Below, piece after piece: positions 1 to 44,661 of a stretch of DNA of 44,661 nucleotides. The stretch is from Opitutales bacterium. GTDB taxonomy: Bacteria; Verrucomicrobiota; Verrucomicrobiia; Opitutales; JABSRG01. Below the pieces are notes generated by a model. That model worked only from the letters and a program-made list of their open reading frames with translations, did not search any database and was not told the origin of the DNA. The translations under genes and the position numbers were made by a program. The DNA lies in contig JBMYOQ010000033.1 in assembly GCA_049599475.1 (NCBI GenBank), positions 1 to 44,661 on the forward strand, in the 5' to 3' direction. Every line of letters begins with the position of its first letter. The first letter of the stretch is position 1.

Positions 1-73
1 CATTCTCGCAAGGGCTCAAAAAGCTGGTTTCTCATAGGGGCATATCCTACAAGCGTCGGGGCGTATTCAAATT

Positions 74-700
74 GTGGGTGATGCTTTAGATGATTCCTAC
101 ACACGGTTCTCCGCCTTCGATCAAGAGGGAACTGTAGACATATCACCTGATAGGATTGTGCCGTCCATCGGTTTCGAAAATGGGCTCACAGATTGGAGTC
201 AAGGTGTCCTTAAGGTTGAGGACTTTTATCGAGGCTGTTTGCATAACTCCTTCGATAATGTTTTTATCGTTGGTTTTGCGCGTCCGATCATTGGAAACAT
301 TCCTTCGATATCTGAAATGCAGGCAAAGTATGTCTCACGTCTAATTTCGGGAAAAATACCAAGGTCTGGAAACATTGATGCGCTTTGGCAAGACGAGCGG
401 CAAGCCCTCGCTGAACAATTCCCAAATTTACCGATCGAAAAAGTATACCCAGTCGAAATGTTTGCGTATTGTGATGTTCTTGCTCGGGACCTGGATACTT
501 ACCCCAAGTTTTCTCTGCCGCACGAATGGCGGGAGTGGGTGAATTTCTATACTCAGCCGGCAGTCACCCTTCAATATTCTGAATCACGTGTGAACAAGCG
601 CGTGTTTATGCCTAAAGTCCTCGTTGTGTTACTGTTTCTGATACGATCTTTTGATGGGGTAATTTCTTGCTTAAGTGGGTTCAAGAAGTCTCGACCCTAA
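74..700 (+). CDS. C-terminal part of a flavin-containing monooxygenase (FMO-like); possibly truncated or frameshifted
   Basis: FIVGFARPIIGNIPSISEMQAKYVSRLISGK resembles FMO C-terminal region; same frame has TAG at 35-37 so N-terminal FAD-binding half is not in frame. Confidence 0.55.
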   Translation: MGDALDDSYTRFSAFDQEGTVDISPDRIVPSIGFENGLTDWSQGVLKVEDFYRGCLHNSFDNVFIVGFARPIIGNIPSISEMQAKYVSRLISGKIPRSGNIDALWQDERQALAEQFPNLPIEKVYPVEMFAYCDVLARDLDTYPKFSLPHEWREWVNFYTQPAVTLQYSESRVNKRVFMPKVLVVLLFLIRSFDGVISCLSGFKKSRP

Positions 701-1022
701 AAAGGTAGCTAAGGCTTGGTTGCCCTGTCCATTTCAGGGAACGCCGCAATCAGCCCTCTGAGTCTGTCCTTCGGATGTATGAAAATCGAAGTTTGCGGCG
801 TTCCAGCATCAGTCAGGCATCCCGATGCCATCCTGATGCTGCGCCTTGCGCTGCTTCGATTTTCATTACACCTATTTGATCAATATTTTCGGGATTCGGT
901 ATGATATGGCGCGGTAAGTGCGTAGCCTGAGGCATAATGAATGTTGATGCTGTTTGGCTGGGAGGGTAGTCGGAATAAAAGTTTAAATTATGCTTGTAAT
1001 AGTATAAATGTACACTACAAAT

Positions 1023-1094
1023 ATGACGATTATGAAATTCCACGCACAGCGAGATCAACATGAACCGAATACAATCGGAGGGTTCGCTATGTAG
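1023..1094 (+). CDS. Leader peptide 1, MTIMKFHAQRDQHEPNTIGGFAM (alternative start 1032)
   Basis: Hand-translated; His/Gln/Arg/Asp/Glu/Pro block matches six downstream tRNAs; 3' end overlaps antiterminator arm. Confidence 0.8.
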   Translation: MTIMKFHAQRDQHEPNTIGGFAM

Positions 1095-1131
1095 TGGTAT
1101 TAAGCACGCTTTATCGCTATATAGAGCCCTC
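1078..1131 (+). promoter_or_regulatory. Antiterminator hairpin of attenuator 1
   Basis: GAGGGTTC/GAGCCCTC plus TATGTAGTGGTA/TATCGCTATATA; sequesters 5' arm of the terminator. Confidence 0.75.
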
Positions 1132-1155
1132 AGAGTAATGTCTGGGGGCTTTTTT
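1123..1155 (+). terminator. Intrinsic terminator of attenuator 1
   Basis: AGAGCCCTCAGA-GTAATG-TCTGGGGGCTTT followed by T run, 12 nt before tRNA-Pro. Confidence 0.85.
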
Positions 1156-1167
1156 GGCGTTTACATA

Positions 1168-1239
1168 CAGGGATTGGCAGACAAGTGATGCACTCCGTTT
1201 GGGGCGGAGACTAAGGGGGAGCGTTACCCTCATTCCTGA
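1168..1239 (+). tRNA. tRNA-Pro(TGG), atypical T-loop AGCGTTA, no complete encoded CCA
   Basis: Acceptor CAGGGAT/ATTCCTG; anticodon arm CTCCG-TTTGGGG-CGGAG. Confidence 0.8.
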
Positions 1240-1242
1240 CAT

Positions 1243-1317
1243 CCCTCATTAGTGAACTGGCTATCATACCGCTCTGTCGAAGCGGAGTAGCGGGGTCGGT
1301 ACCCGCATGGGGGGCCA
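1243..1317 (+). tRNA. tRNA-Asp(GTC), atypical T-loop GTCGGTA
   Basis: CCCTCAT/ATGGGGG, G73, CCA; CCGCT-CTGTCGA-AGCGG. Confidence 0.85.
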
Positions 1318-1326
1318 CTTTAACAA

Positions 1327-1401
1327 GGCGCTATAGTGTAACGGATAGCACAGGAGGTTTTCAGTCTTCTAGTCGGGGTTCGAGTCCCCGTAGCGTCACC
1401 A
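1327..1401 (+). tRNA. tRNA-Glu(TTC)
   Basis: GGCGCTA/TAGCGTC; GGAGG-TTTTCAG-TCTTC; TTCGAGT loop; CCA. Confidence 0.9.
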
Positions 1402-1402
1402 T

Positions 1403-1520
1403 GCGAGTATAGTGTAATGGAAGCACGTCTGAATACGAATCAGTTAGTTAAGGTGATCCGGTTGCCCGTAGTGCCCCGGTCATGTCGCTTTGCTCGGAAC
1501 GAGTCCTTATATTCGCACCA
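1403..1520 (+). tRNA. tRNA-Arg(ACG) with 45-nt insertion in T-loop
   Basis: GCGAGTA/TATTCGC; CTGA-ATACGAA-TCAG; T-stem TAAGG/CCTTA flanks insertion; CCA. Confidence 0.8.
1455..1499 (+). repeat. T-loop insertion element copy 1 (45 nt)
   Basis: GATCCGGTT-GCCCGTAGTGC-CCCGGTCATGTC-GCTTTGC-TCGGAA; homologous to 2164-2208 and 3920-3964. Confidence 0.9.
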
Positions 1521-1536
1521 TTTTTGTAATACAGAA

Positions 1537-1610
1537 TGCCATGTAGTTTAACGGTAAAACATCGGGCTTTGAACCCGAGCTTGGAGGTTCGATCCCTTCC
1601 GTGGCATCCA
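1537..1610 (+). tRNA. tRNA-Gln(TTG)
   Basis: TGCCATG/CGTGGCA; TCGGG-CTTTGAA-CCCGA; CCA. Confidence 0.9.
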
Positions 1611-1611
1611 T

Positions 1612-1688
1612 GCGTCGACTAGCTTAACAGGCCAAAGTACCGGATTGTGACTCCGGGGATCCGAGTTCGAGTCTCGGGCGGCGAACCA
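1612..1688 (+). tRNA. tRNA-His(GTG), irregular acceptor stem
   Basis: CCGGA-TTGTGAC-TCCGG; T-arm CCGAG-TTCGAGT-CTCGG; acceptor pairs only with a bulge; CCA. Confidence 0.75.
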
Positions 1689-1753
1689 TTTAATTTCGAT
1701 AAAATAACAAAACAGACTGGACAACATAAGTAATATCTATAGTAATACAAACC

Positions 1754-1801
1754 ATGGAAAGAAATTTTACAGCAATGATTAAAGGAGATGCCACCACATA
1801 G
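1754..1801 (+). CDS. Leader peptide 2, MERNFTAMIKGDATT
   Basis: Hand-translated; NFTAMIKG block matches cluster-2 tRNAs; stop codon abuts antiterminator arm. Confidence 0.8.
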   Translation: MERNFTAMIKGDATT

Positions 1802-1802
1802 G

Positions 1803-1851
1803 GGGAGCCCGGTTGTCTGTATTCTTTTTTATACACTTTCGGAAGGCTCCC
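1803..1851 (+). promoter_or_regulatory. Antiterminator hairpin of attenuator 2
   Basis: GGGAGCC (1803-1809) pairs with GGCTCCC (1845-1851); inner TGTAT/ATACA. Confidence 0.7.
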
Positions 1852-1873
1852 AATTCATTTGGGGGCCTTTTTT
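1843..1873 (+). terminator. Intrinsic terminator of attenuator 2
   Basis: AAGGCTCCCAA-TTCAT-TTGGGGGCCTT-TTTT. Confidence 0.85.
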
Positions 1874-1884
1874 GTTCTTTAATA
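1873..1884 (+). promoter_or_regulatory. boxA-like element
   Basis: TGTTCTTTAATA resembles rrn boxA TGCTCTTTAACA. Confidence 0.5.
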
Positions 1885-1885
1885 T

Positions 1886-1958
1886 GGCGGGTAGGTCTGG
1901 TCGACCGAGTGAGTCTCATACGCTCATCAGCGCGGTTCAAATCCGCGACCTGCTTCCA
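1886..1958 (+). tRNA. tRNA-Met(CAT), probably elongator; short D-arm
   Basis: GGCGGGT/ACCTGCT; TGAGT-CTCATAC-GCTCA; lacks the three G-C pairs of initiator tRNA; CCA. Confidence 0.75.
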
Positions 1959-1965
1959 GTTTAAT

Positions 1966-2104
1966 GGGGCAGATTAGATTCGATCCTTATCGGCAAGATA
2001 GGGAGACGACGGTGCGCGGAAGGAGCAGAGCGACTGTAGATGGGACGCCTTATAGTGGTCGCTCTGCGATGAGCTTTAGCTCACCATTCTCGCAGGCTCC
2101 ACCA
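1966..2104 (+). ncRNA. Ala-identity tRNA-like RNA resembling a tmRNA tRNA-like domain without mRNA domain
   Basis: GGGGC...GCTCC-A-CCA with G3:U70; GATTCGA motif in place of D-arm; stem TCCTTATC/GATAGGGA; no anticodon arm. Confidence 0.65.
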
Positions 2105-2109
2105 TTTTG

Positions 2110-2230
2110 TGAGGATTAGCTTAGTGGCTAAAGCGGGTGTCTTACAAACATCTGATCGCAGGTGGTCCGGTTACGCTTTGCGTCCCGGTCTTGTCGTTAC
2201 ATTCGGAACGAAGTCCTGCTTCCTCGACCA
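2110..2230 (+). tRNA. tRNA-Val(TAC) with 45-nt insertion in T-loop
   Basis: GGTGT-CTTACAA-ACATC; T-stem GCAGG/CCTGC flanks insertion; CCA. Confidence 0.8.
2164..2208 (+). repeat. T-loop insertion element copy 2 (45 nt)
   Basis: GGTCCGGTT-ACGCTTTGCGT-CCCGGTCTTGTC-GTTACAT-TCGGAA. Confidence 0.9.
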
Positions 2231-2231
2231 C

Positions 2232-2306
2232 TGGCGTGTAGCACAATGGCAGTGCAGCTCCCTGTTAAGGAGACGGTTACTGGTTCGAATCCAGTCATGC
2301 CAGCCA
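2232..2306 (+). tRNA. tRNA-Asn(GTT)
   Basis: TGGCGTG/CATGCCA, G73; CTCC-CTGTTAA-GGAG; CCA. Confidence 0.9.
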
Positions 2307-2311
2307 ATTTC

Positions 2312-2385
2312 CCTTTCGTAGCTCAATGGTAGAGCTAGTGGCTGATAACCGCTCGATCTAGGTTCAATTCCTGGCGAAAGGACCA
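2312..2385 (+). tRNA. tRNA-Ile(GAT)
   Basis: CCTTTCG/CGAAAGG; AGTGG-CTGATAA-CCGCT; CCA. Confidence 0.9.
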
Positions 2386-2390
2386 TTTCA

Positions 2391-2466
2391 GGTAACTGCG
2401 TAGGTCTAGTGATTACGCTCGGTTGAAGCCCGAGAGAACTTGGTGCAATCCCAAGAGTTGCCACCA
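2391..2466 (+). tRNA. tRNA-Phe(GAA), atypical T-loop TGCAATC
   Basis: GGTAACT/AGTTGCC; CTCGG-TTGAAGC-CCGAG; CCA. Confidence 0.85.
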
Positions 2467-2472
2467 TTTGTT

Positions 2473-2547
2473 GGGTGCTTCGTATAACGGCTATTACACC
2501 CGGTTTTTACCCGGATTATTGGGGTTCGATTCCCTAAGCGCCCACCA
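2473..2547 (+). tRNA. tRNA-Lys(TTT)
   Basis: GGGTGCT/AGCGCCC; CCGG-TTTTTAC-CCGG; CCA. Confidence 0.9.
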
Positions 2548-2551
2548 TTTC

Positions 2552-2627
2552 GCGAGAGTAGCTCAATTGGCAGAGCGCCTTCCTTCCAAGTAGGTGGTTG
2601 CGGGTTCGATTCCCGTCTCTCGTTCCA
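2552..2627 (+). tRNA. tRNA-Gly(TCC)
   Basis: GCGAGAG/CTCTCGT, U73; loop CTTCCAA; CCA. Confidence 0.9.
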
Positions 2628-2628
2628 T

Positions 2629-2704
2629 TCTCCCATTGTTCTAATTGGCAAAACGGCTGTCTTGTAAACAGCTTTTCTTGGTTCGAATCCGAGTGGGAGA
2701 TCCA
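2629..2704 (+). tRNA. tRNA-Thr(TGT)
   Basis: TCTCCCA/TGGGAGA; GCTGT-CTTGTAA-ACAGC; CCA. Confidence 0.9.
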
Positions 2705-2733
2705 GTTTACAGGAGGGGTAGTTTCGATTGTTT

Positions 2734-3609
2734 CTAGTTGAGAAACAAATCAAAAGAAGGAGGCAAATACTGATGAAGATTTTTTTTGTTACTATTGTAA
2801 GACTTCGGGTTGAAAGTTTGCTTCGGAAACGAGTTCCGAAGAATATTAACTATTTTGCCGGCCATGATAGCTGAGGCATCACTCCGAGCGTAAATGATGG
2901 ATCCATCTTCCCAATTACTTTGCCCGATCTTGTTCAATTTGACATCACTCCCGTGTTTAGCCAGCACCTCTTGAATTTCATGCGCTAACTTCTCTTTTCC
3001 TTTTGAATAAGATATTCTAACTTTCGACTTGGTTAGTTCGGGAGTTGGCGTGACAGATTTGAAAGGAGTAACGGTGTCACTCTTGTTAGATGCTATCCGA
3101 ATAGTTACGGTTTCAGACCTGCCGCTATAGGGACTACTACTAAAAACCCCAAAAGAAGTTTCTATTGGGACGTAGTTCGAGCTTTCAGGCGATCCAGTAT
3201 AATCAAATTTACCTTTAGGATTAACGAGAAAAGATCTCATGCGCTTCCCTTGCACATTTGAAACTGGCGAGGTGTATTTCACGTAGCCACCTCTCTTATG
3301 GAATGCTATATATAATTCGTCTGCTCCGTGAATAGTGGTCACGTAGGTAGAGAGCAATGCTCCAGGATCGAGCTTATACCACCCGCTCACAACTGGATCT
3401 CCAAACCCCACTCCAAAGCTATTTTTGAAGTTTTTTCCGAACATTCCCTTATACTCTAAATCGACGAGGGCGTAATAAACAGTTTCGTTCCCGGAATTTG
3501 TGATTCTAACCGTGATTTCACTTTCTGCGAAGATACTTGCAGACGATATTGCGAAAGTCGCAATAAACCATTTTAATGATCTGTGCATTAAAACATCCAA
3601 GCACATCAT
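2734..3609 (-). CDS. Secreted hypothetical protein (DUF1036-like N-terminus, possible LytR_C-like C-terminus)
   Basis: 291-aa ORF, signal-peptide-like N-terminus, SGWYKLDPG motif; domain calls by eye only. Confidence 0.65.
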   Translation of the reverse strand: MMCLDVLMHRSLKWFIATFAISSASIFAESEITVRITNSGNETVYYALVDLEYKGMFGKNFKNSFGVGFGDPVVSGWYKLDPGALLSTYVTTIHGADELYIAFHKRGGYVKYTSPVSNVQGKRMRSFLVNPKGKFDYTGSPESSNYVPIETSFGVFSSSPYSGRSETVTIRIASNKSDTVTPFKSVTPTPELTKSKVRISYSKGKEKLAHEIQEVLAKHGSDVKLNKIGQSNWEDGSIIYARSDASAIMAGKIVNILRNSFPKQTFNPKSYNSNKKNLHQYLPPSFDLFLN

Positions 3610-3653
3610 AAGCCTATACTGTGAAAAAAGGAATCGGCCTTACAAAAAATCGG

Positions 3654-3685
3654 TTGACACAACATCGCCTAACGGTGATTCTAAT
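3654..3685 (+). promoter_or_regulatory. Putative sigma70-type promoter for tRNA cluster 3
   Basis: Perfect TTGACA at 3654-3659; weak -10 candidates GATTCT (17 bp spacer) or TCTAAT just before leader ATG 3691. Confidence 0.5.
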
Positions 3686-3690
3686 CAATA

Positions 3691-3765
3691 ATGAATTATT
3701 TATGCATACTCCTCAGTTGGTCGCTGTCCGCATGGCGGAAGGCTAGCTCGATTGTGCATATGTAG
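3691..3765 (+). CDS. Leader peptide 3, MNYLCILLSWSLSAWRKASSIVHM
   Basis: Codons TAT TTA TGC ATA CTC CTC AGT TGG TCG CTG TCC correspond to all eight cluster-3 tRNAs. Confidence 0.85.
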   Translation: MNYLCILLSWSLSAWRKASSIVHM

Positions 3766-3798
3766 TTCCTGCATATATACACTTTCTGATTAGCCTTC
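3738..3798 (+). promoter_or_regulatory. Antiterminator hairpin of attenuator 3
   Basis: GAAGGCTAG/TTAGCCTTC plus GTGCATATGTAG/CTGCATATATAC. Confidence 0.75.
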
Positions 3799-3821
3799 GG
3801 TCGCAAGCCGAGGGCTTTTTT
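3792..3821 (+). terminator. Intrinsic terminator of attenuator 3
   Basis: AGCCTTCGGT-CGCAA-GCCGAGGGCT-TTTTT. Confidence 0.85.
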
Positions 3822-3833
3822 GTGTCCTAATTT

Positions 3834-3845
3834 TGTTCTTACATA
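3834..3845 (+). promoter_or_regulatory. boxA-like element
   Basis: TGTTCTTACATA, same position relative to the first tRNA as 1873-1884. Confidence 0.4.
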
Positions 3846-3846
3846 T

Positions 3847-3985
3847 GGAGGGTTGACCCGAGATCCGGCCTGGCGGGAGCCGTCTTGAAAACGGTTGGGG
3901 TTTAACAGCCTCTATGGGTGGTCCGGTTGGGCTTCGCACCCCGGTCATGTCGCTTCGCTCGGAACGAGACCCATACCCTCTACCA
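3847..3985 (+). tRNA. tRNA-Ser(TGA) with 45-nt insertion in T-loop
   Basis: GGAGGGT/ACCCTCT; GCCGT-CTTGAAA-ACGGT; long variable arm; T-stem ATGGG/CCCAT flanks insertion; CCA. Confidence 0.8.
3920..3964 (+). repeat. T-loop insertion element copy 3 (45 nt)
   Basis: GGTCCGGTT-GGGCTTCGCAC-CCCGGTCATGTC-GCTTCGC-TCGGAA. Confidence 0.9.
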
Positions 3986-3996
3986 TTTTATATATT

Positions 3997-4071
3997 ATCT
4001 CAGTGTTGTAATGGCTGCATATCGGTCTCCAAAACCGTATGGTCTAGGTTCAAGTCCTAGCTGAGATGCCA
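3997..4071 (+). tRNA. tRNA-Trp(CCA)
   Basis: ATCTCAG/CTGAGAT, G73; CGGT-CTCCAAA-ACCG; CCA. Confidence 0.9.
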
Positions 4072-4078
4072 TTTATGT

Positions 4079-4155
4079 GGACGTGTATCCCAATCGGAAG
4101 AGGAGTCTGTCTTAGAAACAGAATGTTGGGGGTTCGAATCCCTCCACGTCTACCA
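4079..4155 (+). tRNA. tRNA-Leu(TAG), short variable loop
   Basis: GGACGTG/CACGTCT; TCTGT-CTTAGAA-ACAGA; variable loop ATGTT; CCA. Confidence 0.85.
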
Positions 4156-4156
4156 T

Positions 4157-4231
4157 GGATCGATAGTGAAATCGGCATCACGCTCGGCTGTAACCCGACA
4201 ATTCCAGGTTCAAGTCCTGGTCGATCCACCA
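4157..4231 (+). tRNA. tRNA-Tyr(GTA), short variable loop
   Basis: GGATCGA/TCGATCC; TCGG-CTGTAAC-CCGA; CCA. Confidence 0.85.
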
Positions 4232-4235
4232 TTTT

Positions 4236-4309
4236 TACTGCGTGGCCGAGAGGCAAGGCAGGGGTCTGCAAAACCCCCTACGCGGGTTCGATTCCCGCCG
4301 CAGTATCCA
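4236..4309 (+). tRNA. tRNA-Cys(GCA)
   Basis: TACTGCG/CGCAGTA, U73; GGGGT-CTGCAAA-ACCCC; CCA. Confidence 0.9.
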
Positions 4310-4311
4310 TT

Positions 4312-4448
4312 TTGAATTCGATGTGTAGTCACCTGCTTTAGCTCGGTGAGATAAAAATTCGTATAATACGAATTTCTTGTTTGGTGGGCGCTTTGCCTTC
4401 TCGCGCGGTCAGGGTTCCGAGCCGTTACAAGAAATACACGCGAAACAA
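4312..4448 (+). ncRNA. Putative structured ncRNA of unknown class within tRNA cluster 3
   Basis: Closing stem 4317-4327/4435-4444, several internal stems; far longer than other inter-tRNA spacers (at most ~16 nt). Confidence 0.5.
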
Positions 4449-4467
4449 TTGCAGTGAAAAGATTTCA

Positions 4468-4544
4468 GGATGTGTAGGCTAATCGGTAAAGCCAGCCAGT
4501 TTAAGCCTGGCTGATTGCCCGTTCGAGTCGGGCCACATCCACCA
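4468..4544 (+). tRNA. tRNA-Leu(TAA), short variable loop
   Basis: GGATGTG/CACATCC; GCCAG-TTTAAGC-CTGGC; variable loop TGATT; CCA. Confidence 0.85.
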
Positions 4545-4545
4545 G

Positions 4546-4638
4546 GGAGAGTAGGGCCTGCTGTGGTAGCGGACGGGGATTGCTAATCCTTCGCTGGTCT
4601 TCAAAAGCCAGTCGGTTCGACTCCGATACTCTCTTCCA
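4546..4638 (+). tRNA. tRNA-Ser(GCT)
   Basis: GGAGAGT/ACTCTCT; GGGGA-TTGCTAA-TCCTT; long variable arm; CCA. Confidence 0.85.
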
Positions 4639-4648
4639 TTTAATAGAG

Positions 4649-4723
4649 GGACCTGTAGCTTATTGGTAAAAGCGGGGCGCTCATAACGCCCGGAACTGAG
4701 TTCGATTCCCAGCGGGTCTACCA
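4649..4723 (+). tRNA. tRNA(CAT), probably Ile2 (lysidine-modified)
   Basis: GGACCTG/CGGGTCT; GGGCG-CTCATAA-CGCCC; Ile2 identity inferred from ATA codon in leader 3. Confidence 0.75.
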
Positions 4724-4875
4724 ATTTTTAAATTTTCTTCGCGCATCAGGTCCGGTGAACTGTTTATAGATTGAATAAGCCCAACCCGTTTTAATGTATA
4801 TATGGGTTTTTGAGGTATTTTTGTAACAAATTATATCCTAACAAAATATGTCTAATATACATCTTTCGCGGGGAG

Positions 4876-4941
4876 CTAGACGGTTTCTCGAAAGTGTGGG
4901 TTTACCTGAATAAACGAAAACACTTTTGAAAAACCGCCTAG
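4876..4941. repeat. Imperfect 22-bp inverted repeat
   Basis: CTAGACGGTTTCTCGAAAGTGT ... ACACTTTTGAAAAACCGCCTAG. Confidence 0.6.
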
Positions 4942-5066
4942 AATCGAAACCACAGGATCACTAGGCAAGTGGTTTTAAGCTTTTTCATGATCCCCTAATA
5001 AACGAAAACAATTGAGCGGTAACGTATGAGAGTTTCTATAGCCTCTAGGAATGTAGTGCTATTAAA

Positions 5067-5972
5067 TTACAAAAGCGTAGCGAGGTCTTTTGCATTGGGT
5101 AGTGCTGTGCGGGCGCCTGGTTTGGTCACGGTGAGTGCGCCGGCGGCGGAAGCGTAGACGCAGGCTTCTTCGAGGGCATGCTTTCTTGATAGCGCTAGAG
5201 CGAGTGCTCCGTGGAATGCATCGCCTGCGCCATTGCTGTCGATTGTTTTTACGGGAAATGCTCTCAGATGTTTGGGGGCAGAATTATCCTCTGAGTAAAT
5301 AAGGCCATATTCTCCGAAGGTAACGATGCAGGCTTTGCCACGGTGGAGAGCCTGTATTTTTGCGAATATGGTATTGGGCTCGGTTTCACCAGTTACCTGG
5401 CGGGCAAATTTTTCGGATGCCGCAAGGATTTCGATATCTTTCCAGATCGCGCGCGTTCCTGCATGGAGGGATCCGGCATCGAGGATCGCGGGAATCTCTA
5501 AATTTTTGGCTTCATCTACGAGCACACTGCTGAGTTCCGATTCGTGCCCGTCTAGCAGGAGCACTTTGGGGTGAGTTTCAGCCAGGGTAACGGATTGAGC
5601 TGGAACAGGTCGTGATGGGGGAGGGGCTATAACCGTGCGGCTTCCGTCGGGTTTTACCAGCACGGTGGCGACAGGGGAGGGTTCATGAGTCCAGCAGAGA
5701 CCGGCGGTATTTACTCCATTGCTGCGAAGATCTTGGGCAATCAATTCCCCCATGCCGTCGTTGCCGACGCGACCCGCGAACATCGCGGATCCCCCGAGGC
5801 GGACAACTTGGACGGCTGCATTGCTGGCAGGGCCCCCACCGCAGCCATTTAGGCCACTGGCGCGTATTTTTTCGTCGGTTTCAGGGTGGGTGGAAACCGT
5901 GTAGTTGAGATCCCAAACCGCTAAACCGACGCATAGCACGTCGGGCCGTTCCTTTGTGGGCTCCTCGCTCAC
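5067..5972 (-). CDS. PfkB/ribokinase-family carbohydrate kinase
   Basis: GGGPASNAA and DSNGAGDAF signatures; start reassigned to GTG overlapping hisF stop (GTGA). Confidence 0.9.
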
Positions 5973-6733
5973 AGGCGCACGGGGATGCCGTCTTTCTGGA
6001 GGTGAGCCTTGGTCTCGGGAATCGTGAACTCCCCGAAGTGGAAAATAGATGCTGCTAGGACTGCGCTGGCTTTTCCGTCGGTAAGCACCTCTGTCATGTG
6101 GTCGAGGGTCCCGGCGCCTCCAGAGGCGATGACGGGCACTTCGACCGCTTCGCTGATAGCGCGCGTAAGCGGGACGTCGTAGCCCGCCTTGGTGCCATCG
6201 GCGTCCATGCTGGTTAATAGAATTTCTCCAGCTCCCAATTCGACCGCCGTTTTGGCCCATTCGATCGCATCGAGCTCGGTGGGATTGCGGCCACCGTGGG
6301 TGAACACACCCCAGCCGTTGGGTTTGGACGGGTCCTTCTTCGCATCGATGGCGACGACGATGCATTGATTCCCATACTTCTCGGATGCGTCCTTAATGAG
6401 CTGCGGATTCTTGATTGCAGCGGTGTTCAGACTCACTTTATCCGCCCCGCTGTTGAGCATTTTACGAATATCGTCCAGGGTGCGAATGCCGCCTCCCACG
6501 GTCAGGGGCATGAAGCAAGATGCAGCTGTTCGCTCTACGACCTCGTGCATCGTCGCGCGATCGTCGGATGAGGCGGTGATGTCTAGAAACACTAATTCAT
6601 CTGCGCCTTGTTCTTGGTATGCCTTCGCGCAGTCGACCGGATCTCCGGCGTCGCGGAGTTCCTGGAATTTAACGCCTTTGACGACACGACCGTCGGTGAC
6701 GTCGAGACAGGGAATGATGCGTGAGGAAAGCAT
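5969..6733 (-). CDS. hisF: Imidazole glycerol phosphate synthase cyclase subunit
   Basis: [39 protein letters not shown]. Confidence 0.97.
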
Positions 6734-6763
6734 TGGAAAATCTATAGAAATAACTGTTTAAAC

Positions 6764-6797
6764 AAAAAACGCGCGAACTGTGAGGATCGCGCGTTTT
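6764..6797 (-). terminator. Intrinsic terminator
   Basis: AAAACGCGCGA...TCGCGCGTTTTTT on minus strand after 6815-8581 gene. Confidence 0.7.
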
Positions 6798-6814
6798 AGA
6801 AAGCTTAGAAGAAA

Positions 6815-8581
6815 TTACTCGTCAGCTGATACAATGTCCGGGTCGAATTCGACGCACAGGCGATATTGTTGTCCCGGACGCATGACGAGTGGATGCTCGC
6901 GAGCGAGGGTTTGCAGATAGTAAATGTTGCCGTAGTAGGTGCGGTAGGCAGGATCTTCAGTGACTACCTCGGTTTCATTCCAAGTAGCTTGGAAATCGTC
7001 CTTTGTCACTTGAGCGCGAAGGCCTTCTTCACCCAGAGTGAATGTTGATGGCAGGCGGTAGTTTGTGTGAGGTGCACCGATGGCTAGGACATAGCGCATC
7101 TTGGTGAGCTGGATCTGCTGCTTTACCTGATAGAGGAACTCGCAGGAGATCTTTTTGCCCGAGAACGTCCAGCTTACGCGAACGCTTCCGATTCCAGGAA
7201 TGATCTTTTCGTCTTTAGTGATCAGTTCTGGTTGTTCGTAGCGGAAGACCGTGCTTTGGCGGAGGCCGAGGGCAGTTGTGCAGCGTTTACCGTAGAAAGA
7301 AGGAACGGTGACATGCTCGCCAAAGGTAAGCTCTGGTAGCATCACCGGCAGATAAGTGTCTGCTGGATAGTCGAAAACGCCAGGGCAGTGTGGGAATGCC
7401 AAAGAGGGTGTGATCGCATCGCGACCCTTACTCACGAGAGGCAGTTGGACTGCGAGTCCGCTCGTAGGATCTTGATAGAGAAAAAGGCAATGCTCCTTTT
7501 TCTGAGAACGGTCGAAAGAAACCAGGCGGTTCGTCTTACGTGGTGCAGGAGCCGCAAGTTCTTGGACTTCACCGATTGACTTCGCTAGGCGTGACCACTG
7601 GCACAGGTAGCGCGCTGCATCAAAGTTCGCCATGCGGGTGGTGTGGCGTTTGATCGTAGTGCGTTCGCTGTCGCGGATTACGAGGAAACCGTGCTCTTGG
7701 TCGAGGTAAGTCGAGTAGAAGAAGAAGAACAGTTTACGCAGGATGTCCTGGTAGGTAGCCTTTTGGTTTGCAGGAACCCAGTCGTCTCGAAGTGCTTGAA
7801 GGAGGAGGCTGATGCAGTGCATTTGGCCGTAGGCACCGATCGAAGTACCGTAGGCCCAGCCGAGACCGTCTTGTCTCACGAGGTCTGGAAGCAGCTTGAT
7901 ATATTTCTCTGCGGGTGTGCGTAAGCTTGGGAGCTTGCGGTCGCGCAGGTGAATATTTGAATGCAGCTGTAGTGCCTGGCGGATGAAAACGAAAGAGGTG
8001 ACCCCGTAAATGTCGAAGGTGCCGCCAAAATTACCGTCGCCAGAAGGAACGTCGTCCAAGTAGCCGCCAGTGCTGGCTGATGATAGGCGCTCGATGAATT
8101 TGTCGATCAGATTGCCGGTCTCATCCTTCTTGGAGAGTCCCATCGAGTAGCGGGTAACCGCCTTTGCGATGCTGAAAGCTTGATTGTGGTCTACGTAGTC
8201 GGTGCGTGCCAGGAGTCGGCGGTCGAGTTGCTCCTGTGTTTGCTCGACGAGGCGCTCCCACACTTGATTGCGCTCCTTGGATGGACCGAAGGACAGGAGG
8301 CCCAGGGCTGCGTAGGCTAGACCGTTTTCAACGCTCTCGTCCGCAAATGCCTGTTGAGTGATGCAGCGCGCAGATAGGTCTACGAGGTCTACTCCATTAA
8401 GGCTAGTTTGGCCGGTAGCACGGTGGTATTCACCGATGGCTAGCGCGGCATGTCCGGGCTCATCTTGGCGGGGCTCTTCACCACTTACTGGAGTGATGGT
8501 GCCGTCAGGATTGATGCTGTCTATATTGTGTCCCAGAATGGACTGGGCCATAAAAAGGCACTGATCTGCGAAGCTCTGCAT
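6815..8581 (-). CDS. Hypothetical protein (588 aa)
   Basis: Long ORF in series with rho and hisF; no motif recognised. Confidence 0.8.
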   Translation of the reverse strand: MQSFADQCLFMAQSILGHNIDSINPDGTITPVSGEEPRQDEPGHAALAIGEYHRATGQTSLNGVDLVDLSARCITQQAFADESVENGLAYAALGLLSFGPSKERNQVWERLVEQTQEQLDRRLLARTDYVDHNQAFSIAKAVTRYSMGLSKKDETGNLIDKFIERLSSASTGGYLDDVPSGDGNFGGTFDIYGVTSFVFIRQALQLHSNIHLRDRKLPSLRTPAEKYIKLLPDLVRQDGLGWAYGTSIGAYGQMHCISLLLQALRDDWVPANQKATYQDILRKLFFFFYSTYLDQEHGFLVIRDSERTTIKRHTTRMANFDAARYLCQWSRLAKSIGEVQELAAPAPRKTNRLVSFDRSQKKEHCLFLYQDPTSGLAVQLPLVSKGRDAITPSLAFPHCPGVFDYPADTYLPVMLPELTFGEHVTVPSFYGKRCTTALGLRQSTVFRYEQPELITKDEKIIPGIGSVRVSWTFSGKKISCEFLYQVKQQIQLTKMRYVLAIGAPHTNYRLPSTFTLGEEGLRAQVTKDDFQATWNETEVVTEDPAYRTYYGNIYYLQTLAREHPLVMRPGQQYRLCVEFDPDIVSADE

Positions 8582-8649
8582 GAAATGCGTCTAAGAAATA
8601 ACGGAGATAGATAAAAAGCGTGCGTTTCTGCTTTGGTGAAGGGAATATG

Positions 8650-9789
8650 TCAACTGCTTAGTAGTTTAAGCAGTGCGCTATTAGTGTCTGTCTTGGACAT
8701 GCGCTCTGTAATGGTCTCTGCGGCTTCGATGGGACGCAGGGGTGCGAGGGCGCGGCGAAAGATGTTTGCTTTCTTCAAAACGTCCGGCGCTAGGAGGAGT
8801 TCTTCCTTGCGGGTGCCGGATTGAGAGAGGTCGATGGCTGGCCAGATTCGGAGCTCGGCGACCTTACGGTTGAGGACCATCTCCATATTACCGGTGCCCT
8901 TGAACTCTTGGAAAATGAGTTCATCCATCTTGCTGCCAGTCTCGATCAGAGCTGAAGCGATGATTGTCAAGCTGCCGGCTTCCTCGGTGTTGCGGGCGGC
9001 TGAAAATAGCTGACGTGGCTTTTCCAGGGCTCGGATGTCGAGACCGCCGGTCATGGTGCGTCCGCCTCCGCCTTTGGCAGAGTTGTGGGCACGGGCCAGG
9101 CGGGTGAGTGAATCGAGGAGCATGACGACGTCTTTACCTGCCTCGACTTGGCGCTTCGCGTGTTCAATAGCAATATCTGCGATACGGACGTGGTTTTGGG
9201 TGTCTTCGTCGTTCGAAGATGCGAAAAGTGTGGCGTCGACGGTGCGGCGGAAGTCCGTTACTTCTTCAGGACGCTCGTCAACGAGTAACACCATAAGTTC
9301 GCACTCCGGGTGATTCTCACGGACGCCGCAAGCGATGTCGTGGAGTAGGGTGGTTTTCCCAGTGCGTGGTGGAGCTACAATGAGTCCACGCTGTCCCTTT
9401 CCGATTGGACAAAAAAGGTCGATGACGCGAGTGGTCATGCGGTGGTCTTGGGTTTCGAGCTTAATTTGCTCGTCCGGACCGATCGTGAGGAGCTGCGAGA
9501 ATTCGATGCATTTCATGCGCTGATCGACCGTCTTGCCGTCGACCGATTCGATAAATTTCACCTTGGGATTCGGAAAACGGCCATCGTGTTGTGCTTTGGC
9601 GACAACATAGGAGCCCTTTTTCAGCTTGAAGCGGCGTATAAGCTCCCGCGGCACGAAGGGGTCGGTCGGGCGAGACTTACCATTGCGCTTTGGATCGAGC
9701 AATTGAGCCGTTTTATTGTTTAGAGGTTCCAGAATGCCTTCAACAAGCACCAAGTCTCCTCCGTCTTTTTTGGAAGATTTTTCAGACAT
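8650..9789 (-). CDS. rho: Transcription termination factor Rho
   Basis: [48 protein letters not shown]. Confidence 0.97.
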
Positions 9790-10119
9790 TAGCTTCGGAA
9801 AACTACCGAATTCGAAAGGATGTCGGGGATCGAACGAGCGCGACTTCCACAGTCGCCGCCTTGAGTAGGTGTGTTAAACCCCGATTCGAGGAAGTTGGGA
9901 CGCCTGATTCCTGATGTCAACTCGTGACTCTGCTCAAAATTGAGATTTATTCTTCTCAGGCGTTGGGTTGGCGCCGCTTAGGTCCTATTTTATCAACATT
10001 ATTGGTCTGAACGGACTCACTTTCTCGAAATTTCGGTCTATCTTAGATGATAATGATATTTAGATGTTGAGTTTAGAGCCCTATTTTTTTGGTCTTTTTA
10101 ATTTCCACTACCCCTTTTT

Positions 10120-10746
10120 ATGAAGAGAGCGATCTACCCTCGCAATGGCTTCACTTTGGTCGAAGTCCTTACAACAATTGCTATTATCAGTATCTTAGCC
10201 GCGATTTCGTTCGGAGTCATGACCGGTGTCCAGGAGAAGCAGGCAATCAGCCGGGCTTCTGCGGAGATCTCGGCGATTTCTTCTGCGCTTGAGAGATACA
10301 AGGCCGCTCACGGGACCTATCCAGTGAACGTTTCGTATGATGCATCGTCGAATTCGGACTTATTAGTCGCACTCGCAGGGCTCGGGGATCCCGATGGCAA
10401 TCCGCTGCCGACCAATGAAATCCGCAAACCATATATCAATATGGACTCCTTCGACATCAGCTTCGCGGATGCTAATGCCCGCCAGTCTTTTTATGATAAT
10501 CCAAATGCTGGGGCCTTGGGGAGTCTGGATATTTTGGATCCCTGGGGTGAGCCCTACCGTTATTTTTATAATCGAATCCAATCCACCACCCAGTGGAGGA
10601 ATCCCAGTTTCGTGATCTATTCCAAAGGGCCGGATACTGAAGAGTCTATCCCGGGAGAGCTGTCCGGGGGCAATGGCGTGATTGAAATCGACGAAATAAA
10701 GGCTCTTGCCGTCTCAAATTTAGATAATGTTTACGCTGAATTCTAA
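10120..10746 (+). CDS. Prepilin-type / type II secretion pseudopilin (GspG-like)
   Basis: GFTLVEVL cleavage motif; DPWGEPYRY and SKGPD motifs. Confidence 0.85.
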   Translation: MKRAIYPRNGFTLVEVLTTIAIISILAAISFGVMTGVQEKQAISRASAEISAISSALERYKAAHGTYPVNVSYDASSNSDLLVALAGLGDPDGNPLPTNEIRKPYINMDSFDISFADANARQSFYDNPNAGALGSLDILDPWGEPYRYFYNRIQSTTQWRNPSFVIYSKGPDTEESIPGELSGGNGVIEIDEIKALAVSNLDNVYAEF

Positions 10747-10780
10747 ATCCGAAACTTCAAAATCCGAAGTGTCTATAGGT

Positions 10781-11470
10781 ATGTACAATCGTTTCAGAGG
10801 TTTTACGCTCATTGAGCTACTGGTAGTTATCGGACTGATCGGAGTCTTGGTTGGCGGAATTGGCTTCGCAATGCTCGGCGGCGGAGGAGGTGGATTGCAA
10901 AATACCGAGCGCGTCCTACAGGGCTTTTTGCTCAGCGCGCGCACCAATGCATCTTCGGCTATTGGAGGTGCTACGGGTCAGACTGCCGCCTTGGCGGATG
11001 GAGCGAGTTCTCTACTCTTGATCAATGCAGATTCGACTGATCAAGATGGCTACCTCAGAGAGATGTATGTTGTCTATTGGGGCACCGATGTAGACGGCGT
11101 TACTGGGTGGCTTACCCAGAGTGGCAGTAGCACGCTCCCGAACGGCATCTATTTTTACCCTCAAGAATGCCAAGATCCGTCTGCGACGGGATCTTCGTTT
11201 GTGGGCGGGTCGATGACCATGAATATGGACCCGCCTTCGGCGATCGCTCAAGCTGGCACGGGTGGTTCGAAAAACTGGTATTTCATCCCTTATGATGAGC
11301 GGGGTCGTTTGAATGATATAGATGAATTTCAAGTTGTTATCGCTGAGGGCGATTTACTACCAGGGAACACGCCTCCTATAGAATTTGCTGATGATCCCAA
11401 TCGCGGCGGTTACTTGATCCTTAATACCGGCGCTATTGCACGATTCCCATCCCAGGAAGCCATCCAGTAG
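10781..11470 (+). CDS. Prepilin-type protein (GspH/FimT-like)
   Basis: MYNRFRGFTLIELLVV; start reassigned to ATG 10781. Confidence 0.8.
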   Translation: MYNRFRGFTLIELLVVIGLIGVLVGGIGFAMLGGGGGGLQNTERVLQGFLLSARTNASSAIGGATGQTAALADGASSLLLINADSTDQDGYLREMYVVYWGTDVDGVTGWLTQSGSSTLPNGIYFYPQECQDPSATGSSFVGGSMTMNMDPPSAIAQAGTGGSKNWYFIPYDERGRLNDIDEFQVVIAEGDLLPGNTPPIEFADDPNRGGYLILNTGAIARFPSQEAIQ

Positions 11471-11474
11471 AGAA

Positions 11475-12161
11475 ATGAACTACACATACTTTAAAATGCG
11501 AACTTCCCGCCCCGGGCAAAATGCCATTTCAAAACTCGCAGGTTTGACCTTAGTCGAGGTCACCCTGGCAATCGGCGTATTCACTTTTGCGATGGCAGTC
11601 CTGCTAGGCCTGCTCGCTCCGATGCTTACTGATCTTTCCGAGGTCCTCGATGCCGACGAGACCCAGGCCATCGTCAACAAGGTCGAGGTCTTCCTGGATA
11701 CCTACAATAATGACGGTAATCCTGATACCGAGAGCCCATTCAAAGATGTCTATGATGACATCTCCGCCTCAGGATATTTAGTCGCTTATATTTATAGAAC
11801 CGTCGGAGGCCGTACTGAGGTGGTAAGTGATATGGGAGCCATCGATACCGCAATGAGCTCCGGAGATCCTAACGACCAGGTGGACCGTCGCGTCTTTGTG
11901 GCCGTTATTTACCCTTCGAATGTCAATCCGAATGCTGTTATAGCCGGGCCCTCATTGCTGGGCGGAGATTTTCAGAATATAGAGGCTTACTCCTTGGTGA
12001 ATACCTACGACGATTACCCAGAAGGTTACCTGGCTTTCAATGTCGAAGTATACAGCTATGCGCCTCCGGCACCGGGAGATGCTTTCGCCACTATTATCGC
12101 TGAAAACATTCCATCAGAAGCAGGTCTTCTCCTTTCGTTCCCGACTGCTATTAATCGCTAG
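11475..12161 (+). CDS. Prepilin-type minor pseudopilin
   Basis: GLTLVEVTLAIGV followed by hydrophobic helix; start uncertain. Confidence 0.75.
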   Translation: MNYTYFKMRTSRPGQNAISKLAGLTLVEVTLAIGVFTFAMAVLLGLLAPMLTDLSEVLDADETQAIVNKVEVFLDTYNNDGNPDTESPFKDVYDDISASGYLVAYIYRTVGGRTEVVSDMGAIDTAMSSGDPNDQVDRRVFVAVIYPSNVNPNAVIAGPSLLGGDFQNIEAYSLVNTYDDYPEGYLAFNVEVYSYAPPAPGDAFATIIAENIPSEAGLLLSFPTAINR

Positions 12162-12173
12162 TTTCCTCTCACC

Positions 12174-13187
12174 ATGCGTCCATCCAACCGAACAACTACG
12201 CGTAAAGCACTGTCCCGCACAGCGGGTTTCACGCTTATAGAGATCGTTGTAGCAACCTTCATCATGGCGGTATTTACCGTTTTGGTCCTGGGAGTATCGA
12301 ATGGTGTCCTGCAAATTTGGAGCAGCGCCGCCGGACGTGTCGAGTCGACGCGCGAGTCACGATTGGTGCTCTCGACGATCGAGTCGGATTTCGATGGTAT
12401 CGTGTACACGAGTGATGGAGAGGTCTTATATTACGATGTAGAGGACATCGGTGGGGGAAATTTTTATCCTAAGAGCCAAGCTCAACTTTACATGGTGGCG
12501 TCTACGCTGGATGCGCCCGCGCGCGATTTTAATCAAGAGGAGCGCCCTGGAGATATCTGTGCGATTCGCTATGAACTCAACTACCTTGAAATATTTGGCG
12601 GAGCAGGTGTTGACCCTAAATTTTCCCTGTATCGTGGGGCCGCGGACACATTGACGACTTTCAATAATTTCTTGGCAGTCGACAGTCTGAGCCAGGCGTG
12701 GACGACACTGATTGACAGTGGAACCTATACCCAGCCTTACAATGAGGCGAACGATATTTCCCTGTATTCTACTCAGAATCGCAGAAATATCTACGCGTCA
12801 AACGTCGTGGACTTCCGGATCGTATTTTACGCCAGAGACGCAGCGACTGGTGTTATCTATCCTGTTTCCTCCGACAATCTTACTGCTAAACTCGCGAATC
12901 CAGCCACTCCTGTAACCGTGACGGATATACCGGTTGGGATTCGAGAAGGGAGGCTATACATTGGTACCGTAGGTGGAGGCTATACCAGCCTCGTGTTATC
13001 CACGGATGAGCTCGTATATGCTGATTTGGAATTTGCCTTTCTTTCCAGTGAAGGGGCGACGGTGCTCGAGCAACACATTGACGGTCTGGACACATCTTTC
13101 GACGATCCAGACCTATTGTTGCCTGGAATCATCGACACATATGGCCAGCGCTTCTCGCGCCGTGTTGCTCTCAACGGAGCGCGCTAG
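12174..13187 (+). CDS. Prepilin-type minor pseudopilin (GspJ/PilW-like)
   Basis: GFTLIEIVVA motif. Confidence 0.8.
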   Translation: MRPSNRTTTRKALSRTAGFTLIEIVVATFIMAVFTVLVLGVSNGVLQIWSSAAGRVESTRESRLVLSTIESDFDGIVYTSDGEVLYYDVEDIGGGNFYPKSQAQLYMVASTLDAPARDFNQEERPGDICAIRYELNYLEIFGGAGVDPKFSLYRGAADTLTTFNNFLAVDSLSQAWTTLIDSGTYTQPYNEANDISLYSTQNRRNIYASNVVDFRIVFYARDAATGVIYPVSSDNLTAKLANPATPVTVTDIPVGIREGRLYIGTVGGGYTSLVLSTDELVYADLEFAFLSSEGATVLEQHIDGLDTSFDDPDLLLPGIIDTYGQRFSRRVALNGAR

Positions 13188-13241
13188 TTGCTAAATTTTA
13201 TCGCGTTCACGGTGCTTCCTCTGTAGCGCCTGAGTTTCCCG

Positions 13242-14120
13242 ATGAAACTCAAACACTGGATTCTCGCATCTCGTCCGAAAACGCTTCCTGCAGCCGCCTG
13301 TCCGGTTGTCGCTGGCTCTTTGATTGCACATGCTGAGGGTGCCTTTGCCTTGATTCCTGCCGCTGTGGCCATCGCTTTCGCATTCTTGGTTCAGATCGGG
13401 ACAAACTTCGCAAACGACTATTTCGACTACAGAAAAGGAGCGGATACCAAAGATCGCAAAGGACCCGCGCGTGCGGTCGCTTCAGGTTGGATCGCGCCGG
13501 CGGCTATGTTGCGGGCCACGATAGGAGTGTTGATCTTGGCGTTTTTTGTGGGTCTCATGCTCATTCCCTTTGGAGGCTGGATCACTTTGGCTGTCGGGTT
13601 GATCTCGATAGCTTGTGCCTTTGCATACACTGGAGGGCCTTACCCGCTGGCTTATAAGGGACTCGGAGATGTGTTTGTCGTCGTCTTCTTTGGTTTCATC
13701 GCGGTTGGCTTTACCTATTACGTTCAGGTAGGCCATTTTTCGCCGGTGGTTTGGGCTGTTGGACTGGCTCAGGGCTTACTCATTAATAACTTGCTGGTGA
13801 TCAATAATGTGCGGGATATCGATGAAGACCGCTTGAGCCAAAAGATGACTTTGCCCGCGCGTTTCGGGCGCAATTTCGGTCTCGTCCAATATCAGATGTC
13901 TATCACCGTCGCCTGTCTGATAGCGCTCGGGATTGCCTTGATGCTGGATCAAACTGCATACTTTTTGCCCGCGATGTCCTATCCGGTGGGACGTTACCTA
14001 GGGCTCATGACCATGAACGCGCAGACTCCTGAGCGCTACAACAAGGTGCTGGCGTTGACATCTGCTTATCTAATTCTCTACACCGTGCTCCTCGGGGTGG
14101 GCATGATGCTGTTCGCTTGA
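13242..14120 (+). CDS. menA: 1,4-dihydroxy-2-naphthoate polyprenyltransferase
   Basis: RPKTLPAA, NFANDYFDYRKGAD, NNVRDIDED (UbiA family). Confidence 0.92.
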   Translation: MKLKHWILASRPKTLPAAACPVVAGSLIAHAEGAFALIPAAVAIAFAFLVQIGTNFANDYFDYRKGADTKDRKGPARAVASGWIAPAAMLRATIGVLILAFFVGLMLIPFGGWITLAVGLISIACAFAYTGGPYPLAYKGLGDVFVVVFFGFIAVGFTYYVQVGHFSPVVWAVGLAQGLLINNLLVINNVRDIDEDRLSQKMTLPARFGRNFGLVQYQMSITVACLIALGIALMLDQTAYFLPAMSYPVGRYLGLMTMNAQTPERYNKVLALTSAYLILYTVLLGVGMMLFA

Positions 14121-14317
14121 TGCAACTTGGTAAGGTGCTGGGTATATGCCCTGTTTTTAATGGGTTAAAGTAGGTTTAAAGAGCAAATAGGGAGTGATTG
14201 AGCGCGCGGAGGCGATTGACTCAGTAAATGGTGGTTGGCCAAAATGAGAAAGTCGACCTAGGTGAATAATTGAGCTCTGGTCGGCATTCATACCCCTACA
14301 ACCCCTCAATACCCCAA

Positions 14318-17300
14318 ATGTTTGGCTCTAGCTTCGTCGCGCGTACCCTACTATCGCTCGCATTTTCAACTAGTGCGTTCTGTTTACAGCTCCCAATTCG
14401 AATAAATACTTGGGATGGTTCTCCCGAAATCCGTGAAATCTCATTGCCGGTCTCCGAGCCGGTAGACCGCATATACTTGCAAGTGCATGGTCTGCGCTTT
14501 GGTGGACAGCTCTCGGTCAGAGTGAATGATGCTGCTTGGACCCATGTATATAACAATAGCGTCGAGCTGCATCCGAATGAAAGGAAGCATCAAGGCATTG
14601 GCGGTATTTATTCTACCATACGTTTATTTCTTCCGGGAGATGGGTTGATCTCAGGACAATCCAATCGCCTCTATTTTAGGTTTAATGGAATTGATGGATT
14701 CACGACTGGTCTCAGAATTATTGATCTCGATTTTCTGGACGCAGATGGAGCGTCAGTAATGTCAGAGAATTCCATCTCTCAAGAGAATCCGGCGGAATGG
14801 TCGGGACCTTATACACCAGAAGATGTTGGAGGTGCTGAAAAGATAGAGGCGGGTCGAGTCTTGTGGGGGAAACGCGATCTCTTGTTCGAAGATTTCCTTA
14901 CAAAGCAACCGATCCGCGCTTCATGCGCTGACTGTCATTTTGATGATGGCAGCGACCTAAAATATTTTAATTTTGCGAATGAGACGATTATCGCGCGTTC
15001 CCGTTTCCATGGTTTATCCGAGGAGCAAGGTAAGCAGATCGCGAGCTATATCCGGAACATCGATTTAGGCCTCCCGGCAGGCATGGAGGCACCTGGGCGT
15101 CCTTGGAATCCTCCGTTTCAACCGGGACCGGGGACGGATCCTGTTGATGCTGGAAACCCAAATCAGCTGGCCGAGGCGGGGGCCCGTTGGCTCGCGGGTC
15201 GAGGTCTGGAGGCTGTGAAAGACAGCGACGAAGCAGTCTACGAGGCAGTATTCACCGAGGGTTCAGGGTATAGTCAAATCGCTGAGATGATGGACACCAT
15301 GGCTACCTTGAGTATGCGTGAAATTCCATTGACGATCCAATTCCCCGATTGGAACCAGTGGCTACCGCGGGTAGCACCGGTAGATATTTGGCCAGATGAT
15401 GTATTGCTGCGCGACGTACGTGTGTCTCAAGGGGACGAAAACAACGAATTTGTAAATCCTCCCATCGATTTGAGCCGCTTTTCGAGTCCAGATATTCCGC
15501 TCTGGCAAGGCCCCGAAGATCTCTTTCGCACCTTAGAATCACAGTTGGAGGGCAACGGGAAAAATAATCTCGCGAACGCCGGCATGTTAAACCGTGCATT
15601 TGGAGATTTTACGAGTGGAGTCGTGGATCATTGGTACGGTGTCTTTCGTTCCTCGGATAAGGCCTTGGATGAGATCTGGCAGGCAACGTTGGCAAACAGT
15701 AGCCTTAGCTATGATGAAATGCGGGCGGCCATTCTCAAATGGCGCTTGGTCAAGGCGACCTACCTAGTGCGGGATTTTGATTTGGAGACATTGAATGATG
15801 CGGCTACGGGAGATTTCTCCAATGCAAACGCACCTTACTACGCTCCGGAGCCTCTTTCTTTCCCCAGTAAAAATCCTCGAGGAGCTGCATGGGCTTTGGC
15901 CCCACACATTTCCGCTCAGAATACCAGCAATTTGGACGAGCAGGAATACCGCGTGGGAAAGGCTAATTCGAATCAGTGGTATCTCCTGCAGCAAGTATTT
16001 AACACCGGATATCGCAGGTCTTCCAATATGAATGTGCCCTTGGATTGGGCCTATGTGCGCTTGCACCTGAATGCTGCGAGTGATGCCACGGGGCATGATT
16101 ATTCTACAGCGACTTTGTTCAGTCAAATCAAGATGGCGCAGTCGCGTCGAATGGGTGTGGGAATCAAAAAATCGGGTTTTTCAATGAGAACGGCCTCGCC
16201 CAATTTCTTTTTCTCGAAGACTGACTTGCGCTGGGATAATTACCGGAAATTGAACGACTTAGATCCCGGGCTGTGGAATCGTTTTTTCGAAGAATATCTG
16301 TATGAGCTCCTGGATGTCGTGGGATCGTATGACATAAATGCATCTACTGGAGATCCCAACGCACCCTTCCGTGACGACGATGATCGCAACACCATCAATA
16401 CCGCAGGCGATCTTCCGAGGCCCTGGCTCAGTGGAAATACCTTCTTGAGACCTGATGAGGATTTTCTCACCAATACATATCGGATCTTGCCCTTTCTGAT
16501 GGAGCAATCGATCAACCCAGCTGTCCTGGAGGACTGGATCAACTGGCTGAGCTTTGCATTCCCGAAAAATGCCAATTGGGATAATCCCCCCTTAGAGATC
16601 AGCGATCCGAATAGTGACGGAGTTATCGAATTTCCGACGATCCCCTATTGGGACGAGCTCATTCAACCAGCTTCCAATTATCTGTATCTAGAAAACTTCG
16701 AAAACGGCAGCGCAAATGGATACAATGGCGCGTTCTCTTTGATAACTCATAAAGATCCAGTAACACGAAAACGCATCAGCGAGGATGTGCATCCACGGAG
16801 CGGAGGAGGCATCTATTTCGGGCGTCGGGGTCTGAATACAAATTCGACTGAAGAGACTGTTCGCAATATTAATAGCGGTGTACTCGATATCCCCGTGAGC
16901 CCGGGACAACGCTTACGCATTTCCATGAGGACGGCGTTCAAGCTTCCAAAGAATACGCCCATAGAAACGGTTCAGACTCGCATGCGTGTTACCTTTGATG
17001 CTGGAGGAACCCTGGATGGGGAGACCGTATTTATGAACTCTGCTCTTTTTAAGGAAAAATTCGAAACTTATGAGGACTTGATCGTAGTCCCGCCACAGGC
17101 GTCTAAAATAGTCGGTATCCAGGTGCGTTGGACCCGTTCCGCGGGAGGAAATGGGCAAGGCTATGTATATCTGGATAATGTGATGGTTCAGGACGCAGAC
17201 CCGATCGTATACCCCAACCTCACGATGAATCAGATTCCTGATATGCGTTCTACGTCTTCGAAGTCTGATGGCGACTCCATTGCTGTCCGTTGGAATGAAC

Positions 17301-18973
17301 CGGCGGATATGTCGAATATTCTGGGGTGGAAAATCTACCGTTGGGTAGAAAAAGCGGACCCCAATGATAACTCAGAGGAAATTTCGTTAACCTCTGCTCC
17401 GATCAGCTTACGTTATCGAGATTTCGATGACTACACCGTCGATCGCGGAATTACCTATCGCTACCGCATGAGTGCTATAGGCAAGAACGGAGACGAGGTC
17501 GCGGACTTATCAGATCACGTTCCCGGGACGCTCAATAGCACCGTGCCGAACATTCCAATGCGCCATGAATACCTTAAAGAAATAGATGGCGGTGGGGTGC
17601 GCATTAGCTGGTTTGGGGTGCCCGATATCGACGCTGAGGGGTATCGCGTCTACCGGAGAGAGACGGACAATCTCTCGGGCAGTTGGACACGTATTGATTC
17701 TTCCACTGTCCGCACATTACACTACGAAGATCTCTCTGCGATATCCGGAGTGTCTTATGATTATTACGTAAGCCCATTCACAACGGGGAAGGGGCGCTTT
17801 AATAATTCGGCGAATTTGATATCTTTCGATCCTTCGGCGACCGCCGCTGAGCGAGCGAACCCCACAGAGCTCGTCGCCTACGTCGATTTCGATGGAGGCG
17901 TGAATGATGCGGCGGGGAACCTAATATTTGATGTTGGAGATCCCACGAATATCGAACTTGGCGCCGGAGTGATTGGGGATGCTTATCGGGTTACGCGAAA
18001 CAGCGACAGAATTCGGCTAGAAGATAATGAGCTGCTCAACTCGGGTGATGGGTATCCTCGGCGAACCGTTGCCCTGTGGTTCAAGCTAGATTCAATTGGC
18101 GGCCCACAGACGATCTACGAAGAAGGTGGTTTCAATGTGGGTATTCACATCTACATGGTCGACGACACCTTGTATGCCGGAGCTTATAATGCGCCCGATG
18201 GCTGGGAAGGGACTTGGCGTAAATTGTCAGGAGTGACGGCTGGGGAATGGCATCACCTTGCCTTGGTGATCGACGCAGATGTGAGCCCGGATGCTGTGGC
18301 TGCCGATCAGTTTTTCGCCTACTTTAATGGGGTTGAGTTCGACCCTGGGAACAGCCTTGGCATGCGGCTCCGACGCCACGTGGATAATGGTGCTATTGGG
18401 AGCACTGTATCTGTCTACAGAACGCATGACGGGTCGAACTCGGACAATATGCTGGGATTGGTTGATGAGTTTATTCTGTGGAACCGTGCGTTGACGCATG
18501 CCGAAGTTGCTGCGTTGGCAGGTCAGTCGATCAACTACACCCTGGATTCGTTCCGAAGCCAATACCTCCTCGCTTCGGATGGATCTGATGACTATCGAGA
18601 TTGGTCGGGAGATGGAATTAGCAATATCGCCTACTATCACTTCGGCCTAGGTGACCCGCGGCAGAGTGGTCAAATGGCTTTGCAGCGGGGAGGAACGCCT
18701 ATGGGAGGTTTCCCCATCGTCGAACCAGAAGATGCGAATACCCTAGCCTACAGTTATGTGCGTAACAAAATGCAGAACAGCTATGAATATCGGATTTCGA
18801 AAAGTTCTGATTTGGAGAGCTGGCAATTGGTGGAAAACCTGCCAGTCGAAGACAGGCCATCGAGGGAAGCAGAAATACAGGACATTGATGGCACCTACGA
18901 GATTGTGACTGAATTTTTCGACATGAGAGACGTCGATGCCTTCTATCGCACGGAGGTCCTCGAAAACTATTGA
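14318..18973 (+). CDS. Large secreted protein with one CxxCH heme motif, FN3-like and LamG-like domains
   Basis: Signal-like N-terminus, SCADCH, ISWFGVPDIDAEGYRVYR, WHHLALV...GLVDEFILWNRALT; start 14318 or 14270. Confidence 0.8.
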   Translation: MFGSSFVARTLLSLAFSTSAFCLQLPIRINTWDGSPEIREISLPVSEPVDRIYLQVHGLRFGGQLSVRVNDAAWTHVYNNSVELHPNERKHQGIGGIYSTIRLFLPGDGLISGQSNRLYFRFNGIDGFTTGLRIIDLDFLDADGASVMSENSISQENPAEWSGPYTPEDVGGAEKIEAGRVLWGKRDLLFEDFLTKQPIRASCADCHFDDGSDLKYFNFANETIIARSRFHGLSEEQGKQIASYIRNIDLGLPAGMEAPGRPWNPPFQPGPGTDPVDAGNPNQLAEAGARWLAGRGLEAVKDSDEAVYEAVFTEGSGYSQIAEMMDTMATLSMREIPLTIQFPDWNQWLPRVAPVDIWPDDVLLRDVRVSQGDENNEFVNPPIDLSRFSSPDIPLWQGPEDLFRTLESQLEGNGKNNLANAGMLNRAFGDFTSGVVDHWYGVFRSSDKALDEIWQATLANSSLSYDEMRAAILKWRLVKATYLVRDFDLETLNDAATGDFSNANAPYYAPEPLSFPSKNPRGAAWALAPHISAQNTSNLDEQEYRVGKANSNQWYLLQQVFNTGYRRSSNMNVPLDWAYVRLHLNAASDATGHDYSTATLFSQIKMAQSRRMGVGIKKSGFSMRTASPNFFFSKTDLRWDNYRKLNDLDPGLWNRFFEEYLYELLDVVGSYDINASTGDPNAPFRDDDDRNTINTAGDLPRPWLSGNTFLRPDEDFLTNTYRILPFLMEQSINPAVLEDWINWLSFAFPKNANWDNPPLEISDPNSDGVIEFPTIPYWDELIQPASNYLYLENFENGSANGYNGAFSLITHKDPVTRKRISEDVHPRSGGGIYFGRRGLNTNSTEETVRNINSGVLDIPVSPGQRLRISMRTAFKLPKNTPIETVQTRMRVTFDAGGTLDGETVFMNSALFKEKFETYEDLIVVPPQASKIVGIQVRWTRSAGGNGQGYVYLDNVMVQDADPIVYPNLTMNQIPDMRSTSSKSDGDSIAVRWNEPADMSNILGWKIYRWVEKADPNDNSEEISLTSAPISLRYRDFDDYTVDRGITYRYRMSAIGKNGDEVADLSDHVPGTLNSTVPNIPMRHEYLKEIDGGGVRISWFGVPDIDAEGYRVYRRETDNLSGSWTRIDSSTVRTLHYEDLSAISGVSYDYYVSPFTTGKGRFNNSANLISFDPSATAAERANPTELVAYVDFDGGVNDAAGNLIFDVGDPTNIELGAGVIGDAYRVTRNSDRIRLEDNELLNSGDGYPRRTVALWFKLDSIGGPQTIYEEGGFNVGIHIYMVDDTLYAGAYNAPDGWEGTWRKLSGVTAGEWHHLALVIDADVSPDAVAADQFFAYFNGVEFDPGNSLGMRLRRHVDNGAIGSTVSVYRTHDGSNSDNMLGLVDEFILWNRALTHAEVAALAGQSINYTLDSFRSQYLLASDGSDDYRDWSGDGISNIAYYHFGLGDPRQSGQMALQRGGTPMGGFPIVEPEDANTLAYSYVRNKMQNSYEYRISKSSDLESWQLVENLPVEDRPSREAEIQDIDGTYEIVTEFFDMRDVDAFYRTEVLENY

Positions 18974-19085
18974 AATCGGCGAGAAGCTCTAAACTGCTAT
19001 AAATAAGGTCAGAAATATCAGAAACTTTAGCCCGGGAAGTCGTTCACGCTTTTCAAGTTAGGATAATCGCTTCTAAGGTGGCTTC

Positions 19086-19499
19086 GTGCGACTTCCTCTA
19101 AAGACTGAATATGCCTGCCGCGTGCTTGCTCAACTGGGCACATACTACGGCTCCAATAAGTTGGCCCAGATCGACTTATTGGCGCGCTTGGAGGACATTC
19201 CTGCAAACTATTTGGTGCAGATTCTCAACGAGTTGCGGAAATCCGGTCTGATCGGGAGTAAGCGTGGCAAGCAGGGAGGCTACTTCCTTGTGGATGCGCC
19301 GGACAAGGTGACTCTGCTCGATATCTTTCGGGCGGTCGATGCCGACGGCCTCGAAGGTGCACCTCAGGGATCCGGTCAATCGGGTGAACGAATTGCCGCG
19401 ATCTGGAAAGACGTTTCTGACAAGATGCATAATGTACTGACAGAAGTCACCCTCAAGGACTTCATGGGAGAAAACGAAGACAACATGTATTACATTTAA
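19086..19499 (+). CDS. Rrf2-family transcriptional regulator (no Fe-S Cys triad)
   Basis: TEYACRVL, YLVQILNELRKSGLIGSKRGKQGGY. Confidence 0.92.
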   Translation: MRLPLKTEYACRVLAQLGTYYGSNKLAQIDLLARLEDIPANYLVQILNELRKSGLIGSKRGKQGGYFLVDAPDKVTLLDIFRAVDADGLEGAPQGSGQSGERIAAIWKDVSDKMHNVLTEVTLKDFMGENEDNMYYI

Positions 19500-19514
19500 A
19501 CCTGCGATTCTGGC

Positions 19515-20060
19515 ATGACTGATATTTCGACGATTCTTAAATCCCAAATTCGCACGGCTCGCAATTGGCCCAAGCCAGGCATCAACTTCCGTGACGTCTC
19601 GGGAGTCTTTGCCGATGTCGAGACCTTCCAGGCTTTGATCTCGTGGTTTGGCGAGATTGTTGATCGGGAAAATATCACCCGTATTGCGGGCATCGACGCT
19701 CGGGGATTTCTGATCGCGGGTGCACTCGCGCATGCAAAGAAACTTCCGCTCGCCCTGGTTCGGAAAAAGGGAAAACTCCCGCCGGAAACGATCGAAGCGT
19801 CTTACTCCCTCGAATACGGGACCGCTTCGATCGAAGTGCAAATGGGGATTGTCGAAAAGGAGGACCATTTGCTCTTGATCGACGACCTCATCGCTACGGG
19901 TGGGACACTGCGGGCGTCTATTGAGCTGTTCAACCGCTTGGGGCTGCAAAAAGTAACGGTGGGTGCCATTATCGATCTTCCCGAACTCGGAGGTTCCCGC
20001 CTGCTCGAAGAGGCTGGAATCCCTGTAAACTACGCCTGCGCTTACACCGAGGACGAGTAG
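19515..20060 (+). CDS. apt: Adenine phosphoribosyltransferase
   Basis: WPKPGINFRD, RKKGKLP, YSLEYG, LIDDLIATGGT. Confidence 0.95.
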   Translation: MTDISTILKSQIRTARNWPKPGINFRDVSGVFADVETFQALISWFGEIVDRENITRIAGIDARGFLIAGALAHAKKLPLALVRKKGKLPPETIEASYSLEYGTASIEVQMGIVEKEDHLLLIDDLIATGGTLRASIELFNRLGLQKVTVGAIIDLPELGGSRLLEEAGIPVNYACAYTEDE

Positions 20061-20132
20061 GGATCGATACCTGCTTGTGCCTCATGCTGTTCGCAAATGT
20101 ATCCAGATATAGAAAATAGATCTTGTTAAAAT

Positions 20133-21434
20133 ATGACGGAGTCCTCGCGTAATCTCTGGAAATACATCGGACCCGGTTTATGCATGGCTGGTGCTGCCAT
20201 TGGGGTGTCTCACATTATGCAGTCCACTCGGGCCGGAGCCAACTACGGGTTCTACTTGCTCGTATTTGTCCTGCTTTCCAACTTCTTCAAATACTGCGCA
20301 TTTGAAAGTGGTCACCGATATGCCGCCGCGACAGGGGAGTCTTTGATCGAGGCCTATCGCAAGCTCGGTAAATGGCAGCTCTGGGCCTTTGAGTGTGTCA
20401 CCGTGATCACATGTATCGGTAGTATCGCAGCTGTATCCTATGTCACTGGGGCCCTAGCGTGGTCGACTTGGATCAAGGTCTTCGGAGCTGAGCTTAAGAT
20501 TTTCGGAACTTACGTCATCGGGATCAAAGAATGGAGCTTCGCGATGATGGCTCTGTGTCTCACTATTTTGCTGGCTGGCCACTACAGCTGGCTGAACAAT
20601 ATTATAAAATACATCATGGTCCTGTTAGCGGTGGCTACTTTTGTAGCTTTTGCCGCAGCGGCGATCCATGGGCCCGTCGGTGAACCCACTGAAGGCGCGA
20701 GCCCTTGGAACTGGGCGGGCTTCGCATTCATCATCGCACTCATGGGCTGGATGCCGGCGCCGATAGAAGTATCCGTCTTCCAATCTCTTTGGATCCAAGC
20801 GAAGGATCGGAACGACGGGCAACACATGTCCTGGCGGGAAGCAAAGATCGATTTCAATATTGGTTACATTCTCACCGTCGTCCTTGCTGTCGTTTTCATA
20901 TCCTTGGGCGCATGGGTAATGTATGGATCGGGTGAAGAATTTGCATCGAGCAATGTGGCGTTTACCCAACAGTTGGTGACTCTCTACACCAAACACCTAG
21001 GAGACTGGATTACGCCGATTATCGCCTTTGCCGCATTTGCAGCTATGTTCTCCACGACGATTACGGTGGTCGATGGCTATCCTCGCACCTTGGCGGAGGG
21101 GATGCGCAGCTTATTTCCCAGCCTCAAGATGGGCCCGCGCCCAGCGCATGCCGTATGGCTTTTGTTTAGCTGTGGCGTAGCCTGCTGGATTATTAATTAT
21201 GTCGACGGGGATGCTGATAGCCTTACGCGACTCGTAGATATTGTAACCGTTATTGCCTTCCTGACTGGCCCATTCTTCGCTGGACTCAATCACGCAGTGG
21301 TTTTCGGAAAGCACATGCCTGAGGAATCGCGGCCTAGTAAGAAAATGTGGATCCTCAGCTGGGTTAGCCTCATTTTCCTCTCAGCGTTCACACTGGTCTA
21401 CATCATCGCTCGATGGGGCTTTGATAAGATCTAG
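20133..21434 (+). CDS. NRAMP-like divalent cation transporter
   Basis: GPGLCMAGAAIGVSH, multiple TM segments, AMFSTT. Confidence 0.8.
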   Translation: MTESSRNLWKYIGPGLCMAGAAIGVSHIMQSTRAGANYGFYLLVFVLLSNFFKYCAFESGHRYAAATGESLIEAYRKLGKWQLWAFECVTVITCIGSIAAVSYVTGALAWSTWIKVFGAELKIFGTYVIGIKEWSFAMMALCLTILLAGHYSWLNNIIKYIMVLLAVATFVAFAAAAIHGPVGEPTEGASPWNWAGFAFIIALMGWMPAPIEVSVFQSLWIQAKDRNDGQHMSWREAKIDFNIGYILTVVLAVVFISLGAWVMYGSGEEFASSNVAFTQQLVTLYTKHLGDWITPIIAFAAFAAMFSTTITVVDGYPRTLAEGMRSLFPSLKMGPRPAHAVWLLFSCGVACWIINYVDGDADSLTRLVDIVTVIAFLTGPFFAGLNHAVVFGKHMPEESRPSKKMWILSWVSLIFLSAFTLVYIIARWGFDKI

Positions 21435-21474
21435 TCGTTGCGCTTGGAGGATTCCGACAGGAATCGGGTGAAAC

Positions 21475-21501
21475 AAAAAAGCCTCCGCGATGGGAGGCTT
21501 T
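21475..21501. terminator. Terminator between convergent genes
   Basis: AAAAAAGCCTCC-GCGATG-GGAGGCTTT. Confidence 0.8.
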
Positions 21502-21533
21502 GAAGAGTCATAATCCAAATGTGTGGCAGCCGC

Positions 21534-22253
21534 TTACTGGCCGGCTTGCATCATCGCTTGTTGAGTCGCTTGCATGACTGCGGGCATCATCAGCTCTGAC
21601 ATTTTGCGCTGGATTTCGGGGGCTTTTTCCAGAGTAGATTGACCTGCCGGTGAAGCGTAAAAGCTAGAAATTGCCTCAAGTTCGGTCTGGGTGAAGGTCT
21701 CAGCATACACCTCAGTGAGCCCTGTTTCGATGGGTTTCCAATCGATATTCTTAAACATGTTCTCGATGGTCTTCATCTTCTTTTGGAAAGCTTTATTATT
21801 GGGGTCGGCATTTGGGTCCTGAGCCATCATCTGCTGCTGCATCATTTTCTTGATGCTCTCGATTTGGACATCGAGGCTGTCCCCAATCATTTCCTCAAAA
21901 TTGATCATGTTCATGATCTTTTGTGCTTCGGCTAGGCGTTTTTTCGGGTCCCCAGTAGTCGGGGCAGTCGTTTCTTTTTTCGCTTCTAAGTTCAGAGTGA
22001 AATCCTTGCCTTCTTTACTCAGCTTCAAGGTCTTGCTCTCGGCATCGAATCCTTTCAGTTGGTAGCCCTTGTAGTTTTGTCCGACCTTTACCCAGCTGCT
22101 GGATTGCCCGTCGGAGGCACTGATGGAGAAGACTTGGGTGTCTCCCGAGTCGAGGATTCCGCGCAGGACAATGTCGTTTGCGGCTTCAGCTCCGAAGAGG
22201 CTGGAACCCGTGATAGATAGGGTGAGGAGGAGTGTAGATATTTGGGATTTCAT
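21534..22253 (-). CDS. Secreted DUF2059-like protein
   Basis: Signal peptide MKSQIST..., YAETFTQTELEAISSFYASPAGQ; start reassigned. Confidence 0.8.
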   Translation of the reverse strand: MKSQISTLLLTLSITGSSLFGAEAANDIVLRGILDSGDTQVFSISASDGQSSSWVKVGQNYKGYQLKGFDAESKTLKLSKEGKDFTLNLEAKKETTAPTTGDPKKRLAEAQKIMNMINFEEMIGDSLDVQIESIKKMMQQQMMAQDPNADPNNKAFQKKMKTIENMFKNIDWKPIETGLTEVYAETFTQTELEAISSFYASPAGQSTLEKAPEIQRKMSELMMPAVMQATQQAMMQAGQ

Positions 22254-22387
22254 GGTATTCAAAGAGGGGAGCGTTTTGGCTAAATGATTTTGTTTGAGGC
22301 GTGATAAAAATAATAACCTGTATTTTCGTCTAATTGGGCCGATTCTCTGCTTGATGTCACGCAATTGAATTCCTTTTTTAACGGAGA

Positions 22388-23653
22388 ATGCCCAAGAATA
22401 TTGGATTTGTATCAACCCGGTTTGCGGGATCAGACGGAGTATCACTCGAAAGCGCGAAATGGGCGGAAGTTCTTTGGGACGATCGCCATGTATCCTATTG
22501 GTATAGTGGACGCAATGATAGAAGCCCCGGCGTAAGCATGTGCGTGCCCGAGGCCTATTTCGGGCATCCCGAAGTGCAATGGATAAACGAGCGCATTTGG
22601 GGCCACACGCGACGAGATCGCTTGGTCACACGTCGTATCCGTGAGTTGGCGAATTATCTCAAAGACTCGCTCTACCGCTTCGTCGAGTATCATAAGATAG
22701 ACATCCTGGTCCCCCAGAATGTCTTGGCAATACCGATGCACGTGCCGCTCGGGATTGCAGTGACGGAGTTTCTCGCGGAGACCAATATGCCCGCTATTGC
22801 GCACCATCACGATTTTTATTGGGAGCGCACACGCTTCAGTATTGGTGGCATTCAGGACTATCTCGATATGGCCTTCCCCCCACGCTTGCCGAACATTCGC
22901 AGCGTGGTGATCAATCAAGCCGCACAAGAGCAGTTGTCGCTGCGTAAGGGCGTGCCATCCTATTACGTCCCCAATGTCTTTGATTTCGATAATCCGCCTC
23001 CGGAAGACCCCGACCCATACACCTCGGATTTTCGCAAGGAGATCGGTCTGACCGACGACGATATTCTCATTCTTCAGCCGACACGTATTGTGCCGCGTAA
23101 GGGCATCGAGCACGCGATCAAGATGGTGGCCATGCTCGACGATCCGCGCTGCAAATTGGTGATTTCTCACGATGCCGGTGACGAAGGGCATGAATACAAA
23201 AACTTGCTCTCAGAGCTCGCCAAAGAGGAAAATGTCGACATGCGCTTCGTATCGACGCGTGTCGGTGAGGTGCGCCAGCTCGATGCTGAGGGCAATAAGA
23301 TCTACACACTTTGGGATATTTATCCGCATGCGGACATGGTTACCTATCCGAGTATTTATGAAGGCTTTGGTAACGCATTGCTCGAGGCGATTTACTTCCT
23401 TAAGCCGGTCCTCATCAATCGCTATTCGATCTACATTCAGGACATTGAGCCGAAGGGCTTTAAAATGTTGGAGATGGATGGATTCATTACTACGCAGCTT
23501 CTGGAGCAGGTGCGTCGCACGCTTAACGACGCCACCTATCGCCGCGAAATGGTGCTTCATAATTACAAGGTAGCCCGGCGCTTCTACAGCTATACCGTGT
23601 TACGCCGCATTCTTCGCACCTTGATCACTTCTCTCACTGGATATCAGCCCTAA
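22388..23653 (+). CDS. GT4 glycosyltransferase, mannosylglucosylglycerate-synthase-like
   Basis: [44 protein letters not shown]. Confidence 0.85.
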
Positions 23654-23659
23654 GCCGCT

Positions 23660-25408
23660 ATGATCGTAAAACTCCTCTCACAGACTCAATATGCGAAGAT
23701 TCGCAAGCGTCTCCTGAAGCTCTACGGTTCCCAGGCAGATGGGCTCATCGAACGCTTCTTCATGATGATCGGCCGATACGGTGTCGGTCTCAATGTGCCC
23801 ACTCCTAAGAAGAGTAAATGGGATGAATCTGATGTGGTGCTTATCACATACGCGAACACAATTCGTAACGATGCTCCCACCGAGACCCCGTTGATCGCAC
23901 TCCGTCGATTCTGCGAGTCCAACCTCAAGGGTGCGACGCCTATCATCCACCTGTTACCGTTTTACCCGTGGTCATCCGATGACGGCTTCTCGGTGATCGA
24001 CTACCGTGAAGTAGATCCCGATTCTGGTACCTGGCGCGACGTTGAACAGCTCGGGCAAAGCTTCGAGCTCATGTTCGATTACGTAATGAACCACTGCTCT
24101 TCGGAGAGTGCATGGTTTAAGGACTATGTCCTGGGTATCCAGCCTGCGCGCTATTACTTCCTGGAGATGGATCCGGACACAGATCTGAGCCAGGTCGTGC
24201 GTCCACGGACATCACCCTTGCTTACGCCTACTAAAACGCGGGAAGGGGACAGTCATATTTGGACAACCTTTAGCGCGGATCAGGTGGACCTCAATTGGCA
24301 GAATCCGGACGTTCTCTTTGAGTTCCTAGATATTCTGTTTCTCTACATCTCTAAAGGGTCGCGCATACTTCGCTTGGATGCGGTCGCATTCCTCTGGAAA
24401 GAACTCGGCACAACCTGTATCCACCACGAAAATACGCACGAGATTGTGCGCCTATTCCGTGATGTTGTTGAAGCTGTTGCGCCGGATCTCTTGATCCTTA
24501 CTGAGACCAATGTGCCTCATGAGGAAAACATCAGCTACTTCGGTCGTGGTAACGAGGCTCACATGGTTTACAACTTTAGCCTACCACCTCTTTTGCTGCA
24601 TGGCTTGCTCCGTGGGGATACGACCTATCTGTATTCTTGGGCAAAGGACCTTTCGGCACCGCCTAAAGGTTGTACTTATTTCAACTTTACCGCGAGCCAC
24701 GATGGTGTAGGGGTGCGTCCACTACAAGGATTGGTGCCGGACAGTGAGCTGGATTTCTTGGTAGACCAGGTTCAGTCAAAGGGGGGTAAAGTTTCCTTCC
24801 GGAGTATGGATGACGGATCTCAGAGACCGTATGAGCTAAACATTACATACGTGTCTGCGCTCTCCGAAAAGGATAACGAATCCTTGAGTATCGAGCGGGT
24901 GCTTTGTTCACAGGCCCTCGCATTCTCATTCCGCGGAATGCCCGCCGTGTATATTCATACACTGCTGGGTACGCCGAATTGGCAGGAAGGCTTTGAGGAG
25001 ACCGGGCGTAATCGCACCCTCAATCGCCGCCACTACGGCGAATCAGAGATCAACGAGATTATTGAAGACTCGGAAAACATACAGGCGAAGATCATGAACC
25101 GCCTCGTGCGTTTGCTACGCCGCCGTTCATCGCATTCCGCCTTCCATCCTGATGGCGAAATGATCATCCACGATTTGGGCAAAGAGTTATTCGGGTTTAC
25201 GCGTATTTCTCCGGATCAACAGGAGGTGATTATTTGTATTTTCAATTTCACGGCGGAGAAGCAATCGATCAAAAACCCGCAGAACACACCGCTTCTCAAG
25301 AGCGTGAAGCAGTTCTACGACATTGTGTCTGGTAAGACGCTCGGCTCTGGCAAAAATGGAATCATGCTCGAGCCATACCAGGCGCTTTGGCTTGTTCCAA
25401 GAAGCTAG
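23660..25408 (+). CDS. GH13_18 sugar phosphorylase (glucosylglycerate-phosphorylase-like)
   Basis: SSDDGFSVIDY, RLDAVAFLWK, TETNVPH, ASHDGVGVRP, PYELNITY. Confidence 0.9.
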   Translation: MIVKLLSQTQYAKIRKRLLKLYGSQADGLIERFFMMIGRYGVGLNVPTPKKSKWDESDVVLITYANTIRNDAPTETPLIALRRFCESNLKGATPIIHLLPFYPWSSDDGFSVIDYREVDPDSGTWRDVEQLGQSFELMFDYVMNHCSSESAWFKDYVLGIQPARYYFLEMDPDTDLSQVVRPRTSPLLTPTKTREGDSHIWTTFSADQVDLNWQNPDVLFEFLDILFLYISKGSRILRLDAVAFLWKELGTTCIHHENTHEIVRLFRDVVEAVAPDLLILTETNVPHEENISYFGRGNEAHMVYNFSLPPLLLHGLLRGDTTYLYSWAKDLSAPPKGCTYFNFTASHDGVGVRPLQGLVPDSELDFLVDQVQSKGGKVSFRSMDDGSQRPYELNITYVSALSEKDNESLSIERVLCSQALAFSFRGMPAVYIHTLLGTPNWQEGFEETGRNRTLNRRHYGESEINEIIEDSENIQAKIMNRLVRLLRRRSSHSAFHPDGEMIIHDLGKELFGFTRISPDQQEVIICIFNFTAEKQSIKNPQNTPLLKSVKQFYDIVSGKTLGSGKNGIMLEPYQALWLVPRS

Positions 25409-25531
25409 AGAGCTTGTCTAAAGCGCAAGCTTTCCGAACGCCGATAGCCGTTACTCACAGGTAGCGACTACCGCGATTGAGTCTGCTGACGCTGAGGACA
25501 GCGTCGCGCTGCGTTAGGAGTATTTTGAGGG

Positions 25532-25617
25532 GTAGAGCCGGATCACCGTATCCGGCACCACTCGGCCTTAGCCGCCGGAGCTAACGCGCTTATGCCCGTT
25601 CGGTGACCGGGCGCTAC
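25532..25617. repeat. Inverted pair of GTAG-type REP-like palindromes
   Basis: GTAGA-GCCGGAT-CACCGT-ATCCGGC and reverse-strand GTAGC-GCCCG-GTCACCGAA-CGGGC. Confidence 0.6.
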
Positions 25618-25737
25618 CTTTGATGCAAGGTGAAGGTAAGGGATTCCCGAGAATACTTTAATGGCATCCCTACCTCCAAGCGGCCGTCACTCGACTCCGT
25701 TTGCTATCCTGATCGATAAGGCTTTCGAGCGTCCGCA

Positions 25738-26469
25738 CTAGTAGTCGACTGCCAGGGCTGCGCCGATAATTCCGGCTTCGTCGCCGTAATGCGCAAAGGT
25801 GTATTCGCAGTTTATGGTCAAATACTGTTTATAGTGCTCGCTCTGGTGTGCTCCGCCTCCGCCGATGATGATCGTATCCACGGACAAAAGATCTCTCAGA
25901 TATTCTAGGAAGGCGCCGAGGTCAGTTCCCCAAGTTTCCCAGGAGAGATCGAGCCGAATTCGCGCACGTTCGGAGAGAGTCGATTCGGCCTCGTTTCCGC
26001 GAAATTCAGCATGGCCAAATTCCATATTGGGGACCAATGCGCTGTTGTAAAATAAGGCGGTGCCGAGTCCGGTTCCGATGGTAGCCATGAGAACGGTGCC
26101 TTTCTTGTTTCGGCCTGCCCCAAATTTCATTTCTGCTATGCCTGCGGCATCCGCCTCGTTGATCGCAGATCCTTCAAAGGCCCCTAGGTCTAGGAGGGCG
26201 TCTTCAAGGTTTAGCCCGATCACGGAGTCATCGAGATTGGGCGCCGTCTTTACGACGTTTTCCCTGATGACGCCGGGAAACCCCACTCCGATCGGACCTG
26301 ACCAATCATAATGGTTTATGATCGTTTCGAGGGTTGTTTGAATGGCCGCTAGGTCTGCTGGATGCGGAGTCGGTATGCTGAAGCGCTCGGCTTTCAATGC
26401 TCCGGTAGCAATATCTACGATATTCGCTTTGATGCTATTTCCCCCGATATCAATTCCCAGAACCTCCAT
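25738..26469 (-). CDS. ROK-family sugar kinase (polyphosphate glucokinase-like)
   Basis: GIDIGG, GVGFPG, TIGTGLGTALF, PNMEFGH. Confidence 0.88.
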   Translation of the reverse strand: MEVLGIDIGGNSIKANIVDIATGALKAERFSIPTPHPADLAAIQTTLETIINHYDWSGPIGVGFPGVIRENVVKTAPNLDDSVIGLNLEDALLDLGAFEGSAINEADAAGIAEMKFGAGRNKKGTVLMATIGTGLGTALFYNSALVPNMEFGHAEFRGNEAESTLSERARIRLDLSWETWGTDLGAFLEYLRDLLSVDTIIIGGGGAHQSEHYKQYLTINCEYTFAHYGDEAGIIGAALAVDY

Positions 26470-26603
26470 TGAGCCTGAGAATCATCTCTCACCTCACAAC
26501 TGCAACGGTAATATGGTCAGGATCAGGAATGTCGCACAATTGCCACTTTGATGGATGCGCTTTCAACATTGAAGGGAAGCCGTTCAGGTGAAAGGTTAGG
26601 GGA

Positions 26604-27512
26604 ATGGAATCCTGGGATGAACGGACATGGCGGACTCTCGCTGCAGACTACGAAGACGCAATGCGTCCGTGGTTTGATGGCTACCGCATGCGCCGTTCCA
26701 GACGGGAGAAACACCCGGTGCATGATTTCTTATTTGAGTATTATCAAACGAAGCGACAGCGGGTAGAGCGTTGGCATCCGCCGGTTGACGCAGTTCTCGA
26801 AGGGGTGAAAGCTGGGGAGTTCTCGTGGGTGGCCGATTTTCGAGAGAATGTGGATGGCACGGGGGCTTTGTCTACGGATGGGTTAAGCGTGAAGGTCGTC
26901 GAGCGTCTCAAGTGGATTCATTCCCTCATTGATGCGGCGATGAAGCGCCCGCCTCGTTTTCAATGTTTTGGTCTGCACGAATGGGCTATGGTGTATCGAA
27001 CGGATGAAATTCGCCATGAGTCGACTCCGCTGAGACTGAGCATGGAAGCGGTTGCTCAAGTGGTCGAATCGCGGACGATTTGCTGCACGCATTGGGACGC
27101 CTTTCGTTTTTTCACTGAGGCAGCCCGCCCCTTGAATACCCTCAACCCGGCTCATGAAAAGCGTCACGAAATGGAGCAGTTTGGCTGTGTTCACTTTAAT
27201 ATGGACCTCTACAAGTGGAGCTACAAAGCCTTTCCATGGGTGAGCAGTGAGCTCCTCCGGAAATGCTTTTATCTGGCTTTGGAAGCTCGTGAATTAGACA
27301 TGCGTGCGTCGCCCTACGATGTTACTTTATTCGATTTGGAGCCGATTTTAATCGAGGGCCCAGAAGGGCGATTGCAGTACCAAGAACATCAGACTGAGAT
27401 TTCGCGAAAGGGGCGGATTCTCGCACAAGAGCTCCAGACTGAACTCGGTAAAATATTGGCTCTTGTCGATAGTGGGCCGGTAGCGAATGAGCTTGCTCAG
27501 GCTGAAAATTAG
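26604..27512 (+). CDS. Conserved hypothetical protein (family often auto-annotated as 3-methyladenine DNA glycosylase)
   Basis: KHPVHDFLFEYY, CFGLHEWAMVY, EQFGCVHFNMDLYKW, DMRASPYD. Confidence 0.75.
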   Translation: MESWDERTWRTLAADYEDAMRPWFDGYRMRRSRREKHPVHDFLFEYYQTKRQRVERWHPPVDAVLEGVKAGEFSWVADFRENVDGTGALSTDGLSVKVVERLKWIHSLIDAAMKRPPRFQCFGLHEWAMVYRTDEIRHESTPLRLSMEAVAQVVESRTICCTHWDAFRFFTEAARPLNTLNPAHEKRHEMEQFGCVHFNMDLYKWSYKAFPWVSSELLRKCFYLALEARELDMRASPYDVTLFDLEPILIEGPEGRLQYQEHQTEISRKGRILAQELQTELGKILALVDSGPVANELAQAEN

Positions 27513-27556
27513 CCACGCGCTTGCAATAAGTCGCCTCGACTCTCAGTAAAGAAGGC

Positions 27557-28156
27557 ATGCGTTTTATTTTGGCATCGGGATCGCCACGACGGCGTGAGAT
27601 TTTATCGGATATGGGGCACTCATTCGAGGTCCTGACAGCTTCCGTTGAAGAATTCGATGATCTCTCAGCGGAGTTGGATACACCAGAAGCCTTCGTTTTA
27701 GAAAATACACGCCTGAAAGGAGATGCGGTCGCTGCGCATTGGCCCGATGCGCTCGTGCTCTCGGCCGATACGACGGTTGCCTTCGAGGGCGAAGTCCTGA
27801 ATAAGCCCGCCGACCTGGACGAGGCGCGACAGATGATCCGCCGACTTGCTGGCAATACCCATACCGTTTACACGGGCTTTCAATTAGTACACGAGTTGAG
27901 CGATTATCGCTTCAGCACGGTCGTAGCGAGTGATGTCACCTTCAAACCCTTGAATGATGCGGCGATCGACGCCTATTTCCAGGTTGTAAACCCTCTGGAC
28001 AAAGCGGGCTCCTACGGGATTCAAGAAGGGCGAGACATGATTATTGCTGAACTCGAAGGATCTTTCACGAATGTCATGGGTCTGCCTCGAGAAGCCCTCT
28101 CAGAAGCCATCGAAACCTTCGAGTCGTTGAGTGGGTTTCGATTTCCAAGATCTTAA
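27557..28156 (+). CDS. maf: Maf-family nucleotide pyrophosphatase
   Basis: ILASGSPRR, SADTTV, DKAGSYGIQ, NVMGLP. Confidence 0.93.
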   Translation: MRFILASGSPRRREILSDMGHSFEVLTASVEEFDDLSAELDTPEAFVLENTRLKGDAVAAHWPDALVLSADTTVAFEGEVLNKPADLDEARQMIRRLAGNTHTVYTGFQLVHELSDYRFSTVVASDVTFKPLNDAAIDAYFQVVNPLDKAGSYGIQEGRDMIIAELEGSFTNVMGLPREALSEAIETFESLSGFRFPRS

Positions 28157-28161
28157 TTTGA

Positions 28162-29592
28162 ATGCCTCCATCCACCATAGATAATCCCACGAAGCCACCG
28201 CCTTTGCGGCCGCCGGTATGGCCTGGCCTGGAGAGCCAGGATGCTTGGGAGGTGCGCGAGCGTCGGGGACGGCGATGGGTTTGGATGGCCCTCGTCTTAT
28301 CCTTCCTCATTCACGGGTATCTGTATTTTGCCCTAAAGGATGATTTTTTAGGTCTGCAAAAATTGGAGGAGCGGATTGAGCAGGCCCAGGATGAACCGTT
28401 CGAGATGTATGTGGCAGAGGTCATTCCGGAAGAAGAAAAGGCATACGTGCAGACCAATCCAGAAGTCCCTGAGAACGAGCCCGATAGGTCTCCCTTTGTC
28501 TCCAATAGGAGTCAGCAAGCCGCTCAGGAAAACCCAGTGCCGACGAGCGATGATCCCTTGCCGAATATTTCGGGCGAAGAGGAATCCAATAATATTGTAG
28601 AGTCGACACTCGAAGAGCCGACGCCGCCAAGCCCTCTGGTCCAAGCGGTGCCCGATACGGGTCAACCTGCTCCAGAGACTGTTCCCCAGGAGCAAAGCCA
28701 AACTGTTGTAGCTCAAGGAGGTGGGGCTCCACAAGTCCAAGAGGACGCTCAGGAACCCACGGTTGATGAAGCCGCCCAGCCGCAACCGGATACAACACCG
28801 AGCCCTGCGCAGCCGGCGGTGCAGCCGTCTCAAGCGCTGAACCCGATCACAGCGATTTCGCCGCCACCCGATTTCTTACAAGGAGAGCCCGATCCAGAAG
28901 CGGATGGAGAGGGCTTGGGACTCACACCTGTCGAACCAGCCACAGATACCACTCCCTTCCAGGCTCAACTCAAAACACGCGTGATCCCTACAGTGCGGCC
29001 CAGCCAGCCAAATTTCCGCGTAGTTGCCAAGACACCTCAGGTATTCCAGCAGGTCCAGTCGGAGTCGCCGCGTCCCTCGGAAGAGCAGGGGGATACTGCG
29101 GAAGAGGCCAAAGAGGCGGAGTCGCAACTAGAGCCGCAGAAGCAAGTGCAGTCTGGTACACCGGGTCAAGATCCCCGAATGCCGCGCCCGCGCCCGCAGA
29201 TATTGCCGAGATCTACACCAGGGCCGCTCATGGATAGTCGCAGTTTTGATGCAGGGCGCGAGGGCACCGTTTCTCCGGATGCGGAATGGAGTGCTTTTGG
29301 GGATTACCAGTCGCGTATGTTGGAGGCCATTGCGAACTCTTGGTATCGCACGCTCCAGGGTATTCAGCGGCGTGTTGGGGATTCTGGGACGAGTGTTCGG
29401 ATTGAATTTGAGCTTCTGAATGATGGATCCGTTCGACAGATGAAAACTATCCGGTATTCCTCATCCCAGTTACTTATGAATATATGCCGAGACGCGATCA
29501 AAAGCCGGGATCCCTATGAATCTTGGCCCCAAGATATGATCGATCTTTTCGGTGAGAGTAGAACCGTTACTATCACGTTTCATTATCGCTAG
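28162..29592 (+). CDS. TonB/TolA-like Pro/Gln-rich membrane-anchored protein
   Basis: N-terminal TM ending S..IH, low-complexity linker, TonB-C-like C-terminal domain. Confidence 0.7.
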   Translation: MPPSTIDNPTKPPPLRPPVWPGLESQDAWEVRERRGRRWVWMALVLSFLIHGYLYFALKDDFLGLQKLEERIEQAQDEPFEMYVAEVIPEEEKAYVQTNPEVPENEPDRSPFVSNRSQQAAQENPVPTSDDPLPNISGEEESNNIVESTLEEPTPPSPLVQAVPDTGQPAPETVPQEQSQTVVAQGGGAPQVQEDAQEPTVDEAAQPQPDTTPSPAQPAVQPSQALNPITAISPPPDFLQGEPDPEADGEGLGLTPVEPATDTTPFQAQLKTRVIPTVRPSQPNFRVVAKTPQVFQQVQSESPRPSEEQGDTAEEAKEAESQLEPQKQVQSGTPGQDPRMPRPRPQILPRSTPGPLMDSRSFDAGREGTVSPDAEWSAFGDYQSRMLEAIANSWYRTLQGIQRRVGDSGTSVRIEFELLNDGSVRQMKTIRYSSSQLLMNICRDAIKSRDPYESWPQDMIDLFGESRTVTITFHYR

Positions 29593-29597
29593 TATCT

Positions 29598-30533
29598 ATG
29601 AGTTCCAACGACTCAATCATCACTGCAATCGAGGAGAGGTTGCATCCTAAAGCGTTTATTGCGGGTCACCATGAGGCCGGCATTATTGCAATTAATAAGG
29701 GTGCGGGGCTCTTGTCGCATCCTAACCCGCCGAAGGAAGAAAATAAGACTGCGGCCAAGAAAGGCTCGGGCGTATCGGAGCTGGCGAAGCGCCGTGGTCT
29801 GGTTAAAGAATCGAAGGATAAGAAAAAGAAGCGTTTGGGGAATCGACCTGCATGGCTGGCAGCATCGTATGATTTTGCTAAAGAATGCTTCTCTGTAGGT
29901 GAGGAGAAACTCTATTTGTGCAATCGTCTGGATTCGGCGACCTCAGGTATCTTGATTGTCTGTCGCGATGCGGCATTGGCCGTGGCCATCAAGGAGCACT
30001 GGGCGAAGCGCGAAGTGAAAAAGCTCTATGTGGCGCTTCTGAGAGGGATGGTGGCGCGGTCCTTCGAAAAGTGGATCGATAGTATTGAAGAGCAGTCGCG
30101 CGCGGATGAGCGTGGTGTTCGGGTAAGAGCCCACTTGGGTGCTGCTAGAATGAGAAAGCGGGTGACGGCGAAGACGAGTCTGCGGCGCATCCACTATACT
30201 CAGGTCGATCCGAAGGTCTCGATGGTGGTTATGCAGCCCATTACGGGCCGTACGCACCAATTGAGGGTCCAATCTCAGCTGCACAAGTACCCGATTGTCG
30301 GGGATGGTAAATACGGAGATTTTCGATTTAACAGAGCATTGGGCGAGCACATCGATGGCGTGAAGGGGCGCATGTTTTTGCACTCATATCTTACTGAGAT
30401 CAAAATGGATTTCGGAGACCAATTCATCGAATTTGCAGTCACCGCGCCTGTTCCGGCAAGCTACTGGAACGTAATCAAAACGGACTTATCTGACTCCGTG
30501 ACGCGCACGGTGCAGTCGATGTTGAATGAATGA
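29598..30533 (+). CDS. RluA-family pseudouridine synthase
   Basis: NRLDSATSG, TGRTHQLRV, PIVGDGKYG, MFLHS. Confidence 0.92.
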   Translation: MSSNDSIITAIEERLHPKAFIAGHHEAGIIAINKGAGLLSHPNPPKEENKTAAKKGSGVSELAKRRGLVKESKDKKKKRLGNRPAWLAASYDFAKECFSVGEEKLYLCNRLDSATSGILIVCRDAALAVAIKEHWAKREVKKLYVALLRGMVARSFEKWIDSIEEQSRADERGVRVRAHLGAARMRKRVTAKTSLRRIHYTQVDPKVSMVVMQPITGRTHQLRVQSQLHKYPIVGDGKYGDFRFNRALGEHIDGVKGRMFLHSYLTEIKMDFGDQFIEFAVTAPVPASYWNVIKTDLSDSVTRTVQSMLNE

Positions 30534-30562
30534 TGTATGGGGCGTCGTGGATAGCCCCGAAT

Positions 30563-31162
30563 CTAGAGCATCGTATTGGGAATAAGGATGGCTGACATGC
30601 CAATCCCCTGAGCGCTCTGGTAGCTATGTTCCGAATCCTCGAGGACCAAGCAGTCCGGATAGGCGACACCGAGGAGGTCTGCAGCGTGCTTAAAGGGCAT
30701 TGGATCGGGTTTGCCTCGACGGGTATCTCCCTGGCAGATTTTAAGTGAAATCTTATCTCCGAGTCCGATGGCTTCTAGAGTCGCATCGACATCTTCGCGT
30801 GTGCTCCCTGAGACCACGGCAACTGCAGCCCCAGAGGCGATGCAGTCTTCGCAGAAGGAGACTACGGGTGCGATCGGTTCCACCTGATCCAGCATTTTAG
30901 CATAAAGGGCGTTTTTGGTAGCCCCGACCGCGCGATGATCTAGCTGGGTCCCGAAAGTTTCATTCAGACGTGCAATTGTATCCTCAACCGTCATGCCCGC
31001 CATACTGTAAAAGAGTTCGGGAGAGTAGTCGAAGTCACCACCGTGCTCCTTTACCGCGCGGGTCCAGGCATCGTAGTGCAGTCGCATGGTATCCGCTAGG
31101 GTGCCGTCGCAGTCGAACAAATATGCCTTAAACGGCTCTTTAGGAGGAGAAAATGAGATCAT
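30563..31162 (-). CDS. HAD-family phosphatase
   Basis: LFDCDGTLADT, KPDP, LEDS; start reassigned. Confidence 0.9.
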   Translation of the reverse strand: MISFSPPKEPFKAYLFDCDGTLADTMRLHYDAWTRAVKEHGGDFDYSPELFYSMAGMTVEDTIARLNETFGTQLDHRAVGATKNALYAKMLDQVEPIAPVVSFCEDCIASGAAVAVVSGSTREDVDATLEAIGLGDKISLKICQGDTRRGKPDPMPFKHAADLLGVAYPDCLVLEDSEHSYQSAQGIGMSAILIPNTML

Positions 31163-31285
31163 CGTAAGGCTGTGTATGGCCTTGGCGGATCGATGGAAAT
31201 GGTTATGTGTCGTTTGGTTGAAATTTTGCCTCAAATTTTCATTCAGTTTAGTTCGGACTAGCAATTGCTTGGTTTCATTGAAGGC

Positions 31286-32608
31286 ATGCTAGGCTCGAGG
31301 AATACATCAGATATTTGGCGCTTTTTTGGCCCTTTGGCAGCCGTGAGCGTGCTGTTTTTGTCGGGGCGCCTATTTCAGAATTTTGCGCTTCTACACTTCC
31401 CGGATGGGGTGAGGCAGATTGCGACTTTTACCTTGGCGAGCTCGGTGTTTTTTCCCTGCATGTCGGCGGTCAACTTCTTCCCACAGTTAGCCAACACGCT
31501 TGTAAAAGGGCGTCGCGATTTGCGCACCGTTGGAAGGTTCTCCCTGATGACTTGTACTCTATTGAGCTGTGTCTTTTGGGGGATCGCATGGACGCCTGCG
31601 GGTAAAGAATTTGTGGGCTCCGTGTTTCCCAGTTCAGACGATGTCTTGGCAGATATTGTCTATTATCTGCGTTGGTATAGTCCGGTCGTTTTTCTAACTG
31701 GACTCGTTAATTTTGTATCTGGCTTGCTCATGCAATGTCACCGGACGGGGTGGGTGTCCTGTTTACGTGTGGCGAGCCTCGTAAGCCTCGTTTTGGTGCT
31801 CAGTGTGGGGCTCTTTTGGGATGTGGAAGCACGGCTGATCATAGGCATCTCGTGTGTTTTGCCTGAGTTGGTTGCGGCAATTCTAGGACTATGGTGTCTT
31901 AAAAAACGAGTGGACCTGAAAGAAGGCGGTTCTGCTGTGATAAGCTATCGTGAGACCTGGATTTTCTTTTGGCCGCTGGCACTTACGACCGCGATGTTTA
32001 CCCTGTCGCGACCGATCATTAATCAGCTTGTCACTGTGGCTGGATCTCGGGTTGAAATCGAAAACTGGACGGAAGAGGTGTTGGCCGCCTTGGCTGTCGC
32101 GTTTGGGTTTTCGATGATTTTTCAAATGACAATCAATCAGCTGCGCAATGTGTATGTCACCTTCGCGCTTGAGCGTCCTGAAGACACGCGCGCATTTGCT
32201 CGGCAGTTAATTTTGGGTCTTACAGTGATCATGGCCCTCGTCGCGATGACTCCCTTTGCCAGGTGGTTCTTCGAGCACTTGCAGGGCTTGGAAGGCCGCC
32301 CGTTGGAATGGGCTCTGGATAACTATGTCGTCCTTTGCGCAGTCCCGGTGGTGGTCGGACTCAGAAATCACTTCCACGGATTGGCCATGGCGCATCGACG
32401 GACCGCGATTATGGGGGCCGCATCGATCATGCGGAACATCAGCGTAATGATTGTGGGTTGGCTGTTGATCACAATGGACAAATTTGAGCCTTGGATCGGT
32501 GCCGTTCTCCTGTTGGTGGGCTTTTCGGTGGAAGCTGCGATCGTCCGAGCAGATGCTCGACGTCGCAAAAAAGCGACCCTAGCGCAGGAAGCGAATTTAC
32601 CAGTTTAG
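31286..32608 (+). CDS. MATE/ANKH-like multi-pass membrane protein
   Basis: About 12 hydrophobic segments, duplicated FFxPLA motif. Confidence 0.65.
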   Translation: MLGSRNTSDIWRFFGPLAAVSVLFLSGRLFQNFALLHFPDGVRQIATFTLASSVFFPCMSAVNFFPQLANTLVKGRRDLRTVGRFSLMTCTLLSCVFWGIAWTPAGKEFVGSVFPSSDDVLADIVYYLRWYSPVVFLTGLVNFVSGLLMQCHRTGWVSCLRVASLVSLVLVLSVGLFWDVEARLIIGISCVLPELVAAILGLWCLKKRVDLKEGGSAVISYRETWIFFWPLALTTAMFTLSRPIINQLVTVAGSRVEIENWTEEVLAALAVAFGFSMIFQMTINQLRNVYVTFALERPEDTRAFARQLILGLTVIMALVAMTPFARWFFEHLQGLEGRPLEWALDNYVVLCAVPVVVGLRNHFHGLAMAHRRTAIMGAASIMRNISVMIVGWLLITMDKFEPWIGAVLLLVGFSVEAAIVRADARRRKKATLAQEANLPV

Positions 32609-33145
32609 ACCGAGGAGGGCGTCGCGGATTTTGTTAGCCAGCATGCGGGCAAGAACGGGGGCCTGTTGATACTCGGAGGCTTGAAGACCTTGGGAGGCGA
32701 GAGCATCGCCGCTTACGCTTATTATCTGTTCGTCCAAAAATACGCGTCCATCTGAATTGGCGACCAACGAAACAGTGGCCGTTACTTCGTTACGGTAAAT
32801 GAGGGCAAGGCCTGTATCGTCCGAACGATTAGCTTGTCGCTGACGGTCAAAATTAGCGATCGAAACGCTCAGGACGGCGTCTGCATCGACAGGGCTGCCC
32901 GCGAGCGTGAAGACTCCTGACTCCATGATGACTTCGCGCAGGGCCTGCGTATAGGGGACGACTTGATCCGGCTCGAAGGTCTCATTGCTCACCCAATCCA
33001 CATAAATAGAATCAAGTATCGGGCCATCGGCATCTCCGGGAGTGCCCATCTGATAGCTGGCGCAGCCGCTGATGATCGATGCACCGAGCGCCAGTACGAT
33101 CCAAAGGTGGATTTTGCTAAAAAGGTATCGGGGTAAATTAGTCAT
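32597..33145 (-). CDS. lptE: LPS assembly lipoprotein LptE-like
   Basis: Lipobox ISGC, ADAVLSVSI; adjacent to bamD. Confidence 0.7.
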   Translation of the reverse strand: MTNLPRYLFSKIHLWIVLALGASIISGCASYQMGTPGDADGPILDSIYVDWVSNETFEPDQVVPYTQALREVIMESGVFTLAGSPVDADAVLSVSIANFDRQRQANRSDDTGLALIYRNEVTATVSLVANSDGRVFLDEQIISVSGDALASQGLQASEYQQAPVLARMLANKIRDALLGLNW

Positions 33146-34214
33146 CTACGCGATCGTAGCCACGGATATTTTTCCAGACGTCGCCAAACCCGAATGAGAT
33201 TCTGGGAGGGTGTGCTCCGTTTTCAATTGCATCTACGCGGACCTGTGCGGCGGCCGCTGATTTCGAATTTGGGGAAACGGTAATTGCTTCGTTGTAGAAG
33301 GCGAGGGCCGCAGTGGTATTGCGGCGGTAGAGGAAGTAGAATTCACCCAAATCGAATTTCGAGCGTGCGTATACTTCCTTCATAGTCTCCAGTCCGCTCT
33401 CCGCATCGCCAACGAGTGCACTGTCTGGAAACAAAATGAGGAAGTCTTCGTAATAGCTGATCGCTTCTCGGGTAGAGCCTTGGTCATATGCGGGGCCATC
33501 CACGAGGCCTGCATACACCTCTGCGAGCTGGAAGTAGGCATCTGCTGCCAACATATTGTCTGGGTAAATGTTGATCATCCGGTCCAGTGCATCGATCGCA
33601 TACTCGGGCTCGTCACGTCTGTCGGAGATGATAGCAATATTCATCAAGGCGAGCGGCGCGTAGTCTGAGTAGCGGCCATTGGCGACAACTGTTTCGAAAT
33701 ACTCGCGGGCCTTTTTGCTGTTTTTAAAAGTAGGAATAATCCAGAGGAATCGTCCGCGGGCTCCATCCATCAACTTCGTAGCAATATTGAACTGCTCTGC
33801 TACGATGGTCTGAAAGCCTTCATAGTCTGGGTAGCGAAGTAGGGTGGTTTGGAGGGTCTTGAATGCCTCAGTCCACTGATGGCGTTGCTGCTCGATGCGG
33901 GCCATTTCGACCAAGGCATCCGGAGCTGGAATAGTGCGTTGGTATTTGTCTACGATCTTTTCGAAGCGGTTGTAGGCTTTTCTCTGTTTGCCGGCTTCTA
34001 ACGCGGCTTTACCTTCTTCGAAGAGAATTTTCGCCTCGGCTTCTTCTTCAAGGGTTGCTGGACGGAGGTTCAGCAATTCTTCCTCTTCGTCGTTAAACCA
34101 ATCTAGAGGATTCCACCATGCCGCATGGACTGAAGAGCTCATCAGCAGCATTGAGAGCATGAACAAAGAAAAATTTGGAAAGAAGCGTTTCATAGGGTTG
34201 TGGATCATTGCCAT
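33138..34214 (-). CDS. bamD: Outer membrane assembly factor BamD-like TPR protein
   Basis: TPR repeats, YDQGSTREAISYYEDFLILFPDS. Confidence 0.8.
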   Translation of the reverse strand: MAMIHNPMKRFFPNFSLFMLSMLLMSSSVHAAWWNPLDWFNDEEEELLNLRPATLEEEAEAKILFEEGKAALEAGKQRKAYNRFEKIVDKYQRTIPAPDALVEMARIEQQRHQWTEAFKTLQTTLLRYPDYEGFQTIVAEQFNIATKLMDGARGRFLWIIPTFKNSKKAREYFETVVANGRYSDYAPLALMNIAIISDRRDEPEYAIDALDRMINIYPDNMLAADAYFQLAEVYAGLVDGPAYDQGSTREAISYYEDFLILFPDSALVGDAESGLETMKEVYARSKFDLGEFYFLYRRNTTAALAFYNEAITVSPNSKSAAAAQVRVDAIENGAHPPRISFGFGDVWKNIRGYDRVDD

Positions 34215-35200
34215 TTGATCAGTGAAGCAGACCAGGTCAAACCCGCGCCGAAGGCGACGAGTAAGACGTAATCTCCCGACGCAATCAGACCTTTGTCGAG
34301 AGCTTCGCGCAAGGCAATTGGCACCGAAGCGGCAGAAGTATTGCCAAATCGGTCAAGGTTGACGAAAAATTTATCCGAAGAGATTTCTAGATGCTTAGCC
34401 ATGCTCTCGATCATCCGGACATTTGCTTGGTGCGGGACGATGAGCTTTATTTGGTCTGCCTTCAGATTGTTGCGTTCCAAAATATCTCGGCAAAGGACGT
34501 TTACAACGCGCACAACGACCTTGAAGAGGTCTCTTCCGCGCATTTTTAGGTAGTGGTCCCCAGATTCGATCGTAGCCTGCGAGGCCGGCAGAGCTGATCC
34601 GCCAGCTGGTTGTTGGAGAAGGCTGGGATCACTTCCGTCAGAACGAGATATGGAATCGATAATTCCGAATTCGGTGTTTTCAGAAGCCGATAATACGGCG
34701 GCGCCCGCTCCATCACCAAACAGGACGCATGTGCTGCGGTCGGCCCAGTCGAGGATCGAGGTGATCTTCTCGGCGCCTACAATGAGTGCCTTTTGGTATC
34801 GGCCCGTCTTAATCAGGGATTCAGCAGTCTCGAGTGCGTAAGTGAAGCCTGAGCAAGCAGCCTCGAGATCGAAGGCCATGACTTGTCTGAGGCCTAGTCG
34901 AGCCTGGAGCAGACAGGCCGTTGCAGGAAATGGCATTGTGGGCGTAATGGTCGCGACGATTACGAGATCGATCTCGTCCGGGGATACCCCTGCATCTTCC
35001 ATAGCGGCCTTCGCCGCGTGTTCCGCGAGGTCTATCGTGCTTTCGTCTTCTGCGGCTACGCGGCGTTCGCTAATGCCGGTGCGCGTGCGGATCCACTCAT
35101 CCGTCGTCTCGACGATTTCGGTGAGATCTTCGTTGGTTAGCCGCTTTTCCGGTAAATAGGTGCCGACCCCTTGGATTACCACCGATATGTTGTTGCCCAT
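34205..35200 (-). CDS. fabH: Beta-ketoacyl-ACP synthase III
   Basis: AACSGF, PHQAN, GNTSAAS. Confidence 0.96.
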   Translation of the reverse strand: MGNNISVVIQGVGTYLPEKRLTNEDLTEIVETTDEWIRTRTGISERRVAAEDESTIDLAEHAAKAAMEDAGVSPDEIDLVIVATITPTMPFPATACLLQARLGLRQVMAFDLEAACSGFTYALETAESLIKTGRYQKALIVGAEKITSILDWADRSTCVLFGDGAGAAVLSASENTEFGIIDSISRSDGSDPSLLQQPAGGSALPASQATIESGDHYLKMRGRDLFKVVVRVVNVLCRDILERNNLKADQIKLIVPHQANVRMIESMAKHLEISSDKFFVNLDRFGNTSAASVPIALREALDKGLIASGDYVLLVAFGAGLTWSASLIKWQ

Positions 35201-36288
35201 TATAGTTCTAAAATCTTGTTAGCCTTCGTAATCGCGTCGTGCGTCGCGCCGACCATGTCTTGTTGTGCAATTTCGATTCCGATACGAATCGCGCTCGCAA
35301 TAGCATATCGATTCGAAGATCCGTGTGCTTTCAAGACATTTCCTTTCAGACCTAACAAGGGAGCCCCTCCATATTGATCTGGACTGAGCTTTTTCTTCAC
35401 ATTGGAGAAGGCTCCTTTCATCAGAGCGGCCCCGGCAATGTGCACCGGATTGGCCTTCACTTCATCCTTAATGGTATCGATGAGAAATTTGTAGAGCGCC
35501 TCTGAGGATTTGAGGAGAATGTTGCCCACAAAGCCATCGCAGACGACGACATCGACTTCGCCCTCAAAGGTCTGAAAGCCTTCGATCAAGCCCTGGTAAT
35601 TGATGATACCATTGAGGTGCTTGAGGAGATCGTGGGTTTGAGCGGTACGCTCGTTTCCTTTGCCTTCCTCAGTGCCAATGGTCAAAAGGCCGACGCGAGG
35701 CTTGCGTACTCCGAGGCCGATCTCAGCGTAGTAGGATCCTAGAATCGCATTGTGAACCAGATGCTCGGGACGTGAATCTGGATTGGCTCCGGCATCCACG
35801 AGGACAAAATGACCGCCGCGACAGGGAATGGCTGTGGCGAGAGCAGGGCGTTCAATTCCCTTCTGGGGGCGTAGCTTTAAAGTGCCGCCCGCCATAAGAG
35901 CACCGGTGTTGCCGCAGCTGAGGACAGCTTTGGCATCGCCGTCTTTGACCATTTCTATGGCGCGCATCATCGACGAATCGCGCTTTTTCTTGAGAGCCAT
36001 CACTGGCTTCTCATCCATGTCAATGACTTGGCTGGTCGGAAATACTTTTACTTTACCAGAATCGGTGAGTCCCCTGGATTTCAGCCAGGTCTCGATGATC
36101 GCTTGGTCGCCTACAGCAACGATTCCCGAAAGACTCGGGTCGTTTTTCAACGCGAGTTCGATGCCGGCCAGAATTTCTTCTGGACCCTTATCGCCGCCCA
36201 TCACGTCTACCGCTATGATTCCAGATACAGCTTGTTTGCTTGTCTCTGGGGCTTCAGCGGTAGCGGTTGCGGAAGTCGCAGGTTCCAC
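35200..36288 (-). CDS. plsX: Phosphate acyltransferase
   Basis: IAVDVMGGDKGP, GNTGALM, DAGAN, GTEEGKGN, KAHGSS. Confidence 0.96.
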   Translation of the reverse strand: MEPATSATATAEAPETSKQAVSGIIAVDVMGGDKGPEEILAGIELALKNDPSLSGIVAVGDQAIIETWLKSRGLTDSGKVKVFPTSQVIDMDEKPVMALKKKRDSSMMRAIEMVKDGDAKAVLSCGNTGALMAGGTLKLRPQKGIERPALATAIPCRGGHFVLVDAGANPDSRPEHLVHNAILGSYYAEIGLGVRKPRVGLLTIGTEEGKGNERTAQTHDLLKHLNGIINYQGLIEGFQTFEGEVDVVVCDGFVGNILLKSSEALYKFLIDTIKDEVKANPVHIAGAALMKGAFSNVKKKLSPDQYGGAPLLGLKGNVLKAHGSSNRYAIASAIRIGIEIAQQDMVGATHDAITKANKILEL

Positions 36289-36325
36289 GCTAACGGTGAG
36301 TTAGATATGGGAGGGTGTTGAGATC

Positions 36326-36505
36326 TTAGATCTCGACGTCGATCACTTGGCGACCGCGATACATGCCGTTTGCAGGGTTTACGCGGTGAGGAACAAAGAT
36401 AGAACCGTCTGAAGGGTCGCGTGCCAAAAGAGGTGCTTGGAAGCGGTTTGCTCCACGACGGAGGCGGCTGCGGCGCTTAGACTGTTTGCGTTTTGGTTGT
36501 GCCAT
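36326..36505 (-). CDS. rpmF: 50S ribosomal protein L32 (59 aa, not in ORF track)
   Basis: Hand-translated MAQPKRKQSKRRSRLRRGANRFQAPLLARDPSDGSIFVPHRVNPANGMYRGRQVIDVEI; canonical rpmF-plsX-fabH order. Confidence 0.95.
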   Translation of the reverse strand: MAQPKRKQSKRRSRLRRGANRFQAPLLARDPSDGSIFVPHRVNPANGMYRGRQVIDVEI

Positions 36506-36671
36506 GACTTTAAAGTTTGGAAATTTTCAAAAGGTAGGAGAGATATCACTGCAGCTATTTAGGTCAAGAACTGTATTTTGATCTTTGAATTTTTTCCTAA
36601 ACAGCGGGATCTAGGCGGACTATCCAATAAATTGCGTTGTCAGCAAGGCATTTTGTGCAAGCGTGTGATGC

Positions 36672-37133
36672 ATGAAGGGAATCGAGAAGCTACTCTGCTG
36701 TTTATTTTTGTGTTCTTTGACGCATTTTCTGAGTGCTCAGAGCGCTTCTGAGACTGAGGAAGAGAAAGAGCCCTTTCCCACTTGGGGTCATGTGGCACCC
36801 TTCCAGGATGGCATGAGTGTCAATTTCCGCGTGGAGAAGAACCGCTTGCACGTCTATTTCATCGATGCGGAGGAGCAATTGGTGGCACAACCTCCGGTCT
36901 CGCGCATCAACGCACGTGTAAATAAGCGGGGGGATGATCCAGAGTTCTTACCCCTGCGGTTCAATGCATCCAGTTCCTCATTTACGAATCCCAAATTTAT
37001 CCGGCGCCCCTTCATAATGAGTGTGAATATGACGCTTATCGGGCAGGATGGAAAGGCTGCGAGCTCATTTCAGTTCTTCCTTAACCAAAAGGAAAACGGG
37101 GTTGAGGACTTAGAAGCAGCGGCTGCAGAGTAG
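36672..37133 (+). CDS. Secreted hypothetical protein
   Basis: Signal-peptide-like N-terminus, 153 aa. Confidence 0.7.
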   Translation: MKGIEKLLCCLFLCSLTHFLSAQSASETEEEKEPFPTWGHVAPFQDGMSVNFRVEKNRLHVYFIDAEEQLVAQPPVSRINARVNKRGDDPEFLPLRFNASSSSFTNPKFIRRPFIMSVNMTLIGQDGKAASSFQFFLNQKENGVEDLEAAAAE

Positions 37134-37154
37134 CCAGTTTTCTAGAACCGAGCG

Positions 37155-38558
37155 ATGTCTGAGAAAAATGTCGATGGGGCAGGTGTGTCTCCATTCCGTC
37201 TGCCGAATATTCGAATGTTTCTGGCCTTTCGGGTCTTGTACAATGCGCGCTTCTATTATCCGGTTTACGCGCTGGTTTTTCTCGATTTAGGGCTCAGCAC
37301 TCAGGATTTTTTGATTCTCAACATGATCTGGGGAATCGGGATTGTGATCCTGGAGGTGCCCTCGGGGGCATTGGCTGATTCAATCGGGCGCCGTAGTCTG
37401 ATGATCGCGGGCGCAATTTGTATGATCGTCGAGATGGCGATTTTTACCTTTGCGCCGGCGGGCAATGTCTCGCTGCTCTTTGGGTTGTTGGTAATCAACA
37501 GGATCTTGAGTGGAGCTTCTGAGGCGCTGGTGAGCGGTGCGGATGAAGCCTTAGCCTATGATACTCTAAAAGAGGCGGGCATGGAGCGTACTTGGAATGG
37601 GGTTTTGGCGCGTCTGATGCAAATCCAGTCTTTGGCTTTTACTGGAGCCCTGCTGATTGGAAGTGCTTTATATGACGAACGCATGCTCAATGGATTCTGC
37701 AACATGATGGGGATCGATTGGCAGTTTAGCCGAGACCAGACGCTACGAATCCCACTCTTTTTGACGCTTCTTAGCTCCGTTTTTGTCCTGATTGCTGCGC
37801 TTAAAACGAAGGAACCAGCCGAGGGGCGGGCGCATTCCGAGCTCTCCTTTGCGAAGCAACTCTGGGCGTCCTCGAAGCTAGTCCTATCGGCTGGAGCTTG
37901 GATTTTGAAAACGCCCTTTGCGCTGGCGGTCATTTGTGGAGGTTTCTTAGTGGACGCGTTTTTGCGCACATTTATCACCTTCGCCAGCCAATACTACCAG
38001 GTGATCCAGCTCCCGGAGGCGTCTTACGGAGTCATTGGAGCCATTATGGCAGGATTGGGCGTTGTCTGGCCGGGGATCGCTCGTCGCCTAGGTGAGCGCT
38101 TTGGACCCTTGGGGAATTTCCTGAATATATCGGCTTTGGCCTGTGTGGGGCTGTTCGGGATTTCCTTTTTTATGCCCTATGTCGGCGTGATTTGGGTGCT
38201 GCCGATGATGGCAGGCTGGAGCTTCCTAAATTACTTTGTGTCTCAGTATTTGAACCAAGTCACTGCTTCAGAACGCCGGGCGACGGTGCTGAGTTTTCGC
38301 GGTCTTAGCTTCAATTTAGCCTATAGTGTGGCGACTTGGGCTATGGCCTTATTGATGGGCAATGCCGAGCGCAACGTCTTGGCTGAGCAACCTGAAATTG
38401 GAAGTAGATTATTGGAAAATGCGAAATTCGTCGAAGCAGCACCGGCCCTCCCAGTAGCCTTCCTAATCTGTGTTGCCATTTTCGTGGTTTTTGTATTTCT
38501 TAAGCTTTCCCCGACTGATGTTCCCGACCGACCCCAGACTGAGCAGGAAGATTCTTGA
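37155..38558 (+). CDS. MFS transporter
   Basis: EVPSGALADSIGRR, SGADEALAYD, RATVLS. Confidence 0.9.
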   Translation: MSEKNVDGAGVSPFRLPNIRMFLAFRVLYNARFYYPVYALVFLDLGLSTQDFLILNMIWGIGIVILEVPSGALADSIGRRSLMIAGAICMIVEMAIFTFAPAGNVSLLFGLLVINRILSGASEALVSGADEALAYDTLKEAGMERTWNGVLARLMQIQSLAFTGALLIGSALYDERMLNGFCNMMGIDWQFSRDQTLRIPLFLTLLSSVFVLIAALKTKEPAEGRAHSELSFAKQLWASSKLVLSAGAWILKTPFALAVICGGFLVDAFLRTFITFASQYYQVIQLPEASYGVIGAIMAGLGVVWPGIARRLGERFGPLGNFLNISALACVGLFGISFFMPYVGVIWVLPMMAGWSFLNYFVSQYLNQVTASERRATVLSFRGLSFNLAYSVATWAMALLMGNAERNVLAEQPEIGSRLLENAKFVEAAPALPVAFLICVAIFVVFVFLKLSPTDVPDRPQTEQEDS

Positions 38559-38562
38559 GCGC

Positions 38563-39837
38563 TTGAAGCTACGCGGATGCGCGCTTCTTGGATGCGTGGC
38601 TGTTTTGATGTCGGCGGAATTGGGAGCACAGACACTCTACTCGATTGGCAGTCCCACGGATGAAGAGCAGTTGTTTGTAGAGCTCGTAAACCGCGCCCGC
38701 GAAGACGCCGATGCGGAGGCACTCCGGCTGGCTAATACGACGGATACCGATATCCTCGCGGCAATTTCACAATTTGAAGTCGATCTCGATTTGATGATCG
38801 ACCAATTCGGAACCCTGGACAGCTCCTTACCTCCGCTTGCCTTAAATAGTGACCTGCAGGATATGGCATATGGGCATGCTCTAGATCAGTTTGAAAACGT
38901 GTTCCAGAGCCATACCGGTTCGGATGGGAGCACCATTGCGACGCGAGCTGATGCAGCTGGTTATTTTTGGACTTTAATCGGGGAAAACACGTTTTCGTAC
39001 GCGGAGTCTGTGGAATACGGACATGCTGGATTTCAGATTGATTGGGGTAACGGAGTGGGAGGTATGCAAGACCCGCCCGGTCACCGTCTTAATATTCACA
39101 GCTCAGAGTATCGCGAAATCGGCGTGGGAGTCGTGCTGGGCACGAATGGCACCCGCCCCAATGAGGTGGGGCCGATTATAGTGGTTCAGAATTTTGGGAC
39201 CCAGTTCAATGCGGTCCCATTTTTGACCGGTGTCGTGTTTGACGACGCCGACGGCGACAATTTCTACGATGCTGGAGAGGGCATTGGAGGCGTTGAAATT
39301 CGCGTAGATGGAAATGATTACTACGCGGTCACCGCGGAGTCTGGTGGCTATTCCATTCCGCTTTCTTCGGGTCAAGATGGTAGCTACAGCGTTTCGGTGG
39401 AGGGCAGCGATTTTTCCACATCCACGACGATCACGGTGCAAAACAGTGAAAATGTGAAGCTGGACATTATTCCGTCGGAAATCCAGGAGTCAGTTTCAAC
39501 GTTTGTCGCCGGACTATTCCCACAGGCAACTCCTGTGAGCGAGGGCTGGGACTACGACTCGGCGTTTGGACTGTTTTACACGGATTCCGAGCCGTGGATT
39601 TATCATCAGTCGCTTGAATGGGTATATGCGCAGTCGGGCGATGCTAGTGGCGAAATGTTCCTTTACTCCACGGAGCACGGCTGGTTTTGGACAACCTCTT
39701 CTGCGTTTCCTTACCTCTACCATGCTGAGTCAGGAGCCTGGTATTATTATTCGACGAACGACGCGGGCGACCGCTGGTTGTATGATTTCGCCGGAGGTGC
39801 CTGGATCGCTTGGGACAGTTTCGGATCTACTGAATAG
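38563..39837 (+). CDS. Secreted CAP (SCP/Tpx-1) domain protein with Trp-rich C-terminal domain
   Basis: LVNRAR, SHTGSDGS, GEN, PPGHRLNI...EIGVG; start TTG 38563 inferred. Confidence 0.8.
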   Translation: MKLRGCALLGCVAVLMSAELGAQTLYSIGSPTDEEQLFVELVNRAREDADAEALRLANTTDTDILAAISQFEVDLDLMIDQFGTLDSSLPPLALNSDLQDMAYGHALDQFENVFQSHTGSDGSTIATRADAAGYFWTLIGENTFSYAESVEYGHAGFQIDWGNGVGGMQDPPGHRLNIHSSEYREIGVGVVLGTNGTRPNEVGPIIVVQNFGTQFNAVPFLTGVVFDDADGDNFYDAGEGIGGVEIRVDGNDYYAVTAESGGYSIPLSSGQDGSYSVSVEGSDFSTSTTITVQNSENVKLDIIPSEIQESVSTFVAGLFPQATPVSEGWDYDSAFGLFYTDSEPWIYHQSLEWVYAQSGDASGEMFLYSTEHGWFWTTSSAFPYLYHAESGAWYYYSTNDAGDRWLYDFAGGAWIAWDSFGSTE

Positions 39838-39887
39838 ATCAGTTTTGTGTTGAGAGACGAGCGGCTTACAGGCTGTCTGGTCAAAGG

Positions 39888-40508
39888 ATGATTGCAAAGG
39901 CCAGAAGACATATAGGGATTTATGGAGGTAGCTTTGACCCGATACACCTCGGCCATCTCATTATCGCTCAGGATTGTCTGGAGCAGCTCAATCTGGACGA
40001 GGTAGTCCTGGTTCCGGCAGCGGCGTCTCCTCTGAAATCGCGAAGTCCCATCGTCTCCGACGAACACCGACTCGAGATGGCGCGCAAAGCCGTCGAAAGC
40101 ATTGCTCATTTTTCGGTGTCGGATGTCGAAATCCGGCGCGGCGGCGTAAGCTACTCGATTGATACGGTCGCCGCTTTTCGGAAAATGCACCCAGATGCGG
40201 TCCTCTATTGGATCTTGGGCCAGGACCAGGTGAACCAACTGGAGCACTGGTATAGCATTGAGGAGCTCGCACAGAATGTTACATTTCTCGCGGTCGGTCG
40301 ACCTGGCTACGAGCTGGATGATGTATCCGACGGCCGGATCGAAGTCACCCATGTGAAAAGTCATGCTGTGGAGATTAGCTCAACTGAGATTCGGGAGCGT
40401 TTTAAGCATGATTTGCCAAACGATCTGTTCCTGCCGACATCTGTCCTTGCCTATATTCGCCAGAACGGACTCTATCACGTGGAAGCCAACGAAAATACTG
40501 ATAAATGA
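39888..40508 (+). CDS. nadD: Nicotinate-nucleotide adenylyltransferase
   Basis: GGSFDPIHLGH, SYSIDT, ISSTEIR. Confidence 0.95.
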   Translation: MIAKARRHIGIYGGSFDPIHLGHLIIAQDCLEQLNLDEVVLVPAAASPLKSRSPIVSDEHRLEMARKAVESIAHFSVSDVEIRRGGVSYSIDTVAAFRKMHPDAVLYWILGQDQVNQLEHWYSIEELAQNVTFLAVGRPGYELDDVSDGRIEVTHVKSHAVEISSTEIRERFKHDLPNDLFLPTSVLAYIRQNGLYHVEANENTDK

Positions 40509-40864
40509 CTGAAACGCCTTCGCCGATACCGCCATTGGACCCACTTCGCATTTGTTGTGAAGCGCTTGAAGATAAAAAAGCCTCAGACTTGATGATCCTC
40601 GATGTCTCTGAAAAATCGAGTATCACGAACCATATTGTTGTCGCGTCGGGAATGTCTGAGCCGCATCTGCGCGCCCTCAGGATCGCCGTAGAATTGGCCT
40701 GTAAAGAAAATGGGATTCAGATCATAGGGGAGGCCAAAGATCACAATAGCGGTTGGATCGTCGTCGATGCTTTCGATTTTATGGTGCACATTCTCATCGA
40801 AGAGAAACGCGAGTTTTTCAGCATCGAGACCCTCTGGAAAGATGCTGAGCGAGTTTCTGTTTGA
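40505..40864 (+). CDS. rsfS: Ribosome silencing factor
   Basis: EDKKASD, WIVVDAFDFMVHI, IETLW; follows nadD. Confidence 0.93.
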   Translation: MTETPSPIPPLDPLRICCEALEDKKASDLMILDVSEKSSITNHIVVASGMSEPHLRALRIAVELACKENGIQIIGEAKDHNSGWIVVDAFDFMVHILIEEKREFFSIETLWKDAERVSV

Positions 40865-40997
40865 TCTCTATTTCTCAAGGCAATGCTGGCCTTCAACAGC
40901 TACATCGATGTTGGGAATCGTTTAAAATTGGGTGACTAAAACTTAACAACCCTCTCGGGTTAGACACTGGCCAATTTTCTGCTAAGTTTCCCCCTGT

Positions 40998-41822
40998 ATG
41001 GATCTCACGAACGTAAAGGCCTACGCGTCGATCAAGGAATCAGAAGGTCATGTTGCTGTTGGGCCCGGGGATCAGTTCCTGGGCGCGGGCAGTTGGTTAT
41101 ATTCAGCTCCGCATCCGGAGGTAAAGCGGTTGGTAGATCTCACTGAAATAGAGACCGAGAAAAAGTGGCTGCGTTTTGGTGACCGCATGGTTCGGATATC
41201 TTCGGCAACTCCACTGGGTTGGCTCGCTCAATACACATGGCCCGAGAATTGTGTGGCGGCTAATGTATTTCCGGTCGCGATCGAGGGCTTGTCCGCTTCA
41301 TTCAAAGTGATTCAAAGAGCTACCGTCGGGGGGAATATAGCCTTGTCTCTGGCAAAAGGTGCGATTGGGCCGGTGTGTGTGGCCTTAGGTGCAGAATATG
41401 AGTTGGTTTCCTCGAGTGGGGTTGAGCGGCGTGTCGATGCTGCTTCCTTCCAAACAGGTAGCATGTGCAATATTCTTAATCCAGGTGAGCGCTTAGCTGC
41501 AGTATGGGTTCCCTTGAAAAATTTAGAGGCTCAATGGTCATTGAAACGCATTATGATGACGACGACGAGCCACGTCGCGACATCTGTTATCGGTTTGCGT
41601 TACTCTGATTCCAATAAACTGCGTATCGGGATATCTGCTACGCTCGTGTATCCCGTGGCCTTGGAGTTCGAGGCTTTTCCTGAGAATAAGGAAGTTATCC
41701 TGGAGAAGATTGATTCTGTATTACCCCGGCACCCGTATATGGAGGATCAACATGGGAGTGCGCGCTATCGGCATGCGATGGCTCGGCATTTAGCGGGTCA
41801 GGTGTTTGATGAGCTTAAGTAG
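40998..41822 (+). CDS. FAD-binding subunit of xanthine dehydrogenase-family oxidoreductase
   Basis: ATVGGNI, DQHGSARYR; adjacent Mo subunit. Confidence 0.85.
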   Translation: MDLTNVKAYASIKESEGHVAVGPGDQFLGAGSWLYSAPHPEVKRLVDLTEIETEKKWLRFGDRMVRISSATPLGWLAQYTWPENCVAANVFPVAIEGLSASFKVIQRATVGGNIALSLAKGAIGPVCVALGAEYELVSSSGVERRVDAASFQTGSMCNILNPGERLAAVWVPLKNLEAQWSLKRIMMTTTSHVATSVIGLRYSDSNKLRIGISATLVYPVALEFEAFPENKEVILEKIDSVLPRHPYMEDQHGSARYRHAMARHLAGQVFDELK

Positions 41823-41836
41823 GGGCCAATTTAGAA

Positions 41837-44485
41837 ATGCGTGTCGATAAAAAGAAACTGAATGCGGAACCCCGAGCGGGTCAGTCTCTCCTCTCGTTCC
41901 TAAGGGAAAATGGAGTGACGGGTCCACGTCGTGGCTGCGACGCGGGTGACTGTGGTTGCTGTACCGTTCACAAGGACGGCCAGGCTATCCAAAGCTGTAT
42001 TACTCCGGCACACCAAGCTGTGGATTCTGAAATCACAACAATCGCTGGTCTCGCAGGAGAGAATCTACATCCCACTCAGTCGGATTTTTTGCAAGCCCAG
42101 GGCTTTCAGTGTGGCTATTGCACCGCAGGGTTCGTGATGACTGCTGCTGCATCTGAAACGATGAGCGATGATCTAACAAATCGGTTCAAAGGCAATTTTT
42201 GCCGCTGCACGGGATATGCATCGATCAAAGAGGCTCTCTCTGGTAAGTGTAATGTCGAAGAGGATACATGCGCGCAATCGGTCGGGGTCTCATTGCCCAG
42301 CCATTACGGCAAACAGGTGATAACAGGGCAACAGGCCTACACCTCTGATTTTGTCGAGCCGGGCACTTTGCACATGAAAGTCCTGCGTTCGCCGCACGCG
42401 CATGCCGAGATCGTGAAAATTGATGCCTCGCGGGCGCTTGAGATGGATGGAGTGATTGCCGTGTTTACACACGAAGACGTACCCAGAATTCCATACTCGA
42501 CTGCTTGCCACCCAGAGGAAATCAAGGACCCCATGGACACCTTTATGTTGGACTCGGTGGTCCGGTTTGTCGGCCAACGTGTTGCGTGTGTGGTCGCGGA
42601 GCGTGTAGACATAGCAAATGAGGCGATCAAAGTAATCGATGTAGAATATGAAGTTTTGCCTCACATCTTGAGCCCGGACGAAGCTATGGCTGATGGCGCG
42701 GTGCGAATTCACAATGCTCCAGATGAGACTGGAATTGCGCGCCCGGAATCCAATATTGCTGCTGAGCTTCATGACGAACGAGGAGATTTCGATGCGGCGT
42801 ATCAAGATGCGGATTACAAAATTTCCGCGACCTTTGAGACTCCGAGGCAACAACATGCTCACCTCGAGCCACATGTTGCAACAGCTTGGGTAGACGATGC
42901 TGGCGTGCTTACCGTCAGGAGCAGTACTCAAGTGCCGTTTCTGGCGCAATTGACGCTCAGCAAGCTCCTCGGGCTACCAGCGGATAAGATTCGCGTCTTT
43001 AAGCCGCGAGTCGGAGGTGGTTTTGGTAATAAACAGGAAGTCCAGGTCGAGGATTTGGTTGCCTTTGCGACGCTAAAATTGGGTCGTCCGGTGCATTGGG
43101 AACTGACCCGTGAAGAAGAATTTATTGCGACAACGACTCGGCATTCTACGAAGATCACGATGTCTGCTGCGTGTGATAAGGCGGGCAACCTACGTGCCCT
43201 CGGCATGAAATACGTAGCCAATACAGGGGCTTACGGAAATCATGCGATGGACATACTCTACTGTTCATCATTTGAAGCCTTGGCGGCTTACCGTTGCGAA
43301 AACAAGCGATTGGAAGGCTATTCCGTTTATACGAATACAGTGCCAGGTGGCGCATTCAGAGGCTATGGGGGAACTCAGTCGACCTTTGCTGTCGAAAGCA
43401 TCCTGCATGATTTAGCTGAGGAAGCAGGGCTAGATCCAGAGGCTTTCGTGCTAAAGAACATGACGCGTGAAGGAGAGCCATTGAATATTGGAAATGAAGA
43501 CGCTCCGAATCACGCGGTATCGAGCCAGAAACTCGAGGCCTGTTTAGAATTTGTCCTTCAGGATCTAAAAGCTACCAAAGATGAAACACCCGCGTTGGAT
43601 GCTGAATGGGCCGTTGGCGAGGGAACTGCGGTTGCGATGCTCGCTTCGGGGATCGCGCTCAAGCACAAATCAGAAGCGCGGATTTCGAAGAATGCGGACG
43701 GTGCTTATACACTGTTCGCGGGTACTTCGGATATTGGAACGGGTTCCGATACGAGTCTGCGACAAATTGCTGCCGATGTCTTGGGCGTTAGAGTTGCTGA
43801 TATCGATTTGGTTGTGGCCGATACTCAAGAAACGCCCTTCGATGCAGGCGCCTATGCATCATGCACGACCTTTATCGCGGGGAATGCGGTGAAGCGCGCG
43901 GCCGGGGACTTGAAAACAAAGCTCGCCCAGACGAAGGTTTCGGAAGCAGGAACGATTGTCGGGGAGGGGTCATACTACGCCGAGAAGGTGCCCATGTCTT
44001 ACGCGGTAAATGGGGTGAGACTCGCGGTGAATCGGATTACAGGGCAGATTCGTGTCTTACATATCGCACAGTCCGCAGATATTGGTCAGAGGATCAATCC
44101 GCAGTTTTGCAAAGGACAGGTTGAAGGGGCCACTGCGCAGGCGCTAGGTTACTGTTTAACCGAAGAGATGATTCTTTTGGATGATGGGAGTGTGCGTAAT
44201 GCGGCACTCAGAGATTACCGTATTCCGGCTCTTTCCGATGTGCCTCCCATAAATTCGCACTTCGTGGATACAGAGGATCCACACGGTCCCTTCGGCGCGA
44301 AGGCAGTAGGCGAACTCACTATAAACTCCTTCCCTCCAGCTTTCGCAAACGCAGTCAAAGACGCTCTGGGCATTCGTTTCCTCAGTCTTCCACTAACACC
44401 GACCAAGGTCTGGGAAGCTTTGAATGGAGAAGCATTTTCGAAAGAAGGCTTAGAGATCTACGCCGCTCCAGGAGTGCATCATTAG
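41837..44485 (+). CDS. Xanthine dehydrogenase/aldehyde oxidase-family fused 2Fe-2S and molybdopterin subunit
   Basis: GCDAGDCGCC, QCGYCTAG, CRCTGY, VGGGFG, AFRGYG, GAKAVGE. Confidence 0.93.
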   Translation: MRVDKKKLNAEPRAGQSLLSFLRENGVTGPRRGCDAGDCGCCTVHKDGQAIQSCITPAHQAVDSEITTIAGLAGENLHPTQSDFLQAQGFQCGYCTAGFVMTAAASETMSDDLTNRFKGNFCRCTGYASIKEALSGKCNVEEDTCAQSVGVSLPSHYGKQVITGQQAYTSDFVEPGTLHMKVLRSPHAHAEIVKIDASRALEMDGVIAVFTHEDVPRIPYSTACHPEEIKDPMDTFMLDSVVRFVGQRVACVVAERVDIANEAIKVIDVEYEVLPHILSPDEAMADGAVRIHNAPDETGIARPESNIAAELHDERGDFDAAYQDADYKISATFETPRQQHAHLEPHVATAWVDDAGVLTVRSSTQVPFLAQLTLSKLLGLPADKIRVFKPRVGGGFGNKQEVQVEDLVAFATLKLGRPVHWELTREEEFIATTTRHSTKITMSAACDKAGNLRALGMKYVANTGAYGNHAMDILYCSSFEALAAYRCENKRLEGYSVYTNTVPGGAFRGYGGTQSTFAVESILHDLAEEAGLDPEAFVLKNMTREGEPLNIGNEDAPNHAVSSQKLEACLEFVLQDLKATKDETPALDAEWAVGEGTAVAMLASGIALKHKSEARISKNADGAYTLFAGTSDIGTGSDTSLRQIAADVLGVRVADIDLVVADTQETPFDAGAYASCTTFIAGNAVKRAAGDLKTKLAQTKVSEAGTIVGEGSYYAEKVPMSYAVNGVRLAVNRITGQIRVLHIAQSADIGQRINPQFCKGQVEGATAQALGYCLTEEMILLDDGSVRNAALRDYRIPALSDVPPINSHFVDTEDPHGPFGAKAVGELTINSFPPAFANAVKDALGIRFLSLPLTPTKVWEALNGEAFSKEGLEIYAAPGVHH

Positions 44486-44517
44486 AAGGATGAAGGTTGA
44501 GGGATGAAGGATGAAAG
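44485..44517 (+). repeat. Degenerate heptamer tandem repeat (GATGAAG)
   Basis: GAAGGATGAAGGTTGAGGGATGAAGGATGAAAG. Confidence 0.7.
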
Positions 44518-44607
44518 CGTAAGTGCTGCTGGTTCTGGAATCTGGAGAAATATCATTTGGAAATTTGAAAAAGTCCCTTGACGCGAAACCCCTTCAAAGA
44601 AAATCAC

Positions 44608-44661
44608 CATCCTTCATCCTTCATCCTTCATCCTTCATCCTTCATCCTTCATCCTTCATCC
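44608..44661 (+). repeat. Perfect heptamer tandem repeat (CATCCTT)n running off the window end
   Basis: At least 7 perfect units; reverse complement of the 44485-44517 unit. Confidence 0.95.

Follow-up and report, generated by a model that had tools for sequence, protein, structure and literature searches.

What controls a tRNA array in which each cluster of genes lies behind a short open reading frame and a predicted transcription terminator? Within the window, the whole 44,661-nucleotide stretch of DNA analysed here from a marine bacterium of the order Opitutales, 22 tRNA-like genes and one tmRNA-like gene occur between positions 1168 and 4723, split into three clusters on the same strand (Table 1). 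The answer we consider likely, though well short of certain, is that three paralogous ribosome-mediated (leader-peptide) transcription attenuators gate the three clusters of a horizontally acquired, supernumerary tRNA array.

ARAGORN at default settings reports 17 tRNAs in the array, all canonical and CCA-encoding. Pro(TGG) at 1168-1240 and Phe(GAA) at 2391-2466 appear with relaxed thresholds, while Arg(ACG) and Val(TAC) are called as tRNAs solely after in silico removal of a 45-nt insert. Ser(TGA) at 3846-3985 was called by no program and was assigned by eye; Pro, Phe and Ser(TGA) are weak calls. The tRNA with a CAT anticodon at 4649 was taken, by assumption, as Ile2. The "Ala-like" gene at 1966-2105 has the G3:U70 acceptor end and no anticodon arm; it is not a decoder, and the array has no decoder for Ala. 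In the present strain the Arg, Val and Ser(TGA) genes are each interrupted by a 45-nt T-loop insertion, which suggests that selection is relaxed.

Table 1. Coordinates of the leader units and tRNA clusters. Terminators, antiterminators and promoter-like elements are predictions.
Feature	Position	Strand	Description
Promoter-like A/T-rich stretch, leader 1	988-1022	+	TATAAA at 1003, TACACT at 1011; read from sequence
Leader ORF 1	1023-1094	+	MTIMKFHAQRDQHEPNTIGGFAM; 23 codons + stop; block H-A-Q-R-D-Q-H-E-P, codons 7-15; sensing window codons 2-15
Antiterminator 1	1078-1131	+	GAGGGTTC (1078-1085) x GAGCCCTC (1124-1131), stacked on hairpin 1087-1124; folding
Terminator 1	1125-1155	+	stem 1125-1150, 10 bp, -17.5 kcal/mol, then T6 ending 1155; 12 nt to tRNA-Pro
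Cluster 1	1168-1688	+	Pro(TGG), Asp(GTC), Glu(TTC), Arg(ACG, T-loop insert 1455-1499), Gln(TTG), His(GTG)
Promoter-like element, leader 2	1718-1746	+	TGGACA, 17 nt, AGTAAT; ends 7 nt before ATG; read from sequence
Leader ORF 2	1754-1801	+	MERNFTAMIKGDATT; 15 codons + stop; block N-F-T-A-M-I-K-G, codons 4-11; sensing window codons 2-13
Antiterminator 2	1801-1851	+	GGGGGAGCC (1801-1809) x GGCTCCC (1845-1851); folding
Terminator 2	1841-1873	+	stem 1841-1871, 12-13 bp, -19.9 kcal/mol, T6 ending 1873; 12 nt to tRNA-Met
Cluster 2	1886-2704	+	Met(CAT), tmRNA-like "Ala-like" RNA (1966-2105), Val(TAC, insert 2164-2208), Asn, Ile(GAT), Phe, Lys, Gly(TCC), Thr(TGT)
Promoter-like element, leader 3	3654-3685	+	TTGACA then GATTCT or TCTAAT; ends 5-8 nt before ATG; read from sequence
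Leader ORF 3	3691-3765	+	MNYLCILLSWSLSAWRKASSIVHM; 24 codons + stop; block Y-L-C-I-L-L-S-W-S-L-S, codons 3-13; sensing window codons 2-12 or 2-13
Antiterminator 3	3738-3798	+	GAAGGCTA (3738-3745) x TAGCCTTC (3791-3798), extended helix; folding
Terminator 3	3792-3821	+	stem 3792-3816, 10 bp, -16.1 kcal/mol, then T6 ending 3821; 24 nt to Ser-like tRNA
Cluster 3	3846-4723	+	Ser(TGA)-like (insert 3920-3964), Trp, Leu(TAG), Tyr, Cys, 158-nt spacer, Leu(TAA), Ser(GCT), tRNA(CAT)

The original prediction held that an ORF of 15-24 codons, an antiterminator and an overlapping terminator precede each of the three clusters, and the ORF listing, the terminator stems and RNA folding bear this out. All three ORFs begin with ATG and lie 5' of their own cluster. 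Leader 1 could be extended to 28 codons through an in-frame ATG at 1008, leader 2 is the sole ORF of at least 5 codons in the spacer before cluster 2, and the leader 3 ORF itself folds as a 1:2 hairpin (3693-3768). The predicted intrinsic terminators end 8-24 nt 5' of the first tRNA in 3/3 clusters, and any promoter must therefore be 5' of the terminator. An automated scan listed the second and third terminators and missed the first, because the first stem was allowed to run into the T tract. From the placement of its two promoter-like motifs, the leader 1 transcript would start at, or a few nucleotides before, the ATG, and we infer start sites at or just 5' of the ATG in each unit. The leaders have no Shine-Dalgarno sequence, which is normal for this genome, since SD-like 4-mers are rarer upstream of 2,278 long ORFs (10.8%) than inside those ORFs (14.2%). 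Leader codon choice shows no bias toward rare codons. The geometry is uniform, with 88, 87 and 92 nt from block end to last T in units 1, 2 and 3. Units 2 and 3 also have non-coding flanks in common: in both, the terminator is preceded by TATACACTTTC[G/T]GA and followed by TTTTGTTCTT.A.ATATGG.GGGT. Their ORFs are unrelated; by these flanks the two units look like diverged duplicates.

Each leader ORF contains a contiguous block of codons for its own cluster's amino acids, as had been predicted. If the Ala-like gene is left out of the count and the CAT tRNA at 4649 is taken to be Ile2, 21 of the 22 tRNAs have their amino acid in the leader of their cluster, the exception being Val, for which leaders 1 and 2 have no codon; that count also stands as first proposed. 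The observed match was attained by none of 200,000 random partitions of the amino acids and by none of 50,000 mononucleotide (composition-preserving) shuffles. Run-length probabilities for leaders 1, 2 and 3 are 0.003, 0.018 and 0.00006. When leaders and clusters are paired in all six ways, the true pairing scores best, at 26, against 21 or less for the five alternatives. The description of leader content needs one correction: the own-cluster blocks are contiguous, but leader 1 also carries six or seven cluster-2 amino acids, on both sides of its block, and 14 of its residues belong to cluster 2 against 8 to cluster 1.

Switching was examined by RNA folding with a modelled ribosome, by a nascent-RNA model, at equilibrium and in free RNA, with shuffle controls. 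The 5' arm of the antiterminator begins 9-15 nt downstream of the matched block. In the nascent-RNA model, the 5' arm of the terminator is paired upstream only with the ribosomal A site at or before codon 15, 12-13 and 12 of leaders 1, 2 and 3; the matched blocks end at codons 15, 11 and 13. These last permissive codons shift by one codon either way across ribosome shields of +10 to +16 nt. Residues of the own cluster fill 27 of the 37 codons in the sensing windows, compared with 6 of 22 outside (Fisher P = 0.0007; P = 0.003 with Ala left out). With a ribosome stalled mid-block, antiterminators 1, 2 and 3 reach -11.7, -11.2 and -13.9 kcal/mol, versus -4.8 +/- 2.4, -5.8 +/- 2.4 and -5.0 +/- 2.3 in shuffles, of which 4/400, 9/400 and 0/400 do as well. 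In free RNA, 5/300 shuffles reach antiterminator 1; antiterminator 2 does not rise above shuffles (125/300 in one test, 159/300 in another), nor does antiterminator 3 by the ensemble measure (193/300).

At equilibrium, leader 3 alone of the three leaders behaves like a textbook switch in the model, with terminator probability 0.01-0.18 for A-site codons 5-12 and at least 0.9 from codon 13. In leaders 1 and 2 the terminator forms at every ribosome position (P = 0.83-0.99), and these two leaders would therefore need kinetic control. The proposal of stall-driven attenuation thus fared well on anatomy in all three units, on the positions of the block ends and on the antiterminators modelled with a stalled ribosome, but equilibrium switching stood in leader 3 only. 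It also gains from the enrichment within the sensing windows; counting against it are GCA (Ala) codons, mid-block in two leaders though the array cannot decode them, the surplus of cluster-2 residues in leader 1, the lack of Val codons and of a bias toward rare codons, and the three interrupted tRNAs.

Real attenuators might instead sense general translation capacity (antibiotics, ribosome damage, low elongation factor), with codon identity incidental, as part of a stress regulon like that of the Anabaena long tRNA array. The nascent-RNA model does give antitermination wherever the ribosome stalls between codon 1 and about codon 12-15, at own-cluster codons or others; leader 1 opens with cluster-2 residues, and leader 2 contains E, R and D. 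The available portion of PMC8421152 describes the Anabaena array as induced under impaired translation. We nevertheless hold this reading to be unlikely, as it leaves unexplained why own-cluster blocks should match beyond any of the random partitions, why leaders 1 and 2 should lack S, L, W, Y and C (an absence noted in the original prediction and confirmed in the ORF translations), and why each of the 8 anticodon boxes of cluster 3 has a codon in the leader 3 block, with TTA, AGT and ATA among them (P = 0.06, conditional on the peptide).

Next in rank, and likewise improbable, is the reading without translational regulation, in which the hairpins separate transcription units of a foreign array, either as plain terminators that may be leaky or as processing signals, and the ORFs are untranslated chance frames whose make-up follows local base composition. 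A promoter scan returned no consensus promoters, and the free-RNA measures for antiterminator 2 are not significant. A second frame at 3752-3793 (TTG start, 13 codons) is likewise rich in cluster-3 residues, and local T/C-rich composition therefore contributes to the codon match. Composition-preserving shuffles, however, failed to reproduce that match; a plain terminator between the only plausible promoters and the tRNAs would silence the clusters; and in 3/3 units the end of the block coincides with the onset of antiterminator masking by the modelled ribosome, and the stalled-ribosome antiterminator beats its shuffles.

The genome encodes 36 tRNAs outside the array, and the array tRNAs are 54-74% identical to the host isoacceptors. 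The array is thus redundant and foreign in character, and its horizontal acquisition forms part of the reading we consider likely. Searches turned up no homologous array that has a leader, and the array was not found in 6 genomes from its family, one of them from its own genus. In run X5, a relative lacks positions 1968-2229. A second metagenome (X2) contains identical copies, and two RNA-seq libraries of one study yield letter-perfect contigs of parts of all three clusters; these contigs may stem from DNA carry-over and so give the favoured reading weak support. That the attenuators worked in a donor, perhaps a phage or other mobile element, and that the array is here a decaying cryptic relic, silent or irrelevant, is the least probable of the alternatives: the recent 45-nt insertion in three tRNAs, lacking in a relative, the poor scores of several tRNAs and the failure to find the array in the 6 family genomes speak for it, and the 17 canonical tRNAs, three intact attenuators, copies in X2 and parts in RNA libraries speak against it.

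Several known systems resemble the units we propose. In the trp, his, leu and phe attenuators, a short ORF with regulatory codons precedes an antiterminator and an overlapping intrinsic terminator, and the position of the ribosome selects which hairpin forms; in the multivalent thr and ilvGMEDA leaders, one unit already responds to two or three amino acids. The array units have this layout, leader 3 even with the 1:2, 2:3, 3:4 arrangement. They differ in that they precede tRNA genes rather than genes for biosynthetic enzymes, have single codons of 7-12 amino acids where the known leaders have runs of one to three, probably lack a Shine-Dalgarno sequence and most or all of a 5' UTR, and would sense a product that is the decoder itself. 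The only Rfam leader match, Phe_leader at 1746-1875, is sub-threshold, at 26.1 bits where the gathering score is 55 (E = 0.39). The T-box riboswitch also controls translation-apparatus genes by transcription antitermination on shortage of charged tRNA; its specifier codon directly binds a single uncharged tRNA with no ribosome involved, whereas ribosome-mediated sensing of many codons is proposed here. The array region has no T-box match.

Among 129 distinct viral tRNA clusters, scanned for terminators by the same procedure as the array, just 6 have a terminator within 70 nt upstream, and none of 4 candidates had a codon-matched leader. We found no description of codon-matched attenuation of tRNA genes in the literature. 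The type case of long tRNA arrays (L-arrays), according to the available part of PMC8421152, is the trn operon of Anabaena sp. PCC 7120. As described there, L-arrays are, like the present array, dense same-strand sets of about 20 or more supernumerary foreign tRNA genes, and the proposal for them, as for the present array, is that they stay off under normal conditions and are expressed once translation is impaired. For Anabaena, the same part places control at the promoter, where a repressor binds direct repeats; in the present array, each of the three clusters would have its own gate, made up of a leader ORF and a terminator. A term search of the available text of PMC8421152 and PMC10272220 gave 0 occurrences of "leader" and "attenuat". 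In mycobacteria, leaderless polycysteine short ORFs are described as attenuators (available part of bioRxiv 10.1101/834739). As far as that text goes, they resemble the array leaders in lying at the extreme 5' end of the transcript, in lacking a Shine-Dalgarno sequence and in setting downstream expression by decoding speed, and differ in sensing one amino acid and controlling protein-coding operons; for the array leaders, leaderless initiation is a prediction.

Under the attenuation we favour, transcription would begin at or immediately 5' of each leader ATG, and a ribosome would read the short ORF as RNA polymerase nears the terminator. If all codons are read fast, the ribosome would clear the block and cover the 5' arm of the antiterminator, and the terminator would form before the first tRNA. 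A pause at any codon of the sensing window would leave that arm free to pair with the 5' arm of the terminator, and polymerase would enter the tRNA genes. Most codons of the sensing window are ones that the cluster's own tRNAs decode, so each unit would act as an OR-gate over 7-12 amino acids. The signal in vivo could be a shortage of any charged tRNA, through tRNA damage, starvation or general translation stress; anticodon nucleases, toxins and phage defence as triggers are speculation. Because the array tRNAs, once made, would restore fast reading, the circuit would form a negative-feedback loop, in which synthesis of the spare tRNAs is probably confined to times when ribosomes slow on the matched codons.

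The three tRNA clusters of the array (cluster 1, 1168-1688; cluster 2, 1886-2704; cluster 3, 3846-4723) are each preceded by a unit, numbered as its cluster, that consists of a leader ORF, a candidate antiterminator and an intrinsic terminator. A sequence check found all of the blocks named in the original prediction, a block being the contiguous leader codons for amino acids of the leader's own cluster, in three ORFs that begin with ATG. Agreement was scored by adding two terms, the longest run of residues from the leader's own cluster and, within a short window, the coverage of that cluster's amino acids; the match scores observed were 26 and 20. The matching of leader codons to the leader's own cluster is borne out: the observed match was reached by none of 200,000 random amino-acid partitions and by none of 50,000 mononucleotide shuffles of the ORFs, and the true pairing of leaders with clusters was the best, with the five alternatives scoring at most 21.

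Features of the tRNA array and of related elements, in window coordinates unless another contig of the source genome is named
Feature	Position	Strand	Description
Leader 1	1023-1094	+	ATG ORF, 23 codons, peptide MTIMKFHAQRDQHEPNTIGGFAM
Leader 2	1754-1801	+	ATG ORF, 15 codons, peptide MERNFTAMIKGDATT
Leader 3	3691-3765	+	ATG ORF, 24 codons, peptide MNYLCILLSWSLSAWRKASSIVHM
tRNA-like genes	1168-4723	+ (all)	22 tRNA-like genes and one tmRNA-like gene in 3,556 nt
Ala-like gene	1966-2105	+	140 nt; tmRNA-like 5' end; 3' end GCTCCACCA
Orphan ORF	2734-3609	-	291 aa; between cluster 2 and leader 3; signal-peptide-like N-terminus
Ser(TGA)-like gene	3846-3985	+	Read by eye only
Conserved 45-nt element	1455-1499, 2164-2208, 3920-3964		In the T-loops of tRNA-Arg, tRNA-Val and the Ser-like gene
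45-nt element, further copy	C32:24865-24917		In the source genome

The earlier description of leader 1 holds for its block and needs two corrections. Residues belonging to cluster 2 occur on both sides of the block; our conjecture is that these extra codons are in keeping with transcripts that start at the first promoter and continue in the direction of cluster 2. Leader 1 may also be longer by five codons, since a further ATG lies in frame at 1008. Every one of the eight anticodon boxes of cluster 3 is represented in the block of leader 3, by way of TTA, CTC/CTG, AGT, TCG/TCC and ATA, a coverage with P = 0.06 given the peptide and on the assumption that the CAT tRNA at 4649 is Ile2. Codon choice in the leaders is ordinary, and sensitisation of the leaders by rare codons was rejected (mean RSCU 1.02, P = 0.10).

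Downstream of each ORF lie a G+C-rich hairpin, with folding energies of -17.5, -19.9 and -16.1 kcal/mol for units 1, 2 and 3, and a run of six T residues whose last base is at 1155, 1873 and 3821, 8-24 nt before the first tRNA. A terminator scan listed the second and third terminators and missed the first, because the T tract there can be taken up into a longer stem. The locus presents the parts of a leader-peptide attenuator: an ORF with a start codon between a promoter-like stretch and the regulated genes (23, 15 and 24 codons), enrichment of the leader in codons tied to the regulated product, an intrinsic terminator between leader and first regulated gene in all three units and, in the model, an antiterminator freed by a stalled ribosome and masked by one that has advanced or reached the stop codon.

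Folding at equilibrium gave textbook attenuator behaviour for leader 3 only. There, the modelled terminator helix has a probability of 0.01-0.18 with the A site at codons 5-12 and of at least 0.9 from codon 13 on; for leaders 1 and 2, the terminator wins at every ribosome position. Attenuators are kinetic devices, and for this reason equilibrium folding as the sole criterion was dropped as too strict, and folding was repeated on nascent RNA that reaches as far as the loop of the terminator. In these nascent-RNA folds the 5' arm of the terminator pairs with an upstream arm, at 1078-1085, 1801-1809 and 3738-3745 in units 1, 2 and 3, and the antiterminator pairing persists as long as the A site is no further than codon 15, 12-13 and 12, respectively, and disappears once it has passed them. 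Varying the ribosome shield from +10 to +16 nt shifts the limits by one codon. The last codons of the matched blocks are 15, 11 and 13, and the final T lies 88, 87 and 92 nt beyond the end of the block. When the modelled ribosome stalls in mid-block, antiterminator pairing contributes -11.7, -11.2 and -13.9 kcal/mol, versus about -5 +/- 2.4 in dinucleotide shuffles, of which 4, 9 and 0 of 400 reach the value of units 1, 2 and 3. The predicted exclusion of the terminator by the antiterminator is seen for all three units in the nascent-RNA model with a stalled ribosome, and at equilibrium for leader 3 alone.

Own-cluster residues make up 27 of the 37 codons inside the sensing windows defined by structure, that is, the codons where a modelled stall leaves the antiterminator free, versus 6 of the 22 outside (P = 0.0007; P = 0.003 without Ala). 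A reading of the units as a generic sensor of translation stress, which the cluster-2 residues at the start of leader 1 would favour and the match of each block to its own cluster speaks against, we regard as unlikely.

A Shine-Dalgarno sequence is absent before all three leader ORFs. Across the whole genome, SD-like 4-mers occur upstream of 10.8% of 2,278 long ORFs, versus 14.2% within ORFs, the internal control. Translation initiation in the source organism therefore seems largely independent of the Shine-Dalgarno sequence and, judged by this genome-wide count, leaders without one are normal for it. Before each ATG stands a hexamer that resembles a -10 box and ends 5-8 nt away from it (an alternative TATAAA before leader 1 ends 14 nt away), so near that the transcripts may be leaderless. 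In a repeat search of 1-5300, the three promoter-like stretches had no repeated motif. A near-perfect 18-nt palindrome lies upstream of leader 1, within 804-841.

In free RNA, the observed value for leader 1 was reached by 10/300 and 5/300 shuffles (two measures), that for leader 3 by 10/300 and 193/300, and that for leader 2 by 125/300 and 159/300, the last not significant. The free-RNA result for leader 2 is what might be seen if the ORFs were untranslated chance frames beside plain terminators; set beside the codon-match shuffles and the shuffles with a stalled ribosome, this explanation is unlikely. Units 2 and 3 have non-coding flanks in common and ORFs that are unrelated. The common stretches are TATACACTTTC[G/T]GA before the terminator and 23 nt between the terminator and the first tRNA, and the pair looks like a duplication whose coding part then diverged towards each cluster.

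The source genome comprises 4.68 Mb in 146 contigs, of which the window is contig C33, and the public sequencing runs that contain the stretch are marine. Genomes with which it has one of its repeats in common belong to the Opitutales (Verrucomicrobiota). At default settings ARAGORN called 17 of the array tRNAs, and relaxed thresholds added Pro(TGG) and Phe(GAA). Arg(ACG) and Val(TAC) became callable only after the 45-nt insert in the T-loop was removed in silico. Because 36 dispersed tRNAs are found elsewhere in the genome, and because the array tRNAs are only 54-74% identical to the host isoacceptors, we classify the array as supernumerary and foreign, an 'L-array' in the sense used in the available portion of PMC8421152. 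The definition in the available portion of PMC4758250 is at least 20 tRNA genes at a density of at least 2 per kb, which 22 tRNA-like genes in 3,556 nt satisfy; the extra, divergent tRNAs and the patchy distribution agree with the supernumerary and foreign character of such arrays. Six genomes from the host's family, among them the one from its genus, yielded no copy of the array, nor did sampled genomes of the order and phylum.

Several features of the array's gene content deserve mention in their own right. The two array tRNA-Leu genes (77 nt; 4079-4155 and 4468-4544) and the tRNA-Tyr gene (75 nt; 4157-4231) are without a long variable arm, which host Leu (85-86 nt) and Tyr (86 nt) have and which both array Ser genes keep. 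A spacer of 158 nt in cluster 3 (4310-4467) has no tRNA call, an unremarkable fold (z = -1.1) and no terminator. The orphan ORF has a GC content of 41%, versus 50.5% for the genome, with no Pfam family and no relative among 5.8 billion proteins. A repeat search turned up no direct repeats that bracket the entire array; immediately 3' of it are two copies of a 17-nt direct repeat, AATAAACGAAAACA[C/A]TT (4909-4925 and 4997-5013). Elsewhere in the genome, three adjoining atypical tRNA-like genes with odd anticodon loops occur on contig C86 (C86:9325-9545), labelled '???'(aa), Asn(att) and His(atg) by ARAGORN, with no evident leader or terminator upstream.

The gene of cluster 2 first described as Ala-like folds stably (-56.7 kcal/mol, z = -3.5), and its acceptor stem carries G3:U70 and A73, which we take to signify alanine identity. 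It has neither an anticodon arm nor a T-arm. A tRNA-Ala was rejected for want of the anticodon arm, and only the acceptor ends are shared with the host tmRNA, a normal gene of 354 nt located on another contig (C41). In a diverged relative from an older marine metagenome (run X5), the segment 1968-2229 (262 nt), comprising the tmRNA-like gene and tRNA-Val, is missing, and tRNA-Met is followed directly by tRNA-Asn. The difference is either an insertion in the source lineage or a deletion in the X5 relative.

The 45-nt element has a core of TG[GT]TCCGGT, a variable hairpin, and then CCGGTC[TA]TGTCGCT..GCTCGGAAC. Opitutales-type genomes contain it in 111 stretches, with dozens of copies in one MAG. 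It is often placed in the loop of a flanking stem, or directly 3' of a housekeeping tRNA and beside a duplicate of that tRNA's 3' end. Compensatory changes affect three of the seven pairs of its hairpin, and it has no Rfam entry. It could be either an RNA motif that is new or a small mobile element with hairpin loops as its targets.

Searches for relatives of the array found no homologous array in 40 relatives (query 960-2710), in 400 genomes of the phylum (query 3640-4760) or in 400 genomes of the order (query 2232-2710), all matches being single housekeeping tRNAs or the 45-nt element only. A 'distant' blastn search of 50,697 phage and 72,556 plasmid records gave best matches, to tRNA pairs, that cover 4% and 2% of the query. 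Three array anchors had no match in viral contigs, and 80 examined loci of the 111 with the T-loop element showed no array. A 20-mer from the array matched three JGI metagenome contigs, which we dismissed as chance because none holds a tRNA. Synteny of the left flank yielded only one homologue, 42% identical, with the neighbouring genes missing.

A second marine metagenome (run X2) contains pieces identical to the array and so offers no variation to analyse. The X5 relative is about 95-99% identical and has a tRNA-Arg with a normal TTCGAGT loop in place of the insert; at a likeness of at least 85% the X5 contigs fall on no leader, an absence that is evidence neither way. Two RNA-seq libraries from one study contain letter-perfect contigs for 1488-1721, 2607-2965, 3838-4100 and 4102-4320, for which DNA carry-over is possible; these cover tRNA parts and no leader or terminator, which again is evidence neither way. 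That the array is a relic no longer working in its present host, a reading which the 45-nt insertions in three of its tRNAs would favour and these RNA-library contigs speak against, is very unlikely. As a base rate, 129 distinct viral tRNA clusters were taken with a generic T-loop pattern, a sample too small for a general test. A terminator within 70 nt upstream was found for 6 of the 129, four of them also with an ORF, and 0 of these 4 candidates match their own cluster (fractions 0.11-0.31, like controls). The same scanner finds 3/3 terminators in the window.

In our judgement the locus probably represents ribosome-mediated (leader-peptide) attenuation applied to tRNA genes. Were the ribosome to stall anywhere in the sensing window, the antiterminator would be retained and the polymerase could enter the cluster, while fast reading would mask the antiterminator and lead to termination. 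Each unit would thereby apply OR-logic over 7-12 amino acids, with negative feedback through the tRNAs produced. A larger picture, which we offer tentatively as somewhat short of an even bet, makes the array a tRNA homeostat that is portable and regulates itself. A single leaderless attenuator would have given rise to three diverged copies, each reading how fast only those codons are decoded that its own tRNA block serves, so that loss of any single tRNA, for example to an anticodon nuclease, would cause the subset concerned to be re-supplied and then switched off once decoding recovers.

The usual view places the control of bacterial tRNA genes at their promoters. We found no report in the literature of tRNA genes gated by translation of the codons that those tRNAs read. 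For the type case, the Anabaena array, the available text of PMC8421152 places control at the promoter, and a promoter-bound repressor acting via direct repeats is a feature of Anabaena; a term search of the available text of PMC8421152 and PMC10272220 found no mention of a leader or of attenuation. T-box riboswitches are distinguished by a specifier loop and a tRNA-binding T-box sequence, and 1-6000 gave no match to the T-box family at E <=1. The mechanism is classical; what is new is the target, tRNA genes, and the multi-codon design. We know of no described attenuator that combines feedback from decoding speed to tRNA supply with an OR-gate over many codons.

If real, the system would have decoding speed feed back directly on tRNA supply through such a many-codon OR-gate, and would provide a concrete mechanism by which horizontally acquired, 'cryptic' tRNA arrays are silent yet inducible. 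The locus supplies three natural variants, each under 200 nt, with predicted control codons, stems and termination points, and these would be compact parts for synthetic sensors of tRNA availability. The system would also have a bearing on the biology of phages and defence, in which replacement of tRNAs answers their cleavage.

Follow-up and report, generated by a model that had tools for sequence, protein, structure and literature searches.

A cluster of 22 same-strand tRNA genes extends across positions 1170-4723 of the window, which is a whole contig (G000:C33; 44,661 nt) of the 4.68-Mb genome of a marine Opitutales bacterium. The array is divided into three blocks, each preceded by a short ORF and a terminator, and this raises the question of what the ORF ahead of the third block (leader 3) might sense, and how finely. 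A sequence-only reading had proposed that its codons match the downstream tRNAs at the level of anticodons, and so report on tRNA species rather than on amino-acid supply. The reading favoured here, given a probability of about 0.7, is that leader 3 is a ribosome-coupled transcription attenuator that controls the third block of a tRNA array gained by horizontal transfer, with slow decoding as its signal and the codon box as its resolution.

The tRNA array and its setting

ARAGORN called 17 of the 22 array tRNAs by default, and those for Pro and Phe were added at a lower threshold. The remaining three (Arg-ACG, Val-TAC and Ser-TGA) have T-loops interrupted by a repeat, and were identified by eye and by folding. 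The array is long, non-periodic, confined to one strand and supernumerary, with the core tRNA genes of the host located elsewhere, and so fits the description of an L-array. The housekeeping genes pfkB, hisF and rho adjoin it. Leader 1 (1023..1094, + strand) carries the run HAQRDQHEP and lies before a terminator at 1125-1157 (+), ahead of block 1, the tRNAs of which are Pro, Asp, Glu, Arg, Gln and His. Leader 2 (MERNFTAMIKGDATT; 1754..1801, +) lies before a terminator at 1841-1876 (+), ahead of block 2, with tRNAs for Met, Val, Asn, Ile (GAT), Phe, Lys, Gly and Thr. Block 3 consists of eight genes on the + strand: tRNA-Ser(TGA) at 3847..3985, tRNA-Trp(CCA) at 3997..4071, tRNA-Leu(TAG) at 4079..4155, tRNA-Tyr(GTA) at 4157..4231, tRNA-Cys(GCA) at 4236..4309, tRNA-Leu(TAA) at 4468..4544, tRNA-Ser(GCT) at 4546..4638 and a tRNA with a CAT anticodon at 4649..4723. 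The Tyr and both Leu tRNAs have short variable arms, and the function of the Ser(TGA) gene, which is invisible to ARAGORN by default, is uncertain.

Leader 2 has no Val codon despite the presence of Val-TAC (2111-2230) in block 2, and this is the sole array tRNA whose own leader offers no codon for it. Ala is the only amino acid absent from the 22-gene array, and a GCA codon is found within the matched run of leader 2. Block 2 also includes a 139-nt structured RNA (1966-2104) with an Ala/tmRNA-type acceptor (G3-U70, CCA end; fold z -3.1), for which Rfam gave nothing and no counterpart was seen among the fetched loci. Both array Ser genes (3847-3985 and 4546-4638) have G1-T72, and their discriminators are A73 and T73, not the G73 that is usual in Ser tRNAs. 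The 155-nt spacer between the Cys and Leu-TAA genes (4312-4466) folds as a long helix (z -1.8) and had no counterpart among the fetched loci. Blocks 2 and 3 are separated by a gene on the - strand (2734-3609), divergent from leader 3, that encodes an orphan protein of 284-291 aa with a hydrophobic N-terminus. It belongs to no Pfam, NCBIfam or PHROG family and matches only itself among proteins of near length, while its structural likeness to DUF1036 and LytR_C clusters in the Atlas is weak and below the bar for naming.

Multicopy repeats of the host, at 723-902, 1-59 and 4887-4996, bracket the array. A contig of run X1, which may be the source of the window, is continuous from 873 through the array into pfkB, hisF and rho, and run X2, from a separate study, gave identical pieces over 2954-3775 and 3780-4206 with zero variation. 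One X2 contig links 54 to 4888, and is probably a further copy of the flanking repeat. The RNA runs X3 and X4 gave contig pieces only, a small share that includes bits of the array, in which strand, start and level are unreadable.

Leader 3 and its predicted switch

Leader 3 is an ORF of 24 codons (MNYLCILLSWSLSAWRKASSIVHM; 3691..3765, +) that reads ATG AAT TAT TTA TGC ATA CTC CTC AGT TGG TCG CTG TCC GCA TGG ... TAG, and all of the codons named in the sequence-only reading are present. Codons 3-13 (3697..3729, +; Y L C I L L S W S L S) form the putative sensing run, in which every codon (11/11) belongs to a codon box of the block-3 tRNAs. The block-3 box set takes up 0.23-0.25 of codons, giving a chance of ~1e-6 for such a run, and the sister leaders have no block-3-box codons at all (0/22 in leader 1 and 0/14 in leader 2). 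Each codon box served by block 3 is represented in the run by one to three codons. The distance from the stop codon to the terminator stem is 26 nt. An overlapping ORF, MHTPQLVAVRMAEG, was dismissed as a leader: 2 of its 13 residues match, and its stop is 45 nt before the stem.

Downstream of the ORF is an intrinsic terminator (3792..3821, +), with a 10-bp stem (3792-3816; -16.1 kcal/mol) followed by a U tract. Folding places the 5' arm of a candidate antiterminator (region 2) at 3738..3746 (+), where it pairs with 3790-3798; this helix sits within a -27.6 kcal/mol fold and overlaps the 5' arm of the terminator. The fold of 3685-3830 is more stable than all 200 of 200 shuffled sequences (z -3.5), and the ribosome-free minimum-energy structure is a long hairpin across the ORF and terminator. 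Leader 3 thus displays a short ORF, cognate codons, and a terminator with a mutually exclusive antiterminator, the features expected of an attenuator.

The effect of a ribosome was modelled in two ways. In a truncated model, where 14 nt past the A site are masked and the transcript stops within the terminator loop, the 5' arm of the terminator is sequestered (0.82-1.0) when the A site is at codons 2-12, falling to 0.41 at codon 13 and to 0.12 or less from codon 14. The predicted switch at codons 12-14 coincides with the end of the matched run. Leader 1 likewise switches at the end of its run (codons 15-16), and leader 2 close to its stop. In the same model the 5' arm is sequestered (0.95) even without a ribosome. 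An equilibrium model with the full terminator is more restrictive: antitermination by leader 3 is confined to stalls at codons 5-10, with roughly even odds at codon 11, whereas at codons 2-4 (TAT and TTA among them) termination persists with a probability of 0.92-0.98, and leaders 1 and 2 never antiterminate. Since antitermination in the equilibrium model is limited to codons 5-10, TAT and TTA would be borderline sensors. In the models, it is the position of the ribosome over the regulatory codons that sets the RNA structure.

The upstream region has a perfect -35 candidate, TTGACA (3654..3659, +; 6/6). The best-spaced -10 candidate, GATTCT (3677..3682, +; spacing 17), matches at 3/6 positions and ends 8 nt 5' of the ATG, while an alternative, TCTAAT (3680-3685, +; spacer 20), ends 5 nt 5' of it. 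The earlier suggestion of a leaderless transcript was correct in placing the ATG 5-8 nt after the -10 candidates, but neither of these passes a consensus promoter scan, and for that reason a leaderless start is a reasonable guess only. A Shine-Dalgarno-like motif was not found upstream of leader 3; such motifs are poorly informative in this host, where 199 of 2278 first-ATG ORFs carry one against a background of 175 (crude starts). In the comparison leaders described below, the leaderless signature is weak overall, with a TATAAT-like hexamer 5-6 nt before the ATG in 8 of 55. Sigma70-like -35/-10 elements or a Bacteroidota-like TAnnTTTG box just before the ATG were noted by eye at L379, L639, L157, L262, L281, L378, L699 and L216. 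This suggests that leaderless starts recur among the leaders of the set. For leader 3, a leaderless transcript starting at or just before the ATG is plausible.

These elements suggest the following course of events. Transcription would probably begin at or just before the ATG. If codons 3-13 are read quickly, the ribosome would move on to cover 3738-3746, the terminator would form, and no block-3 tRNAs would be made. If the ribosome lingers on a codon of the run, 3738-3746 would be free to pair with 3790-3798, and the polymerase could enter the eight tRNA genes. The signal would be slow decoding, whatever the cause, and according to the models the block-3 tRNAs are probably made only when ribosomes decode the leader codons slowly.

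To place the window in context, loci were gathered by five pattern scans of viral contigs and one of metagenome contigs, yielding 670, and at least three same-strand tRNAs were present in 366 of 671 loci with that of the window included. Leaders were chosen by geometry alone, as ATG ORFs of 12-50 codons whose stop is followed after 17-40 nt by a terminator at least as stable as -11 kcal/mol, with a tRNA within 200 nt; where there were several, the longest was taken. Of 136 candidate ORFs, with redundant loci counted, 64 have a stop-to-terminator gap of 20-30 nt, where the distribution peaks. The 75 leaders fell into 58 clusters at 50% peptide identity, three from the window and 55 others, and one leader per cluster was used. 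Likely wrong picks (e.g., L634 and one in L202) were retained, and related phages are still present in the set, so that p-values are overstated. In the 36 other leaders with blocks of 2-12 amino acids, 523 of 992 codons match the amino acids of their block, compared with 339 +/- 19 when permuted (maximum of 410 in 20,000 permutations), and the leaders cover 208 of 226 tRNA species at the box level (143 permuted). The model gave a switch in 43 of 58 real leaders versus 51 of 116 shuffled controls, and codon matches are concentrated before the modelled switch (238/334) relative to after it (62/188).

Resolution of the codon match and the two CAT tRNAs

How far below the amino acid the match extends is decided by synonymous codons. 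The sequence-only reading took the fact that leader 3 draws on both boxes of Leu and of Ser as a sign of anticodon-level matching, but block 3 holds both boxes of each, so that any Leu or Ser codon matches, and the chance of all four boxes being used is P 0.48-0.56. That the leader mirrors the block-3 tRNAs is borne out by the box match; its Leu/Ser usage is no better than chance. Three of the 11 run codons (CTC, CTC and TCC) would not be read by the U34 tRNAs of the array under standard wobble, and are better suited to the Leu-GAG and Ser-GGA tRNAs of the host. The run does contain a standard-wobble codon for each of the eight block-3 tRNAs, with a chance, given the peptide, of 0.028 under host codon usage or 0.075 under phage-like usage, but nearly all of this joint improbability is supplied by a single ATA (3706-3708). 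ATA makes up 0.13 of the Ile codons of the host and 0.33 of those in phage-like DNA. It is the only informative codon of leader 3 for isoacceptor matching. Within the window, Ile is encoded by ATT in leader 2, whose block has Ile-GAT, and by ATA in the run of leader 3, whose block has the putative tRNA-Ile2.

The comparison set gives a broader view. A permutation across all blocks is confounded by two-box blocks and was set aside in favour of a single-box test, in which the 55 other leaders were scored where their block has just one box of an amino acid. Overall, 107 of 171 codons fall in the box present, compared with 85.7 when permuted (p=0.0009). The signal comes from Arg (29/38, p=0.0003) and Ile (29/43 for all codons, p=0.07; 20/24, p=0.02, in a core zone that starts at codon 8 and ends six codons before the stop), and neither Leu (28/45, p=0.10) nor Ser (21/45, p=0.53) shows a box signal. 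Adding 23 lower-threshold tRNA calls, with CAT ones excluded, gave a total of 106/166 (p=0.0005), with Ser at 19/39 (p=0.42). The Ser genes that had been missed at the higher ARAGORN threshold, in L614, L379, L216, L699 and L387, are in the box that the leader codons called for. Where the block has an Ile2-type gene, 12 of 13 leaders include ATA, against 3 of 5 where it has Ile-TAT and 16 of 37 where it has neither; between the Ile2-type and no-reader leaders this gives p=0.003, where the Ile2 calls were manual, from acceptor stems, and made after viewing the leaders. An AAC ATA pair occurs inside the first 10 codons of 10 of the 55 leaders.

At the third base the leaders show no preference (0.61 vs 0.62), and Watson-Crick matching is at or below chance both in the window (11/29, with 11.0 expected) and in the other leaders (351/923, with 378.6 expected). 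Standard-wobble matches in the three window leaders number 13 of 18, with 8.9 expected (z=2.05). Coding-region codon usage as a null for isoacceptors gave a wobble z of 6, and was dropped as inflated because leaders favour A/G-ending codons even when there is no tRNA for that box.

These results bear on two other explanations. In the first, leader 3 is a strict anticodon-level sensor in which each codon fits one array tRNA and reports its abundance as a species, not amino-acid supply. The wobble coverage of all eight tRNAs, the wobble excess in the window and the fact that 5 of 15 apparent single-box Ser blocks gained a leader-called Ser gene at lower threshold are points in its favour, but the dependence of that coverage on one ATA, the better fit of CTC, CTC and TCC to host tRNAs and the missing third-base signal make it rather improbable. 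In addition, amino-acid starvation slows the same codons, and attenuation cannot separate the two causes (as treated in part of PMC1183508). In the second, leader 3 would sense amino-acid starvation or general translation stress by a match at the amino-acid level, its synonymous choices being dictated by AT content and RNA structure. The absence of a box signal for Leu and Ser would agree with this, as would the 16 of 37 leaders that use ATA with no reader for it, often within an AT-rich start. Translation-blocking antibiotics induce the Anabaena array (PMC10272220, in part), and E. coli tRNA is degraded under amino-acid starvation (PMC5314770, in part). Against it, the choice of Arg and Ile boxes follows the tRNA content of the block, which amino-acid matching would not predict, the controlled block has no amino-acid biosynthesis genes, and a mixed run that gives each amino acid only one or two codons would be rather insensitive to amino-acid limitation by the account in PMC1183508; a pure starvation or stress sensor is quite unlikely. 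For leader 3, the claim of anticodon-level matching goes too far. The sequences argue for sensing at the level of the codon box (ATA vs ATY, CGN vs AGR), for Arg and Ile only, and not of the exact anticodon, which is the resolution adopted in the attenuator reading.

The sequence-only reading also predicted, from the codon match, that of the two CAT tRNAs of the array the one at 4649 is lysidine-modified Ile2 and the one at 1886 is Met. Tabulated identity rules (PMC1635315, in part) give A3/G3 and T70/C70 as marks of Ile, often with C4-G69 and C5-G68, and C3-G70 as the mark of Met, and add that the E. coli TilS determinants C4-G69 and C5-G68 are not universal. The block-3 gene (4649-4723) has A3-T70, C4-G69, C5-G68, A73 and the anticodon loop CTCATAA, and lacks the Met pair C3-G70. 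It is more similar to the host Ile2-type gene (49.5), which itself has G4-C69, than to the host Met-type gene (39.0), and in a set of 248 CAT genes, drawn from the host and the fetched loci, 23 of its 30 nearest neighbours are without C3-G70. A tilS gene is present in the host (TIGR02432 above cut-off at G000:C4, 149 bits). Unlike a typical bacterial tRNA-Ile2 gene, the one at 4649 is an additional, divergent copy carried by a mobile array, and it has G29-C41 where the Ile tRNAs of E. coli have C29-G41, which is one of their identity elements.

The other CAT tRNA (1886..1958, +), the first gene of block 2, has C3-G70, G4-T69, G1-T72, T73 and a compact D-arm, and none of the Ile2 marks. In the same set of 248 genes, 23 of its 30 nearest neighbours carry C3-G70, and several are initiator-like. 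Its fold is compact throughout, with one base between acceptor and D stem, a 5-nt D loop, a 6-bp anticodon stem and a 3-nt variable loop, a layout that resembles tRNA-Pyl. ARAGORN found no core initiator tRNA in the assembly. By sequence, both predictions hold: 4649 is of Ile2 type and 1886 of Met class. The Ile2 assignment stands independently of the leader, since it comes from the acceptor-stem marks, the nearest neighbours and tilS, while ATA alone contributes a likelihood ratio of only about two-fold.

Distribution, purpose and known systems

DNA searches of 40 relatives, a phage collection and a plasmid collection gave only single-tRNA matches to the array. It was not found in six of six family genomes (E 1e-11), nor within 3 kb downstream of pfkB in a genome of the same genus, which shares 93% (hisF) and 81% (pfkB) identity with the host but has other genes 3' of pfkB. 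A pattern based on the short-arm Leu-TAG gene matched 3 of 400 other genomes of the order, with no homolog of the array; the matches were to a contig with a phage-like array (G399), tRNA fragments (G018) and non-tRNA sequence (G177), all without a recognisable codon-matched leader. As far as these searches reach, the distribution appears patchy, consistent with the horizontal transfer criterion for L-arrays.

The hairpin repeat of 45-50 nt that interrupts T-loops is found in Arg-ACG (1455-1500), Val-TAC (2164-2210) and Ser-TGA (3920-3964, 45 nt). It has six copies in the genome at one mismatch or fewer and is widespread in Opitutia genomes, where an intact tRNA gene is often followed by the repeat and then directly by a second copy of the tRNA 3' end; the array copies have no intact tRNA copy ahead of them. 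When used as a marker for arrays, the repeat yielded scattered Opitutia repeats and unrelated coding matches. The interruption of the Ser-TGA gene means that the array may be in decay. A further explanation is that the locus is a relic, a phage-derived cassette of attenuators and tRNAs that was caught in the chromosome and is now silent or decaying. The absence of the array from the family genomes and from the pfkB neighborhood of the same-genus genome, the Opitutia repeat in three array tRNAs, the orphan gene between blocks 2 and 3 and the weak -10 all point this way, but the leaders, terminators and antiterminator arms are intact at all three blocks, 19 of 22 tRNA genes are uninterrupted and the TTGACA -35 is perfect, and a silent relic is considered unlikely. 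Such an origin would also leave the built-in working of the device unchanged.

As for the purpose of the attenuator, it is likely to be a negative feedback by which lost or damaged tRNA species are replaced. This is suggested by the nature of the product, which is tRNA, by the tracking of tRNA content by box choice, and by the mixed run. Synonymous-codon bias is also seen in the leaders of amino-acid operons, and leaders in which regulatory codons are a small fraction are less sensitive (both from PMC1183508, in part). A mixed run should thus respond best to long stalls, when a whole tRNA species is lost, or to global slowing; as an attenuator reads decoding speed only, loss of tRNA would be indistinguishable from starvation. 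A wider proposal, put forward tentatively and at somewhat less than even odds, is that the array is a phage-type, self-monitoring backup set of tRNAs, in which three box-level attenuators share out nearly all of the code and only the failing block is switched on. If so, the triggers could include anticodon-nuclease cleavage during phage attack or loss of lysidine modification, and tRNA genes that are ambiguous or were missed could be identified from the leader codons, in the way that ATA points to Ile2 in block 3.

Arrays of tRNA genes are common in phages and bacteria, and their triggers are known in few cases, such as TrcR in Anabaena. An attenuator of the trp style whose leader is composed of the codons read by its own tRNAs would let tRNA supply feed back directly on itself, and offers a simple reporter for the purpose of an array, be it replacement of cleaved tRNAs, starvation or general translation stress. 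Matching at the box level provides an independent route to annotating CAT tRNAs and to finding tRNA genes missed by scans. The presence of a copy beside housekeeping genes suggests that cells, like phages, can keep such a device.

Among known attenuators, thrL and ilvL are the multivalent leader peptides of amino-acid operons. Leader 3 resembles these and the other enterobacterial leaders (trpL, hisL, leuL and pheL) in having a short ORF, regulatory codons before an antiterminator, a mutually exclusive terminator, and a decision set by where the ribosome stands (PMC1183508, in part). It differs in controlling tRNA genes only, not enzymes or synthetases, and, unlike the tandem runs of amino-acid leaders, it samples five amino acids and ATA-Ile, for eight tRNAs, with one to three codons per box. 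Rfam leader models gave no match to leader 3 at E values up to 10, while leader 1 and leader 2 scored below threshold with His_leader (21.8 of 49 bits) and Phe_leader (26.1 of 55 bits), respectively. In the pheM-pheST system of E. coli, a leader peptide senses the supply of a charged tRNA and controls part of the translation machinery, but there it is one amino acid and a synthetase, compared with several amino acids and a tRNA product for leader 3. Mycobacterial leaderless polycysteine sORFs also act as attenuators in which a short ORF senses translation speed, and differ in having a single amino acid and protein-coding targets (bioRxiv 10.1101/834739, in part).

No published account of leader-peptide attenuation of tRNA arrays was found in searches of a library of openly available papers, and the words 'leader' and 'attenuation' are absent from the main texts of PMC8421152 and PMC10272220. 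The array itself is like the L-arrays, e.g., the trn operon of Anabaena PCC 7120, in being a long, same-strand, non-periodic and patchily distributed supernumerary set, and L-arrays have been reported in Verrucomicrobia among other phyla (PMC8421152, in part). The Anabaena array is repressed by a protein, TrcR (PMC10272220, in part), unlike the present array, where there are three blocks, each with its own codon-matched leader. The locus adds a chromosomal copy, the division of almost the entire code among three leaders, a limit of resolution that was put to the test, and a tRNA-Ile2 that is consistent with its leader.
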